In this document: one piece after another, positions 1-64,000 of the stretch
How positions within the stretch are numbered: position 1 is the stretch's first letter
Layout: each line of letters opens with the position of its first letter
Origin: Desulfatiglandales bacterium
Lineage (GTDB): Bacteria; Desulfobacterota; DSM-4660; Desulfatiglandales; Desulfatiglandaceae
Reading direction: 5' to 3'
Assembly: GCA_963662465.1 (NCBI GenBank)
Contig: OY759599.1
Span: 6,528,001 to 6,592,000 of the forward strand
Length of the DNA stretch: 64,000 bases
Made by a program: the position numbers and the translations under genes
Notes under the pieces: generated by a model
Told to the model about the DNA's origin: nothing
The model's database searches: none
Seen by the model: the letters and a program-made list of their open reading frames with translations, nothing else

Positions 1-1596
1 CACCCGATAGCCTCGAATCATGTTGAAAATCTGTTTTTCCGTGATGGCGGTTTCCAGTGAATTGCCTTGTGCTCCGATCATCATGGCTTGCCGGCAAAGG
101 GTTTCACGGGCCAGGTTGATGGCCTGGTCCATATCAAAACTACGATCGATTTTATGTTCCACCCCGGCTTCGGGGATGATGACAGTGCCCCTTTCCGTGT
201 CCGCTTGCAGGGTAACCTGCGCCGTGACTCTGGCGACGGCGGCGCCCACGGCGTTGGCCACGTCATAATGGGGTGGTACACGGCAGGGCAATCCCAGTGC
301 TTTTTCCACATAGGGCGCTAATTGAGGGGCGGGCCCGCCCATGACGAGTACGGATGTGGGCTCAATTTTTTCTTCGTTTAAGACCTCGTATATGGTGTAA
401 ACCGGCTGTGCATTGATATCATAAACAAAAGCCCTGGCCGATTGGGCAATGGTGTCGGCCATCTGTTGTAAGACCCGTTCAGCGGCGGTTTCGGCTTTGC
501 ACCCCAAGGCGTTGCCCAGGTCTTCCATGGCGGCCTTTGCCGCACGGTTGTTGCCGACGTCTAAAAGCCCGAGGGTGATCATGGCATCCGTTGGCGTGGC
601 GGTGTCTCCCCCAAAGGCAACCGGCGGTCCTTTACGCGCGGGTCCCACAGTCAGGGTTCCGTCGGCATTCTTTTGAACGGCGCTGTCTCCCCCCGTACCC
701 AGTGAATGGGTGATCAAGGATCGGATCAATGTTTTATAACGGCCCAGTTTAATTCCGTTGGGATTGAGAAGGGGGATGCCGTTAAGGACCACGGACATGT
801 CGGTGGTGGTTCCCCCCACGTCCAGCACCAGGGTCGTTCCCGGGCACCCGTCCAAAGCCAGGGCGCCCATGACGCCGGCGGCAGGTCCTGATTGGACGGT
901 TCGGGCGGGTGATTCGTTGCTTTTTATGAGATCAATGGTGCCGCCATCCGGCTTCAAAAGGTATCGTGGTGCGCGAAAGTTGCTTTCATCCAGGATGTGT
1001 TTAAGTGCATCGGAAAAGCCCTTATGGAGTTCATAGAGGGAGGCATTCAGATAGGTCGTAAAAATCCGACGGGGAAAATTGAGGATGCCTGAAATAGTGT
1101 GTCCCATGGCAACATGGGAGAACCGGTTCTTGACCCAATCGGCAATCTGATGTTCGTGAGTGGCGTTTCGAACCGAAAATTTTCCCACTACGCCAATAAC
1201 GTTGATGCCATCCGCCTCGATTTGCGCGGCGGCGTTCATAACGGACGACTTACTGAGGGGGACCGCCTCGAATCCCTGGTGATCCAGACATCCTTCGACC
1301 ACATGAAAAGACGGTCCAACGGAAAAGCAGGCCGGGTTGATGCCCGGTCCCGCGGATACGATCATGCCTGTAGGCTCAAGCTGGTCTTGAACGATGGCAT
1401 TGGTTGCCAGGGTGGTTGAAAAGGCCATGCGCTCAATCTGTTCCGGAACAATGCCGGCCAAGGTGCTTTCAAGAGCGTTTCGAAGGGTTAGAAGGAGATC
1501 TTCTCCCGTGGAGATTTTGGTTGCTGCTAAAATCCGATCCCCATCAATGAGTACCGTGTCCGTCTGTGTTCCACCTACATCAAGTCCCAGAATCAT
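1..1596 (-). CDS. Hydantoinase/oxoprolinase family protein (3' end runs off the window)
   Basis: Not in the ORF track because no stop lies in the window. Manual translation from ATG at 1596 gives MILGLDVGGTQTDTV..., STTLATNAIV, SGPAAG and DVGGTTTD, the hydantoinase A motifs. Confidence 0.85.
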   Translation of the reverse strand, partial: MILGLDVGGTQTDTVLIDGDRILAATKISTGEDLLLTLRNALESTLAGIVPEQIERMAFSTTLATNAIVQDQLEPTGMIVSAGPGINPACFSVGPSFHVVEGCLDHQGFEAVPLSKSSVMNAAAQIEADGINVIGVVGKFSVRNATHEHQIADWVKNRFSHVAMGHTISGILNFPRRIFTTYLNASLYELHKGFSDALKHILDESNFRAPRYLLKPDGGTIDLIKSNESPARTVQSGPAAGVMGALALDGCPGTTLVLDVGGTTTDMSVVLNGIPLLNPNGIKLGRYKTLIRSLITHSLGTGGDSAVQKNADGTLTVGPARKGPPVAFGGDTATPTDAMITLGLLDVGNNRAAKAAMEDLGNALGCKAETAAERVLQQMADTIAQSARAFVYDINAQPVYTIYEVLNEEKIEPTSVLVMGGPAPQLAPYVEKALGLPCRVPPHYDVANAVGAAVARVTAQVTLQADTERGTVIIPEAGVEHKIDRSFDMDQAINLARETLCRQAMMIGAQGNSLETAITEKQIFNMIRGYRV

Positions 1597-1635
1597 CGCT
1601 TTACCGCCATGGCATGAGTATTAATGGTTAACAAA

Positions 1636-2511
1636 TTATGCATTGATACTTCGATTCATTTTTCCGGATGTAAATTCTTCCAGGTCCAAAGCGATATGAT
1701 TAAATCCGATGTGACGAAATTTTTGGATAATGTCTTTTCGAATCGCATCATTTAGGATCAATTCGCGTTCCGTAGCTCCCACTTCGATTCGGGCCACGGC
1801 CCCGTGATGCCTCACCCGCAGTGTTTTGAACCCTTTGTTCAGGAGAAATTCTTCAGCCGTTTCAATCATGTTCAGTTTTTTTTCGGTGATGGCGCTGCCA
1901 TAGGGAAGTCTGCTGGCCAGGCATGCCATGGAGGGTTTGTCCCATTGGGGCAGCCCCATTTCTTTTGACAACAAACGAATCTCTGCTTTATTCAAGCTTG
2001 CATCCACCAGGGGCGCCCTGATGTCCGCTTCCACGGCGGCCTGAAGTCCCGGACGATAATCATCCAGGTCATCCACATTGGCGCCATGGACCACATAATG
2101 GATGCCCTTTTCCCGTGCAATTTCCCGTAGGGTTTCGAACAGGGCTTTTTTGCAATGGTAGCACCTGTCCGGACCGTTCGCCAAAAATCCTGGAAGATCG
2201 GATTCATGGGAAGAAAAGAGCAAGTGTGGTATCTCTCTTTCACGTGCGAACGCTATGGCTTCCATCCGTTCCCTAAGCGGGTGAATAGATGAAACCGCCG
2301 TGGCAGCCATTATTTTCCGCCCCAGCGCTTCCTTAGCGGCCGCTAGAAGAAATGCACTGTCCACGCCCCCCGAAAATGCCACCAGCAGGGACTTCATCTT
2401 TCTCAGCGCGACGATGAGACGTGCTTTTTTACTCCCGGCTGTGAGACTGTTCCTTATGTCGCTATGATCGGCATTCGGCAAAGCGGGGGGGGACGGTGAT
2501 TCAATACTCAT
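1636..2511 (-). CDS. larE: ATP-dependent sacrificial sulfur transferase LarE family
   Basis: PP-loop AFSGGVDS, RCYHCK, DDYRPG, PSMACLASR and RVRHHG motifs. Start uncertain (track start 2598). Confidence 0.85.
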   Translation of the reverse strand: MSIESPSPPALPNADHSDIRNSLTAGSKKARLIVALRKMKSLLVAFSGGVDSAFLLAAAKEALGRKIMAATAVSSIHPLRERMEAIAFAREREIPHLLFSSHESDLPGFLANGPDRCYHCKKALFETLREIAREKGIHYVVHGANVDDLDDYRPGLQAAVEADIRAPLVDASLNKAEIRLLSKEMGLPQWDKPSMACLASRLPYGSAITEKKLNMIETAEEFLLNKGFKTLRVRHHGAVARIEVGATERELILNDAIRKDIIQKFRHIGFNHIALDLEEFTSGKMNRSINA

Positions 2512-2590
2512 TGTGCTATTAACCCCATCACTTTTTCCCATGATATCAGTTATGGAAAAAAAAGTGAAGAAAGAGTTTGCGGATCCCGCA

Positions 2591-3373
2591 CTAGTCAATC
2601 TTGATCTTAAACCTGAAAGGGGACTTGTTGTTTCCCAGGATCAGAATGCCCTCCGGCCCATTAAAAAACAGGGGGCCGGGTGACCCTTCCTTACCTCCGA
2701 GCAACCGGCCGTCCACGATGGAACCCAGGTGACTTCCTCGATCGGAAACCCCGATGCGGCCGTCCTGCCGGATCAATTCCATATGGTGTCTTGAAATCTG
2801 AAGGGGTACGGCGTCCGGAATCCTCAGGTCATTATAGGACAATGGATCCCTGCTTTTTCTCCCGATAAGAAATGGGAATTTCCTGATCCGGTAGGGATTT
2901 TCCGGTAGTGCCTGGGAGGCAATGGGCGTTAGTCCTTCCATGGAAACCGTCCCCGCGTCCCCCTCCACCTTTTCTTGGACTACCGCCATGGCATCATGGT
3001 GCGGGTCACCCGTTTCGGAATGCTGCATTTGCAGTATTTTCATGTGAGAATCACGAAGACGTTCGAATATCACCTTTAAAACGGCCACGGCGGCATCCGG
3101 GTCGGTCTGAAGGCTTTCCAGAAAATCATTCCTGTGAATCTCGCGGGCCATGGTTTCTTCCATGGCCGTTACGGTGGCGCTGCGCGGTTTATCGTCGATC
3201 ATGCTCATTTCACCAAACGGTTCCCCCGCCTCAACATAACCCAGGTGAACCTGTTGGCTATCCAGCTGCTTCGTTACATGGGCACGCCCCCGCTCCAGAA
3301 TATAGACCGCATCGCCCATGTCGTTTTCTTTGATAATGATTTCTCCCGCTTCATATTGTCTTAACGTAATCAT
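2591..3373 (-). CDS. Cyclic nucleotide-binding domain + FHA domain protein
   Basis: FGEMSMIDDKPRSATV cNMP cassette, then GR...ISRHH...DRGSHLGS FHA motif. Start moved to 3373 because a promoter lies at 3492-3520. Confidence 0.8.
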   Translation of the reverse strand: MITLRQYEAGEIIIKENDMGDAVYILERGRAHVTKQLDSQQVHLGYVEAGEPFGEMSMIDDKPRSATVTAMEETMAREIHRNDFLESLQTDPDAAVAVLKVIFERLRDSHMKILQMQHSETGDPHHDAMAVVQEKVEGDAGTVSMEGLTPIASQALPENPYRIRKFPFLIGRKSRDPLSYNDLRIPDAVPLQISRHHMELIRQDGRIGVSDRGSHLGSIVDGRLLGGKEGSPGPLFFNGPEGILILGNNKSPFRFKIKID

Positions 3374-3491
3374 CCGTCTTCCTCCCCCTGCGTTCCCGCA
3401 ATTCCTGATAGTTTGCCGATTTGAACATGAACATAAGCTTTCGTGTGGACGGCTCCGTGATGGCTCAGGGAAACCGGATTGGATTTGACGG

Positions 3492-3520
3492 ATAGTAGAA
3501 AAACGACTATTCACTGTCAA
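3492..3520 (-). promoter_or_regulatory. Sigma70-type promoter for the cNMP-FHA gene
   Basis: Minus strand TTGACA-N17-TACTAT. Confidence 0.6.
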
Positions 3521-3563
3521 GTTCATTCAGTCGCCATTCGACTGAAAAAAATCTCTTCGGGTT

Positions 3564-3592
3564 TTGACATTCCGGGACCATTCTTTTATAAT
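3564..3592 (+). promoter_or_regulatory. Sigma70-type promoter, perfect consensus
   Basis: TTGACA-N17-TATAAT upstream of the AMIN gene. Confidence 0.75.
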
Positions 3593-3695
3593 ACTCGAAT
3601 TATCTGCCAGGCAATCATCGGTTGACTGTTGGAAACTCGCCTTAAATGTATTGCTTGCCAGGCTGTTTATCATTTGAAAGCGGAGGGATTTTTAA

Positions 3696-4145
3696 GTGAA
3701 AAGTATGCCTATTTATATCTTTGCTTTGCTCGCTTTTGTCTTGGCGGGGTATCCTTCACCTGTCGCTTCAAGTGAGCGTCTCGCAAGTGGGGCGAAAAGC
3801 GACAAGCAGGAAAAAGTCCTGGTAGGAGACATGAATTTTGTAAAAGAAGAAAATGGCGCTGAGAGAGTTTGTTTTTCACTGAGCCGTTTTTGTATTCCTG
3901 GGATCTTTTCTATTCCAGGGAAGAAACCCAGGATTGTCGTAGACATCAAAGGGGTTCCGGCATGGTATGGAAAGCCCCGAATCCAGGTCAACGGCAACCA
4001 GATTGAGCAGGTCCGAATTCATCTGCACAAGGCGGAAGACAAACTTCGGATTGTTTTGGACCTGAACCCTTCGCTGGATTTTATGGTTGAGCCCCGATAT
4101 TATGAGGCGGAACGTCTGTACTGCGTCTATGTGCTTCCCAAATAG
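3696..4145 (+). CDS. AMIN domain periplasmic protein
   Basis: Signal peptide; PRIVVDI...QVRI...LRIVLDL AMIN pattern. Confidence 0.7.
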   Translation: MKSMPIYIFALLAFVLAGYPSPVASSERLASGAKSDKQEKVLVGDMNFVKEENGAERVCFSLSRFCIPGIFSIPGKKPRIVVDIKGVPAWYGKPRIQVNGNQIEQVRIHLHKAEDKLRIVLDLNPSLDFMVEPRYYEAERLYCVYVLPK

Positions 4146-5025
4146 GGCCGCCGCTAAACGGCATATATTTATTCCTCTCCTGGTTTCCCTTCTGGTTATG
4201 GGGTTTTCACTGCCTGCGTGGTCCGGGGTCATTCGAACAACCGTCTCCAGCCATTGTACCATCACCCCTTCCGGTGATCTGGAATTAAACTTTGACATTC
4301 GGAATAAGGGCAACGTTACTGCCCACAAAACGGCGGCCACTTTGATCATATTTGATTCAATACGCCGTTACCCCGATTTGGGGGAAAACGCACCGGATGG
4401 GAATATTGCCCTGAAGGATAAAATCGACTGCCCTGGCTGGAAACCCGGTGTATATGTCGGTGTCGTTGTGGTTGCCTTTGAGGAAGAGAATGGTAATCCC
4501 CACATTGCTTATCATTTTTTTACCGTTAAATATCGTATGAAAAACAAGAATTTGCTCACTGCTGCCCCCCTTCAGCTGCTGGTAGACCCGCCTGTTTTCA
4601 ACCGGAAGGTCTTTTGGGACAGGGAAAAACCATTGAAGCTTATCTTGAAAAACTGCCGGAACTCAACCATTGCACCTGACCTGAACCTCTATCTTCCCGA
4701 TGGCTTCACCTCCCCGGGCGCCGGGGAGTCCTGCCAACTCCCGGCCGAAGATGAACGGGTGATCACGATTCCTGTTTTTCGAAGCGCAAATGCCGAGTCA
4801 AACAAAACCCTTCATCTGATCGTAAATTATGAATTCAACGAACTGCATTATGCTTCGCACCTCAAAAAAACGATCCGGATAGAAGAAAAACCGGTTTTTT
4901 TCAAGGCTTACCTGGTGATAAGTGCTGTTCTTCTTATTCTCTTGTGGGGGCTGTTGCTGGTTTTAAAAGAGAAAGTGAAGAGTGAAATAAATGAGGCTTA
5001 CCATGGAAACCGACGACATTATTAG
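4087..5025 (+). CDS. Exported Ig-like protein with C-terminal TM anchor; paralog of 36727-37542
   Basis: N-terminal hydrophobic segment, NxGxxTA motif, beta-rich body and C-terminal TM with basic tail. Start uncertain. Confidence 0.55.
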   Translation: MSPDIMRRNVCTASMCFPNRAAAKRHIFIPLLVSLLVMGFSLPAWSGVIRTTVSSHCTITPSGDLELNFDIRNKGNVTAHKTAATLIIFDSIRRYPDLGENAPDGNIALKDKIDCPGWKPGVYVGVVVVAFEEENGNPHIAYHFFTVKYRMKNKNLLTAAPLQLLVDPPVFNRKVFWDREKPLKLILKNCRNSTIAPDLNLYLPDGFTSPGAGESCQLPAEDERVITIPVFRSANAESNKTLHLIVNYEFNELHYASHLKKTIRIEEKPVFFKAYLVISAVLLILLWGLLLVLKEKVKSEINEAYHGNRRHY

Positions 5026-5698
5026 AAAAGAAATTACCATTGCTATCCCTGCGCTCAATGAGGCCGGCACCCTCGCCGATATTATCACGGAAAGTAAGCA
5101 CTATTCAGATGATATCTTGGTCATTGATGGACATTCTACGGATGACACCGTGAAAATCGCTAAAGCCATGGATGTCCGCGTGATTTTTGACAACCGTAAA
5201 GGCAAAGGGGAGGCTATCAGGGTTGCCATTCCCCATCTGAACCGGAACATCGTGGTCTTCGTGGACGCGGACGGATCCCACGACCCAAATGATATACCCC
5301 GCCTGGTGACGCCGATCCTGAATGACGAAGCGGATCATGTGTCGGGTTCAAGACTCCTGGGGGGGTCAAGCGAACTTCATGGCGGATTCGACGAATGTTT
5401 TCGGCTCATGGGCAGTTCGTTTATCACGGCCTGTATCAACCATCGATTCAACGTTTCCCTTTCTGAAAGCCAAAATGGATTCAGGGCCATTCGAACAGCG
5501 GTACTCAGGTCACTTGGCCTTATTGAGGACATCACCACCATTGAACAGGAAATGATTATTAAAACCCTGAAAAAAGGCTATCGAATGGGAGAGGCGCCCA
5601 CTCACGAGCAGAAACGCAAGGCTGGATATTCCAAGATCCAAGTGAAAAGAGTCGCTTTTCGGTACGTCTGGACCCTTGTGAAATATCTCTATTTTTGA
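5003..5698 (+). CDS. Glycosyltransferase family 2 (DPM1-like, polyprenol-phosphate sugar synthase type)
   Basis: IPALNE, DGHSTDDT, GKGEA, DADGSHDP, GSR and SQNGFRA motifs. Confidence 0.85.
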   Translation: METDDIIRKEITIAIPALNEAGTLADIITESKHYSDDILVIDGHSTDDTVKIAKAMDVRVIFDNRKGKGEAIRVAIPHLNRNIVVFVDADGSHDPNDIPRLVTPILNDEADHVSGSRLLGGSSELHGGFDECFRLMGSSFITACINHRFNVSLSESQNGFRAIRTAVLRSLGLIEDITTIEQEMIIKTLKKGYRMGEAPTHEQKRKAGYSKIQVKRVAFRYVWTLVKYLYF

Positions 5699-5721
5699 AT
5701 CACGTCACCCTTCACTCCGGG

Positions 5722-5868
5722 CTGGTTCCCATGCTCTGCGTGGGAACCTACCTTGGACGCTCCCGCGTCCGACAATTCGTCTTTTGAACAGCTACATGCC
5801 CATTTCTTAGGGCTCCAAACCGGGACGCAGAGCGTCCGAAAACCGTTCCCACGCAGAGCATGGGAACG
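5722..5868. repeat. REP/REPIN-like inverted repeat element, right end interrupted by the intron
   Basis: CTGGTTCCCATGCTCTGCGTGGGAAC (5722-5747) and its inverse GTTCCCACGCAGAGCATGGGAACG (5845-5868), with inner palindromes GGACGC..GCGTCC at 5755-5770 and 5823-5837. Confidence 0.75.
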
Positions 5869-7771
5869 GTGCGCCTGTGAAGGCGCTTTATCAGTGCGGT
5901 GAAAGTCCGTACCGGAGTATGCCATAGCTCCGTAGCCGAAGGTAACTGCGTCGCCGCGAGGCGGGGTGGAGAGCAACCGGAGGCGAAAAGTCAGTCCGTA
6001 GGATGACGAACCCGATTCGGTGTCATGTGGTGGCGAGCCTACCGTTCCATGGTGAAGCCTGAAACTCACAGACCACGCTGTAATGGCGGTTAAAGCGATG
6101 GTTTGACGGCATGGTATGTTTGGGGTCGGAATGACTGGAAGGTAAAGCGAGATAAGCAGGGAGACCTGTCTCTTGGGGTGACAGGAGGCAGGAGTCAGAG
6201 TCCTCATAGTACCGTAGCGACAGAACGGTCCTGCTAACAAGGCTTACGGCGTGAGACCAGTACCCGCCGCCTGCGTCGGATACCGGGTTGTGAAAAGCGC
6301 GGATAGCAAAACCGTGCCGAGGGAAGGAGGATAGGAAGATAGATACGGAAAGGTCATATAGATGCAGCTAAATCAAGCAGTCTCGGCAGTGTTGGAAACA
6401 ACTAAACGCGAGGCAGAAACCCGATGGGATTGGGTGGAAGCATCGGTGTGGACGGAACGTATGTTGGCAGCCCTGGGTAACGGGGTGAAAGGTGGTAAAT
6501 GGTACAGTTTGATGGATAAGGTGTTCGCCTTGTCGACGCTGGAAGCGGCTTGGGGACGTGTCAAAGCCAATAAAGGAGCGGCAGGGATAGACCGTATCAG
6601 CATAAAGCGCTTTAAGGAGCAGGCGGAGAAATACCTTGCCGAACTGCATGAAACCTTGAAAGCGGGAACGTACCGACCGGAAGCGGTAAAACGGGTATAC
6701 ATTCCGAAAAGCGACGGCAAACAACGCCCGCTGGGGATACCCACGGTCAAAGACCGGGTAGTGCAGGCAGCGGTTAAAATGGTTATGGAGCCCATATTCG
6801 AGCATGAATTTCTGCCGATGAGTTACGGCTTCAGGCCGCAAAGAGGTTGCAAGGACGCGTTGCGAGAAGTAGACGCGCTTATTAAGGAAGGCTACACCTT
6901 CATACTGGACGCCGACCTGAAAAGTTACTTTGATACGATTCCGCACGATAAGCTGATGCAACAAGTCGAAATGCGCATCAGCGACGGCAAATTGCTCAAT
7001 CTGATTCAAATGTTCCTGAAACAGGACGTGATGGACGGCTTGGAAAGATGGACACCGACGGGTGGTTCGCCACAAGGGGCGGTAGTCAGCCCCTTGCTTG
7101 CGAATATTTACCTGCATCCTCTTGACAGCCTGATCGCGGAATCAGGTATGCGGATGGTGCGTTACGCGGACGACTTTGTTATCCTCAGCCGCAGTCAAAC
7201 GGAAGCGGAGAATGCTTTGCAAAAGGTACGGGAGTGGGTACAGGCTAATGACCTGAGCTTACACCCGGACAAGACGCATCTTGGCGACTGTCGACAAAAG
7301 GGTCAGGGATTTGAATTCCTGGGATACCGGTTTGAGGCAGGAAAGCGCTGGATACGCAGTAAAAGCCGTAAAGCCCTTCGTGATAAAATCCGGGAAGAGA
7401 CCCGGCGCAAACGTAGCGGAAGTATGGAAAGCATCATTGATGATCTGAACCCCATGCTTGAAGGCTGGTTTGGTTACTTCAAACACGCCTACCGCACTGA
7501 GTTTGCGGCGGTGGATAAGTTTGTCCGCCGACGCTTACGCGCCGTATTATTGCGTCGTAACAAACGCAAGGGCTGGGGCAAAAGCCTTGAAGCCCACCGC
7601 CGCTGGCCGAATGCCTACTTCGCGAAAATCGGGCTTTTCACTATGCATGAGGCCCGGTTAGCAGCGTGCCGATCCCGATGAGGAAACTATCGACCGGAGA
7701 GCCGTGTGCGGGAGAACCGCATGCACGGTTCGGAGGGAGGGGAGAGCCCAGAGGCTCTTTCCTACCCCTAT
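5869..7771 (+). mobile_element. Group II intron (full length)
   Basis: 5' GTGCG at 5869; domain V GAGCCGTGTGCGGGAGAACCGCATGCACGGTTC at 7699-7731; DVI hairpin ending CCTACCCCTAT at 7771; internal RT ORF. Confidence 0.9.
6362..7681 (+). CDS. ltrA: Group II intron reverse transcriptase/maturase (no endonuclease domain)
   Basis: GAAGID, RPLGIPTVKDR, SYGFRP, PQGAVVSPLLANIYL, YADD and FLGY motifs plus X domain; 439 aa. Confidence 0.95.
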   Translation: MQLNQAVSAVLETTKREAETRWDWVEASVWTERMLAALGNGVKGGKWYSLMDKVFALSTLEAAWGRVKANKGAAGIDRISIKRFKEQAEKYLAELHETLKAGTYRPEAVKRVYIPKSDGKQRPLGIPTVKDRVVQAAVKMVMEPIFEHEFLPMSYGFRPQRGCKDALREVDALIKEGYTFILDADLKSYFDTIPHDKLMQQVEMRISDGKLLNLIQMFLKQDVMDGLERWTPTGGSPQGAVVSPLLANIYLHPLDSLIAESGMRMVRYADDFVILSRSQTEAENALQKVREWVQANDLSLHPDKTHLGDCRQKGQGFEFLGYRFEAGKRWIRSKSRKALRDKIREETRRKRSGSMESIIDDLNPMLEGWFGYFKHAYRTEFAAVDKFVRRRLRAVLLRRNKRKGWGKSLEAHRRWPNAYFAKIGLFTMHEARLAACRSR

Positions 7772-7966
7772 AGTGCGAAAGCGAAGTCAGTAGCGATTTT
7801 CACGTTAATCCGCGGTGAGCCAATCTTTTTTTCAATTTTAATGAAGGATGCGGAATTATGTTGGGATTGATAACCGCAATTTTTTAAATCCTCACAAGAG
7901 GACCCCATAATCTTCTGTGATCCTCTGTTTTTCAACCGTAAACCGGCAACCGTAAACCGTGAACGG

Positions 7967-10900
7967 TTACTTCTTAGTCAACCGACAAACACAATCCCAC
8001 TGCTCCCCGGGAGCTACCGGTGGATTCCCTTTAAACGCCCGGCATCGATCAATATACACCTGGGAAGGCGTGGTTTTTCCATCGGGAACCCGTTCCATTT
8101 TCAGGGCTTCCTCAAAGCGGGCGATGGCCAGGTCCCATGCCATATCGAAATAATGGGCCATTCCCAGGTCAAACACCTTTATTAAATCTTTTTCCGCATC
8201 GGTGAGGCCCCCTTTCATGGCGCAAAGCTCATAGACCCGTACCGGTTCGGACTTTCCCACGACGGCAATGGTGTCAATAAAACGGACTTCCACCAGGTCA
8301 AACACCTGTTTCGTGTTGCCGTCCTCATCCGTGATTCCCCTCTGAAGGGTATCGTGGCTCACCAGGATGTACACGCCGTACTGTTTGCCCGCCTCCTCCA
8401 GCCGTGCCGCCAGGTTTACGGGATCCCCCATCATGGTGTAGTTCATCCGCATGGCGCTTCCCATATTGCCCACCACGATTTCACCCGTATTGATTCCGAT
8501 GCGCATCTTCATGGTGTGAACGATTGCCGGCCATTTGTCCCCCGGCTTCCACTCGTCCGTATTTAATTTCTTGGTGTTGCGATCCGGATCATTGGGGTTT
8601 TGTTTTTCATTTCGCCATCTTTCGCAAAGCACCGTGAGTTGTCGCTGCATGGAAACCGCCACCCGGCAGGCTCTGAGTGCGTGGTCGGGAACCGCCATGG
8701 GCGCCCCGAAAAAAGCGATGATGGCATCTCCCTCGTATTTGTCCAGGGTTCCCATTTCATTGATCAGAATATCCGTCATGACGGAAAGGTAGTCGTTGAT
8801 GAGTTCCACCAACTGGTTGGCGGTCAATTTCTCGGAGAAAGTTGAAAATCCCTGAATATCGGTGAAATAGGCGGTAATGGGCCGCGCTTCCCCTCCCAGG
8901 GTGGGCATGGTTTTGTTTTTGTACATTTCGTCAATAATCTCAGGCGCAAGATAGCTGGAGAAGGTGGTCTTCAGAAATTTTTTGTCTTTCTGCTCCGTCA
9001 AAACCTTAAATACGATGATGCCCCCGAATATCATGACGTTTGAAAAAACGAGCGGCGTGGTGGTCAAAAACAGATTTGATAAGCTGAAAAGGGCAAAACT
9101 GACGATCAGGGTCCCGAGTAAAACCGTGATAAAGATAGCGCTGCCGATGCGAATACTGGTGAACCCGTAAATCAAACAGCAGAAGAGGCAAAGCCCCAGA
9201 AGTACCAACAAATCAAAATGGGGAATATCCCGAGAAAGGGTCAGCTCGTTTCGGGTAATGATCGTATTAAATGCGTTGATCAGGGTGTTAATGCCGGTCA
9301 TGGCGCCGTAAGGGGTTTGTTGGATATCTCCCAGTATTCGCGCCGTTGCGCCGGTAAATACAAACTTGTTGTAATAGCGTTTAAACTGTTCAGTATAGGC
9401 GTCCATGAGGGCCGCCGCCACCGATTTTTCGCTCAGAAAATAAGCCGGATCTTGCCCAGCCGCCATGCCGAAATCGGGGTATTGGTCAATGAGGGTTCGC
9501 AAAGTGCCGGGTGCGGCATCGAGGTTCATGAAATAGTAGGCATAAAAAAAATATTTCCCATTTTCAGGATAGCGATTCAGGTACTCCCGTAAACGAGCAT
9601 CATCCTGTACTTCATCACCCAGATCCCGGGCGGCCTGATTGAAGATATGGTAGGATTTTTCTTCACAAAAGGCAAAAAACCATTCTTCAAGGGCACGGGT
9701 GTCATAACCCGCCTCGATGTTGCCCGAAGCATCCAGCACCGGAATTTCAGGCATGGCATCCATGGCATATATTTTGCTGTAGCTCTTTGTGGGTACGGTG
9801 TTGAACATCTCGGGCGCCCCGGTCCTGGCATCGATGAAATACCGTTTTTCGGTGCCTGAATAGTTGATGTAGCCGAATCCCGGCACCGGGGTTTGGATTT
9901 CGATGGTCCCTTTTTCATAAACAACCAGATGAATCCGGTTTGCCTCGCCTTTCTGAGCCGCGTCAAAGATCTCCCAACCCTTCAGAATTTTAAAGCCCCC
10001 GGTTTCTTTCAGCACATGGAGGGGGAAATCCGGCGTTTTTTTCCCGGGCTTGGTTTCCATCCGAAGCCGGTTTGAGAGTAAGGCAAACAGGTTTCGGTTA
10101 TATGGGTATTCCTTGGGCGGCGCCGGGTTCAGAATTTTATTTTTTAACCATTTAAAATCCTTTTCAAACAGCTCGAGCCGGCGGGTCGATGGATCCAGCA
10201 CCGGAATATTTGCCGAAGAAAAAACGACTTTGTCCCGTTCTATTGAAACATCTTCATTGGCGACACGATAATATCGCTTCACCAGAACAAGGGTGGCTGT
10301 AAACAGGTTTCGAGCGGTTCCATCGCTCATTTTGTAGGTATAGTAAAGGGGGAACATACGGGTTACGCCATCGTCGTCTGAAAGGACATTGACGATGGCC
10401 GGTTGCGCGTTGGATATGAATTCGCTCAACACCGGTTCAAGGGAGTGAAAGACCAGAAGACTGCTGTTGTTTTTTAAAGGCAGTGAATAGTTTTTTAGAA
10501 TTTCTTCATTGAAGAGAATGCGGTTCAGGTAGGCTTTGGGAAGATCCGGCCGGGGGTGTTCCACCAACTGAACATCCAGAAACACATTGTGGTATTTTTC
10601 AAGGGTTTTGGAAAAGGCCTTGTCCATTTCACCAAAGGCGTTTTCCACTTTTTGTAGAAGTTCCGGTTCAGATGTCAATTTTTCCGACAGAAACGGGGGA
10701 GTGGTTTCACTCTTTACAAAGACCACATCAAACATCACCGTTCTGGGGGAAAATTTTTCCAGATTCTCCAGCATTTGCGCATGAACATCCCGTTTCCAGG
10801 GCCATTTTCCAATGGCAGCAATGGAATCTTCATCAAACCCCAGGAGGATCACCTCCTGGCTTACCAGGGGGTTGGGTTCGTGGATCTCGGGTTCCCGCAT

Positions 10901-11026
10901 GAAAAAGAGGCCGTTTATCAGGTTCCGTTCGATTCCCAGAAAAAGCCGTGTTTGTGAAGAGATGAAATGTACCACGGTAAAGATGGACAGGCCGATCAGC
11001 AGGACTATGATGGCTTTTTTCAGCAT
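7967..11026 (-). CDS. CHASE2-domain adenylate/guanylate cyclase
   Basis: N-terminal TM, GKWPWKR CHASE2 motif, three TMs, FTDIQGFS, LDKYEGDA and GDPVNLAARLE. Confidence 0.9.
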   Translation of the reverse strand: MLKKAIIVLLIGLSIFTVVHFISSQTRLFLGIERNLINGLFFMREPEIHEPNPLVSQEVILLGFDEDSIAAIGKWPWKRDVHAQMLENLEKFSPRTVMFDVVFVKSETTPPFLSEKLTSEPELLQKVENAFGEMDKAFSKTLEKYHNVFLDVQLVEHPRPDLPKAYLNRILFNEEILKNYSLPLKNNSSLLVFHSLEPVLSEFISNAQPAIVNVLSDDDGVTRMFPLYYTYKMSDGTARNLFTATLVLVKRYYRVANEDVSIERDKVVFSSANIPVLDPSTRRLELFEKDFKWLKNKILNPAPPKEYPYNRNLFALLSNRLRMETKPGKKTPDFPLHVLKETGGFKILKGWEIFDAAQKGEANRIHLVVYEKGTIEIQTPVPGFGYINYSGTEKRYFIDARTGAPEMFNTVPTKSYSKIYAMDAMPEIPVLDASGNIEAGYDTRALEEWFFAFCEEKSYHIFNQAARDLGDEVQDDARLREYLNRYPENGKYFFYAYYFMNLDAAPGTLRTLIDQYPDFGMAAGQDPAYFLSEKSVAAALMDAYTEQFKRYYNKFVFTGATARILGDIQQTPYGAMTGINTLINAFNTIITRNELTLSRDIPHFDLLVLLGLCLFCCLIYGFTSIRIGSAIFITVLLGTLIVSFALFSLSNLFLTTTPLVFSNVMIFGGIIVFKVLTEQKDKKFLKTTFSSYLAPEIIDEMYKNKTMPTLGGEARPITAYFTDIQGFSTFSEKLTANQLVELINDYLSVMTDILINEMGTLDKYEGDAIIAFFGAPMAVPDHALRACRVAVSMQRQLTVLCERWRNEKQNPNDPDRNTKKLNTDEWKPGDKWPAIVHTMKMRIGINTGEIVVGNMGSAMRMNYTMMGDPVNLAARLEEAGKQYGVYILVSHDTLQRGITDEDGNTKQVFDLVEVRFIDTIAVVGKSEPVRVYELCAMKGGLTDAEKDLIKVFDLGMAHYFDMAWDLAIARFEEALKMERVPDGKTTPSQVYIDRCRAFKGNPPVAPGEQWDCVCRLTKK

Positions 11027-11248
11027 GGTATGCACCCCTTGTATTTGGCTGAATTTGGAATACCCTTTTTCAATAAAATATCGGCTCATCGTGGGTTCGC
11101 GTGAGATTTGGCTTCTGAACCGAAACAATCTTAAAGCACGATTTCACGTTAATCCGTGATGAACCGATAGTATTTTATGAAAAATACTTGTTTGTCAAGA
11201 ATCATGATGGTATAGGGCGAGTGACAAGTGACAAGTGGCGGGTAATAG

Positions 11249-12682
11249 GTGACTAAGAATCAAAAATACCGAATTTTATTGCTTAACCCTCCCCATCCCA
11301 TGGGAAAGGGTTTTACCCGGGAGGGTCGCTGCACCCAGGAATCCGGGGTCTGGGCCACCCAATGGCCACCCGTCTCCCTGGCGACCACGGCCGCCCTTCT
11401 GGAACAGGACGGGCATGGGGTCAGGGTTCTGGATTGCCCGGCAATCGCCATGGATTCCAAAGACCTTGAAGCTGTGGTCCACGTTTTTCGACCCGACTTT
11501 GTTTTTCTGAACACCGCTACCCCCACTCTGCCCCACGACCTGGACATGGCCGGATTGATGAAAAAAACCGTGCCGGAAGTTACAACCGGGGTTATGGGCA
11601 CCCATGTGAGCGCCATGCCCCATGTGGCGCTGGCCCATCCATCCGTCGATATGGTCGTCCACTGGGAACCGGAAGAAACCATTCAAGCCGTATGCCGTCA
11701 ACCAAACCGGAAATGGAACGACATTGCAGGCTTGTCTTTTAGAGATGCAAAAACCGGAAAAACCCGCCACAATAAACCCAGAGCGTTCATTTCCCCGGAA
11801 AACATTCCGTCCCCGGCCTGGGGTTACCTCGATCTTGCGCCTTACCGCCTGCCCCTCAAGGGGGCCCCGTTTCTCATTGTCGCACCTGTCCGGGGTTGTC
11901 CCTATCCGTGCAGCTTTTGTACGGCGCCCCTGTACTATGGAAAAAAGCTGCGTAAACGTCCCGTTGAAGACGTGGTGGGTGAAATCGAGGACAATCTCCG
12001 TCGATTCGGCGTGCGGGACTTTTTTGTATGGGCCGACACCTTTACGGCTGACAAGACTTATGTTGAACAGTTTTCAAGATCAATTGTGACTCGAAAACTG
12101 AACATCGCCTGGACCTGCAACAGCCGTGTGGATACGGTGGACAGGAATATGCTCGCCCTGATGAAGCAGGCGGGTCTCTGGATGATCAGTTTCGGCCTTG
12201 AATCGGGGAACGACGTCGTGCTGAAACGCTCGGGAAAACACATCACCGTAAACCAATCCAGAAACGCTGTGGGCATGGCCCATGATCTGGGCATCAAAAC
12301 ATCCGGGCATTTCATCCTGGGGCTTCCCGGGGAAACACCTAACAGCATGGCGGACACTCTCTCCCTTTCCCTTTCCCTTCCCCTTGACATTGCCCAGTTT
12401 TATGCGGCAGCTCCGTTTCCGGGCACACGCCTTTTTGATGAGGCGCACAGGGAGGGATGGCTGAACGAAGCGTCCCTGTTTTCCCAAAGCTATTCCACCA
12501 TGGCCCTGCCCGGTCTTTCCGTAGACCAGGTGGATTTGTTTCGTCGACATGCCTATCGATCCTTTTATGGAAGGCCCAAGGCGCTTCTGAACCTTTTGGC
12601 CATGGTCGACCCCAGGGCCATACGGCATATTTTAAAAAGCCTCTTTCAATTCCTAAGATGGACAAAAGTACCGGCGGTTTAG
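11249..12682 (+). CDS. B12-binding radical SAM protein
   Basis: N-terminal cobalamin-binding-like domain; RGCPYPCSFC (CxxxCxxC), GLESG and GLPGET. Confidence 0.9.
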   Translation: MTKNQKYRILLLNPPHPMGKGFTREGRCTQESGVWATQWPPVSLATTAALLEQDGHGVRVLDCPAIAMDSKDLEAVVHVFRPDFVFLNTATPTLPHDLDMAGLMKKTVPEVTTGVMGTHVSAMPHVALAHPSVDMVVHWEPEETIQAVCRQPNRKWNDIAGLSFRDAKTGKTRHNKPRAFISPENIPSPAWGYLDLAPYRLPLKGAPFLIVAPVRGCPYPCSFCTAPLYYGKKLRKRPVEDVVGEIEDNLRRFGVRDFFVWADTFTADKTYVEQFSRSIVTRKLNIAWTCNSRVDTVDRNMLALMKQAGLWMISFGLESGNDVVLKRSGKHITVNQSRNAVGMAHDLGIKTSGHFILGLPGETPNSMADTLSLSLSLPLDIAQFYAAAPFPGTRLFDEAHREGWLNEASLFSQSYSTMALPGLSVDQVDLFRRHAYRSFYGRPKALLNLLAMVDPRAIRHILKSLFQFLRWTKVPAV

Positions 12683-12737
12683 GGAGATGGTCTCTCATGC
12701 TTCGTCACTCTTCACTTTTCACCAAATAAGGGAAACC

Positions 12738-14468
12738 ATGTCTAACAACTATATTTTAGGCATCTGGGATGGCCATGATGCAGGAGCTTCCCTTATCAAG
12801 GAAAAACAGGTGGTTTTTGCCATAAATGAGGAAAGGTTGACCCGTCGAAAGCTGGAGGTGGGGTTTCCCCGCCTTTCCATTCAGGCTTGCCTCGCTCATG
12901 CTGACATCCCCCCCTCCGCGGTTAAACACATTGCCCTTTCCACAACAGACCCCGCCAAAACCCTGACCCGGCTGGCGCCCCGTCTAAAGGAGGCGTATTA
13001 TCTTATCCGGCGACGGAAAAAAAGACCGGGGATTCTGGACCCCTTTAAAAAGGGCTTTAAATACCGATTTACCGAATTGCCGCCCAATCGGTTATCTCGC
13101 CGCTTGACCCGGGACCACATTCAAAAGACGCTCAAGGCCGAAGGGTTCTGTGATTTCCAGCTTTTTCTACTGGATCATCACCGCTGTCACGCCGAGGCCG
13201 CGGCACGGTTCAGCGGTTTTGAACGTTGTCTCGTCCTAACCCTGGATGGGGTGGGTGATGGCCTTTCAGGCAGCATCTGGCAGTTTCAACGTCCCCAGCT
13301 GACGCTTGTGAAGCGCATTCCGGCAACGGTTTCTCTGGGGATTTTTTTTGAACATGTGACCAACCTCATGAATATGCGGGAGCTGGAAGACGAAGGAAAG
13401 GTCATGGCCCTGGCCAATTATGCCTACCCCATCGACGATGGGGACAATCCGTTGATGAAACTGATTGCGGTCCGAGGCCTGGATCTGATTTCCCCCTATA
13501 ACTCGACGGCCCTTTACCGAAAAATGAAAAAAATCCTGTGGCAGTTCCCTTCGGAACAGTTTGCCTTCATGGCTCAGCGGACCCTGGAAACAAAGGTTTT
13601 AGCCCTGGTTCAAAATGCCCTTTCCGTCACCGGAGAAAAGGATGTGGCTCTGGCAGGCGGAATTTTTTCCAATATCAAGCTCAATATGAAAATCGAATCC
13701 CTGGAAACCACAAAGCATGTCTTTGCCTTTCCCCACATGGGCGATGGTGGACTTGCCCTGGGAGCTGCCGTCGCCGCCAATTACGAAAATGCGGGGGTGA
13801 CAAAGTACGCTTTCACAACCCCCTGCCTGGGCCCCGCATTTTCAAAGGAAAGTATCCTGAACTCTCTTAATCGATGGCCTTTCCCCTACACGCTTTTGGA
13901 AGATCCCGCAAAACGCGCCGCCGAAATCCTGCTTAAGGGAGAGATTATTCTATGGTTTCGGGGACGAATGGAAATGGGCCCCAGAGCACTGGGGAATCGC
14001 AGTATTCTGGCCAGGCCCGACCAACAGGATATCAAGGACCGGCTTAACCTGGTCTTGAAAAAGAGGGTTTGGTACCAACCCTTCTGCCCCAGCCTTTTGG
14101 AAGACGACGCCCATGCGCTCCTTCACCTGGATAACCGGGACATTGCCGACAATCGTTTCATGACCACCGGGTTCAGGGTCAGAAAGGAATATTTGTCGCT
14201 AATGGCCGGGGTCATCAATGTGGATGGCACTTGCCGACCCCATTTTGTGGGAAAGGAAAACCCCGTTTACCGGGATTTGCTGCGTCACCTTAAAAAGGAA
14301 TTGGGTTTGGGCGTAGTCTTGAACACCAGCTTCAATATTCACGGAGAACCCATTGTCTGTACGCCGGATGATGCCTTGGAGATGTTTCGGAGGACAAGGA
14401 TATCGCATTTGTTTTTGGAAGATTTTTTGGTTGAGAAGGGAAAAGAAGGAAGCCCGGGATGCCTTTAA
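12738..14468 (+). CDS. Carbamoyltransferase (NodU/CmcH family)
   Basis: GHDAGA, EERLTRRK, HHRCHA, DGVGD, EGKVMALA, GPRALGNRSILA and NTSFNIHGEPIV. Confidence 0.92.
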   Translation: MSNNYILGIWDGHDAGASLIKEKQVVFAINEERLTRRKLEVGFPRLSIQACLAHADIPPSAVKHIALSTTDPAKTLTRLAPRLKEAYYLIRRRKKRPGILDPFKKGFKYRFTELPPNRLSRRLTRDHIQKTLKAEGFCDFQLFLLDHHRCHAEAAARFSGFERCLVLTLDGVGDGLSGSIWQFQRPQLTLVKRIPATVSLGIFFEHVTNLMNMRELEDEGKVMALANYAYPIDDGDNPLMKLIAVRGLDLISPYNSTALYRKMKKILWQFPSEQFAFMAQRTLETKVLALVQNALSVTGEKDVALAGGIFSNIKLNMKIESLETTKHVFAFPHMGDGGLALGAAVAANYENAGVTKYAFTTPCLGPAFSKESILNSLNRWPFPYTLLEDPAKRAAEILLKGEIILWFRGRMEMGPRALGNRSILARPDQQDIKDRLNLVLKKRVWYQPFCPSLLEDDAHALLHLDNRDIADNRFMTTGFRVRKEYLSLMAGVINVDGTCRPHFVGKENPVYRDLLRHLKKELGLGVVLNTSFNIHGEPIVCTPDDALEMFRRTRISHLFLEDFLVEKGKEGSPGCL

Positions 14469-16195
14469 AAAGAATCTACAACCACCGTTTTTACCTCTTG
14501 CTGCTGGTTTTTGCCTACGTCTGCCTGCTGGGTGTCGATGTTTATCTGGTGGACCATCTTCAGAAGGGTCAAATCACTGAAATCTTGAAAAAATGGATTC
14601 CCTGGGGTCTTAAAATCAATTTTTTTCTGCTGCTTACGGCTCTTTTGCCCTGCTGCGGGGATCTCAGGAATCTGGTTGGAAAATTTTTTAACAAAAAGGG
14701 TATTCTTCTTGTAATTCTTTTCTGCGCCGCCTTTGGATTGGTTTCCTTTCTGACCCAGCAGACCCATCGCATCTATTATGATGAGGATATCTACGCCAAT
14801 GTGGGACAGAACATCGCTTTGGCCAATCAGACCGGCTATTGTAATTACGGCACCTTCGAATATGGCGAATACTTTCCTCACTGGATTAGCTACAACAAGG
14901 AGCCTAGCGGCTGGCCGTTTCTGATCAGCCTGTCCTTCCAACTCCTAGGTGTCGATGAAGCCTATGCTTTTCTCTTCAACAACCTCTTTTTCAGCATGGG
15001 GGTACTCATCGCTTTTTTTATTACCTGGCATTTAACCGAGAGTTTTTTGGCGTCTTTTTTGGCGGGTTTCGCCTATATGGTGATTCCCCATAACCTCATT
15101 TGGTGCAACACGGTCGCCGCCGAGCCTTCGGCGGCGGTGTTCGTAGGCCTTTGTGTTCTCTCCCTGGTGATTTATTTGAAAAGCGGGCGAAAACGTCACC
15201 TCTATGTGATGGTTACCCTGATCCCCATGGCATGCCAGATGCGGCCTGAATCCATGCTTATCCTGGGATGGATTCTCCTGGTATTTTTGTGGGTTGCCCC
15301 TCGATTGTTTTTTAACCGGAAACTGTGGACCTTTGGGTTGTTGACCAGCGTTTTTCTGTTGCCTCATTTCCTTCATTTTTATGCGGTCAGTGGTGATAGC
15401 TGGGGGGCGCCGGGTAGCAAGTTCTCCCTTGAGTTTCTGGCGCACAATTTTGATACCAATGGTCTCTATTACCTGAACAACCAGTTATTCCCCCTCTTAA
15501 TCACGGTCCTTGCCCTGATGGGGCTTTGTTGCCCCCAAAAGGGAAGACAGTGGCAGTGGCTCATCTTCTTCTGGTTTCTGCCATTCTGGGGTATTTTTCT
15601 CTTTTTTTATGCGGGTAGCTATACCTATGGCGCCGATGTGCGTTTTGCTTTGCTCTCCTTCATGCCTCTTGCCATACTGGCGGGCATGGGTGGCGGCTGG
15701 ATTGGCAATAAGCTGGTGAAGGCGGGGCCGGCCAGCGGTATGGGGTCAACGGGAACTGCCGGGAAAAAGATACTGGTTTCAAGCCTCATGGTCCTGATCC
15801 CGGCATTTTCTTTTCTTCAATTCATGCCCCTGGTGCGCCGGGTGGGCCAAGAGGCGTGGGGGGCGAGATATGATCACCAATACGCCAAGGATTTTGTTGA
15901 AATGCTGCCGGAACGATCCATTGTGCTGACGCAGAATCCCACCATGCTGCTGCTCTGGGAGCAAAATGCCATTCAGACCTATGCGGGTATCAATAATCCG
16001 GATCTCATCAAGACCCTTTTGGCTAAATATCAGGGAAACGTTTATTTTCATTACAATTACTGGTGCAACACGAAAAACAAGCGAAACATCAGACTATGCC
16101 GGAGCATCAGGGACAAGTACGACCTGGAAAAAACGGCGGAAGCGACGGAACAGAACTTTCTCTACGGACTCTATAAAATGACCCCTAAAAACTGA
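14459..16195 (+). CDS. GT-C fold membrane glycosyltransferase (GT39/PMT-ArnT-like)
   Basis: Many TM helices; YYDE motif in the first periplasmic loop; KEPSGWP and RPE motifs. Confidence 0.7.
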   Translation: MPLKRIYNHRFYLLLLVFAYVCLLGVDVYLVDHLQKGQITEILKKWIPWGLKINFFLLLTALLPCCGDLRNLVGKFFNKKGILLVILFCAAFGLVSFLTQQTHRIYYDEDIYANVGQNIALANQTGYCNYGTFEYGEYFPHWISYNKEPSGWPFLISLSFQLLGVDEAYAFLFNNLFFSMGVLIAFFITWHLTESFLASFLAGFAYMVIPHNLIWCNTVAAEPSAAVFVGLCVLSLVIYLKSGRKRHLYVMVTLIPMACQMRPESMLILGWILLVFLWVAPRLFFNRKLWTFGLLTSVFLLPHFLHFYAVSGDSWGAPGSKFSLEFLAHNFDTNGLYYLNNQLFPLLITVLALMGLCCPQKGRQWQWLIFFWFLPFWGIFLFFYAGSYTYGADVRFALLSFMPLAILAGMGGGWIGNKLVKAGPASGMGSTGTAGKKILVSSLMVLIPAFSFLQFMPLVRRVGQEAWGARYDHQYAKDFVEMLPERSIVLTQNPTMLLLWEQNAIQTYAGINNPDLIKTLLAKYQGNVYFHYNYWCNTKNKRNIRLCRSIRDKYDLEKTAEATEQNFLYGLYKMTPKN

Positions 16196-16580
16196 CAAAC
16201 CCTTTTCCGTCCACGGTGTGTGAAATACTTCGGAATTCCTTTTTTTGAGCTTGATTACACCTTGACAATTGATTGAAAAAGTTTTAGTGATGAGATCCTA
16301 TTGTTTGAGATTATGGGATTCGTGAAATTATAGTAGCGGTGCTTTTCCTTAATTAGTATCTTATTTCCTGAAATCGTGTCGAGATAGACTGGGAATCCCT
16401 TGAGCCAAAAAATACCAAAAAACCAGTACTTGCAGTCTTAACCCCTCAATTTTAAAAACCTATAACAGAAAATAAGAAATTTATTGGCAGAAAAACCTAA
16501 AAGTAAGAAGTACGGATTACCATTTTAGTGTGCTTTTTGGTTGTTTTTTTTTTCTCATTTTTTTTATAAGGAGGCTTTCT

Positions 16581-17489
16581 ATGCGAAACATTATTTTTCT
16601 CAGTCGTTTTTTGGTAACCTTTTTGGTGGGGCTGTTTTTCATTTGTTCTCAGGCGTATGCAGGTGTACCCGTGGCCAAAATAACCGGATTCCAGGGCGAA
16701 GCCGTCATCATGTCAGGAACGCAATTTGCCAGCGTTACCCAGGTTGGCCAGGCATTAAACAATGGCGACTTTGTCCAAACCAAACAGGGTAGTGCTGACA
16801 TCACCTTTAGCGATGGTGCGGTCATGAACGTCCGACCCTTTACCAATGTGTCCATCAGCGAACGAAAAGTGCAGGATGGATCTTCCACCAACCGAAGGAT
16901 CACCTGTTTTGTGGGAAAATTCCGTTTCAAAAGTGGCCAATCACAGATGAAAAATTATCTTCAGACTCCAACGGCCGTGTGCGGACTGAGGGGCACCGAG
17001 GTTGGTTTCGCATATAATGCCGACACTCTGAACACTTATCTGCAAATGTACAGTGGGGACGCGTCTGTTGTGGGCAATGTGGTTCGGGGTGTCTTCGAAT
17101 GGGAAAGCAATGTTGACAGCGCGTACAAAAGCGCCGTTTTCCGCTTGCTGGAAGAAGCCCACACCGCTTACCAGGACGCTCAGTCCATGCCGGACGGTCC
17201 GGAAAAAGACCTGGCCATGGCAAAGGCCAGGCTCAAAGCACTGGATGTGGCCCGGGGCGCGGCTCAGCTGTTATCGGACAACAATCCAGATGAAGACGTT
17301 CGGTCGAGTGCACAGGAGGCGCTGCTTGTAATAGGCGAGGAAGCCGAACAGGCACAGTCGCAGGTCAATAAGGCTCAGAGATTACTGGATGAGGATAGAG
17401 CCATACGGGAGTCAATAACTACAACCACCACCACGACAACGACTACCACCACGACAACCATAGAAACAACTGTGAGCCCATCCAGTTAG
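16581..17489 (+). CDS. FecR-domain exported protein with poly-Thr C-terminal tail
   Basis: AGGAGG RBS; signal peptide ending AYA; GDFVQT...FSDG...TPTAVCGLRGT FecR pattern; 14 Thr then IETTVSPSS. Confidence 0.8.
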   Translation: MRNIIFLSRFLVTFLVGLFFICSQAYAGVPVAKITGFQGEAVIMSGTQFASVTQVGQALNNGDFVQTKQGSADITFSDGAVMNVRPFTNVSISERKVQDGSSTNRRITCFVGKFRFKSGQSQMKNYLQTPTAVCGLRGTEVGFAYNADTLNTYLQMYSGDASVVGNVVRGVFEWESNVDSAYKSAVFRLLEEAHTAYQDAQSMPDGPEKDLAMAKARLKALDVARGAAQLLSDNNPDEDVRSSAQEALLVIGEEAEQAQSQVNKAQRLLDEDRAIRESITTTTTTTTTTTTTTIETTVSPSS

Positions 17490-17617
17490 GCGTTTCGGGG
17501 GCATTTTTCTGTGGATTGATGTCCCTGAAACTGTCATTATCACGGAAGTGGTGGCTTAAAGGCGATGAACGACGTTATTTTAATGTGAAATCATGGTTTT
17601 CCAGGAGGAAAAGTAAA

Positions 17618-18940
17618 ATGAAAAAGAGATTTTTGTTTTTGGCGTGTGTGACAGGAATATGCCTTGGGTTCTTTTCGTCCCAGGTTATGGCGGAAATTAT
17701 CTGGCAGCAGGGCGCCATTAGTGTGGAAGATGAATTGTCTGGAGAAGGGGGAAGAATCCATGTGGGCAAATTGACGGTGACGCCGGCGCTCAGGTTGTCC
17801 GAAGTTTATGACAGCAATATTTATTTGGGCAACGGGTATACCAACAATCCCAACAACCCCAATACCACGCTTAATGGAAAACTTACAAAACCCATTGAAA
17901 ACGATTATATTTTTCATGTTAACCCCGGGGTCCTGTTTAGTTACCAGCTTCCCGAGCGGGGCCATGTCAACCTGCTCTATGAAGGCAACTGGGCCTTCTA
18001 TAATGAATATACGGTCCAGAACTGGAACAACCAGCGAGGGGTTTTCGATTTTGACTACACCGCGCCCACGGGTCTTATCGCAGGTCTTACCAATGTTTAT
18101 AATAATGGAAACGATCCCTATGGTGATGCCACGCAGTTTGGTTTGGGTTATAACCAGAAACGCTGGAATAATGACTTGAATGCTAAAGTGGGATGGGACT
18201 TTTTCAACCGGTTCAAAGTGGTTGGTTTCTATAATTTCTATAAGCAAGAATATGATTTCGATAGCAATGCCACCCAGAACTGGACCGACAATGTGTTCGG
18301 TCTTGAGTTCGCCATGCGGGTTCTGCCCAAAACCTGGGCCTTTGTTCGCTACCATTACGGTACCCAGAGTTATGACGATGACCAGATCAGTTCCGTTAAC
18401 GATGCCAGCAACAAACGCAATCGCGTCAGCGGTGGTCTTGCCTGGGATGGGGGTGGAAAATTGGGGGGTGAGTTGAATTTCGGCTGGCAATGGCTGAATT
18501 ACGATAACGATCGCGATACAAACGGCAGAGCTTATGAAAACCGGAATACCTGGTCCGCCGATACGTCCATTAATTACCGTGCCACCCAGAACACGGTTCT
18601 GACCCTGAACCTTGCCCGGGCCATCAGGAGTACAGGCGCTGCAAGACAGGAATATTATGACGACACCAATGTGGGACTCAACGTCTCCCAGGACCTTCCC
18701 TACAAATTCAGCGCTAAGGGAGGGTTTATTTACGGCAGAAACGACTACAATACCCTGAATTACCAGAAAACAGAGGATCGAGTAGACGATAATTACAACT
18801 TCTATGCCGGTGTCAGCTATAAGATTCGGTCCTGGCTCAGCGCGGGCTTGAACTATCGATATATGAAAAAAGATTCCAATGATGTTACGCAGAGTTTCAC
18901 CGACAATCAGGTAGCCCTGAGTCTGGGTGCATCCTATTAA
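17618..18940 (+). CDS. Outer-membrane beta-barrel (BBP2-like, polysaccharide-export associated)
   Basis: Signal peptide, YDSNIY motif, alternating beta strands and C-terminal LSLGASY. Confidence 0.8.
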   Translation: MKKRFLFLACVTGICLGFFSSQVMAEIIWQQGAISVEDELSGEGGRIHVGKLTVTPALRLSEVYDSNIYLGNGYTNNPNNPNTTLNGKLTKPIENDYIFHVNPGVLFSYQLPERGHVNLLYEGNWAFYNEYTVQNWNNQRGVFDFDYTAPTGLIAGLTNVYNNGNDPYGDATQFGLGYNQKRWNNDLNAKVGWDFFNRFKVVGFYNFYKQEYDFDSNATQNWTDNVFGLEFAMRVLPKTWAFVRYHYGTQSYDDDQISSVNDASNKRNRVSGGLAWDGGGKLGGELNFGWQWLNYDNDRDTNGRAYENRNTWSADTSINYRATQNTVLTLNLARAIRSTGAARQEYYDDTNVGLNVSQDLPYKFSAKGGFIYGRNDYNTLNYQKTEDRVDDNYNFYAGVSYKIRSWLSAGLNYRYMKKDSNDVTQSFTDNQVALSLGASY

Positions 18941-18978
18941 GCGCAAGGGAATTCTGGTTTATTTTTAAGCGGATTTAG

Positions 18979-19015
18979 AAAGGAAAAGGGAGCGCCGCTC
19001 CCTTTTCCTTTTTTT
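18979..19015 (+). terminator. Rho-independent terminator
   Basis: 15-bp stem AAAGGAAAAGGGAGC-GCC-GCTCCCTTTTCCTTT followed by a T run. Confidence 0.8.
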
Positions 19016-19187
19016 CTGAGGTTGTATAAGCCTTTTTTCAGCTGTTGATCCTCGGGCTAAAATAGAAATGAATGGCGTTCCTTTTCGGTTTGGCGCCTTA
19101 AATTGTTTTTTTTCTATTGATTTCTCGTCGCTAAAAGCCTAAAATCAGCAGTTGTATTAAACTTGAAATTCCAACCGCGAGGATACG

Positions 19188-20288
19188 ATGAAGACTTTCC
19201 CGATCCCTTTTTTTCCGGTTAAATCATTCCGAAAAACCTTTATTTATCTTTTGACGCGTTCCTCAGCCTTGACTGTCCTCCTTTTATGTCTTATGGCCTG
19301 CATGGGTGGAGATGTGGTGAGTATAACATCGCATGATGGCGCAAAGAATCTTGAGGGTCTCAAGGAAAAAGATTTGGCCATGCTGGAAGAATTGAAAAAA
19401 GGCAAGGACAAAAAGGAGGTTGATTCGGGTATCACCAAGGTCATTGAAAAGACACCCCATTATACGGTCTCCGAATATCTTGCCAAATATCCGCCGACTC
19501 TGGGAGAAAAGGCTGACTATACGGTAGGCGGCAACGATGTTCTCAGCATTGTTGTTTATGAAGAGAAAGATCTTTCCAAGGAATCCATCCGTGTCTCCGG
19601 AAAGGGCTACCTTTCCTTTCCATTAATCGGTCGTCTGAAGGTGGCGGGCCTTACCACCTCGGCAATTGAAAACCTGATCGCCGAAAAACTGGCCGCGCAG
19701 CAGTATCTTTTGAACGCTCATGTGGACGTCCAGGTGATCGAATACAACAGCAAGCATTTTTTTGTGCTGGGGGAAGTGGGCACCCCGGGCAGCCATCCCA
19801 TACAGGCGCGGGAGCGCATCATGGATGCTTTAACCAAAGTGGGCGGGGTGGAAGAAGAAAAGGCCAGCAATCGGCTCATGCTGATTCGAACCCTCAATCA
19901 TGATACCTCAGAGGAAAGCAAACTGGTGATTGACATTAATCTTGTGGACTTGCTGAAAAAGGGAGATCAGAATTCCAATATCCAGCTTGAGGATCGGGAT
20001 GTCCTCTATTTTCTTCCCGTTGAGCAATTTTACATTATCGGCCAGGTCAGAGGGCCCGGCTCTTATGATATGCCCGAAGATGAGCTGACCCTGGTGGAGG
20101 CTATCGGCATGGCGGGCGGATTTACCCGCATTGCCTCCCGAAACAGCACCCGCATCATTCGCTTGGAAGACGGGGTTGAAAAGGTCATCGAGGTGAAGGT
20201 GGATGAAATCACCGACGCCGGGAAAAAGATACAGGATGTGGTGATTAAGCCGGAAGATATTATTGTGGTGCCGGAAAGCTTTTTTTAA
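19188..20288 (+). CDS. wza: Polysaccharide export protein (OPX/Wza, short type with SLBB domains)
   Basis: Poly_export motif (YTVGGND...FPLIG) and two SLBB repeats; ends VVPESFF with no C-terminal OM helix. Confidence 0.85.
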   Translation: MKTFPIPFFPVKSFRKTFIYLLTRSSALTVLLLCLMACMGGDVVSITSHDGAKNLEGLKEKDLAMLEELKKGKDKKEVDSGITKVIEKTPHYTVSEYLAKYPPTLGEKADYTVGGNDVLSIVVYEEKDLSKESIRVSGKGYLSFPLIGRLKVAGLTTSAIENLIAEKLAAQQYLLNAHVDVQVIEYNSKHFFVLGEVGTPGSHPIQARERIMDALTKVGGVEEEKASNRLMLIRTLNHDTSEESKLVIDINLVDLLKKGDQNSNIQLEDRDVLYFLPVEQFYIIGQVRGPGSYDMPEDELTLVEAIGMAGGFTRIASRNSTRIIRLEDGVEKVIEVKVDEITDAGKKIQDVVIKPEDIIVVPESFF

Positions 20289-20297
20289 AGGGAAACC

Positions 20298-22628
20298 ATG
20301 AACAACGAATACAGCCGTGACGAAGAACACATCGATCTAAGGGACTACCTCAGGGTTCTGGTTAAACGCCGTTGGACCATTATCGCCGTATTTGCCGTGA
20401 TTTTTATCACGGTGGCCATCCACACCTACACCGCGACCCCCATCTACCAGGCCACGGTCCGGCTGGTGATTGAAAAGGAAAACCCCAATGTGGTGTCCAT
20501 TGAAGAGGTGATGGCCGTCGATTCCTCGGGAACCGATTATTATCAGACCCAGTATAAAATTATCGAAAGCCGGGGTGTGGCCCGAGAAGTTATCAAGCGA
20601 CTTCATTTGGAGGATAGTGAAGAGTTTTTCCCCAAACCGAAGGATGATTTTTTTTCAAACCTAAAACGTTCCATTGGGGAAACCATTCAGTCATGGAAAG
20701 ATTCCATCAAGGACCTCATCTCCAGCCAAAAGGAAGAAACTTTCGGTTTGGAAGATCGTGATTCGGATTCGGCGCTGGTTTCCGATTTTATCAGCCGGAT
20801 CGAGGTCTCCCCCATTCGAAACAGCCGTCTGGTGGATTTGAGCTTTGAGGCCAAAAATCCGGTGCTGGCCACCAAAATCGTCAATACCCTCGCCCAGGCT
20901 TACATGGCCCAGAATCTGGAGATAAAACTGACGGCGGTTAAAGATGCCGTTGCCTGGTTGAACAAGCGGGTGGATGAAGAACGAAAAAAGGTGGGAAAAG
21001 CCGAGCTGACCCTCATTCAATACAAGGAAAAGGCGGGTATTATTACGGATTTTTCCAGCGATACCGAACGGGTGACCGCTCAGAAACTGGCCCAGTTGAA
21101 TGCCCAGGTGGTGGATGCGGAGTCGGTTCGGGTAGAGGCCGAGACCCGTTATAACCAGGCCTTGAGCTTGAAAGGGTCTCCCGACATGCTGGGGTCCATC
21201 CCCGAAGTCATCAACAATGAACTCATCCGTGAAATCAGTAAAATGGAAGTGGAACTCTACAAGCGGATGAGCGAACTCTCCAAAAAATATGGGCAAAATC
21301 ATCCCCAGATGATCGCCATTGACTCGGAGCTAAAGACCCTGGCCAAGCGGAAGGCCAATGCGGTGGAGCGGGTCATTAATTCCCTCAAGACCCAGTATCT
21401 GGTGGCACTGGCCAAGGAGGAATCTTTGAGGGCGGCTTTTAACCGGCAGAAACAGGAAACCCTGGACCTCAATAAAAAGGCCATTCAGTTCAGCGTCCTC
21501 CATCGGGAGGCCCAGAGTGCCAGGGATATGTACGAGTTACTGGTGAAACGGTTCAAGGAGGCCACTCTCACCGAAGATATGCGGACCGGCAATATTCGGG
21601 TGGTGGATCGGGCCGAGGTTCCCCGGGCGCCGGTGAAGCCCAAGAAGAAGCTGAATCTGCTGCTGGCTATTATCGTGGGTCTGGTGGCCGGTATCGGGCT
21701 TGCGTTCTTCTTTGAGTACCTGGACAATACCATCAAAATTCCCGACGATTTAAAACGGCATCTCGGTATTGCCTATCTGGGCCCCACACCCCTGGTTGAA
21801 TCAAAAGAGGACGACGGTGGGGGAGGCAGCGGTGACCGGCTCAAGGATCTTGTTTGCCTGAATGCGCCCAAATCCACCGCCAGTGAGTCCTATCGCGGCA
21901 TTCGCACCAATATCCTGTTTTCCTCCGCGGATGCTGCTCCCCAGGTGATTCTCGTGAGCAGTCCGGGACCCCGAGAGGGTAAAACCATGACATCCAGCAA
22001 CCTGGCCATTACCATGGCGCAATCCGGCAGCAAGGTGCTGATGCTGGACTGCGACCTTCGAAGGCCCAAGCTTCATCGTATGTTCGGTTTTGCCAAGGAC
22101 AAAGGGATTACTAACCTTCTGACGGGAAATGCCTCTTTTGAGGAGGTGGTCGTTCACAGCAAAGTTCCCAATCTGGATCTGATTTTTTCGGGACCCATCC
22201 CTCCCAACCCTTCGGAAATGCTGGGCTCAAAGCGAATGACAGAATTAATTGGTGAGCTTCGGAAACGCTATACGCGCATCATCATCGATTCGCCCCCCAT
22301 CACCGCCGTGACCGACGCGGCCATCCTGGCCAAGGCCGTGGACGGCGTGGTTCTGGTGATCCGGGCTGGTCAGACAATCCGTGAGGTGGCCAAGAACAGC
22401 GTCCATCAACTTCAATCGGTGGGGGGCAACATTCTCGGGGCCGTCCTCAATGCGGTGGATATCGGCAAGGACAAATACTATTATTATTATTACTATCAGT
22501 ACTACCATTATTACTATGGCGACGACGGTGAGAAAAAGAAACGCCGCAGCAAAAAGAAACGGAAAAAGCGGTCCAAGAGCGCCTATTACGGCCATGAGGA
22601 AAAAACCGAAAAACCCATTGAGACGTGA
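20298..22628 (+). CDS. wzc: Polysaccharide co-polymerase / BY tyrosine autokinase
   Basis: Wzz domain, coiled coil, second TM, Walker A GPREGKT, DCDLRRP, IIIDSPP and a C-terminal Tyr cluster. Confidence 0.92.
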   Translation: MNNEYSRDEEHIDLRDYLRVLVKRRWTIIAVFAVIFITVAIHTYTATPIYQATVRLVIEKENPNVVSIEEVMAVDSSGTDYYQTQYKIIESRGVAREVIKRLHLEDSEEFFPKPKDDFFSNLKRSIGETIQSWKDSIKDLISSQKEETFGLEDRDSDSALVSDFISRIEVSPIRNSRLVDLSFEAKNPVLATKIVNTLAQAYMAQNLEIKLTAVKDAVAWLNKRVDEERKKVGKAELTLIQYKEKAGIITDFSSDTERVTAQKLAQLNAQVVDAESVRVEAETRYNQALSLKGSPDMLGSIPEVINNELIREISKMEVELYKRMSELSKKYGQNHPQMIAIDSELKTLAKRKANAVERVINSLKTQYLVALAKEESLRAAFNRQKQETLDLNKKAIQFSVLHREAQSARDMYELLVKRFKEATLTEDMRTGNIRVVDRAEVPRAPVKPKKKLNLLLAIIVGLVAGIGLAFFFEYLDNTIKIPDDLKRHLGIAYLGPTPLVESKEDDGGGGSGDRLKDLVCLNAPKSTASESYRGIRTNILFSSADAAPQVILVSSPGPREGKTMTSSNLAITMAQSGSKVLMLDCDLRRPKLHRMFGFAKDKGITNLLTGNASFEEVVVHSKVPNLDLIFSGPIPPNPSEMLGSKRMTELIGELRKRYTRIIIDSPPITAVTDAAILAKAVDGVVLVIRAGQTIREVAKNSVHQLQSVGGNILGAVLNAVDIGKDKYYYYYYYQYYHYYYGDDGEKKKRRSKKKRKKRSKSAYYGHEEKTEKPIET

Positions 22629-22645
22629 TCCTTCATTGAAAACCC

Positions 22646-23464
22646 ATGATTGACCTTCACTGCCACATCCTTCCCGGCCTGGACGACGGCGCTGCTTCCC
22701 TTGAAGAGAGCCTGGCAATGGCCGGACTGGCTGTGGCGGACGGCATCAAGGGTATTGTGGCGACGCCCCATACCCTGAACGGGGTCAGTACCAACGCCGT
22801 TTTGGACATTCTGTTCGCCGTTTCAGCGCTGGAACGCGCTCTTGCCGCCGGCGGCATCTCTTTGAGGATATTCCCCGGATCCGAGGCGCATCTGGTGACC
22901 CGGATGGCTTTGAAAATCAAGAATGGCGAGATCTGTACCCTCAACAATAATGGAAAATATGTACTCATCGAGCTTCCGTCTCAGTCCGTCCCGGCCGGCG
23001 TTAAACAGGAAGTGTTTGAATTAAAGCTTGGCGGCATCACCCCCATCATTGCGCATCCCGAGCGGAATGCGGCCATTCAGAACAACCCCGATATCCTTCG
23101 CGAACTCATTCACATGGGCGCCCTGGCCCAGGTGACCGCCATGAGCCTGTTGGGGGACTTCGGTCCCGGCGCCGGGGAATGCGCTAAGCGCCTTCTGGAA
23201 AATCGCCTGGTACAGCTCATCGCCAGTGACGCTCATTCTCCCAGAACCCGTCCACCCCTGCTGTCCCAGGCCGTGGAGGAGGCGGCAAGGATACTCGGAA
23301 ACCCGCGCGAAGCCGAAGCCATGGTATTCGGTCGTCCCGCCGCTATCCTGACCGGGCATCCCCTGGATTGTCCCAACCCCACAATGCCTCGCCAAAAGCA
23401 CAAGCGGAGCAATCGTCCCGGGACCTTTGTCAGGCTCTGGAAAACTTGTTTTGGCGGCAGGTGA
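22646..23464 (+). CDS. CpsB/CapC family PHP tyrosine phosphatase
   Basis: IDLHCHILPGLDDG, ATPH, AHPERN and ASDAH motifs. Confidence 0.9.
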   Translation: MIDLHCHILPGLDDGAASLEESLAMAGLAVADGIKGIVATPHTLNGVSTNAVLDILFAVSALERALAAGGISLRIFPGSEAHLVTRMALKIKNGEICTLNNNGKYVLIELPSQSVPAGVKQEVFELKLGGITPIIAHPERNAAIQNNPDILRELIHMGALAQVTAMSLLGDFGPGAGECAKRLLENRLVQLIASDAHSPRTRPPLLSQAVEEAARILGNPREAEAMVFGRPAAILTGHPLDCPNPTMPRQKHKRSNRPGTFVRLWKTCFGGR

Positions 23465-23511
23465 AAGAAGGCGTTGCGATTAAAACAATTCCGTCAATTG
23501 GAGGAGGGTCC

Positions 23512-23994
23512 ATGAAAGCAAAACCCTTTGTGTTGATGTTTCTGCTCTCGGCTCTTATTTTCCTGGGAGGCTGTTCCTTTTATCCCCGGAAATTGTATTC
23601 CGGTCCGGACCAACCCAAAACAAGTCTTGCCCTCATCAAACAAACTGACGATTTGGAATCCCGCCCCATTTACCTGCTTAACCTCCATAAAGAGGGAGAA
23701 CCGGAAATACGGGTGGATGATCTGGGAATCGTCGTTTTGCCCGGCGCCTATACCTTCAAGGGCTATTTGTATCATTACCGTTATCAGGAAAGTGCCAGGC
23801 TTGTGGATGCAACGGTTTACCCGGGGCAATCCAGCTTTCCCATGCATGAGCCGGTATTGCGGAAAGTGAGATCAGTCAAACCCTACGCTGAAACGGATGC
23901 GGTAAAATTGACGGTAAAATCGGGGTTCAGCTATGCTCTATGGTGTTCCGATGATGCCAAGATCCATATGAAGGTGCTGGGTTCTTACCCTTAA
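23512..23994 (+). CDS. Hypothetical lipoprotein
   Basis: GGAGG RBS; lipobox LGGC. Confidence 0.6.
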   Translation: MKAKPFVLMFLLSALIFLGGCSFYPRKLYSGPDQPKTSLALIKQTDDLESRPIYLLNLHKEGEPEIRVDDLGIVVLPGAYTFKGYLYHYRYQESARLVDATVYPGQSSFPMHEPVLRKVRSVKPYAETDAVKLTVKSGFSYALWCSDDAKIHMKVLGSYP

Positions 23995-24015
23995 ACTCTT
24001 TTCATTGAGTCGCCC

Positions 24016-25851
24016 ATGACGCGTCCCGATTGCATCAGCAACAGAAATCTTAAGATCATCGACGCCTATGTCAAAAGTCGCCTGGGCCGGGAACATGACC
24101 TCTTTAAAGGGCTTCCCATGCCGGAAGGGTATCCTTCCCTGGAAAGTTTTTTCCTCAATGAGGACCAGTGGACCACCTATGATAATTTTGACCGGGTGTT
24201 TCGGCGGGCCAGGGAACTGGTGGGGGAACCGAATTTCTTTTTTGATTGCGGCGCTTCTTCGGCCCATCTTCGGTCTTGGGGTCGGCTCCATTACTTTGTG
24301 CGGGTTTTTGCCTCTCCCGGCGATGGGTACAAGCGGCTTCCCTTTTTCAATGAAAATTTCAATGACACAAAAACCCTTGAGATTATACGCCCACCCGCCT
24401 ACGATTCCGCGTCAAGAAAGGTCAAAACGCTCCTGAAAATAGCCTTTCACGATAATTTCGATCCAAACCGGGACTATATGGGAGATGCCTTTATGAGGGG
24501 CATCCTATCCTCCATTCCCACCATCTGGAATCTGCCCCCGGCCCTCATTGTGCAACCCCTGTCCCCATATGATCCCGAAATTGTGTTGAATCTGGACCCC
24601 GAATTTCTTCCCTACGGGCTGAAGGTACAGATCAAAAAAGACCGCATGTCCCTGCGGGATCCCGCCACCGGCGATACGGTTATTGTGGGGAAAACGGTTC
24701 TGCTGGAACCGGAAATGGTTAACGGCAAAAGTATCTATCTGGGGAAATACAGAGCGCTTTACGATAATTTTGAAGAGAATGCGAACGGCATGCAGAAAGC
24801 CATTCTGATCACTCGGACGTTCTCTTTAGACGGACGAAACCTCCTGCGGGAAGGGGAATTTTTTAAAGCCCCTTATTGTATTTTGCGGGTGTCCTTTGAT
24901 CGCATGTCCGTTTCCCACCGCATTTCCGAGGCTCTCAAATTGGGGAAGCGAAAAGGGGAAACGGGAAGTGAGGTGAGTGAGGTCATTGACCGGCTCCGTG
25001 AGAGCATCAAGGAAAAAAATCAAGTAAATCTGATGCTCCAGAAGACCAATCGAAAGCTCCGGGAAGCAAGGGACAGGCTGGATGCGGCCAACCGGGAATT
25101 GGAAGCCAAGGTGGAAGAGAGAACGGCAAAACTCCAACAGGCCCAGCAGGATTTGATCGTACTCAATCAGGGACTGGAGGATAAGGTCAAGGCGCAGGTC
25201 GTTAAGTTGCAACGATATGACCAACTGCGCCGCTATCTCTCCCCGAAGCTTGCGGAAACCATCCTGGCCGATGACAAGGGTCTGGGGTCCGAACCCCGGA
25301 GAAAGCTCCTGACCATTGTTTTTTCGGATATTCGTGGGTTTTCAAGCTTGACGGACAGTCTGGAACCGGAAGAATTGTTTCAACTCCTGAGCCATTACTT
25401 TTCCGTGATGACCGAGATTGTCCATCAACATGACGGTACCTTAAACAAAATGATTGGAGATGGTCTTCTGGTCTTTTTCGGTGATCCGGTCCCCATGGAC
25501 GATCATGCCGAACGGGCGGTGCAAATGGCCATTGCCATGCAGAAAAAAGTGAAGCAACTGAAACAGGCGTGGGGCCGTTATGGCCATGATTTGGGGGTAG
25601 GCATTGGTATCAATACCGGTTATGTGACCGTCGGCAATGTGGGTTCCGACATGCACCGGGACTATACCATTATCGGCAACCAGGTCAATGTGGCGTCACG
25701 ACTGGAAAACCTGGCAAAACCGGAGGAGATTCTCATCAGTCGACGAACTCTCAGTCTGCTGAAAGACCCGGGACCGGTGAAAGAGATGGGGGATATTGAG
25801 GTTAAAGGGATTCACAGCCCCGTTAAAACCTATCGGGTGCCCTGGGAATAA
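24016..25851 (+). CDS. Cytoplasmic adenylate/guanylate cyclase with unrecognised N-terminal domain
   Basis: Coiled coil then FSDIRGFS, KMIGDG and DYTIIGNQVNVASRLE. Confidence 0.88.
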   Translation: MTRPDCISNRNLKIIDAYVKSRLGREHDLFKGLPMPEGYPSLESFFLNEDQWTTYDNFDRVFRRARELVGEPNFFFDCGASSAHLRSWGRLHYFVRVFASPGDGYKRLPFFNENFNDTKTLEIIRPPAYDSASRKVKTLLKIAFHDNFDPNRDYMGDAFMRGILSSIPTIWNLPPALIVQPLSPYDPEIVLNLDPEFLPYGLKVQIKKDRMSLRDPATGDTVIVGKTVLLEPEMVNGKSIYLGKYRALYDNFEENANGMQKAILITRTFSLDGRNLLREGEFFKAPYCILRVSFDRMSVSHRISEALKLGKRKGETGSEVSEVIDRLRESIKEKNQVNLMLQKTNRKLREARDRLDAANRELEAKVEERTAKLQQAQQDLIVLNQGLEDKVKAQVVKLQRYDQLRRYLSPKLAETILADDKGLGSEPRRKLLTIVFSDIRGFSSLTDSLEPEELFQLLSHYFSVMTEIVHQHDGTLNKMIGDGLLVFFGDPVPMDDHAERAVQMAIAMQKKVKQLKQAWGRYGHDLGVGIGINTGYVTVGNVGSDMHRDYTIIGNQVNVASRLENLAKPEEILISRRTLSLLKDPGPVKEMGDIEVKGIHSPVKTYRVPWE

Positions 25852-25875
25852 CCTTTTAAGGGGCGGATTAGATGG

Positions 25876-26328
25876 CTACAGCTCCAGTTTCTTGGTGAGA
25901 TGAATAAAATCACTCCGATTGAATCCGAGCGTTTTGAAAAAGGAGAGAAGGTCAACAGAGTCCCAGCGAACCGTTGTGAAAATATAATCAATGCCCTTTT
26001 CGCGATAAACCGTTACCAGCTTTTCCGCCAGTACACGACCGATGCCTTCCCCCATATATTTTGGGTGAACTCCCAGGGTGGCGATCCATGCGCTTTTTTT
26101 AAGGCCAAACCCCCCGAAAACAATATAGCTGATCATGTAACCCACGATTCTGCCATTCAATTCCGCTGAATAGCTGACATCTTCGTTTTTTTGAACCTGG
26201 TCTTCAATGATTTGCTTAAAATCGATAACGGCCGGGGGGTTGGTAATGGTTGAATGTATGGCTGTGATCTCCGGTGCGTCTTCGGGCTTAATTTTTCTGA
26301 TCAGCAAATTATTCAACACATCATCCAT
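25876..26328 (-). CDS. GNAT family N-acetyltransferase
   Basis: GVHPKYMGEGIG motif A; FFKTLGF. Confidence 0.85.
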   Translation of the reverse strand: MDDVLNNLLIRKIKPEDAPEITAIHSTITNPPAVIDFKQIIEDQVQKNEDVSYSAELNGRIVGYMISYIVFGGFGLKKSAWIATLGVHPKYMGEGIGRVLAEKLVTVYREKGIDYIFTTVRWDSVDLLSFFKTLGFNRSDFIHLTKKLEL

Positions 26329-26340
26329 GAAGCAAGTCCT

Positions 26341-26529
26341 TTAATCCACTCTGACGATTTTTACGCGGCAACCCACCCAGTCCGGCGGAAGATAGACCCG
26401 CCCACTGTTTCCGCTTAGTTTAACGATCTTTTCGACCATTTCCTCGCCATAGATCTCCAACTTGACTTTCCCCCTGCCCTTGGCCGGAGCGGTGTTCTCT
26501 TCGTTTTTTGATTTCTTTTCATCCGGCAT
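26341..26529 (-). CDS. DUF2080-like small swapped-hairpin protein
   Basis: EKIVKLSGNSGRVYLPPDWVGCRVKIV motif. Confidence 0.7.
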   Translation of the reverse strand: MPDEKKSKNEENTAPAKGRGKVKLEIYGEEMVEKIVKLSGNSGRVYLPPDWVGCRVKIVRVD

Positions 26530-26635
26530 TTTGTTAGACTTTTCCGCAATACCCTTTGGAACCGCAATAGGCAGCAAGCTGCTGATTTTAATAGTGGTTA
26601 GAAAAAACATGCCTATGACGAGCTGCATGACGTGA

Positions 26636-26668
26636 TTACAATCTAGCTACATCGTAACTACCTGTCAA
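26636..26668 (-). promoter_or_regulatory. Sigma70 promoter overlapped by a 22-bp imperfect palindrome
   Basis: Minus strand TTGACA(26668-26663)-N17-TAGATT; palindrome TTACAATCTAGCTACATCGTAA at 26636-26657. Confidence 0.6.
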
Positions 26669-26749
26669 GAAAAATGAGGGGTTTGCGCCGAGCCCATGCA
26701 TTTTTTTGAAAATGCGTGGGTTCAATTTGGGCACTTGAGCAAGGAGTGA

Positions 26750-27454
26750 ATGATAATGCAAAAAATGGACCCCCGGTACTTGAATTCCACCGCCATTCTC
26801 GACAGCGACCACCCGGCTGTAAAAGCCCATGCGGAAAAGACCGTCGGCAATGCCAATGATCCCGTGGAGAAGGCGGTGAAACTCTACTATGCCGTGAGAG
26901 ACGGCATCTGGTATGACCCGTACTATCCATTCTATCTTCCCGAACACTACCGCGCCAGCAATGTGCTGCAAAGCGGCCGGGGATACTGCGTTTGCAAGGC
27001 ATCGCTCCTTTGCGCTCTTGGCAGGGCCTGTCAAATTCCCGCCAGGATCGGTTTCGCCGATGTGAAGAACCATCTGGCTACACGGCAACTGCTGGAATTT
27101 CTGGGGAGCAACCTGTTTGTGTACCACGGCTACGTGGAATTTTATCTGGAGGGAAAATGGGTCAAAGCCACGCCCGCCTTTAACCGGGAGCTGTGCGAAC
27201 GACACCATGTGGCCCCTTTGGAATTCAATGGCCGGGATGATTCCATCTTTCATCCCTACAACCTGGAAAGCCGGCAGTTCATGGAGTATGTGGCCGATCA
27301 CGGGACCTATGCGGATATTTCCGTGGACATGCTGGTGGCGGGCTGGAAAGCCGCCTATGGGGAGACCCGGGTCCAGGGTTGGATCGAAACTTTCAAAAAG
27401 CGGGGCGGGACAAGCGGCCGGGACTTTTTCAAAGAGGAAATTGTCAAGATTTGA
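26750..27454 (+). CDS. Transglutaminase-like domain protein
   Basis: GYCVCKA..LCALGRA..IPAR, HGYVE and WVKATPAF. Confidence 0.85.
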   Translation: MIMQKMDPRYLNSTAILDSDHPAVKAHAEKTVGNANDPVEKAVKLYYAVRDGIWYDPYYPFYLPEHYRASNVLQSGRGYCVCKASLLCALGRACQIPARIGFADVKNHLATRQLLEFLGSNLFVYHGYVEFYLEGKWVKATPAFNRELCERHHVAPLEFNGRDDSIFHPYNLESRQFMEYVADHGTYADISVDMLVAGWKAAYGETRVQGWIETFKKRGGTSGRDFFKEEIVKI

Positions 27455-27512
27455 AAGTAGATGATATGGTTGCTGTTTTTTTACTTAAAACCTAAAACTT
27501 AAAACTTAAAAC

Positions 27513-28505
27513 CTATTTTGTCCCCACCATAATGCCTGAATCGGTGGGCCCTCTAAAGGGCAGCCGTTCAATATGGTGCAAACCGGATTTTTCCATCATC
27601 TCATGAATCCGGTCTTCGGTATAGGATCGTCCTCTTTTGGTGTTGATCAGCATGTTCAGGGAAAAAAGGGCCGGAAAAAGGGGCCCGTCGGACATGTTGT
27701 TTAAAATGAAATCGTGTACCAGGAGGGTTCCCCCGTCATCCAGGGCCGACGCCGCTTTTTGTATGATCATGTCACATGCATCCGGTCCCTCGCCGTGCAG
27801 GATATGGGAAAGCCATGCCACGTCGTAGTGTCCTTTGATGTCCTCTTTTACATAATTGCAGGGCGTAAAATGGATCCGGTCTGAAAGTCCGAAACGGGTG
27901 ATGGTTTTTTCCGCAAAGGGTCGGGTGGCGGCAAGGTCCGCCACCGTTGCTGTTAGTTCCGGGTTGGCCAGGCAAAAATGGATGGCATAGGTGCCGGGAC
28001 CGCCGCCCAGGTCCAGAAAACGTGTTTTTCCCTGAAGATCAATTTCCTTTGAAACCCGGGGCGCAATGGCCATGGCCAGATTGAACATCCCCATGAGAAA
28101 ACTTTCTCGGGTTTTGTCGTCGCGAACCACGCTTTTCCCGACGGACCGTCCGGTTCTGGCGGCCTCATCCAGACGGGACCAGGGTTCCACCAGGTGATGG
28201 TGGTGCATGATCATGAAACCGATATACCGGGGAGAGTCCTTGACCAGAAAGGTGAGACCCTCCGGTGTATTGGCATACTGATCCGCTTTTTTGACCAGCA
28301 GTTTCATGGCTGAAAGCCCATTTAAGAGGGTTTCCATGCCGCGCAAGTCAAAATCGAGCCGTTGGGCCAGTTCATCCGCCCCCATCTTTCCGTTGCCGAT
28401 TTCCGAAAACACGTCCAATTTTACACCCGCATGAAGGGTGCAGGTCTCCCAGTATTTTCCTGATAATGCCAGCAGTTCTCCCGCATTCCATGCCGCCATG
28501 GTCAT
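27513..28505 (-). CDS. SAM-dependent methyltransferase with dimerisation domain
   Basis: LDLGGGPG motif, SHILH and an N-terminal wHTH dimerisation region. Confidence 0.85.
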   Translation of the reverse strand: MTMAAWNAGELLALSGKYWETCTLHAGVKLDVFSEIGNGKMGADELAQRLDFDLRGMETLLNGLSAMKLLVKKADQYANTPEGLTFLVKDSPRYIGFMIMHHHHLVEPWSRLDEAARTGRSVGKSVVRDDKTRESFLMGMFNLAMAIAPRVSKEIDLQGKTRFLDLGGGPGTYAIHFCLANPELTATVADLAATRPFAEKTITRFGLSDRIHFTPCNYVKEDIKGHYDVAWLSHILHGEGPDACDMIIQKAASALDDGGTLLVHDFILNNMSDGPLFPALFSLNMLINTKRGRSYTEDRIHEMMEKSGLHHIERLPFRGPTDSGIMVGTK

Positions 28506-28666
28506 TTTCCCCCGATCCATTTTGTCAAGATGCTTCAATGCCCCAGATCCGGCATTCTCTACCAATAGATGGAAAAAATCAAGTTCCGAAAATGGTTTTT
28601 GGTTTGCCTTGGCATATTGACATCCACCGGCAATGGGAATAGGGTAGAAATTTTGAGTTTTGAGTT

Positions 28667-29296
28667 TTGGGTTATGAAGTTTCTGGGGTCTGGGCATTTT
28701 CTGGAGAAAAACAGTTGGAAAACACAAGTCGTTATGCCATTACCGTCATCTGTGAGGATCGGGTGGGGCTGGTGGGTCGATTTACCGGGGCCATCACGCG
28801 CCTCGGCGGCAACATCGAGGTGCTGGATCAAAATGTTCGCCTGGGTTATTTTGTCATTACCCTGATGGCCACATTTGAAACCGGTGTCACCGCCGAAGCC
28901 GTTCGCGGGGGGTTGAAAAAAATCGGTGAAACCGGGGCCATGGCGGTCAGTGTTCTGCCCCGCCGCGAAGCGCTGATTCCCCCGGCCGGAGAGGGCGCGC
29001 CGTTTGTTCTGGCCATGGCGGGAATCGATGTGCCGGGCAATTTTTCAATGGTGACCACCTGTCTGGCCCAACACCGCATCAATGTGGAAGAACTCACCTG
29101 TCAAACCGAAGGGAATCGCTTTACCATCATCGGAGAGATTACCGTCCCCCATGAGGTCGACGCCAAAGCGGTGAGAATGGAGTTGACGCGCCTTTTGGCC
29201 GACAGGGAAGTGAAGGTCTCCCTGATGCACGCGGACATTTTTGATGCCACCAACCGGATTCCCATGCCCAAACGTCATACGGAAAGTCTATTATGA
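28667..29296 (+). CDS. Tandem ACT domain protein (GcvR-like)
   Basis: Two ACT repeats (EDRVGLV..., GIDVPG...), ending IFDATNRI as in ACT partners of DUF711. True start probably downstream. Confidence 0.75.
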   Translation: MGYEVSGVWAFSGEKQLENTSRYAITVICEDRVGLVGRFTGAITRLGGNIEVLDQNVRLGYFVITLMATFETGVTAEAVRGGLKKIGETGAMAVSVLPRREALIPPAGEGAPFVLAMAGIDVPGNFSMVTTCLAQHRINVEELTCQTEGNRFTIIGEITVPHEVDAKAVRMELTRLLADREVKVSLMHADIFDATNRIPMPKRHTESLL

Positions 29297-30666
29297 ACAG
29301 AAAAGAAGATATCCTCTCAACGGTTCGCATGTTTCAGGAAGAAAATCTGGATGTGCGCACGGTGACCCTCGGCATCAACGTCACCGACTGCATATCCTCG
29401 GATGTTTCGAGGTTCTGTGAAAATCTGGAAGAAAAAATTAAACGGGTGGCGGGTTCCCTGGTGCCCGTCTGTGAGCGTATTTCGGAGCGTTACGGCATTC
29501 CGGTGGTGAACAAACGCCTGGCCATCTCGCCTGTCGGGTCCATTTGCGGTCGGATGGAGGGCCCTGGCTTTCTGCAACTGGCCATGGCCCTGGATCATGC
29601 CGCACAGTCCGTGGGCGTGGACCTTCTGGGGGGCTTCACGGCCCTGGTGCAAAAGGGCGCAACGCCGTCGGAAACGCGACTCATGGACAGCCTGCCCGAG
29701 GTCCTCTCTCGAACGAATCGGGTTTGTGCTTCCATCAACGTGGCCACCTCCAAGGCCGGCATCAATATGGATGCCATTTTGAGACTGGGGCATATTATCA
29801 AACTTGCGGCGGAAAAGAGCGCGGAGCAGGGCGGCTTTGCCTGTGCGAAACTATGTATCTTCGCCAATATGCCCGAGGACAACCCCTTCATGGCCGGGGC
29901 CTACCTGGGGTTCGGAGAAGGGGAGGCCGTGATCAATGTGGGCATCTCCGGCCCCGGCGTGGTGAAACGAGCCATCGAACGGTTGCGGGCCGCGACCCCC
30001 GATCTGGATTTGCAGATGCTGGCCAGCGAGATCAAACAGACGGCGTTCCGGGTAACCCGGGTGGGCGAACTCCTGGGCCGGGAGGTGGCGCAGGGCGTGG
30101 GTGCGGCCTTTGGGGGGATCGATCTTTCCCTTGCGCCCACCCCCAAGGTGGGGGATTCCGTGGGTGAAATCCTGCAGGCCATGGGCATATCAAAAATCGG
30201 GGCCCCGGGCAGCACTGCGGCGGTTGCCATGCTGAACGATGCGGTCAAAAAAGGGGGGTTGTTCGCGTCTTCTTCGGTGGGGGGAATGAGCGGTGCTTTT
30301 ATTCCCGTGGCTGAAGACAGTGCGCTGGCCCAGGCTGCGGCGGACGGGACCCTTTCCATTGAAAAACTGGAGGCCATGACGTCCGTCTGTTCCGTGGGGC
30401 TGGACATGGTCTGTATTCCGGGCGACACGGATGCGGACACCATCAGCGCCCTCATCGCTGATGAAATGGCCATCGGCGTCATCAACAACAAAACCACCGC
30501 CACACGCCTGATCCCCGTCCCCGGGAAAAAACCGGGGGAATGGGTACACTGGGGCGGACTCTTCGGGGCCTCTCCCATCATGGCCATCCGTGCCCCCGGC
30601 GCTTCCAGCGCATTTGTCCGTTGCGGGGGCCGCATTCCGGCGCCCGTTCATTCCTTTAAGAATTAA
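29293..30666 (+). CDS. PFL/DUF711 (UPF0210) family protein
   Basis: LDVRTVTLGI, EDNPFMAGA, KLEAMTSVCSVGLDM and GRIPAPVHSFKN. Confidence 0.9.
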   Translation: MNRKEDILSTVRMFQEENLDVRTVTLGINVTDCISSDVSRFCENLEEKIKRVAGSLVPVCERISERYGIPVVNKRLAISPVGSICGRMEGPGFLQLAMALDHAAQSVGVDLLGGFTALVQKGATPSETRLMDSLPEVLSRTNRVCASINVATSKAGINMDAILRLGHIIKLAAEKSAEQGGFACAKLCIFANMPEDNPFMAGAYLGFGEGEAVINVGISGPGVVKRAIERLRAATPDLDLQMLASEIKQTAFRVTRVGELLGREVAQGVGAAFGGIDLSLAPTPKVGDSVGEILQAMGISKIGAPGSTAAVAMLNDAVKKGGLFASSSVGGMSGAFIPVAEDSALAQAAADGTLSIEKLEAMTSVCSVGLDMVCIPGDTDADTISALIADEMAIGVINNKTTATRLIPVPGKKPGEWVHWGGLFGASPIMAIRAPGASSAFVRCGGRIPAPVHSFKN

Positions 30667-30749
30667 TTTTTTATCCTCCCCCCTAACGGGATCCTAACAT
30701 TTCCGTATTAGGTTAAATCACAACATAATTTCATATGCGAGATTGCAAT

Positions 30750-31439
30750 ATGCCGAAAGAAAAAATCCTTGTGGTGGATGACGAAGAAGACATCCTGGAA
30801 TTGGTACGATTTAACCTCTCAAAAGAAGGATATCAGGTGGTTTGCGCGGCAACCGGGGAGAAGGCCGTTGAAATGGCGCGATCAGAACTCCCGGATCTCA
30901 TGGTGCTGGATCTGATGCTGCCCGGTATGGATGGCCTTGAAGTCGCTGGATTCCTCAAGAACCACCCGGAAACGCACCATCTCCCCATTGTGATGTTGAC
31001 TGCCAAAGGGGATGAATCGGATGTCGTGACGGGTTTGGAGCTGGGAGCGGACGATTATGTCACCAAACCCTTCAGCCCGAAGATTCTGGTGGCCAGAATC
31101 AAAGCGGTCCTCCGTAGGAAGGCAACGGATACTCCGGACGATTCGGAAGTGGTCAAAATCCACAATCTGGTCATCCATCCGGGTCGCCGGGAGGTTAGAG
31201 TGGCCGGCAAACCGGTCGATTTGACCTTTACGGAATTCGGCGTTTTGAGTTATCTGGTGCGGAGGCCGGGATGGGTATTTACCCGTTCGCAGATTGTAGA
31301 TGCGGTTCGAGGGTCTGATTATTTCGTTACCGACCGTTCCGTGGATGTGCAGATAGTGGGTCTCAGGAAAAAACTGGGCAGTATGGGTCAATATATTGAA
31401 ACGGTTCGAGGCGTCGGATATCGATTCAAGGAGGAATAG
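30750..31439 (+). CDS. phoB: OmpR/PhoB family response regulator
   Basis: Receiver domain plus wHTH (DRSVDVQI, ETVRGVGY), adjacent to a PhoR-like kinase. Confidence 0.8.
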   Translation: MPKEKILVVDDEEDILELVRFNLSKEGYQVVCAATGEKAVEMARSELPDLMVLDLMLPGMDGLEVAGFLKNHPETHHLPIVMLTAKGDESDVVTGLELGADDYVTKPFSPKILVARIKAVLRRKATDTPDDSEVVKIHNLVIHPGRREVRVAGKPVDLTFTEFGVLSYLVRRPGWVFTRSQIVDAVRGSDYFVTDRSVDVQIVGLRKKLGSMGQYIETVRGVGYRFKEE

Positions 31440-31442
31440 TTT

Positions 31443-33209
31443 ATGGCGGTAAAAAGGCGGTTGTTCTGGCAGCTCTTCCCTTCCTATTTGCTGATCACCC
31501 TCATTTCTCTTGTGGCTGTCGCCTGGTACGCTTCAAGCGCCATCAGGCACTTTTATATCGAACAGACAACGACCGATCTGGAGGCCCGCGCACGTCTTTT
31601 TGAAGAGCAGATCTCGGGACGGATCAATCCTTTGGATGTCCACACCATAGACCGATTGACAAAGAAAGCCGGGAAGCATTCTTTAACCCGCTTGACCGTC
31701 ATCCTTCCTTCCGGAAGGGTCGTCGGCGATTCCCATGAAGATCTCGCCGCCATGGACAACCATGCGGATCGTCCAGAGTTCATTGGCGCCATAAAAGATC
31801 ACCGCGGCGCTTCTCTGAGGCATAGCATTACCCTTAATCAGAACTTCATGTATGTTGCGGCGCCCGTTAAAAAAGATTCCCATACAATTGCCGTGGTCAG
31901 GGCTTCTATTCCCATCAGCGCCATTGACAATGCGCTCGATGCTATCCAGGTGAAGGTGTTGCTTGCGGGGCTTGCGATGGCGATGTTTGCTGCAATCCTC
32001 AGTCTTCTGGTATCACGTCGCATTACCCGTCCCATCGAACAGATCAGAAAATGGGCCGAATCCATTGCCCGCGGCGATTTCCGACTCAAGCCGTCAGTCC
32101 GTTCATCGGGAGAGATTGAGGGCCTTTGCGTGTCGTTGAGCCATATGGCGGAAGAGCTTCGCCGGCGCATAGACCAGATAAGTCGCCGGCGTAATGAAAT
32201 GAACGCCGTGTTTTCGAGTATGATCGAAGGGGTCATCGCCCTTGACATGGAGGCGCATGTTCTCGGCATGAATCAGGCTGCCGCTAAAATCTTGTGCTGT
32301 GATCCGACCGCGGTTCAGGGAAAAGGCATACAGGAAGTGGTCCGGAACACCGCCCTCCACCAATTTGTCAGAGACGCTCTGTCGGCCCGGGACGCCGTTA
32401 CGCGGGATATCCCCATCTCTTCCGGTGGCGAGGGGCTCGTAAACGGCATCGGCGCCATACTGCGTGATGCGGATGGGAAACAAATCGGCGTTCTCATCGT
32501 CTTAAACGATGTAACGCGTCTTCGCAAACTCGAAAACATCCGGCGGGATTTTGTTTCCAATGTCTCCCATGAAATCAAAACCCCCATTACCGCCATCAAG
32601 GGCTTTGTGGAGACGCTCCTTGACGGCGCCTTAACAAACCCCGTGGATGCAAAACGGTTTCTGGAAATTATTGAAAAGCATGTGGATCGTTTGGAAGCCA
32701 TTGTAGAGGACCTCCTCAACCTGTCCAGGATCGAGCAGGGGTCGGAAAAAGAGGGGATTAAGACTATGGAAACCCGGATGACCGAAATCCTCAAAAATGC
32801 GGTGCAGGCGTGTCAGATCATCGCCGCTGAAAAAAGGATCAAGATCGAGGTTTCCTGTGCCGAAACCATCGTGGCAAAAGTTGATCCCTCGTTGTTTGAA
32901 CAGGCCATCGTGAACCTCCTCGACAACGCTGTCAAGTACAGTCATGCCGGTGGGACCGTCAGGATAGAAGCGACCCAGGGGGACTGCGTCGACATTGCCA
33001 TCAGCGACCAGGGGTGCGGCATTAACAAAAAACACCTGCCTCGTCTTTTCGAGCGATTCTATCGCGTGGACAAGGCCAGGAGCCGGCAACTGGGGGGGAC
33101 CGGCCTGGGGTTGGCTATTGTAAAACATATTGTACAGGCCCACGGCGGGCACATTTTCGTTGAAAGCACCCCCGGAAAGGGGAGCGTTTTTACCATCCGC
33201 CTGCCCTGA
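31443..33209 (+). CDS. phoR: PhoR-like sensor histidine kinase (HAMP, PAS)
   Basis: DFVSNVSHEIKTP, FERFYRVDKARSR and GGTGLGLAIVKH. Confidence 0.82.
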   Translation: MAVKRRLFWQLFPSYLLITLISLVAVAWYASSAIRHFYIEQTTTDLEARARLFEEQISGRINPLDVHTIDRLTKKAGKHSLTRLTVILPSGRVVGDSHEDLAAMDNHADRPEFIGAIKDHRGASLRHSITLNQNFMYVAAPVKKDSHTIAVVRASIPISAIDNALDAIQVKVLLAGLAMAMFAAILSLLVSRRITRPIEQIRKWAESIARGDFRLKPSVRSSGEIEGLCVSLSHMAEELRRRIDQISRRRNEMNAVFSSMIEGVIALDMEAHVLGMNQAAAKILCCDPTAVQGKGIQEVVRNTALHQFVRDALSARDAVTRDIPISSGGEGLVNGIGAILRDADGKQIGVLIVLNDVTRLRKLENIRRDFVSNVSHEIKTPITAIKGFVETLLDGALTNPVDAKRFLEIIEKHVDRLEAIVEDLLNLSRIEQGSEKEGIKTMETRMTEILKNAVQACQIIAAEKRIKIEVSCAETIVAKVDPSLFEQAIVNLLDNAVKYSHAGGTVRIEATQGDCVDIAISDQGCGINKKHLPRLFERFYRVDKARSRQLGGTGLGLAIVKHIVQAHGGHIFVESTPGKGSVFTIRLP

Positions 33210-33246
33210 CTTTACGAAATCGCGAGTTATGCGGTTAAAAACAAAA

Positions 33247-33363
33247 ACCACAGAGACACAGAGAACACGGAGAAACGCTGATTGTCTTGTTTTGGTGTAC
33301 CGTATGAACACCATTGTGGTGGATTGAATTGTTTTTCCTCTGTGTTCTCCGTGTCTCTGTGGT
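33247..33363. repeat. Inverted repeat of 9-mer units between convergent genes
   Basis: ACCACAGAGACACAGAGAACACGGAG (33247-33272) vs CTCTGTGTTCTCCGTGTCTCTGTGGT (33338-33363), 24/26 complementary. Confidence 0.75.
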
Positions 33364-33381
33364 AAAAGACCAGAATGCCGT

Positions 33382-34446
33382 TCACACCACATCCGTATCA
33401 CCATAGGCAATATGCCAATCAAGGGTGTTTAAAGGGTTGGCCCGGGGGTGTCGATAACCGATATGCCATGTTTTCGGATTAATGATTTCCGGCGCCGTTC
33501 TAAACCCCGCCCGTTTCAAAATCTTGGTCTTTGCCCGGGGGAAAAGGCAGGTCAGAAAGTCTCCCCCATGGGCCTTGACATATTGCCGTGCAAGCGAAAA
33601 AATTTCATTTCGTACCGAATCCGACCCGAAGGAAAAAGGGAACAGATCCACCAGGACGCCAAAAACCTGTCCCTTTAAGGCCATCATGCGGAGAACCATA
33701 TAGCCCAACAGCCGGCCATGACGTCGAATGGCAAAGGGTCGATAGTGAAATTCGGGGACCGAAAGATATCGCCATTGAAGATAACGACGGTCTCGAATTT
33801 GTATCACCGGGGCCATGGCGGCGTGGTTTTTCCAGAGGTCATCAAAGGCTTCATCAAAAGTATGGATGGGGTCCATGTGAAGTCCCGCCAGGCGGCTCGA
33901 AAATTTAAAAACGGCACGGGTCTTTTTTGGGCCCTGAGATGTTTTTCCCCGTCTGTTCAAAAGCGGAATCGAGTGATAAAGCATTTTGAAGGGGTTGATG
34001 GGCATCACCATCAGGGGAAGAACGGGCAGCATGCGCCAGCCCAGTCGCCCCGTGAAGCCGGGAAGCGACCGGTCGTTGGGAAATCCCCATACCACGTTAA
34101 TGCCGCAATGGGTTTCCATAAAATTATACAGTTCACGGGCCAGAGCGGAAAACATGCCTTGTCCGCGGTACTGGGGATGAATCATGGTATCACATGAAAA
34201 GGCCAGCAGGGTTTCTTTGCCCTCGATGAAAAACCGGGTCGGAATGGCGGCATACTGGCCTACAATGATGCCGTTCGCTTCGGCCAGGAAGCAAAATCCC
34301 GGACCGGCGGGGTTATTTTGAAACTGCCATTGCCAGGTGGATCTTTTGAGGCGCACCGGATCAAGATCTCCGAAGACCACTCGGCGAAGGTTCAGGATCT
34401 GCGTTTCATCGCCATCCTCATAGGGCTTGATGTGCCACCGGGTCAT
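33382..34446 (-). CDS. GNAT family N-acetyltransferase (two-domain)
   Basis: DTMIHPQYRGQGMF and GFPN motifs; C-terminal GDTD. Confidence 0.8.
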   Translation of the reverse strand: MTRWHIKPYEDGDETQILNLRRVVFGDLDPVRLKRSTWQWQFQNNPAGPGFCFLAEANGIIVGQYAAIPTRFFIEGKETLLAFSCDTMIHPQYRGQGMFSALARELYNFMETHCGINVVWGFPNDRSLPGFTGRLGWRMLPVLPLMVMPINPFKMLYHSIPLLNRRGKTSQGPKKTRAVFKFSSRLAGLHMDPIHTFDEAFDDLWKNHAAMAPVIQIRDRRYLQWRYLSVPEFHYRPFAIRRHGRLLGYMVLRMMALKGQVFGVLVDLFPFSFGSDSVRNEIFSLARQYVKAHGGDFLTCLFPRAKTKILKRAGFRTAPEIINPKTWHIGYRHPRANPLNTLDWHIAYGDTDVV

Positions 34447-35816
34447 CCCTTCAGGAGCCTCCAGAAAAGTTTTCCCTGGTCCATCCTCGGATGCATATGC
34501 CGACCCATAAATCCGAGAAGATAGAAAGGTCTCAAATAAAACCGGAGATAGGCCCTTCTGAGGACCGATTTCAAGGTGTTGAGGTCATGGTGAGTAAAAT
34601 TATAATGGGGATAAAGATGCGGGGGAAATGCCGCCATATCCAGGCCGGTCTGCCGGGCCAGTTCCGTACCGGGAAAGGGAACAATCAGGTGAAATGCCGC
34701 ATAGGTGGGGTTCAACCGAATGGCGAGGTTAATGGTGGCCTTCATTTCCCCCAGGGTTTCGCCGGGGAAACCGAAATTCATGAACAGGGCCGTTCGAATA
34801 CCGGCTTTGCGGGTCAAATCAAGGGCCCGAATACAGTCGGATACACGGATGCCTTTTCCGGTCTGTTTCAATATTCGGTCGCTTCCCGCTTCCACCCCAA
34901 AATGGATCAGGCGGCATCCCGCCTTTTTCATCCATTCTAAAGTTTCCTCGTCCACATCCGTCACCCGTGTCTGGCAACACCACTCGATCCCCAGATTTAG
35001 GGCGACCAGTGCCTTGCAAAGGGAAATGAGATATTTTCGGTTCAGGCCGAATTCAAGATCCATAAAATAGATGTTTTGAACCTGAAATCGCTCCTTGACG
35101 TATCGAACTTCATCTATGAGTCGATCCAGGCTTTTCTGCCTGAAACGGGCGCCATACATTCCCAGGTAGCAGAAGTGGCAGCCGTGAGGGCAGCCTCTGG
35201 ATCCCTCCATAATGGCAAAATTCTTTCCCATGAACTCATAACGGTATGTGTCCATTTTAAGAAGATGGTAGGCCGGGTAAGGAAGTTGGTTCAAATCAAC
35301 GGGGTGAGTCCTGGGTGCCGTTTTGACCAGTTGGTTCCCTTTGAGGTAGGCAATTCCTTGGATATCATCAGGAATTTCATCCCCCTGGTCTTTTTGGGCA
35401 ATCTCCAGGATAGCCAACTCAGGTTCGCCCAGGATGGCGGCCCGGGCGCCGCTTTGCCTGAGAATGGCCTCCGGACGTTCGGTCACATGGGCGCCTATCA
35501 GGTAGAGTCGGTTTCGAGGAAGATGGCGCAAGGTGTCAAAAAAGAATTGAATGTCCAGGGAGGGGCATTGCCACCGGTCATAGGGTGTTGAGGTGATGAA
35601 AATTTTTTCAAACCCCTTCGATAGCCGGCCAATGGCCGCAGGGGGCAACCGGTCCACATTGTTGTCCAGGATTTGGACGGAAAATCCATTTTTTTCAAGG
35701 AGGGCTGCGGCCAGGGTCAGCCCTAGCGGTTGCCACAGTCGTTTGAATTGCGGCTGCATCTGCCGCCTGATCCCCTGCCAATGGGGATTTATCAGCAGTA
35801 TGGCGCTGGGTTGCAT
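34443..35816 (-). CDS. B12-binding radical SAM protein
   Basis: SRGCPHGCHFC, GVEAG and GFPGET. Confidence 0.88.
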   Translation of the reverse strand: MQPSAILLINPHWQGIRRQMQPQFKRLWQPLGLTLAAALLEKNGFSVQILDNNVDRLPPAAIGRLSKGFEKIFITSTPYDRWQCPSLDIQFFFDTLRHLPRNRLYLIGAHVTERPEAILRQSGARAAILGEPELAILEIAQKDQGDEIPDDIQGIAYLKGNQLVKTAPRTHPVDLNQLPYPAYHLLKMDTYRYEFMGKNFAIMEGSRGCPHGCHFCYLGMYGARFRQKSLDRLIDEVRYVKERFQVQNIYFMDLEFGLNRKYLISLCKALVALNLGIEWCCQTRVTDVDEETLEWMKKAGCRLIHFGVEAGSDRILKQTGKGIRVSDCIRALDLTRKAGIRTALFMNFGFPGETLGEMKATINLAIRLNPTYAAFHLIVPFPGTELARQTGLDMAAFPPHLYPHYNFTHHDLNTLKSVLRRAYLRFYLRPFYLLGFMGRHMHPRMDQGKLFWRLLKG

Positions 35817-36679
35817 GGCTCTTTCCTAAAGGAAGTGGTTTTGATGTTGCGCGTCTCAAGCCCTTTTTGAAGATCTGTGTTTAACAGCAGGGCCAGATCA
35901 TTTTCCCACAAATAGTGCCAGTGACGGTATTTATGGTGGGTGTGGTGATCGCCTGACCCCGGATGAAGCATGAATTCCACCCGGGTGCAGGATTGTTTTA
36001 CGGCCGGTTGATCCAGTATCCCCAGTAGCGTGGCGCAATCCATGCGTCCCCCGGCGTTCACGAAACCGAATGAAGGGATGGTTGAAACCGGCGAAAAACA
36101 CCCCCTGGCCATCATAAACCGTGTCCATCCCCTCAAACAAACCCACTGTACCCACCGACCCGGTTTGATTCCGGGATGGGTCAATGCCCCTTTGAGCGAG
36201 GGTTCCATCATGGCCCCTCTCACGAATGGAATGTGATAGCGTTGGGCGATGTTGCGGCATACCCTGAAAATCCCCGGAAAAAGGTGGATGAACTGATGGC
36301 TGTCCAGGTGGGTGATCCTGATCCCTTTTGCCAGCACTTTTTCTACCTGAGCGCAACATTCCGCTTCAACCTGCCCATAATCCAGCTTTTGGGAAATAAT
36401 GGCCTTAAGCATCCGGTTCCTGGAGAGCAACAACCCATTTTGGGACACAAGGGTTGAAAGAGCCGTGGGCGGCAGCAGGGGCGGTTCATCCACAAGCACC
36501 AGGTGAATGCCCACATCCAGACCGGGATTTGAAACGGCCAGCCCCATGGCCTCTTCCGCCGCTTCACCCATTGCCATCAAGGATGTGCTGGTCAATAGCC
36601 CGTGTTTATAGGCGTTGATGATCCCATGGTTCACCCCGGTGGTTAACCCGAAATCATCGCCGTGGAAAATAACGCGCAT
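35792..36679 (-). CDS. ChbG/HpnK (YdjC) family carbohydrate deacetylase
   Basis: GDDFG, GIHL, HLDSHQFIH and MLHPG. Confidence 0.88.
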   Translation of the reverse strand: MRVIFHGDDFGLTTGVNHGIINAYKHGLLTSTSLMAMGEAAEEAMGLAVSNPGLDVGIHLVLVDEPPLLPPTALSTLVSQNGLLLSRNRMLKAIISQKLDYGQVEAECCAQVEKVLAKGIRITHLDSHQFIHLFPGIFRVCRNIAQRYHIPFVRGAMMEPSLKGALTHPGIKPGRWVQWVCLRGWTRFMMARGCFSPVSTIPSFGFVNAGGRMDCATLLGILDQPAVKQSCTRVEFMLHPGSGDHHTHHKYRHWHYLWENDLALLLNTDLQKGLETRNIKTTSFRKEPCNPAPYC

Positions 36680-36726
36680 GGGTCACTTATCCTTACCTTT
36701 CAGCTTTCACCTTTCAGCTTTCATCC

Positions 36727-37542
36727 CTAATCCTTCCATCGATTCTTAACCACAAGGGCAAAAAGCGCGATGATGAGCAGGGCTGCCAGCACCATCCATA
36801 ACCACCGGTATCGGCGAAAGAGGTTTTCCGGTGCAATGATTTTGATGACCGAGGTGGCGACCGCCGTGTGGTGAATGTTTTCAAGATCGTATTCAAAATA
36901 GCAGAAAACCGGGTAATCGGCCCCCGGGAGCGCTGAAAAATTCCGGATTTCAAAATCGAGGGTTTTCCCGGATCTGGGCGCCATCTGGAAGTTGAGTTGA
37001 GGGACAGGCGTGGAGAGTTCCCTGGGAAGGACCAGGGTTGTCAGAATTTTCTTTGGGTTGGCCCCGATATTTTTAATATCTAGGGAGAGTTTCCCTTTTT
37101 TATTTATTGCCACATCTTTTCCAAGGACCGCAAGGTCTGGATTGACGTTGGGTCCAACGGAAAACGTCATGCCGGAAAGGGCTGAAAAAGGGTATTGGTT
37201 TCCATCGTGAAAGTCTACGGAAACCGTCAGGGGATATCGCCCCGTTTTGATCCCCTCGGTGCTTTTTTCAAAAACGAAAGTGCCTGATCCTCCCGGATCA
37301 AGCTGCGGTTTCAATGCCGAATCGAGTATTGTCCCGAACAGGTTCAGGTGAACCTGAAGATTGTAAGCGGTGTCGGTTCCTTCATTGGCCAGGGCCACTG
37401 TTATTTTAAGTCGCTTATCCGTGGTTTCTATGGTGGTTTGGGTCTGGATTTTGAGAATGCCGGCAAAGGACGGTGTTACGCTGAACAGGGTGAACCAAAT
37501 GGCTACCAAAAGGCCGAACCGAAAATAGCGTTTTTTCATCAT
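36727..37542 (-). CDS. Exported Ig-like protein with C-terminal TM anchor; paralog of 4087-5025
   Basis: Signal peptide, NEGTDTAYN motif and C-terminal TM with basic residues. Confidence 0.6.
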   Translation of the reverse strand: MMKKRYFRFGLLVAIWFTLFSVTPSFAGILKIQTQTTIETTDKRLKITVALANEGTDTAYNLQVHLNLFGTILDSALKPQLDPGGSGTFVFEKSTEGIKTGRYPLTVSVDFHDGNQYPFSALSGMTFSVGPNVNPDLAVLGKDVAINKKGKLSLDIKNIGANPKKILTTLVLPRELSTPVPQLNFQMAPRSGKTLDFEIRNFSALPGADYPVFCYFEYDLENIHHTAVATSVIKIIAPENLFRRYRWLWMVLAALLIIALFALVVKNRWKD

Positions 37543-37599
37543 ATGAAAGATTTCTCCTTTGTCACTGTTTCCCCATACTACACCTTCTTTAATCGCCCT

Positions 37600-40500
37600 T
37601 CAAGCCTCTTGAAGGTCTGCCATGGTTTGTTGAATGCGCTGCAAAAGAAGTTTTGCGCCCATCTCCATACTCAGTTCACGGGCTTTTTCAAGGTAAGATA
37701 TCGCTATTTTCGGGCGGCTTTTGAAAATAATGCCTGCTTTTACCTGCAATGCCCTGGCTTCGTGTTTTGCCGAGCCATGTTTATGGGCCATTTTGAGAGC
37801 CTGGTTAACAAATTTAAGGCCTGTTTTATGATCGTTATTTTTTCCGTGAAGCGCCGCAAGGGCGATCAGAAGTCTTGTTCGATAGCGCCAGCCTGCATAG
37901 AGGTAGCGTTTATGCTGAATTTTGCCGCGAACATGGTTCAGGATTTTTCCGGCTCTTTCCAGGTCACCCATTTGAAGATGGTTTTCCCCCACATTGATTT
38001 CGGCATTGTGGATGGTTTCAGGGTCCCCCGTGAGAAACGCCAGTTTGAGGGCTTCCTGGTTTAACTTCAGTGCTTCATCCAGTTCCCCTTTCTCGCTATG
38101 GATCCAGCCCAGCGTGTTTAACATCCTGGGTTTCCAGAACTTTTCATCGCCCGTTTCCAAATGTTTCAGGCCCGTTTGAAGCGTGTCCTCGGCTGCTTTC
38201 AGCCTTCCAAGAGCGCCATAGATGAGACCTTTTCGGAAATGAAGCACGATATGAAAAAAGGGGCTCTTGAGGGTTTCATTCAACTGCGCCAGTTCATCGC
38301 TGACTGCCAATGCTTCGCCTAATTCTCCGGTCCAGTTGTAGTATTGAAGCAGATAGGAAAGACACCATGCCTTACTTTCGGGGTTGGTCGCTTCTTCACT
38401 GAGATCCAGCGCTTGAATCAGAAGGGGTTTGGCTTTTTTCAAGTCCCCCAAAACCGAATAGACAAATCCTTTAAAACTGGCCGCTTTAAGCATGATTTCG
38501 CCATGGTCGCGGGCCTGGGCCAGTTGAATGGCTTTTTGAAGGAAGTTCAATGCTGAAAGGGGGTTGTGACTGAAAAAAGCGGTCCAACCCATTCGAAAGA
38601 GGGCTTCGCTCTCGGCTTCGCTGTCTTTGATTTGGGTTGCTTCCCCCAGCATTTTTTGAAAGGTTCGATGGCTTTCCTTTATTTGACCCAGGCAGAATTG
38701 CATTCCCCCTTTCCATTTGTAAATTTGAAGCGATCTTTCTCCGGTATGCGCCCATTTCCCTTTCTGAAGAATATCCAGTGCCCTGTCAAAGCACATGAGG
38801 GCTTCTCCGCAGGCAAAGGACCGTTTGGCCTTGTCGCCGGCTTCAAGGGTATAGGCCAGGGCCTTTTGCCAGTCTTGGGCGTGGTAAAAATGGTAGGCCA
38901 GGAAACCGGACTGTTGGGAGAGGTTATTGCGATACAGCTTTTCAATGGCGATTCCAACGTCATGGTGATATTGCCGCCGGTTTTTCTTTAATATCTCCCG
39001 GTAGGCGATTTCCTGCATCATCTGGTGGCGAAAAAGGTATTTCCCACCGGATTCGGAAGATATTCTGTCGATGATGCCTTCCTGCTCCAGGAGGTTCAGG
39101 CTCTGTTTCAGGCGACCCGTATCTCCGGATAAACAGGCCAGCAGATGGTGAGAAAATTCTGTTCCGATGATGGCGGCCAGTTGCACCACCCGTTTTATGG
39201 AACCGGGAAGGGCATCCAGGCGGGCCGAAAGGACCCCTAGAATGGTCTGTGGAATTTCAAGGGCGTCTACATTGAGACGCAATCGGCAGATCTGGCTGTC
39301 GCAGACCATCAGGTTTCGCCGTTTAATGGTCTCCGCCATCTCGATCAGGAACAGGGGATTGCCGCCGGCATGAAGGACGATTTTGGCGGAGATGCCGCCA
39401 TCAAGACGACCGGTTCCCAAAACGGAATGCAACAGGCGCAATGAATGTGTATCCTCAAGAGATTCCAGATGAACGAAATGATCAGGCGCTTCAGGACACC
39501 ATGTTCCGTGCGTATCTCGTCCCGCGCATACCACCAGCAGTGGCCCCTGGATGGGGGAATCGGCGAGAAAAGAGAGAAAGTTCAGTGTGGTTCCGTCGAC
39601 CCATTGCATATCGTCAAAAAACAGGATCAGGGGTCTGCGGGTGACCAGGGTCGCCAGAAGATCGGCGATGGTCCTGAAGGTACGACGTTTTTCCCCTTCA
39701 AACCGGACCTGGGCGAGGTCTTCATTCCGGTTGTTGCCGAAGAGTTCAACTATTTTCTCAAGCCTGACAATGAGGTCCTGATGTTCGATGCTCGCCTTGA
39801 TTTTGCGCTGGATGGTTCTGAGACCGTCATGGTCGCTGATCCCGAAATAGCGCCGAAACATTCCCGCCACGGGGTAAAGGGCCGTGGTTTCTCCATAGGG
39901 TCTGCATCGTCCTTTAAGAAAAAGAACGCTGCTCTGTTGAAATACGGTATCCTGAAAGGTTTGCAGGAGACGTGATTTTCCGATGCCTGCTTCGCCTTCC
40001 ACGGCCACCATTTGAAATCGGCCTTTCAGCATGACGTCGCAGGTGTGCATCAGAAGGGCCAGCTCTTTTTCCCGATCGACAAAGGGGATTTCAGAAGCTT
40101 TGGTTTCCCGTAAGTGCATTGGGTCGACCTCTCCCTGAAGTGAGAAAACCGTTACCGGCGCCATCTTGCCTTTGATTTTGAACTCACCTTCCTTATGGAA
40201 AAGAAAAAAGTCCTGGGCCGCTTCTTTGACGGGGCTCGAAACCAGGATGCCTCCCGGGGGGGCCAGCGCTTCGAGCCGTGCTGCCAGGTTGGTGGTATCG
40301 CCGATGGCGGTGTAATCCAGCCTCAGGTTGTCGCCGATGGCGCCCACCACCACGGTGCCGGCGTTAATGCCGATTCGCATCCTAAACAGCACATCGAAAC
40401 GGTTTTTTATTTCCCGAGCATAACCTTTCAGCCGCCGCTGAATGCGCAATGCCGCATGGCATGCGCGGTTGATATGGTCTTCATAGGCGATGGGGGCGCC

Positions 40501-40866
40501 AAAGAGCGCCATGACCCCGTCCCCGGTATATTGATTGATGGCGCCGCCGGCGCCGTGGATTTCCTGTCCGAGGATTTCAAAACATCCGTCCATGATGTCA
40601 TGGACGTCCTCGGGATCAAGTGTTTCCGACAGGGTGGTGAAACCGGTCACATCCGCAAAAAAAACGGACACGTGTTTTCGTTCTCCCTCCAGGGCGTTGC
40701 GGTTGACCAGTATTTTTTTCAGCAGAAAAGGTGGGGTGTATTCCCTGGGAGAACGGTTGGCATAATCGGGAAAAACAGGTGAAGATACGGTTGGCAGGGG
40801 GTGGCCGCAACTTCCGCAGAAATTCATCCCTTCCGGGTTTTTAAATCGGCAGCGTGAACATTCCAT
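37600..40866 (-). CDS. Zinc-ribbon adenylate/guanylate cyclase-AAA ATPase-TPR (STAND-type) protein
   Basis: CSRC..FCGSCG, FADVTGFT, GDTTNLAARLE, Walker A GEAGIGKS, GNPLF and TPR repeats. Confidence 0.9.
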   Translation of the reverse strand: MECSRCRFKNPEGMNFCGSCGHPLPTVSSPVFPDYANRSPREYTPPFLLKKILVNRNALEGERKHVSVFFADVTGFTTLSETLDPEDVHDIMDGCFEILGQEIHGAGGAINQYTGDGVMALFGAPIAYEDHINRACHAALRIQRRLKGYAREIKNRFDVLFRMRIGINAGTVVVGAIGDNLRLDYTAIGDTTNLAARLEALAPPGGILVSSPVKEAAQDFFLFHKEGEFKIKGKMAPVTVFSLQGEVDPMHLRETKASEIPFVDREKELALLMHTCDVMLKGRFQMVAVEGEAGIGKSRLLQTFQDTVFQQSSVLFLKGRCRPYGETTALYPVAGMFRRYFGISDHDGLRTIQRKIKASIEHQDLIVRLEKIVELFGNNRNEDLAQVRFEGEKRRTFRTIADLLATLVTRRPLILFFDDMQWVDGTTLNFLSFLADSPIQGPLLVVCAGRDTHGTWCPEAPDHFVHLESLEDTHSLRLLHSVLGTGRLDGGISAKIVLHAGGNPLFLIEMAETIKRRNLMVCDSQICRLRLNVDALEIPQTILGVLSARLDALPGSIKRVVQLAAIIGTEFSHHLLACLSGDTGRLKQSLNLLEQEGIIDRISSESGGKYLFRHQMMQEIAYREILKKNRRQYHHDVGIAIEKLYRNNLSQQSGFLAYHFYHAQDWQKALAYTLEAGDKAKRSFACGEALMCFDRALDILQKGKWAHTGERSLQIYKWKGGMQFCLGQIKESHRTFQKMLGEATQIKDSEAESEALFRMGWTAFFSHNPLSALNFLQKAIQLAQARDHGEIMLKAASFKGFVYSVLGDLKKAKPLLIQALDLSEEATNPESKAWCLSYLLQYYNWTGELGEALAVSDELAQLNETLKSPFFHIVLHFRKGLIYGALGRLKAAEDTLQTGLKHLETGDEKFWKPRMLNTLGWIHSEKGELDEALKLNQEALKLAFLTGDPETIHNAEINVGENHLQMGDLERAGKILNHVRGKIQHKRYLYAGWRYRTRLLIALAALHGKNNDHKTGLKFVNQALKMAHKHGSAKHEARALQVKAGIIFKSRPKIAISYLEKARELSMEMGAKLLLQRIQQTMADLQEA

Positions 40867-40894
40867 GGTTTTATTCGAAGTGGAGACGGGGCCG

Positions 40895-41404
40895 TTACCG
40901 ATTGCCCCGAACCGGCAGGGCCCGAGGAGAGTTTTTTTCCAAAGACTGATCTCGCCAGTCTTTTGGACCATGGTCAAAATGAAAAAAAGTTTCCACTTCG
41001 GTAATGCCGTTCCATGACCAGACGGGGCAGCAGGTTAAATGAATCAATTGGGTGATGTGGCAACACCCCCCGCACCCTTCAGAAAGGGGGGATGTATTAT
41101 TGATTTGGGGATTATAGATATCGGTCAGATCTTCTGTTGAGGGCATTCGCCAGTCCGTATAGCCGCCGCCCCGATAATCCGCACAGTAGGTTTTCGCCTC
41201 ATCCCAGCTGATGGGGCCGCCATTGTCTGTTGCCGCCCACATGAGACCTGTGGTCAGGTCTTTGACCGTTCCATTGTTATAGGCCACAAATCTCTCCGAC
41301 CGACCGATTTCTGTTACCCCGGAATTGACTGAAACTGTGGAATGGGTCGTGGAACACGCCGTGGACAGGATGATCAAAAAACTCAATGTCAGCCATTTTC
41401 TCAT
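40895..41404 (-). CDS. DUF1566 (Lcl C-terminal-like) lipoprotein
   Basis: Lipobox STAC; NGTVKDLTTGLMW, W..A..YC and DWRMP motifs. Confidence 0.8.
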   Translation of the reverse strand: MRKWLTLSFLIILSTACSTTHSTVSVNSGVTEIGRSERFVAYNNGTVKDLTTGLMWAATDNGGPISWDEAKTYCADYRGGGYTDWRMPSTEDLTDIYNPQINNTSPLSEGCGGCCHITQLIHLTCCPVWSWNGITEVETFFHFDHGPKDWRDQSLEKNSPRALPVRGNR

Positions 41405-41430
41405 AATTTTCTCCTGAAGAAGCGCGGAAG

Positions 41431-42162
41431 CTATTTTTGAATCGGGAGGTTCAATGGTTTTTGAACGTACCCTTCGGGAATTTTGAACAGGTCCTTACTC
41501 AGGGAGGTCTTCTCAATTTTTTGAAGGGTTGTGGTGGTGGTCATCCCCATGACGCTGCTGACCGTCTTTACGGGAAATCCTTTCCCGGAAAGACTTCCCG
41601 AGAGTCCCATCTTTTTGAATTGGGGAGAATCCCGCATGATCTTTTGGCTGATCTTTTCGTACTCGCCGTAACCCACCACATCCCTGGACAACCATTGCTC
41701 ATTTTCAACACCCATCACGGTCATGATATATTTCTCGCATTTGAACCCGTTGATGGTTTCCGTTTCTCCCGTTGCCGTGACGTTTACATCCTCATCCACT
41801 TCATTTGCCAGGGGGCCCATGGATGCTTCCACTTCCGACATCTTTATTTTAACATAGGTTTTGGTGGAGAGATCAAGCTGGTACAGGGTCATGTCGTCAA
41901 ACAGAATGAGGGTGATATCGTCCTGAGTATCAATGCGGCTGGCATTGGGCGTCAGATAATTCTTAACGGTCTCTTGTTTGCTCTGGTACTGGGCCATGAT
42001 TTGCTGTTTCACCTGTTCCGGCAGACCTTCGGGCAGGTTTTCCGGCACACCGCCGCTCACCACCAACGATTCCCAGTAAAGATCCCCATAGGCTATGGGA
42101 GAAAAGAGCAAAAACAATACCATCACCGGCAACAGGCAGCGTATCCATTTCTTGATTTTCAT
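41431..42162 (-). CDS. DUF4412-like exported protein
   Basis: Signal peptide; TGETETINGFKCEKY and LFKIPEGY. Confidence 0.75.
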   Translation of the reverse strand: MKIKKWIRCLLPVMVLFLLFSPIAYGDLYWESLVVSGGVPENLPEGLPEQVKQQIMAQYQSKQETVKNYLTPNASRIDTQDDITLILFDDMTLYQLDLSTKTYVKIKMSEVEASMGPLANEVDEDVNVTATGETETINGFKCEKYIMTVMGVENEQWLSRDVVGYGEYEKISQKIMRDSPQFKKMGLSGSLSGKGFPVKTVSSVMGMTTTTTLQKIEKTSLSKDLFKIPEGYVQKPLNLPIQK

Positions 42163-42343
42163 GTAAATTCCCCTTTCATCAAAAGTATTTCGTTCATATT
42201 ATCATCTTAAATGATAAGGTCAAGTATTCTTGTCAATGGTTGTCATTCTTGACATCCCGGCGTGGTTCTCATATAGGTAACCTGTCGGAAAACAGTATTT
42301 TTCGCGAGTGATCCGGATATCCGGATATTAAAGGAACACGAAA

Positions 42344-44140
42344 ATGAAAGAGATACGCAACTTCAGTATCATTGCTCACATCGATCACGGAAAATCCACT
42401 CTGGCGGATCGGCTGATTCAAGCCACGGGTCTAGTGGAAGCACGGGATTTTCGGGATCAACTCCTGGACAACATGGATATTGAAAGGGAGCGCGGCATTA
42501 CCATCAAAAGCCAGGCCATCACCCTGCCCTACGTGGACGGAAAGGGCCGGGAATATGCACTGAACCTCATTGACACCCCTGGGCACGTGGATTTTTCTTA
42601 CGAAGTTTCCCGGGCCCTGGCATCCTGCGAGGGGGTCCTGCTCCTGGTGGATGCGGCCCAGGGCGTGGAAGCCCAAACCATGGCCAATTTATACGCCGCC
42701 ATGGAGCATGACCTGGAAATCATTCCCGTTATCAATAAAATCGACCTTCCATCGGCCGACATTGAACGTACCAAAGAGCAGATTGAAATGGATCTGGGGC
42801 TGGATTCGGATCAGGCGATCCTCTGTTCCGCCAAGGAGGGAACGGGTATCGACGATATCCTGGCGGCCATTGTGGCGTTGGTCCCCCCTCCCGTGGGCAG
42901 TGAGGAAGATCCCCTGCAGGCCCTCATATTTGATGCCCATTACGATCCCTTTCGCGGCACCATCGTCAGTTGTAGGATTTTTTCAGGGAGTGTTCGTCCG
43001 GGCGATACCATTCGGCTCATGTACAATAACGCCTTGTACCGGGTGGAAGAAGTGGGGCTTTTTCGCCTGGCACGGGAGCCGAAGGCGTCCCTTTCAGCCG
43101 GCGAGGTGGGGTATATTATCAGCGGCATTAAAACCGTCAGCGACACGCGAATCGGGGACACCATCACCCTGAAAAACAATCCGGCGCCGGCGCCGCTCCC
43201 GGGATTTAAGGAAGTCAAACCGGTGGTGTTTGCATCCATATACCCCATGGCATCCGATGAATACCGCTCTCTGGTGGAGGCCCTGGAAAAATACAAATTG
43301 AATGATGCTGCCCTGACCTTTCAAAAAGATTCCTCCGCCGCCCTGGGGCTGGGGTTTCGCTGCGGTTTCCTGGGACTGTTGCACCTGGAGATTGTGCAGG
43401 AACGTCTCGAGCGGGAGTTTGACCAGTCCCTCATCATGACCTCCCCCACCGTGCAATACCGGTTTGTGCTCACCAACGGCGAGGAAATCACCGTGGACAA
43501 CCCCGTTTATTATCCGGATCCCGCTACCATTTCAAAGGCCTTTGAACCTTACATCCGGGCCAGCATCATGATTCCCGAACGATACATGGGGTCTGTCATG
43601 GAACTCTGCCTGGAACGGCGGGGAACCAATTCGCAATTCAACTATCCTTCCACGGGACGGATCGAAATTCAATTTGACCTGCCGCTGGCCGAGGTTATTT
43701 ACGATTTTTACGACAAACTCAAGACCGTAACCCAGGGGTATGGATCATTTGATTACGACCTTCTGGATTATCGGGAAAGCGACCTGGTTAAACTGGATAT
43801 CCTTTTAAACGGTGAAAAGGTGGATGCACTGTGCCAGATTGTGTTCAAGGATGGCGCACGGGCACGAGCGCTGAACGCCTGCAATCGGTTGAAAGAAGAA
43901 ATCCCCAGGCATATGTTCAAAATTGCCATTCAGGGGGCCATCGGCGGTACGGTCATTGCGCGGTCAACGGTCAACGCCTTTCGAAAGGATGTTACGGCCA
44001 AGTGTTACGGGGGGGATATTTCCCGGAAAAGAAAACTCCTTGAAAAACAGAAAAAAGGGAAAAAGCGGATGAAGATGGTGGGTTCCGTGACGGTTCCCCA
44101 GAGCGCCTTTATTGCCGTTTTGAAATCCGAAGATAAATAA
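42344..44140 (+). CDS. lepA: Translation elongation factor 4
   Basis: IRNFSIIAHIDHGKSTLADR, GFRCGFLGLLH and KCYGGDISRKRKLLEKQK. Confidence 0.98.
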   Translation: MKEIRNFSIIAHIDHGKSTLADRLIQATGLVEARDFRDQLLDNMDIERERGITIKSQAITLPYVDGKGREYALNLIDTPGHVDFSYEVSRALASCEGVLLLVDAAQGVEAQTMANLYAAMEHDLEIIPVINKIDLPSADIERTKEQIEMDLGLDSDQAILCSAKEGTGIDDILAAIVALVPPPVGSEEDPLQALIFDAHYDPFRGTIVSCRIFSGSVRPGDTIRLMYNNALYRVEEVGLFRLAREPKASLSAGEVGYIISGIKTVSDTRIGDTITLKNNPAPAPLPGFKEVKPVVFASIYPMASDEYRSLVEALEKYKLNDAALTFQKDSSAALGLGFRCGFLGLLHLEIVQERLEREFDQSLIMTSPTVQYRFVLTNGEEITVDNPVYYPDPATISKAFEPYIRASIMIPERYMGSVMELCLERRGTNSQFNYPSTGRIEIQFDLPLAEVIYDFYDKLKTVTQGYGSFDYDLLDYRESDLVKLDILLNGEKVDALCQIVFKDGARARALNACNRLKEEIPRHMFKIAIQGAIGGTVIARSTVNAFRKDVTAKCYGGDISRKRKLLEKQKKGKKRMKMVGSVTVPQSAFIAVLKSEDK

Positions 44141-44204
44141 CGAAGTGAAGAGTGTCAAATATGGCTCATCTGTTACTTTTCACTCTTCACTCAATAAATA
44201 ACGA

Positions 44205-45317
44205 ATGCTTCCCGGTTTATATATCCATGTCCCATTTTGCCGTAGCAAATGCCCCTACTGCGGTTTTTATTCCATTCCTTCAAGGGCGCCCATTGACGGC
44301 TGGCTGGATGGACTGAAAAGAGAAATCCTTTACACCAAAGATCGCTTTGCCGGGTTTGACAGTCTTTATCTGGGCGGCGGGACCCCTACTTTTTTGAGTA
44401 CGCGGGTACTCGAAAAGGTGATGGCCCACCTTTTTGGCCATTTTCGTCTGACGTCCGACGCTGAAATCACCATTGAGGCAAACCCAAATGATATCACCCT
44501 CAACAAGGCCAATGCCCTCAAAGCGCTGGGGTTCAATCGCATCAACCTTGGCGTTCAGTCTTTTAACGACGATGTTCTTAGGTTGCTGGGCCGGGGGCAT
44601 TCAGCCGCAAATGCCCAAGAGGCCATAGGGCATTTGCGGTCCGCGGGCTTTGAAAATATCGGGCTGGACTTCATCTATGGATTGAAAGCACAATCCATGA
44701 AAGAATGGGTAAACACCCTCTACAAAGCCTTGGCATTTCAACCGGAACACCTCTCCTGCTACCAGTTGACCCTTGAGAAAGGAACGGTTTTTGACCGGCG
44801 TTCACAGGGCGGGGACATGCTTACCCTGCTGGAAAAGACCGCTTCAGCCCATTTTCTTGCCACATCAAAGTTCCTTGAGAACAAGGGATACAACCATTAT
44901 GAGGTGAGCAATTTTGCCAGGGGTGAAAATTTTGAGGCATACCACAACCGGAAATACTGGCGACATGTGCCGTACCTGGGCCTGGGCCCGTCTGCCCATT
45001 CCTTTGACGGGAAAAAAAGATGGTGGAATGTACGGTCCGTCAAACAGTACCGTGCCGCCCTGGAAGAAGGTCGGTTGCCGGTTGAAGGATGGGAAACGCT
45101 CACAAAAGAACAGCTTCATCTTGAATCCCTGGCCCTGGGCTTCAGGACCGGGAGGGGTGTTGACCTTCAGCTTCTAACCGCCACCCCCGCATCAAAAAAA
45201 ACTCTTTTAATGCTCCGCAAAAGGGGCCTTCTCAAGATTGTTGACGGCAGAGCCGCTCCAACTCGACGGGGTTATCTGATGGCCGATCATCTGCCGCTTT
45301 GTTTCATCTCCTCATGA
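44205..45317 (+). CDS. hemW: Radical SAM heme chaperone HemW
   Basis: LYIHVPFCRSKCPYCGF, GGGTP, HYEVSNF and HN..YW; follows lepA. Confidence 0.88.
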   Translation: MLPGLYIHVPFCRSKCPYCGFYSIPSRAPIDGWLDGLKREILYTKDRFAGFDSLYLGGGTPTFLSTRVLEKVMAHLFGHFRLTSDAEITIEANPNDITLNKANALKALGFNRINLGVQSFNDDVLRLLGRGHSAANAQEAIGHLRSAGFENIGLDFIYGLKAQSMKEWVNTLYKALAFQPEHLSCYQLTLEKGTVFDRRSQGGDMLTLLEKTASAHFLATSKFLENKGYNHYEVSNFARGENFEAYHNRKYWRHVPYLGLGPSAHSFDGKKRWWNVRSVKQYRAALEEGRLPVEGWETLTKEQLHLESLALGFRTGRGVDLQLLTATPASKKTLLMLRKRGLLKIVDGRAAPTRRGYLMADHLPLCFISS

Positions 45318-45429
45318 TGTCGGGGGGAAACAGGTTACATCTTGTTGCCTTTTTTCTTGCTTTTACCTATCATGGCATTGGTTTAGGCTTACACTGTTTT
45401 GATTCCGTTTACTCGGAAAAGGAGGTTTC

Positions 45430-45714
45430 ATGAGGGCTTTTTCTCAGGTAGAAAAAATATTCGAAAAATATGCCGTGTCTGCTGAAGATTTTATTCGTTC
45501 GAGTGTCATTACAAATCTTAGGGAAAAACAACGATTGCTTCAAATGGAACGTTTTGAAATTCTGGCCAGATACCAGGCTTCAGATGCAGAAGAATTAAAC
45601 CATAAGATCGCAGAAGGCATTGCGCCGGAACATCCTGGCTGGGAAGATTTAATTGAAGTTAAAAATATTGAGCAAAACATTAACGAGATAGAAAGTGATA
45701 TCAAAATATTATAA
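45430..45714 (+). CDS. Putative antitoxin partner of the DUF6516 protein
   Basis: GGAGG RBS; small helical acidic protein with EHPGWEDLIE, overlapping the next ORF. Confidence 0.55.
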   Translation: MRAFSQVEKIFEKYAVSAEDFIRSSVITNLREKQRLLQMERFEILARYQASDAEELNHKIAEGIAPEHPGWEDLIEVKNIEQNINEIESDIKIL

Positions 45715-46084
45715 ACGAATAAAAAGAAATGTTGAGCGTAAGTTTTCTGATATTTTGAAGTCTGCCGAATTAATTCAGGGAACAACTGGTCGAATTCGTA
45801 AGCTGCGCCTTTATTTAATTGACAATACTTTTGTAGATATCTGGTATTCACCTGATGGCAGCTATTCATATCACTGGGAGCAACGAAATATCAGAGATGC
45901 TATCTACCGTCATGACAACGCTCCTCATAAAAAATGGCGAAATATCTCAACCTTTCCCAAACATTGTCATGATGGCAACCAGCTAAATGTTGCTGAAAGT
46001 TTTCTGTCAAATGATCCTGAAAGTGCAGTTGAAGAATTTCTTCTACTTGTCAGAAAACAAATGATTGCCTGTATAAGCAGATAG
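45695..46084 (+). CDS. DUF6516 family putative toxin
   Basis: YSYHW...RHDNAPH...TFPKHCH motif. Confidence 0.7.
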   Translation: MISKYYKRIKRNVERKFSDILKSAELIQGTTGRIRKLRLYLIDNTFVDIWYSPDGSYSYHWEQRNIRDAIYRHDNAPHKKWRNISTFPKHCHDGNQLNVAESFLSNDPESAVEEFLLLVRKQMIACISR

Positions 46085-46139
46085 CCCAAATGTTGAATGT
46101 GATGATATGCTGCCAAACCTGGCTGCTAATGGCTAACCT

Positions 46140-47294
46140 CTAGTCGTACAGGCTGGTTCCTTTCAAAACCCCGCAGATTTCAAGCCCGAATTGTTCTCGC
46201 TGCCAGTTTTTAACCTCCGGAATTTCCTTGATGTCCTCGGGAACATGAGGGTTTGAAAGAGCCAGGGTTTTTGCCTGAGCATTGGTGCAGACAATGGCGG
46301 GATCCACTCCCAGTTCACTGCCGCGCCGGTCCCGCCATTCCTTAAGATGTTTCATTCGCTCCCCCACCCTGGGACCAATTGTTTCAGAACTCTTTCGTGG
46401 ATAAACCGGAAGCATTTTTTCAGGCAGCGCCAGAGCGGGACTCACGGCTTTCAGGATGGCGGGGCCGAGTTGATCGATCTGTTTCGCGCTGAAGCCTCTG
46501 ATGCCCTGAAGATCTCCCATCTTGAGAGGTTTCCGCTTTGCCAGCGCCATTATCTGGGAATTGCCCATAACCTTAAACAGGGGGAGATCCCTTCGCCGGG
46601 CCACCTGGTCCCTGAGCTGTAACAGTGCCTCCAAAACGGCCAGTTTTCTGCGCTCCAGTCTTCCGGCGCCGTTGAATTTTAAAAACATAGGGTCATTGTT
46701 CGGCGCCGCACTGCGCACTGTGGTCTGTAGCTGGCACTCCTCTTCCACAAAAGAGAGCCGATCCACTTCACGAAGTTCGGCCATAAGATTTTGTGAAAGG
46801 GAAAGGAGATAGCAGGTATCATGTACCGCATATTGCAGCATGGGCGCCGGCAGGGGCCGTTGGGACCAATCCTTCTTCTGATACTTTTTTTTCACGATAA
46901 TGCTCAGTCTTTCGCTCAGGAGACTGGCCAGGCCGATATCCCTCAGCCCCAGAAAACGTGCGGCAATCTGGGTGTCAAACAGCGCATTGACTTCTATTTT
47001 AAAATCCCTGTACAAGGAACGGATATCATAATCAGCACCATGGAAAATTTTCAATATCTTTGGATTTTTAAAAATCGGCGCCAAAGGGGAAAGGTCTCTT
47101 ACGGCCAGGGGATCCACGAGGATATTACATGACGGGGTGGAAAACTGCAGGAGGCAGACCTTCTCCTGGTAGTGAAACATGGAATCCGCCTCCAGATCCA
47201 CTCCGATAACCGCTTCTTTCTCAAGAATGTTTGCAGTCTTCAACAATGCATCCCCGTTTTCCACATGAAAATAATCCTGTTCATCGCCACTCAT
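46140..47294 (-). CDS. rnd: Ribonuclease D (3'-5' exonuclease + HRDC)
   Basis: VDLE, FHGADYD, FDTQIAA, DWSQRPL and YAVHD motifs, plus HRDC. Confidence 0.88.
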   Translation of the reverse strand: MSGDEQDYFHVENGDALLKTANILEKEAVIGVDLEADSMFHYQEKVCLLQFSTPSCNILVDPLAVRDLSPLAPIFKNPKILKIFHGADYDIRSLYRDFKIEVNALFDTQIAARFLGLRDIGLASLLSERLSIIVKKKYQKKDWSQRPLPAPMLQYAVHDTCYLLSLSQNLMAELREVDRLSFVEEECQLQTTVRSAAPNNDPMFLKFNGAGRLERRKLAVLEALLQLRDQVARRRDLPLFKVMGNSQIMALAKRKPLKMGDLQGIRGFSAKQIDQLGPAILKAVSPALALPEKMLPVYPRKSSETIGPRVGERMKHLKEWRDRRGSELGVDPAIVCTNAQAKTLALSNPHVPEDIKEIPEVKNWQREQFGLEICGVLKGTSLYD

Positions 47295-47430
47295 AAACGT
47301 TCTCCTTCAATAAGTTTTAAGTGGTTGCCCGGAAACGAGAAGTTTTATAACCCCCAACACCTAAAACCTTGACATCACCACTTCCTCCGCCTATTTTACC
47401 GCAATAACAAATGAGATAAAGGAAATTCTT

Positions 47431-48090
47431 ATGGAAATTGTTGAAAACCTCCATTTTTTCTCTTGGAATAACCCATCGGCAAATAATTGCAATACCTATT
47501 TTATTAACGGGAAAAAAAAGATTTTGGTGGATCCGGGTCATTATCATCTCTTCGGCCATGTTCGGGATGAACTTTCCCGACTGGATCTTGCTCCGGAAGA
47601 CATTGAAATGGTTATCATTACCCACGGGCATCCCGACCATATGGAGGGCGTGAGGATATTTGAAAACACCGACGCCCTCATTGCCCTTCATGGAACCGAG
47701 ATGACGTTTATTCAATCGGTGGCGCCCCATTACGGCGAAGCCCTGGGCATTTCAGACTTTGAACCGGATATCCTGCTTGAGGAAGGGGATCTGTCCATTG
47801 GGGACTTGAACTTTCAGGTGATCCACACGCCGGGCCATTCGCCAGGTTCCATCTGCCTTTACTGGCCGGATAAAAAGGCGTTGTTTGTGGGCGACGTGGT
47901 GTTCAATCAGGGCATCGGCAGAACGGATCTTCCTGGCGGAAACGGATCTGAGCTCAAAGAAAGCATCAAACGAATATCACGTCTCGATGTATCTTATCTG
48001 CTGACCGGTCACGGGGATGTGGTATCGGGTCGTGATGCCGTAAAAGAGAATTTTAAGATGATCGAAGACTATTGGTTTGCTTACCTGTAA
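47431..48090 (+). CDS. MBL-fold metallo-hydrolase
   Basis: THGHPDH, HTPGHSPG, GRTDLPGG and TGHG. Confidence 0.9.
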   Translation: MEIVENLHFFSWNNPSANNCNTYFINGKKKILVDPGHYHLFGHVRDELSRLDLAPEDIEMVIITHGHPDHMEGVRIFENTDALIALHGTEMTFIQSVAPHYGEALGISDFEPDILLEEGDLSIGDLNFQVIHTPGHSPGSICLYWPDKKALFVGDVVFNQGIGRTDLPGGNGSELKESIKRISRLDVSYLLTGHGDVVSGRDAVKENFKMIEDYWFAYL

Positions 48091-48107
48091 AAATGCGACA
48101 AAATCCC

Positions 48108-49043
48108 ATGCCATCCATCGATTTTGACCTGCGCCAGCTTGAAGTTTTTCTGAAGGTGGTCGATCTGAAAAGCTTTTCGAAGGCCGCTAAGGCTGTTTTT
48201 CTGGCGCAGGCCTCGGTCAGTGAAAGAATCTCCACCCTTGAAACCATGGTGGGCGTTCGGCTCCTGGATCGGCTTGGGAGGCAGGTTTCGCCCACAAAGG
48301 CGGGGGAACTGCTCTACAAGCATGCGGTCCTGCTTCTGGATATGAAAAAAACAGCATGTCTTGAAATGCAGGAGTTCATGGGAATCAAACGGGGCGACAT
48401 CCACCTGGGCGGCAGCACCATTCCCGGCGAATATATTCTTCCAAAAGTTCTGGGGCTTTTCTGCCGGGAATACCCCCTGGTTTCGATTCAGCTCTCCGTG
48501 GCGGATTCGGTGAGTATTGAAACCGGGGTTTTGGGTGGTTCACTTGAGCTTGGCGTTATTGGAAGCAAAACCGTGCAAAAGGCCCTGATTTGTCATGAAC
48601 TATGGGCGGATGAATTGGTATTGGCCATCCCCGCCAAACACCGATGGGCTGACCTGAAAACAATATCAGTGGAGACGCTTTTTGAAGAACCCTTTATCTT
48701 TCGGGAACGGGGATCAGGGACCTTTAAAATTTTCGATAAATATCTGAGGGCCGCGGGAACAAGGGGATTGATTGACCTTAAAGCGGTCGCCCGTTTTGGA
48801 ACATCCACAGCGGTCAAAGAGGGCATCAAGGCGGGCCTTGGGATTTCCATCCTTTCTTCACGGGCACTGGAAACCGAGCTGACGTGGGGTGTACTTAAAA
48901 CGTTGAAATTGGAAAACCTCACCATGCGCCGCAGCTTTTATTTAATTCGGGACAAAAGACGGGTCTCCTCACCCCTTTGCAGCGCCCTGTGCGATTTTCT
49001 GATGAACACATCAAAGGAGTCTAAATATGAAGAAAAGGGCTGA
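48108..49043 (+). CDS. LysR family regulator (selenium metabolism-associated subfamily-like)
   Basis: LysR HTH (SFSKAA...LAQASVS), GSTIPGEYILP and RERGSGT. Confidence 0.8.
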   Translation: MPSIDFDLRQLEVFLKVVDLKSFSKAAKAVFLAQASVSERISTLETMVGVRLLDRLGRQVSPTKAGELLYKHAVLLLDMKKTACLEMQEFMGIKRGDIHLGGSTIPGEYILPKVLGLFCREYPLVSIQLSVADSVSIETGVLGGSLELGVIGSKTVQKALICHELWADELVLAIPAKHRWADLKTISVETLFEEPFIFRERGSGTFKIFDKYLRAAGTRGLIDLKAVARFGTSTAVKEGIKAGLGISILSSRALETELTWGVLKTLKLENLTMRRSFYLIRDKRRVSSPLCSALCDFLMNTSKESKYEEKG

Positions 49044-49251
49044 TTGGATCGATTACAGGGGCGATTGCTGACGTGCATACCAGGACGTAGCTCTATGTCT
49101 TAGGATATTGCCCAGCGGGGAATCCTTTGGATTCATCCTTGAGCGGGAAAAGCTTGAAAAAATACAAAAAGTAATCCAACACAATGAGGGGAAAGTGGTC
49201 TCTCAGGCGTTTGAAAACGATGCTGTTCGGATGCGGGTCGAGAAAATTTAA
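49027..49251 (+). CDS. Candidate TusA/SirA-like selenoprotein (Cys-Sec, UGA at 49069-49071)
   Basis: AAGGAG RBS; MKKRADWIDYRGDC-UGA-RAYQDVALCLRILPSGESFGFIL...RMRVEKI, 74 aa with readthrough; SECIS-like hairpin after the UGA. Confidence 0.7.
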
Positions 49252-49312
49252 TATGTATTGTCATTTAAGAACGGAAAAAGGGGTATCCATCATTGTTGGT
49301 CTCTGCCTCGTC

Positions 49313-49461
49313 TTGAACACGATTCACAGGATTTAACACGATGAACAGGATTAGAATACGGCGTCCGGACAAGTTCTTTCAGCCCCTTTACACCATTTTG
49401 TTGGTGTTTTATCGGTCAATGGTAATCCTGTCCATCATTTAATCTTTTAAATCGTGTTCAA
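49313..49461. repeat. Intergenic inverted repeat element
   Basis: TTGAACACGATT (49313-49324) / AATCGTGTTCAA (49450-49461), with internal ACAGGATT / AATCCTGT units. Confidence 0.6.
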
Positions 49462-49691
49462 ACATTTTCCGGCATCCCATTGTGTATTTCCTTTCCTATA
49501 TGGTACTTGATGTCGAAGGTTCATGATAAAATCCACCTTTTTGTGGGTGAAGTCGTGGTTCTGTTTGCGTTCTTTTTGTCTTGCAACGGTCTCTCACAAT
49601 GGCCTCATCTTGATGCACGCAGAGCGTGGGAACAACCGCTTTTGTAAATTGCACCGCCTTACGTCCATGATAAACGCCGGAAACACCATTT

Positions 49692-49713
49692 GGGGCGAAA
49701 GATTTTTCGCCCC
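49692..49713. repeat. REP-like palindrome
   Basis: GGGGCGAAA-GATT-TTTCGCCCC. A fragment of the other REP type (CACGCAGAGCGTGGGAAC) lies at about 49616-49633. Confidence 0.55.
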
Positions 49714-50353
49714 TGCAGTTCCAGCCGGCGTTCCAGCAAACGACCACAGGGAAATATGCCTGCAGCGTGAATAAAAAATCAAAATTCAAACAAATGAGAA
49801 ACTGTCCCGCCTTACGTCGATAGCCGTGTTTTTCAATTTTCCGTTTCTATAAAAAATTTTCTTCATTTCCTGGTGAAATCCTGGGAATTTGGTCTTCGAA
49901 AGCGAAATCTGTGAGTTCAAGGCTGGCATATGTAACCTTGCGTTTGATATTTCTAAATTTGTCGCTTTACAAGTGGTTGAAAACCAGTTTAGATCGATAA
50001 AGTGACGCGCGAGACTTATGCACGAATCATTGACCTGAGACGGGATAAGCGAAAACCGAATTGACCACAATATGTTGTGGTGGTAAAATCTTATGGTTTA
50101 GGTCCAGGAACGTGAAGGCAATTTCAGATATGTAAGGGAATATCAACACTTCAGAAACACTGTTTTTTTGGGTATATTCTCAATTTATGTCAGATTTACC
50201 CAATCCTACCGGTTTGATGATATCACACATTTCCATACCACCCTTATTTTCGAATTCCTTCCTAAAGTTTTTTTCTGAACTGCCGATTAATGATTCATGT
50301 ATATCAAAATTCATATTTATTTTCTTTGTTCTAAAATTGTAGGGAGCTGGACC

Positions 50354-52459
50354 ATGAGAGTAAACTTGATATTATGTGTCATGCTGGCAATACTAATGCT
50401 AGCAGGTTGCGGAAGTGAGAATTCCACTCAAAACAATCAGAATTCAGAAGAGACAACAACACTTGTAACGGAAGCAATGCTGGCTCAAGACGATTCACTT
50501 CATATCAATGAATCCCACTACGTAATGCTGACAATCGAACCAGAACAGAGTATGGTTGACGAAACGGATCTTTCTGGCGCAGGCATAGACTGTTATGACT
50601 TTACGGTGACGCAAGAGATAATAACAACGCTGCATATTACAAGCCCAAACGGAAAGTTCACCAACGCACTTTATGAAGAGGGCCGCTCAGATGCCCTGGT
50701 TGAAGCTTCTGAAGGGATAGAGTCCGTTACCGTCACACTGGTCCCGAATAAGACCTATAAACATTGCATTAAAAACAACAGCACTGACACACAGTCTTTG
50801 ACAAGTTTTTTTGAGTTGGCATCAAGTTCATCGACATCCCCAATGTCAAGTTCACTAGCATCAAATGATACGCAAGATCAACCCAGGCTAACTGCCACAA
50901 ATTCAATCGACTGTTCAAAACAGCATAACCTCAATTATGCCGGGCAAAATTATACAGGACATAATTTTGCCAATTTTGAAATAAAGCATTGTAGCTTCAA
51001 CAATACCATATTGGATGATGCAAGCTTTATGAATACTTCGCTTGAATATAATGACTTTACAGGTGCGTCTTTTGTGGGAGCTGATTTTACGAATTGGAAT
51101 ATTAACGACAATGTGTTCAAAAAGAACAATTTTTCAGGAGCTAAAAACTATAATCAGGGCTATTATTGTCAAGCTGATTCTCCCATTGATAAGTGTAATT
51201 CGACGGTATTCACAATTCAAAATCTTACGGATCTTATAGAGAAAAAAGAATGCCCTGCAGACTACCCTTCATGTAACTTCTCAGGAGCATACATTAACAA
51301 TAAAAATTTTAATTATGCTGATTTAAAAACAATCAACCTATCTTTTGCTATTATTAAAAATTCAACTTTTAGAAGTTCAGATTTAAGCACAGCTAACTTT
51401 TGGGGTGCTACAATTAAAAATGACAACGATTCAGGTGATTCTTTTAAAGGCGCAAATTTGAGCCATGCAAAGTTGAATAATGCTACAATTTCAAATATTG
51501 ATATGTCAGGAGCTGATATGAGTTTTGCAGATTTAACCGGTATTAAATTTGAAAACACATGGTTAAGCGGTGTTTTGTATAATGATGGAACGTATTGTGA
51601 AAATGGTTCAAACGATACCTGTAAACCAGCAGATTATTCAGCTCAAGAAGTTCAGCACCTTTTGTCATATAAACAGTGTCCACCTTCCAATGCAGGATGT
51701 CGCTTTCCCTTACTATTTATCATCGATAAAGATTTAAGTGGCATTGATTTCAGTAACGCAGATTTAAGAGGGAGTTGGTTTGAAAATGTAGATTTTACTA
51801 ACATGAATTATATGGGTGCAATGATAGAAAATGTCGGTTGGGGAGCTGATTGCATCTTTAACGGAGCAACAGACTATCATGGAAAATATTGTATGGCAAA
51901 TTCAATAGGGGGTTGTCACCCTGCTTCTTATACAGCAGCAGCTGTTCAAGAGTTAATAAGCACTCAGTCTGCTAAAGCAGGGTCCGATTTTACCGGTGTT
52001 TATTTGTCGGGAGAAAAATTTTGGAAGGGTGTTTTCGATAATGTCGTGTTCAATGAAGCAGACTTTTCCAATGCTACAATAGAAGATACTTCCATGAGAG
52101 ATTCTCAATTTGAGAATGCTACTTTTCATGGTGCTACCATCGCACTCGTTGATTTTTCATACTCGCAATTTCCAGGTGCCGATTTTTCTAATGCGATATT
52201 TGATAACCAAACCAGTTTTAAAAATGCTGTATTTGATAAAGTAAATTTTCAAAATGCAGATTTTATAAACGTACTTCTTGATGGCGCCGCTTTTAACGAG
52301 TCTGATTTCAGTTACAGTACTGTTAATGTGGCGGAACTCTTATCGAATTCGCAGATTTCCGGAAAGACAACCATGCCCAATGGCACAGTTTGTGATGGGC
52401 TGGCTGAATGTATCAAAGTATGCACGTCTGCAAATAACTACTGTGAATGGCATCCATAA
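50354..52459 (+). CDS. Pentapeptide-repeat lipoprotein with Cys-rich linkers
   Basis: Lipobox LAGC; many A(D/N)(F/L)xx repeats; AT-rich coding sequence. Confidence 0.85.
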   Translation: MRVNLILCVMLAILMLAGCGSENSTQNNQNSEETTTLVTEAMLAQDDSLHINESHYVMLTIEPEQSMVDETDLSGAGIDCYDFTVTQEIITTLHITSPNGKFTNALYEEGRSDALVEASEGIESVTVTLVPNKTYKHCIKNNSTDTQSLTSFFELASSSSTSPMSSSLASNDTQDQPRLTATNSIDCSKQHNLNYAGQNYTGHNFANFEIKHCSFNNTILDDASFMNTSLEYNDFTGASFVGADFTNWNINDNVFKKNNFSGAKNYNQGYYCQADSPIDKCNSTVFTIQNLTDLIEKKECPADYPSCNFSGAYINNKNFNYADLKTINLSFAIIKNSTFRSSDLSTANFWGATIKNDNDSGDSFKGANLSHAKLNNATISNIDMSGADMSFADLTGIKFENTWLSGVLYNDGTYCENGSNDTCKPADYSAQEVQHLLSYKQCPPSNAGCRFPLLFIIDKDLSGIDFSNADLRGSWFENVDFTNMNYMGAMIENVGWGADCIFNGATDYHGKYCMANSIGGCHPASYTAAAVQELISTQSAKAGSDFTGVYLSGEKFWKGVFDNVVFNEADFSNATIEDTSMRDSQFENATFHGATIALVDFSYSQFPGADFSNAIFDNQTSFKNAVFDKVNFQNADFINVLLDGAAFNESDFSYSTVNVAELLSNSQISGKTTMPNGTVCDGLAECIKVCTSANNYCEWHP

Positions 52460-52577
52460 AAATATTGTATTCGAGTTTGCAGTATCAATAATTCCCCTTG
52501 TGCGATGCACTGCATAATAATCTAAGTCGCAACATAGCTCTTGACAAAGGTGAAACAATTGATTCAGGCAAAACGCC

Positions 52578-52860
52578 TGTGATATCATCATGCCTGAACG
52601 CGTGCTGAGCGTTGACATATCTCCAACGTACCACAACCAAAGACGACGTTGTGATATGCGCCACATATTGCATCCGGTCCGTATTTGAAAACCTCTTTCG
52701 ACAAATGTTTGAGACCCCTACATCTTGTGGTCGAGCCCTTTTCAGGCTGTTAACCCAAAAGTGTAACTTACCTATATCATTGGTCTGTTGGACCCAGAGC
52801 TCAGAGTCTTCAGAAAAGTAACTGGCTGGCACGATTGTCTTTGGGGCAGCCTGGAGAAGA
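52578..52860 (+). repeat. Non-coding repeat, copy B (homologous to 63195-63520 and, inverted, to 50063-50227)
   Basis: 52617-52745 is near-identical to 63278-63406; both modules start with TGTGATATCATCA. Confidence 0.85.
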
Positions 52861-53056
52861 CTGGTGAATCAATCTTGGCATAATTCCTGAAACTACCTTT
52901 TTTGAAAAATTCACCGGATTTCAACGGGTAAATAGTGTATGATTGATCCGTCAGTGTCGCATAATCTTGGCGACGTTGGGGTAGAGGAGTATGCAAGGTA
53001 TGTTGCGGGGACTTTTGAGAAATTAGCTATGCATGATTCTTCAGGAGAAAGGCAAA

Positions 53057-54184
53057 ATGAAAAATAGAATGATTGTAGCCATAGGGGTAATATTATTTTC
53101 TATTGCAATCAACTCAAATTCTGAGATGAGAATACAACCCGAGGGAGTTACATCTCCCAACGATTCCGCTTCTCTCAGGTTGAGCGGAGACTTTGATAGC
53201 GCGTGTTTATCTCCTTGCGATAATCCCAACGCAGCGGTCGTTAGCGGGACAAACAGTTCCGGCTTGTATTCATGCGGCGTTTACGGTTCCGCCAGCGGTT
53301 ATAGCGCCAGCGGCGTTCACGGTACGGCTTCAGGTCTGAACGGCATAGGTGTTTACGGTAAGGCTTCGAATAGTGAAGATGCGAATAACATGGGTGGATA
53401 TTTTGTATCCCAAGGCACTTCCGGTGTTGGCGTTTACGGTTACGCTTCGAAGGAAGGAGATGCAACCAACTACGGTGGACATTTTGTATCCAAAGGCGAC
53501 TCGGGTTTCGGCATTTACGGTTCTACCGATGGAAACAGCGGCAGGGGAGTTTTCGGTATTGCGACCGGAGACAACGGCAGGGGCGTCGATGGCAATGCCA
53601 GCGGTGCTCACGGCAGGGGTGTTCAAGGTTATGGGGAGGAATGGGATTTTTATGCAAGAGGCCCAGGTGGCAATTATGGTCCTTTTACCGGTGCCCATGA
53701 AGTAAGATTTTCAGAGGATATGTTGGAAAATATAGTGCCGGGATTGATTGTCTCGGTAACCGGTAAAGCCCAAACCAGAAAGAATAAAAAAGGAGAGATA
53801 TCCTTATCTTCTACTCTGCCAACAGTGATACTATCCACCAGGGAAAGAGACAAGGCTGTATTTGGGGTCATTGTTTCCAAAGGTCCTCTTTCCGAAGACC
53901 ACTGGTACAAAGCTCAAAAAGGCGAACGGTTTGGGGTGGTAAATGCCCTAGGTGAAGGACGCGTCTGGGTAACTGACATCAACGGAGAAATCCAGGGAGG
54001 GGACTATATCACTACGTCGCCTGTTCCTGGATACGGTCAGGCTCAAAATGACGACTTCTTGCACTCCTACACGCTCGGCAAGGCCATAGAAACAATAGAC
54101 TGGGAGCAAGTCACGGAAACGGTCCAGCACGATGGGAAGACTTACAAGCGCTATCTCATTGCTGTGGTCTATACAAGCGGCTAA
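53057..54184 (+). CDS. Secreted Gly-rich repeat fibre-like protein with C-terminal chaperone (peptidase G2/IMC-like) domain
   Basis: Signal peptide, about 11 GV(Y/F/H)G-type repeats, FTGAH, VNALGEGRVWV...GDYITTS..PGYG. Confidence 0.65.
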   Translation: MKNRMIVAIGVILFSIAINSNSEMRIQPEGVTSPNDSASLRLSGDFDSACLSPCDNPNAAVVSGTNSSGLYSCGVYGSASGYSASGVHGTASGLNGIGVYGKASNSEDANNMGGYFVSQGTSGVGVYGYASKEGDATNYGGHFVSKGDSGFGIYGSTDGNSGRGVFGIATGDNGRGVDGNASGAHGRGVQGYGEEWDFYARGPGGNYGPFTGAHEVRFSEDMLENIVPGLIVSVTGKAQTRKNKKGEISLSSTLPTVILSTRERDKAVFGVIVSKGPLSEDHWYKAQKGERFGVVNALGEGRVWVTDINGEIQGGDYITTSPVPGYGQAQNDDFLHSYTLGKAIETIDWEQVTETVQHDGKTYKRYLIAVVYTSG

Positions 54185-54362
54185 TACAGCTTAGGCTTTC
54201 GGACTCGTGATAAAGATAGCCCAGGAAAGTTATGGTGAACCCATCACACAGGGTGTGATACAGCATCAACTTACCACAAAACCTGGTTTGCATACGAAGC
54301 AATCTCCGGAGTACAATTGTTGCTGATTCTTGTTAAAGTTCAGAGCACGGAAGGATAATGAT

Positions 54363-54853
54363 ATTTATGTTGCGAGTTTGGTTATGTTGTGTGTATTTAA
54401 TTCATCTAATTCATATTTAAAATTGAAATATCTATATAATTCTTATCATTCTGAGCTTGACTTTGCCTTACAAGCATGGTATATATTACACCAAGCTTGA
54501 TTTTATGGTTTTTCTCATATTATTATTATGATTGATTTTAGAAGTTGCAAGCTGTCTGTTATGTCCTACCCCACGTCGAATTACCTTCCTTATAGGAGGT
54601 TTGCGATATGAGACTTTATGAAAGATGTAGGCCCGTTCGCTTGATCCAGTAACCCTCCCCGGAGCAGTTTAACCCCTGGATCAGAACACAGAAGTATGTT
54701 TAAAGGATTATTATTATGTTGCGAGTTCCTTCAAACCGTTTCTGGAAATTGGAGGTAAACTATCGGAATCTTTACCAAATCATCATTTCTCAAGCCAGAT
54801 CCGAACTCCCTTATTATTTCGATAGGTTAGGCCAACACACAACATAACTCAAT
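54363..54853 (+). repeat. 491-bp non-coding direct repeat R1, copy 1
   Basis: Matches 58698-59188 with one substitution seen (GGCCCGTTCGC vs GGCCCGCTCGC). Confidence 0.95.
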
Positions 54854-55342
54854 CTATCACAGTATTGACGGCTGAAAAGCGGCACACAATATGTGGGTAT
54901 CCGGCCTCCGACACTCCGGGCGGATGTCTTGATAGTTTGCAGTTGAACATGCTAATGGTATGTTCGAATATAGCGGGATTCAAGGATCATGCAAGCAAGT
55001 ATGGAATGGGAATGTATAAAAAGTAAACAGACCACCGCCCCCGATATTTTTCACTCACAAGTGCGGGAATGGGATCAAGTCTTTGTATAGCTCATGGTCA
55101 GAGAAGAATATATGTTCTGGTATGACTTTTTGAGCCTTGAATCGTTTTGCGACTGAATGCTGGTTTGGTTGACCACGACATTAAATGCTCTGGCGATTTC
55201 GTCCAGGTTCTTTCTGCAGAGCCGCCCGCAAGATAAATCGCCATATTTCACGGCTCATTTACCACCTCTCGTAATGAATGGAATAGAAAGAAACAAGTAG
55301 GGTAATTATAGCCTTCAACAAAAGCATTCGGGTGTTCCTTTT

Positions 55343-57178
55343 ATGCAAGCGTTTGTGTTCACGCATTATTCAATCGACAATCGTAGACCCTATAGTAGCT
55401 CCCTCGTTACCCATATGTGCAAAAAGTATGGCAAACGCAGCAATTTTACTTCATTTTTTTTCATCATCCTCCTGATCATTTTCTCCGCCTGTGGTTCCAG
55501 GTCGGAGGCTTCCGCGGATAGTAGCGCGCTGGAAATAGGCCCCGCTTTTAAGGACGCGCAAATTCTTCCTCACGCAGAAGTTCTTAGAGACCCCACCGGA
55601 ACGCTGTCCTATCAAGACGTCTCCTCATATCCATTTTCCGGACAATTCGCGCCGCACAGGAGCGATACGATCAATCGGGGGCTGGATAGCTCGGCCTACT
55701 GGTTCCGGTTTCGGCTAAAAAAGGCCGAACAGGACGAAAAAGGCGGTCGGTTGATTTTGGCATTGCCCCAGCTTATTAATGAATTGGATCTGTTTGTGCC
55801 GATCCAGGGGCCACGGAAGGACGATTTACGATCCCTTCGTTCGGGGTTGAAGTATTATGGCGCCGGTGATGACCTGGGCTACAGATTCCCTGCGCTGGAG
55901 CTGCCTTCGGATCTGCGTTACGGTTCTGAACTCTATCTCAGGGCATGCGCAAAAAAAGTCAACTTCCCGATAGTGCTTTTTGATCAGTCTGTTTTTGACC
56001 GCTTCGTAAGGTTTGACTGCTTGTTTTTCGGGTTAATCACCGGAATTCTGGGGGCCATGCTACTCTATAATCTGGTGCTGGGAATATTCCTGAAAGACAA
56101 AGCTTACGCCATGTATTGCATCTATATCGCGAGCATGATCTGCTATTTGGCGGCGCTATCGGGCTGGGCTCTCTGGTTGGGGCTATCCCCCGAATTTCTC
56201 TCGAATACGGTTTTGATACTCTCCGGCGGGACAATGTTTTTTGGAATAGCCTTTTCCAGAATCTTCCTCCATACTTCCACCAAACATCGCTATATTGACC
56301 GCATTTTCTTGTTTTTTATGGGCGTAGCACTGGTCATTTCGGCATTGTGCGTCGCAGGATTTTTCGACATCGCAAACCAAATTGCTTTTTTCACAGCGCT
56401 GGTCTTTCCAGCGACCGCCATTGCATGTGCGGCTATTCGATGGCGTCAGGGGTATCGGTCCGCTCGGTATTATCTGATAGCCTGGACATTTTTATTTGCC
56501 TCCGTCATCCTTTTTGCAGCTTCTGGTCTCGGGTTGATCGAATATTCCTACCTCGTATCGCATGCCTCTCTGGGCATCGGGGCTGCCGCCGAATCTATTC
56601 TTCTTTCCATGGCCCTGGCAGACCGCGTGAGGGAGCTGAGGGAAGAGCGAAAGCGGTTGATTGAGAGCGAACGGCGCCTGACCGAACTTTCCATAACGGA
56701 TGCGTTGACCGGATTGTATAATAAACGATGGTTTTCCAGCAAAATGAAAAGTGAAATGGATCATGCCAGGCGCCTGGGCCAACCTTTGTCCCTGATTATT
56801 CTGGACGTGGATCATTTTAAGGGCTTCAACGATACGTACGGGCATTCCCAGGGAGATAAGGTCCTGGCTGAACTGGGCGGCGTTATCTCTTCCTCGGTGC
56901 GCCAGACGGATATCCCCTGCCGCTATGGCGGAGAGGAATTCTCAATCATTCTTCCGGATACGGACACTCAAAAAGCTTTAACCACCGCCGAACGATTGCG
57001 TGAAACTTTTGCCAGCGTCAGGTTTCGAATTGAACAGGAGAGAAATGTGTTCGCGACCATCAGTCTTGGCGTCACGAAGATGACCGAGGAGGATACCGAT
57101 GGTACATTTTTCGAGCGTGCCGACAAGGCGCTATATAGGGCAAAATCGCAAGGGCGGAATCAATCTGTTTTTTTGTAA
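55343..57178 (+). CDS. 7TMR-DISM diguanylate cyclase
   Basis: DISMED2 (AYWFRF) and 7TM domains, TDALTGLYN, DVDHFK, RYGGEEF, RxxD I-site (RQTD). Start uncertain. Confidence 0.9.
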   Translation: MQAFVFTHYSIDNRRPYSSSLVTHMCKKYGKRSNFTSFFFIILLIIFSACGSRSEASADSSALEIGPAFKDAQILPHAEVLRDPTGTLSYQDVSSYPFSGQFAPHRSDTINRGLDSSAYWFRFRLKKAEQDEKGGRLILALPQLINELDLFVPIQGPRKDDLRSLRSGLKYYGAGDDLGYRFPALELPSDLRYGSELYLRACAKKVNFPIVLFDQSVFDRFVRFDCLFFGLITGILGAMLLYNLVLGIFLKDKAYAMYCIYIASMICYLAALSGWALWLGLSPEFLSNTVLILSGGTMFFGIAFSRIFLHTSTKHRYIDRIFLFFMGVALVISALCVAGFFDIANQIAFFTALVFPATAIACAAIRWRQGYRSARYYLIAWTFLFASVILFAASGLGLIEYSYLVSHASLGIGAAAESILLSMALADRVRELREERKRLIESERRLTELSITDALTGLYNKRWFSSKMKSEMDHARRLGQPLSLIILDVDHFKGFNDTYGHSQGDKVLAELGGVISSSVRQTDIPCRYGGEEFSIILPDTDTQKALTTAERLRETFASVRFRIEQERNVFATISLGVTKMTEEDTDGTFFERADKALYRAKSQGRNQSVFL

Positions 57179-57295
57179 TTGCTTTTTTCTATATGTCGTC
57201 ACGGCCATGGGATGAGGTCAAGTTTTAGCTTGGCCCAAAAATCACAGAAGAATACATTTCCAACATATTTGGAGGATTGAATCCGTGGGAATAAT

Positions 57296-57389
57296 CTCAA
57301 TATATACCCAGAGCAACCGGCCCTGCGAGATGGGAGCAATCTCAGCGTTCGTTCAAGCCTTCTGATTTTATGATATCACAGCTTTTTTG
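57296..57389 (+). repeat. About 94-bp repeat R2, copy 1
   Basis: Colinear with 59183-59276 (CTCAATATATAC...ACCGGCCCTG...TTTTATGATATCACAGCTTTTTTG). Confidence 0.85.
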
Positions 57390-57414
57390 AGATTAGAGAC
57401 TTGCCTGTCCACTG

Positions 57415-58455
57415 CTAAGGGCATGTCACTTCATTAAACGCGTTGTCGTACAAGTAGACACATCTTAATGTGCCGCTAATGTTTTTTATGTTTCCTATAA
57501 TTTGGCTGGTGGCCAAGTCAGTGTCGCCGCCATTGTTATAGATGGCGGCGGAATCAGGATCCGTCACCCCTGCATCCACCAACGAGTGGCGCATTGTGAT
57601 ATCGCCGTCGCTGTTATCTATTCCGCGGGCGATCCCTGTGCCGCCGCCCGAAATATAACCGGTGAGTTCACTGTTCCATATTTCGGTTTTGTTGTGGGTA
57701 GCGGTTGTTCCTGCCGAATATAGCGCTGTGGATGATTTGCTGCCGGTGGAAGTAGCGCGTATTCTGGAGTTGTTCAATCGGATATTGCCGTTGGTATAGA
57801 TCCCATAGGATTTCGCCGTGTCACCACAGGTACTTTTTATTAGAATTCGATCGGCGGTAATACGGTATTGGCCGTTTCGAATATAAATGCCTGTGCAGTC
57901 GCCGCCAGTGGCGTGTGCGGCGTCGATCTCGACATCGGTCAGTAGAAACATACCCTCGGTATGGTGCAGAATACCCAGGGCGAATGCGTTATCCGGATCG
58001 GCCCAGGAAGCGTGACTCCCGACAGTCAATAAGCGCAGTTCGGCATTTATTGCTCCCACCACCGTGGCCGCGTTGATTCCGGTGGAGCCTCCGTCGGATT
58101 CTATCCAGGTTTGATTAATGCCCGAACCCTCGATATCCACGTAGGGCTTCATGGTGATCTTTTCATTATAACGCCCCGGGGCAACCTTTATCAGATAATG
58201 GTTATGGAAGTCATTATCGGTAATGCTGCTCAATGCCGCGTTGATGGTGGCGTAGTCTCCTCTGCCGCCCTTGGATACCCGAAGAATATTTTTCGACTGA
58301 GGATTGATTGGGACATTCGCGACAGTTAGACTCCCCCCCACGGCTAAATTTCCTGAGACTTTCATGTCGCCGCTGCCGGCGATGGCGTTTGCGGCGAGAG
58401 TTAATACGGCAAAGATGACTAAAGTGAAAAGAATAAGTTCTCTAGATTTTGACAT
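57415..58455 (-). CDS. Secreted pectinesterase-like / right-handed beta-helix protein
   Basis: Signal peptide; GDYATINAAL...IKVAPGRYNE...YVDIEGSG followed by GIY-type repeats. Confidence 0.7.
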   Translation of the reverse strand: MSKSRELILFTLVIFAVLTLAANAIAGSGDMKVSGNLAVGGSLTVANVPINPQSKNILRVSKGGRGDYATINAALSSITDNDFHNHYLIKVAPGRYNEKITMKPYVDIEGSGINQTWIESDGGSTGINAATVVGAINAELRLLTVGSHASWADPDNAFALGILHHTEGMFLLTDVEIDAAHATGGDCTGIYIRNGQYRITADRILIKSTCGDTAKSYGIYTNGNIRLNNSRIRATSTGSKSSTALYSAGTTATHNKTEIWNSELTGYISGGGTGIARGIDNSDGDITMRHSLVDAGVTDPDSAAIYNNGGDTDLATSQIIGNIKNISGTLRCVYLYDNAFNEVTCP

Positions 58456-58697
58456 TTGTCGGTGCTCCCCTATGGATTTTAAGATATCTTTTTTCAGGAC
58501 CGATTATAGGAAAAACATCATTTTGGGTCAAGCGATGACAAGATGAACTGGGAACCAAGTTAAAAGGGCTTGCAGGGAGGCTATGAGTTATCAGCGCATG
58601 GCTATTTGTTAAGGGCGAGGCGAAGGACTTTTGCCAAATCCAATAGTTTGAATATCTCCGACGTATTTGGAGAATTGGATGTTATGTGGTATTCTCA

Positions 58698-59276
58698 ATT
58701 TATGTTGCGAGTTTGGTTATGTTGTGTGTATTTAATTCATCTAATTCATATTTAAAATTGAAATATCTATATAATTCTTATCATTCTGAGCTTGACTTTG
58801 CCTTACAAGCATGGTATATATTACACCAAGCTTGATTTTATGGTTTTTCTCATATTATTATTATGATTGATTTTAGAAGTTGCAAGCTGTCTGTTATGTC
58901 CTACCCCACGTCGAATTACCTTCCTTATAGGAGGTTTGCGATATGAGACTTTATGAAAGATGTAGGCCCGCTCGCTTGATCCAGTAACCCTCCCCGGAGC
59001 AGTTTAACCCCTGGATCAGAACACAGAAGTATGTTTAAAGGATTATTATTATGTTGCGAGTTCCTTCAAACCGTTTCTGGAAATTGGAGGTAAACTATCG
59101 GAATCTTTACCAAATCATCATTTCTCAAGCCAGATCCGAACTCCCTTATTATTTCGATAGGTTAGGCCAACACACAACATAACTCAATATATACTCAGGG
59201 CGACCGGCCCTGAGAGATGGTATCAATCCCAGCGTTCGCTCGAACCCTCTGGTTTTATGATATCACAGCTTTTTTG
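58698..59276 (+). repeat. Contiguous R1+R2, copy 2
   Basis: 58698-59188 equals R1 and 59183-59276 equals R2; they share the CTCAAT hexamer. Confidence 0.9.
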
Positions 59277-59541
59277 GGTTTGACGATATTTTGGGTTTTG
59301 GCGGGAAAAATGAGTAAAGGTGAGACTGGAACATTTTTAAATCTGGGTCAATGCTCTTTCCAAAAATCGTAAGGCGTATCACAGCTTTTGCTGGTGTGAA
59401 TTCTTTGTGTATTGGACAGCTGATAGCTCTAAACTCTCATATTCTTTGTTGAAAACACTGTTTCGGTAGAATATTCTGTGTGACAGATGGAATGACTTAA
59501 TAGAACGTTTTTATAATTATCCAACTAGTGGAGGGTTGATT

Positions 59542-61119
59542 ATGGCTAAATATTTGCGGAATTTTCTTATTGTTGTTTTCGTGTCTTGCTTTGGTATTCT
59601 GACAATGTGGATTGACTCAGGAGTAAGCTCGGAAATCAATTCAAACAAGTCAGAAAATGACGCTTTTGCTAAGGTGGCTGTTAAAGGCGACCGAATGGAG
59701 TGGCATATAAAGGTACCATTTGAGAAATTGACGGTTATCGTATCAGGACCTGACGAATCTAAATATGTTCAGATTTTTGAGGGAGGAAGCCTTCCATTCT
59801 TCCAAATGCGGGATAACGACGGAAAACTTTTTCCTGATGGTGCCTGTAGTTACCAACTGCAAGCGGTAGCGGCTTCAAATAAAACGAGTCGCGGCGACAA
59901 TCTCCCCTCAGGCAGGGATTCAAATGAAAAGTTCACAATCGAGCAGCCTTCCCAAGAGATTAAGACACAATCGGGTGTCTTTGTTATCGAAGAAGGCCAG
60001 ATCATTTCAGATGAGGCTTCTGTTGAGATGGAAACAAACGTACAGACTGAACCCTCTTTTGAAACCCAGAATCCAGACTACGTCATTAATGATGATGTGA
60101 TTATCACCGGCAGCGAGTGCATTGGTTTTGACTGCGCTAATGGAGAATCCTTTGGGTATGCCACTCAAAAGTATAAAGAGAACAATCTTCAGATTTGGTT
60201 TGAAGATACCAGCATCGGTAGTTTTGCCACAAATGACTGGAAAATCTTAATAAATGATATCACAAGCGGTGGTGCCAGCTACTTTTCCATCTTTGACACG
60301 GATGCGGGTCGAAGGCCGTTCACCATAGAAGCAGGCGCACCAGCCAATTCACTTTACGTGGAAGATTACGGCAGAATCGGTCTGGGAACATCCATACCAT
60401 ACGTTGAGTTGCACATTGTGGACGGCGATTCGCCCACGATACGTCTGGATCAGGATGGTTCATCGGGTTGGGTTGCTCAAAGCTGGGATATGGCCGGCAA
60501 TGAGACCAATTTTTTTGTCAGGGATGTCACCAATGGTTCGAAACTGATTTTCAGAATTCAACCGAATACACCTTCTAGCACCCTTTGTCTTAGAAACACT
60601 GGAAATGGAAGGGTTGGAGTGGGAACCTGGTCTCCTGATGCCAGGTTACATGTTCAGGGAGCCCCCGGTTCGACCGATCCGCTGCTACTGGTGGAGAAAC
60701 TTTCAGGAGGTGAACAGAAAGACTTTTTTACGGTGAAGGACAACGGCGATGTGGAGCTTTTTAAAACCATCGGCGAAGGGTCGGACCGAAACCACAAAAA
60801 AAATATCGAACCAATCGATACGGCGATGGTATTAGCCGGGGTTGTCAACATGCCCATATCCGAGTGGAATTACAAAGTTGATGACGATTCGTTGCGACAT
60901 ATGGGACCCATGGCGCAGGATTTTCACGCGGCATTCGGTCTGGGTCAGGATGACAAGCATATTGCATCCCTTGATGCGTCCGGCGTATCACTAGCCGCTA
61001 TCCAGGAATTAAACAAACAGCTTGAATTGCAGAAGGAGATGATCCTGAAACAGAATGAAATTATTCAGACTTTAAAGGAACAGATCGAACATCTGGGGGA
61101 AAAGAGAACTCAGCCTTAG
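59542..61119 (+). CDS. Secreted tail-fibre-domain protein with peptidase S74 intramolecular chaperone
   Basis: Signal peptide; GRIGLGT / GRVGVGT..P...LHV repeats; SDRNHKKNI...HMGPMAQDF...AIQEL then coiled coil. Confidence 0.85.
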   Translation: MAKYLRNFLIVVFVSCFGILTMWIDSGVSSEINSNKSENDAFAKVAVKGDRMEWHIKVPFEKLTVIVSGPDESKYVQIFEGGSLPFFQMRDNDGKLFPDGACSYQLQAVAASNKTSRGDNLPSGRDSNEKFTIEQPSQEIKTQSGVFVIEEGQIISDEASVEMETNVQTEPSFETQNPDYVINDDVIITGSECIGFDCANGESFGYATQKYKENNLQIWFEDTSIGSFATNDWKILINDITSGGASYFSIFDTDAGRRPFTIEAGAPANSLYVEDYGRIGLGTSIPYVELHIVDGDSPTIRLDQDGSSGWVAQSWDMAGNETNFFVRDVTNGSKLIFRIQPNTPSSTLCLRNTGNGRVGVGTWSPDARLHVQGAPGSTDPLLLVEKLSGGEQKDFFTVKDNGDVELFKTIGEGSDRNHKKNIEPIDTAMVLAGVVNMPISEWNYKVDDDSLRHMGPMAQDFHAAFGLGQDDKHIASLDASGVSLAAIQELNKQLELQKEMILKQNEIIQTLKEQIEHLGEKRTQP

Positions 61120-61428
61120 GGTTTGTTTTTGCCGTTTAAAGAAGTAAAGGAACCAAAACCAGATTCCAAAAAATCATGGAAGCTGTGAGAAAAGAGGTCC
61201 ACATATTGTGGGGCACCAAATGGTAAGTCGGCACTTGACGGTGCAGTAACTTTGTACCGTACCATACAATTCTGCATCCTGAATTATGCTTGATGGAAAG
61301 ATAGCAAGGGCTTTTTGTTCCATTTTTGACTATCTTATTTGCATTGCAAGGGTTTGGATGGCCTCATGTAGAATCAATGGCTTTTCTTTCCCACAAAACA
61401 TACATTCCAAAAAATGGAGGTACGATCA

Positions 61429-62985
61429 ATGAAAAGGGAATTCATGGTCTTGGTTTTATTGGTGCCTTTGGTTGTTTTTACGGGAACAGGTTTTTCCAAA
61501 GATCCAGTAGACATCTTTACAATGGACACCTCCGTAAAGATTGAAACCGTTGCTGCCACCGTAACGGACCCTATTGAAGGGACTGAGGGAGGAATAACGC
61601 CCCAAGGCGATGAAGGGACAAAGAACACCATTTACGGACAATATGCGGGAGATAGCCTGACTTCTGACGCGGAGAAGAACACCCTTATTGGCGTGGCAGC
61701 TGGATCGGAACTCACTAACGGAGATTTCAACACCCTCGTTGGACACTATGCGGGATACGTTCTTACAACACAAACGAACAACACTTTCGTGGGAGGCACC
61801 GCAGGAAGAGGTGCAACCGGAAGCTCCAATACCTACATCGGCTACGCCGCAGGATATAAAGATTCCTATCCCTATGCGAATAGTGGTTCCGGAAATACCT
61901 TTGTGGGATGTGAGGCAGGCACGTTAAACGCAAGCGGTTACAACAACACTTTCGTGGGAAAGGATGCCGGAAAGGCAAACTTTACAGGAAAATGGAATAC
62001 TTTCATTGGCCGTGCAGCAGGGCAGGCCAATACCTCGGCAGATTCCAACACCTTTCTGGGAGACGGCGCTGGAATGGCCAACACCACTGGGCACCACAAT
62101 ACCTTCTTGGGGGACGCTGCCGGAATTACCAATCTCGACGGCCATTCCAATATTTATATTGGAGATGATGCAGGATACAAGAACAAATCAGGCTCTGACA
62201 ATATTTTTGTCGGTCGAAGCTCAGGTTATACAACTAACGAAGGTGAGAAGAACGTCTTTTTAGGTGGCAATGCCGGATACAATAACAGCAATGGCAGTTT
62301 TAACGTTTTCGTGGGATATGAAGCAGGCAAAGAAAACGATGGGGGACAAATTAATTCTTTCTTTGGAATAAAAGCGGGATACAAAACCATCGGAGGATCG
62401 TCAAATACCTTTGTCGGTGGCTATGCTGGATACAACAATACTGACGGTATGCGCAACGTTTTTATCGGAAGAGATGCAGGGCGTAATCAAAATGAATCAG
62501 ATAAACTTTTTATTGACAATTCAAGCGTTGCCACACCGCTTATCTGGGGAGATTTTAGCACCAATAACGTGGTGATCTACGGTGGCTTTAGGTCCATTGC
62601 CAGTTACACCTCTTCAGACAAACGGTGGAAGAAGAATATCCAACCGTTGGAATCATCCTTGGACAAAATAACCAGCCTTCAGGGCGTGAGCTATAAGTGG
62701 AAAACTGGCGAATATCCCGATATGGGAATGACGGAACGCAAACAAATCGGCCTGGTTGCACAGGACGTTGAAAAAGAGCTGCCTGAGTTGGTGTCCGAAG
62801 ACAAGAACGGATACAAAGCGGTATCTTACACCAAACTGACCGCTGTTCTCGTTGAAGCGGTAAAGGAATTAAAGGCTGAAAATCAGAGCCAGAAAAAACT
62901 TATAGAGGAGCAACGCAATCAATTTACGAAACAACAATCCGAAATTGAAGAATTACGTTCGATGTTAAAGGAATTGAAAAGCTGA
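61429..62985 (+). CDS. Secreted tail-fibre-domain protein with 14-residue NTFxGxxAG repeats and peptidase S74 chaperone
   Basis: Signal peptide; about 20 NTF(V/L/I)GxxAG-type repeats; SDKRWKKNI...IGLVAQDVE...VEAVKEL then coiled coil. Confidence 0.85.
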   Translation: MKREFMVLVLLVPLVVFTGTGFSKDPVDIFTMDTSVKIETVAATVTDPIEGTEGGITPQGDEGTKNTIYGQYAGDSLTSDAEKNTLIGVAAGSELTNGDFNTLVGHYAGYVLTTQTNNTFVGGTAGRGATGSSNTYIGYAAGYKDSYPYANSGSGNTFVGCEAGTLNASGYNNTFVGKDAGKANFTGKWNTFIGRAAGQANTSADSNTFLGDGAGMANTTGHHNTFLGDAAGITNLDGHSNIYIGDDAGYKNKSGSDNIFVGRSSGYTTNEGEKNVFLGGNAGYNNSNGSFNVFVGYEAGKENDGGQINSFFGIKAGYKTIGGSSNTFVGGYAGYNNTDGMRNVFIGRDAGRNQNESDKLFIDNSSVATPLIWGDFSTNNVVIYGGFRSIASYTSSDKRWKKNIQPLESSLDKITSLQGVSYKWKTGEYPDMGMTERKQIGLVAQDVEKELPELVSEDKNGYKAVSYTKLTAVLVEAVKELKAENQSQKKLIEEQRNQFTKQQSEIEELRSMLKELKS

Positions 62986-63194
62986 AGCTATTTAGTCAGA
63001 AGAGGAACCAATATGGGGAGGGACGATTACGGATTACACGGTCCTTTTGACGGCAGGATTGGCCTGTCGCCAATTAAGTAAAATCGTCAGGTGGCTTCTG
63101 GCACGGGGTCACCACCTCCCCACCAGTTTTGTTTATTGCAAAATGCTGTTCGGTCGGAATTGATATCCTGCACAATTTCTTGCAACCGAATGGT

Positions 63195-63520
63195 TGTGAT
63201 ATCATCACTGGGAGGGGGCGGTCTGACGGTTGAGAAATGCATGAAACTGGCCGTTTTTTGGGTTGCATAAGTTGGGTATATCTCCAACGTACCACAATCA
63301 AAGAGGACGTTGTGATATGAGCCACATATTGCATCCGGTCCGTATTTGAAAACCGCTTTCGACAAATGTTTGAGACCCCTACATCTTGTGGTCGAGCCCT
63401 TTTCAGATTGTTAATTCAAAAGTGAAGGTATCCTATATCATTCTTCTGTTGGGCTTGGAGCCCGGATGCGTGAAAAAAGCAGCCCCCTGGCACGATTTTT
63501 TTGCTTCAGCATGGAGAAGG
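63195..63520 (+). repeat. Non-coding repeat, copy C
   Basis: Homologous to 52578-52860, with about 40 extra bp that include an intact core site at 63260-63287. Confidence 0.85.
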
Positions 63521-63634
63521 ATGGCAATTCTAACCTTGAGTTTGAAAGCTTAACAGGCGGCTGAAAATCATCGCCGCCATATTTCCCTAAAAATGATCAA
63601 AAATCATCGAAATTCGCCCATTACTGTCTTGCCC

Positions 63635-64000
63635 CTACCCCAACATGTGGGGCTTGCCGTCATTGAACGTTAGACCGTTTTGTGTGAGTCGATACTTTTG
63701 AAGACGGCTTTTCGGTTTGTCCGGCAGTGTTATTTCCACAACTCCGGCGTCCATTGCCGGCAAAAGATATGCTTTGCTAAAATGCATTCTGTCCTTTAAC
63801 CCAACCCTCTTCATTATTTCGGTCCGGGTCATTTTGCTCTGCAACACGTTAAGGAGCTGTTTGATTTGCGGGGTGACTTGCGTGTCGTCCTTTTAATTCA
63901 AGGGTTCAGCAAAAGAAGAATGGAGAGGGAATTCGACTATAAAATAGGTCTGGTCCGGATCTGTGTGAAATATGGGTTCGGGAGATTCGTTTTTCCTGAT
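63635..64000 (-). pseudogene. 3' part of a RecG-C/Fic-type HTH ATP-binding protein gene with an in-frame stop
   Basis: Frame reads ..SPEPIFHTDPDQTYFIVEFP..AEPLN-TAA(63895-63893)-KDDTQVTPQIKQLL..PDKPKSRLQKYRLT. Confidence 0.6.

Follow-up and report, generated by a model that had tools for sequence, protein, structure and literature searches.

The genome of the host, which is of sulfate-reducer type, contains rows of unrelated genes set between two alternating kinds of short joint. One such row lies in the stretch of 64,000 nucleotides analysed here (the window). The overall order supported by the sequence is (A site - cargo - B site - linker)n, and corresponds to a putative cassette array of the tyrosine-recombinase type, in which predicted exported proteins are prominent among the cargo. 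Support for this reading comes from breakpoints that fall at the cores of the sites, from variation of the locus between relatives, and from a candidate recombinase found elsewhere in the same architecture. A first-pass annotation had described a tyrosine-recombinase cassette array for secreted proteins, punctuated by dif/XerCD-like sites; the first part of this description is retained, the second is not. A search of the literature found no description of such a two-spacer cassette array.

Two site classes and the anatomy of the array

The A core is TCTCAAT and the B core CTCCAAC. Both are 7 bp long, a better reading than the 6-bp spacer originally assigned. A and B sites are mutually direct repeats, and their arms are near-palindromic. 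The seven 28-mers put forward in the first-pass annotation as sites sharing a CTCAAT spacer are all present exactly where it placed them; CTCAAT is found in five of the seven, and the sites do not form a single class. Four of the seven are junctions of a 483-bp RIT-like element. Among these is 54348, the left junction of the element at TGATAT inside a truncated flank. The supposed reverse site at 63260 had been read on the wrong strand, as the + strand gives a site in direct orientation to the A sites, with core CTCCAAC at 63282-63288. Three B sites had been overlooked, one at 52621-52627 and two, both degenerate, at 57258-57264 and 58656-58662.

The row opens with an A-outer flank, the linker end preceding an A site (50035..50177, +). 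It hosts a sigma-70-like promoter aimed into the cassette, with a palindromic box between the hexamers (50061-50089, +; 10/12 matches). A site 1 (50167..50195, +) has the form arm, core (TCTCAAT, 50178-50184), arm, and identity to other copies steps at the core. Cargo 1 (50297..52459, +; 37.5% GC) encodes a pentapeptide-repeat protein (Pfam PF00805) with a lipoprotein-like N-terminus. It is followed by B site 1 (52610..52638, +; core CTCCAAC) and by the gene-less B-outer flank that starts a linker (52628..52841, +), 85% identical to 63289-63502. Cargo 2 (53033..54184, +), a 383-aa glycine-rich repeat protein with a hydrophobic N-terminus, has no Pfam match, and no A site was found upstream of it. 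The B-inner flank that follows (54231..54364, +), when aligned with the intact flank C1:4789250-4789500, appears truncated at TGATAT (54359-54364); the expected B core, linker and A arm are all absent after this point. Next comes a first copy of the RIT-like miniature (483 bp, ends TTATGTTG...CAACATAA) with a CTCAAT core at 54848-54853 (54365..54853, +). A third type of inner flank (54854-54989) lies ahead of cargo 3, a 7TMR-DISM sensor/GGDEF protein (55343..57178, +) with a partial paralogue (96%) at C1:2107498. The next joint (57247..57312, +) is made of a degenerate B core (TTCCAAC), a minimal linker of 30 bp and an A core (TCTCAAT, 57295-57301), and continues into an A-inner flank with terminal TGATATCACA (57302..57391, +). 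Cargo 4 (57415..58455, -) is in the minority orientation, and encodes a protein with a hydrophobic N-terminus that is pectinesterase-like below the Pfam cut-off. A similar joint follows (58645..58699, +), with degenerate B core CTCCGAC, a 30-bp minimal linker and A core TCTCAAT (58693-58699). The second miniature is inserted at this A core, with CTCAAT at either side (58700..59188, +), and precedes another A-inner flank (59189..59278, +). Cargos 5 (59536..61119, +) and 6 (61414..62985, +) are exported-type proteins, both with a C-terminal Peptidase_S74 chaperone domain. The B-inner flank that closes the row (63173..63281, +) features the TGATATCA motif, a second arm-like GCATAA and then the arm GTTGGGTATAT. 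The latter, the core CTCCAAC and the arm GTACCACAATC constitute the last B site (63271..63299, +), from which a gene-less B-outer flank again starts a linker (63289..63502, +). All linkers of the window are gene-less. Its irregularities are two degenerate B sites, the missing A site of cargo 2 and the reversal of cargo 4.

The flanks of the array are found again in 27 genome clusters, with 23 A-outer, 22 A-inner, 24 B-inner and 26 B-outer matches. Flank models that exclude the core show that the cores hold fixed positions. CTCCAAC is at a fixed offset in 18/22 B-inner matches (2 of the 24 were dropped; chance 0.0004). CTCAAT is found at offset 31-33 in 9/17 A-outer matches (6 of the 23, in which the flank end was not reached, were dropped; chance 0.0009 per site). 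A motif at background frequency had been envisaged as an objection to the array. The core offset is beyond chance; the short arm+CTCAAT word by itself is only modestly enriched, with 11 matches vs a mean of 1.7 and a maximum of 7 over 89 other core permutations. Cargo and linker modules take turns along the arrays, with exceptions. The nearest long gene is directed toward B in 24/24 instances and away from A in 18/22, and the promoter of the A-outer flank is found with at most one mismatch in 13/22 copies. Exported-type cargo, as defined by a crude hydrophobicity rule, accounts for 15/22 genes vs 89/600.

RIT-type elements at the A cores

The 491-bp repeat 54363-54853/58698-59188 has five genome copies, which differ at 0-4 of 483 positions. 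Assembly artefacts had been named as a possible objection to the duplications; these are real, as the five copies and a raised short-read depth show. Two runs of one sample, which may be the source of the assembly itself, gave a depth of 156-175 for the repeat contig, vs 33-46 where contigs are single-copy. The 483-bp miniature is gene-less, and CTCAAT is found at either side in 4/5 copies. The same hexamer borders two RIT-type elements (C1:280535-288818 and 2853858-2861912), and a homologue in genome G005 is bordered by GTCAAG. The parent-type RIT carries three adjacent tyrosine recombinase genes (C1:280723-287139) between short inverted repeats; a second trio interrupts the middle gene, and three extra ORFs are present. 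Alignment of the miniature to the RIT elements compared is confined to the first 25-39 bp. The RIT arms TTATGTTG/CAACATAA, doubled at 17 bp, are unlike the cassette arms; the most dif-like arms of the window are these, and pertain to the RIT-like element and not to the array.

The trio of C1:280535-288818, its short terminal inverted repeats and its occurrence at more than one genomic site match RIT elements as outlined in portions of PMC3414803 and PMC8138268, and the miniature shares the end design. Both are plausibly parasites that integrate into the CTCAAT of A sites, and one miniature copy likely deleted the B site and linker at 54364. IS1202-family elements, according to parts of PMC10132070, target pdif sites, and the RIT-type element would similarly target the recombination core of another system. 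The exact RIT junctions at the 6-bp core are a clean substrate for work on the RIT mechanism.

It is quite unlikely that the RIT trio is itself the enzyme of the array, with A sites as its target and cassettes moved between CTCAAT cores. The hexamers bordering the RIT-type elements and miniatures fit this possibility, and the three RIT genes are the sole other recombinases found less than 3 kb from a flank. Yet the RIT arms differ from those of the cassettes, a B core was found at none of the RIT ends examined, and the linkers and the recombinase inside them would be left unexplained. RIT elements account for the parasite only, not for the array, and the miniature shares just its ends with the parent-type element. 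RIT recombinases likewise join DNA at CTCAAT, an observation that counts against the array explanation.

Breakpoints and the candidate recombinase

The window locus is empty in four relatives. The cargo 1 cassette sits at another locus in G010, and identity between the two runs up to the final base of the B core (52627) and ends there, with values of 0.92 in the 100 bp to the left and 0.36 to the right. This is one of 10 hand-picked pairs, several of which lack a clean identity step; others gave 0.39/0.96 at a B core, and 0.90/0.45 and 0.28/0.86 at A cores. A duplicated cassette in G004 has 4 differences over the first 1,910 aligned columns, a span from the first A core to the one after it, and 28 over the following 150. 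In Mantel tests, which are of low power and contain duplicated rows, flanks on one side of a core are correlated (r 0.17-0.41), and inner and outer flanks across the core are not (r 0.05 and 0.08). It is shown, at the level of sequence comparison, that neighbours have been swapped exactly at both cores; anatomy, fixed core positions and the presence of the recombinase gene within linkers are likewise established. For the long low-copy duplications in and near the arrays, a core word is touched by 6/34 ends, vs about 1.2 expected, and in one of these the contact is probably due to chance. The remaining 28/34 miss the cores, which counts against the array explanation, and would be in line with ordinary dispersed repeats whose cassettes are moved by homologous recombination between 100-250-bp flanks, which are 70-96% alike. 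RecA would not, however, be expected to leave 7-bp cores invariant amid flanks that reassort freely, nor to give breakpoints exact to the base, and this explanation is extremely improbable.

As previously noticed, the window lacks a recombinase: none was found among the 16 ORFs scanned, and 0/58 genome PF00589 matches fall inside it. Full linkers elsewhere in the genome encode HU and a XerA-like tyrosine recombinase, frameshifted and unclassified. The candidate is 280 aa long and matches PF00589 over the cut-off. Four of its five copies end 89-90 bp from the B-outer flank. No XerC/XerD gene lies less than 38 kb from a flank, and none of the seven IntI-like genes is within 60 kb (measured distances 63-254 kb). 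The order A-flank, HU, recombinase is kept in G010. The catalytic positions, which we take to be R, K, H-x-x-R, H and Y, do not vary among 22 homologues. Catalytic domain and conserved residues assign the predicted protein to the simple tyrosine recombinase superfamily. XerA, XerC, XerD and XerS membership was rejected, all scores being below the curated cut-offs (122/220, 60/335, 57/330 and 25/267 bits, respectively). The best family and structure matches are nonetheless XerA (NF040815, 122 bits; PDB 4a8e, E 4e-18), which likens the candidate to archaeal XerA and single-subunit simple tyrosine recombinases (PDB 4a8e, 5hxy); symmetric arms around an asymmetric spacer would suit one protein. 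In contrast to XerA, the candidate is present in many copies per genome, mobile and frameshifted. None of the three full-length genes of this genome is in frame with its ATG, a further point against the array explanation.

The identification of the sites as dif/XerCD sites is not supported. They match the XerC arm of the candidate dif (C1:1823263), which was located by its pattern close to the maximum of the skew, at 2-6/11 positions, their arms are near-symmetric, and two kinds of 7-bp spacer are present. Some 3.4 Mb separate the window from the GC-skew terminus, and, as said, the most dif-like arms are RIT-owned. That host XerC/XerD recombine these sites, in the manner of the dif modules of Acinetobacter, is in turn very unlikely. 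The genome has a xerD over the cut-off, a xerC-like gene reaches 320 of 335 bits, module alternation resembles that of C and D modules, two sites match the XerD arm at 8/11 positions, and in G010 many sites were found and the recombinase search gave only two fragments. Against these stand the poor XerC-arm identity, four sites with 4-6/11 to the XerD arm, and 7-bp cores with symmetric arms in direct instead of inverted sites.

Homologues of the candidate recombinase are widespread in Desulfobacterota as units of about 1.08 kb with differing neighbours. Comparison of 78 homologous loci places the breaks between near-identical pairs some 120-180 bp ahead of the gene and 120-130 bp past its end. 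A-like 7-bp words are found at 14/75 breaks (1.2 expected) and B-like words at 17/77 (1.4 expected), with core patterns partly drawn from the same loci, most of which have no match to them. Among loci of at least 10 kb, 16/52 repeat the flanks, in direct orientation every time, and 36/52 have no repeat. The units with differing neighbours, the absence of an array at most long loci, the IS, RIT and intron insertions that litter the arrays and the degenerate sites of the window would also fit selfish accretion. The recombinase unit would be an IS-like element, which in most genera measures about 1.1 kb. This unit, its gene-less derivatives and cargo elements that are not autonomous would have piled up through chance insertion at one another's ends, mostly as relics, with no selected shuffling. 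Enzyme and chemistry would be identical to those of the preferred explanation. Strict polarity, the conserved promoter facing the cargo and the exported-type cargo bias speak instead for an ordered platform, and selfish accretion is considered rather unlikely. Tandem accretion is known from integrative and cis-mobilisable elements, in which recombinase-less units stacked on shared att cores are moved by a neighbouring or distant enzyme. One core is shared there; here two fixed cores alternate, with one small candidate enzyme gene.

Relation to other cassette systems and proposed mechanism

Two designs of gene-cassette system are known to us, the integron and the dif module of Acinetobacter. 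The array would likely be a gene-shuffling system distinct from integrons. It differs in the two alternating site classes, the 7-bp cores and the recombinase inside a repeated linker; the candidate scores 43 bits on the IntI model TIGR02249 (cut-off 265), and IntI genes are at least 60 kb off. No attC-like folding was detected across five junction strands (z -0.42, -1.97, -0.47, +0.04 and -0.25), and no attC-type pairing over the junction. Integrons, in the account given in sections of PMC8618304, consist of IntI, attI, attC and Pc, and CALIN arrays are far from a recombinase; features in common are one-gene cassettes in tandem with a shared polarity, the use of a tyrosine recombinase, a promoter-like site that lies upstream and faces the cassette, and arrays distant from the recombinase. 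In Acinetobacter, per the relevant parts of PMC13141974, plasmid-borne modules are bounded by inverted XerC/XerD 11-6-11 sites (pdif) and served by host enzymes, spacer identity is reported to decide the recombining partners, and single modules are movable by two successive events. Two module types alternate there as here, but the sites described here are near-symmetric direct repeats on the chromosome; their two 7-bp cores are fixed, their accessory flanks are long, and a candidate recombinase of their own is present. Identity with strand-biased circularising elements (SEs), which in the corresponding parts of PMC10214605 have four core genes (intA-CDS2-intB-CDS4) and copy a 6-bp flank, was rejected, as the linkers hold one recombinase and HU, and both cores are fixed.

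In the A/B cassette row, the small XerA-like recombinase from full-length linkers probably recombines only core-matched sites. A x A recombination would excise or insert a circle of cargo+linker, and B x B a circle of linker+cargo; one event of each kind would exchange the cargo alone. The window array, in which linkers are gene-less, would be served in trans. HU may bend the long flanks at TGATATCA-type motifs, and transcription of the cargo that follows may start at the linker promoter. The enzyme could be kept scarce by slippage on a run of T8-9 (elsewhere A7-10).

Heterospecific cassette exchange of the Cre/lox type exists, and we know of two-spacer cassette exchange solely as an engineered method. 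We tentatively suggest that the arrays are a natural form of recombinase-mediated cassette exchange. A single small recombinase whose output a conserved frameshift throttles, and two mutually incompatible 7-bp spacers, would allow surface/secreted-protein genes and promoter- or recombinase-bearing linkers to be swapped independently over dozens of chromosomal arrays. Integrons and dif modules would be joined by a third cassette system, one that extends across Desulfobacterota and is of sufficient age to have acquired a RIT parasite specialised on it. A third design with a compact recombinase of its own would, if true, explain exported-protein variation in large-genome sulfate reducers. Its candidate components are few, a single gene of 280 aa and two sites of 29 bp each. 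Core pairs appear to differ by clade, and would supply orthogonal recombinase/site sets.

Site classes and their order

The array is a real feature, in which two classes of sites alternate. A sites have the core TCTCAAT, B sites the core CTCCAAC, and parts follow each other in the order A-outer flank, core, A-inner flank, cargo, B-inner flank, core, B-outer flank, inner and outer denoting the cargo and the linker side, respectively. On the cargo strand, A sites are like GGGWATAT-TCTCAAT-ATATACCC, B sites like GGGTATAT-CTCCAAC-ATAT/GTAC; the two are direct repeats, with near-palindromic arms and different cores. Profile searches seeded from the window flanks identified four dispersed flank families of 22-26 copies each. 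Flanks are grouped in 27 clusters, 22 of which host at least two. When flank models were built without the core, CTCCAAC was present in 18 of 22 B-inner matches, and CTCAAT in 9 of 17 A-outer matches, GTCAAG replacing it in 2 more (each count includes the seed). Next to B, the closest long gene is oriented towards the site in 24 of 24 cases; next to A, it is oriented away from the site in 18 of 22. Linkers range from 30 bp (57265-57294, 58663-58692) up to about 4 kb. The exact A pattern was found in 4/10 congeneric and 2/30 other genomes (control matches, 0), the exact B pattern in 5/10 and 0/30, respectively (control matches, 2), many of these genomes being incomplete.

The seven 28-mers listed in the first-pass annotation were all found as quoted, and CTCAAT is present in five. 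They do not form a single class, as four (54348, 54837, 58683, 59172) mark where a 483-bp element joins the surrounding DNA. Two had been parsed wrongly. A reading of B as inverted, with the core varying between copies, was dropped, because CTCCAAC is constant on the cargo strand of 31 aligned B sites; what varies is an arm, which the fixed 7-mer adjoins. At C1:2379573-2379831 (C1 being the single contig of the genome) alternation is broken, a B-inner flank being joined to an inverted A-outer flank via the variant core TGTCAAG/CTTGACA.

A promoter-like TTGACC-17-TAAAAT is located at 50061-50089 in A-outer; 13 of the 22 copies match it with one mismatch at most. A palindromic CACAATATGTTGTG box (50065-50082), which we take to resemble the NrdR operator, separates the -35 hexamer of this linker promoter from its -10 hexamer; similar boxes are found in B-outer flanks, and also at 54889 and 61200. 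Several short high-copy repeats (111 BLAST matches) crowd the 49250-49800 region, and one of them forms a tandem run with a period of about 200 bp at C1:1480060-1483048.

Exchange at the cores and the linker recombinase

Neighbours are exchanged at both cores, and flank similarity is not carried across either. The lysR-metG interval is 21 kb long in the host genome. In four related genomes (G004, G005, G006, G007) it contains no cassette, and in a fifth (G010) it hosts a different insert of 2.3 kb. In G010 the pentapeptide cassette sits at another locus; identity stops with the final base of the B core (52627), and to the left of A the arm belongs to a different subtype. One cassette is found twice in G004, the copies featuring 4 differences across the first 1,910 columns, from the A core to the next A core, and 28 over the 150 columns past the second A core. 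A cassette pair within the host genome (C1:1598162 and 6237017) similarly stops at the A core. Among long low-copy duplications, 6 of 34 ends reach a core word (1.2 expected); the remaining 28, sorted by eye, are IS ends, internal breaks and alignments continuing through homologous flanks. Homologous recombination is the least probable of the explanations considered.

Three full-length linkers (C1:4498740-4500615, 3847013-3849515 and 3705576-3709512) carry an HU-like gene and a divergent 280-aa tyrosine recombinase, whose copies are 95-97% identical. Two fragments were found besides these, and four out of the five end 89-90 bp from a B-outer flank. The protein is nearest to archaeal XerA, scores below every curated family cut-off and keeps the catalytic residues. 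At L002:5257-5766 (C1:3848256-3848765) a gene for an IS200-family transposase is lodged between HU and recombinase genes, just upstream of the latter.

The first-pass idea of a cassette array of tyrosine recombinase type is borne out, with neighbours exchanged at either core and the gene for a recombinase lying inside linkers. The accompanying dif/Xer reading is not: arms, spacer length and orientation all depart from the dif modules described in the available parts of PMC13141974, with which the array shares alternating modules and a logic of spacer matching. This likeness might suggest that the host XerC/XerD recombine the sites, which is very unlikely. XerC, XerD and IntI-like genes are all far from every flank. 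Other recombinase genes within 3 kb of a flank are, of 23, only three genes of RIT (recombinase in trio) elements.

Tyrosine recombinases require matching spacers for strand exchange, and a single protein is suited to symmetric arms. Cassettes are probably recombined by the linker recombinase in spacer-matched A x A and B x B events. Such events would excise and insert circles made of cargo and linker, and one A x A plus one B x B event would swap cargo or linker alone. In arrays lacking the gene, such as that of the window, the recombinase would be supplied in trans. Circle or empty-site joints at the cores were not detected in contigs of four runs, a result of no evidential weight because contigs lose rare forms; the same contigs feature a low-depth joint, 57387-59283, away from the cores.

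Searches with the linker recombinase gave 4,047 matches at E <=0.001, a count that will take in other recombinases; at least 120 among the matches listed have >=63% identity, and 569 stretches were confirmed among species genomes. In other genera, comparison of near-identical pairs delimits a unit of roughly 1.08 kb, ending with 7-bp words resembling A and B. These ends are repeated in 16 of 52 long loci, always in direct orientation. Selfish accretion by the same enzyme is a rather unlikely alternative to cassette recombination.

The gene is usually split near the start at a homopolymer (T9, T9 and T8 in the host, T9 in G010, where only fragments are found, A7-10 in most others). According to a crude frame caller, likely wrong for some broken genes, 58 of 78 homologues are out of frame (47 +1, 11 -1), 15 are in frame, 4 lack an ATG and 1 lies at an edge. 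Conservation of the split argues for a putative programmed slippage; host copies could be inactive.

A RIT-like element at the A core

The 483-bp element is a gene-less RIT-like miniature (54365, 58700), found in five genomic copies with 0-4 differences. Four are flanked by CTCAAT on both sides; in the fifth, at 54365, the left flank is TGATAT instead. Its left junction falls inside TGATATCA, a motif belonging to a flank which in other places leads on to a B site, and B site, linker and A arm are therefore missing; they were plausibly deleted by the element. The contig of the element is four to five times deeper than single-copy contigs (two runs of one sample, which may be the assembly source), which argues against the duplications being an assembly artefact.

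Three-recombinase elements at C1:280535-288818 and 2853858-2861912 share the end design of the miniature and are flanked by CTCAAT on either side; a homologue of the miniature in G005 is bordered at both ends by GTCAAG, the variant A core. The taste for the A core parallels the targeting of pdif sites by the IS1202 family, as described in the available text of PMC10132070. It might also suggest RIT elements as drivers of the array, which is quite unlikely. RIT and SE features were taken from the accessible portions of PMC3414803, PMC5737581 and PMC10214605.

Within the miniature (54560-54690, 58895-59025) promoter-like hexamers and a strong ribosome-binding site precede a 14-codon ORF, which is followed by a stem. 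The G005 homologue (80% identical) retains both, one stem pair being changed on both sides. The region has no Rfam match, and as DNA the hairpin 3' of the ORF does not reach significance (z -1.15). Recombinase trios nested in the middle gene of another trio were noticed at L005 (C1:282098-285449) and C1:7044470-7052670.

Relation to known systems, cargo and host

The array is possibly a third cassette system. It is not an integron, differing in IntI and attC from integrons as portrayed in the available parts of PMC8618304. None of the simple-recombinase subgroups of PMC8138268, judged by the descriptions in its accessible text, fits the linker recombinase. No description of this family or of the A and B site pair was found in the literature searched, with thin coverage of subscription journals. 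Five integron-integrase matches exceed the TIGR02249 cut-off (C1:6792755, 4425408, 3287696, 4981289, 6133965), fragments aside, and attC-like text was spotted by eye after some recombinase units (L073, L109).

Window cargo genes encode a pentapeptide-repeat lipoprotein-like protein, a glycine-rich protein with no Pfam match, a 7TMR-DISM/GGDEF sensor, a pectinesterase-like protein and two proteins with a Peptidase_S74 tail. Elsewhere (60 ORFs scanned of 99 listed) S74, NHL, Ig-like, PKD/M23, CHAP, caspase-like, FG-GAP, FecR and sensor domains were found, and many ORFs had no Pfam match. By a crude hydrophobicity rule, genes of exported type are 15 of 22 adjoining B, vs 89 of 600 background ORFs. 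One cargo gene, at L002:6843-8210 (C1:3849842-3851209), features a beta-lactamase-family domain (PF00144). At L138 (C1:2112482-2126918) two A-type sites in direct repeat flank a BREX-like defence cluster of 14 kb (BrxL, methyltransferase), which suggests that whole defence systems can be cargo.

The host genome is a single contig of 8.16 Mb, of which the window spans C1:6528001-6592000. Cumulative GC skew has its maximum at 1.786 Mb and minimum at 5.77 Mb, which places the array some 3.4 Mb off the terminus. A plausible host dif (C1:1823263-1823290) is located 37 kb off the skew maximum; the dif-like search gave no close match to enterobacterial dif. No tRNA is found within the window, and an Rfam scan of 49000-64000 gave no match above E 0.6. 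Homologues of the linker recombinase come mostly from Desulfobacterota or Deltaproteobacteria records, and the host is therefore likely a sulfate reducer. A TumE-type toxin-antitoxin-like pair is located upstream of the array (45430-46084). Just past the array lies a ParE/RelE-family gene (L052:2748-3032), after which the insert runs on into a molybdopterin oxidoreductase-like operon, up to metG.
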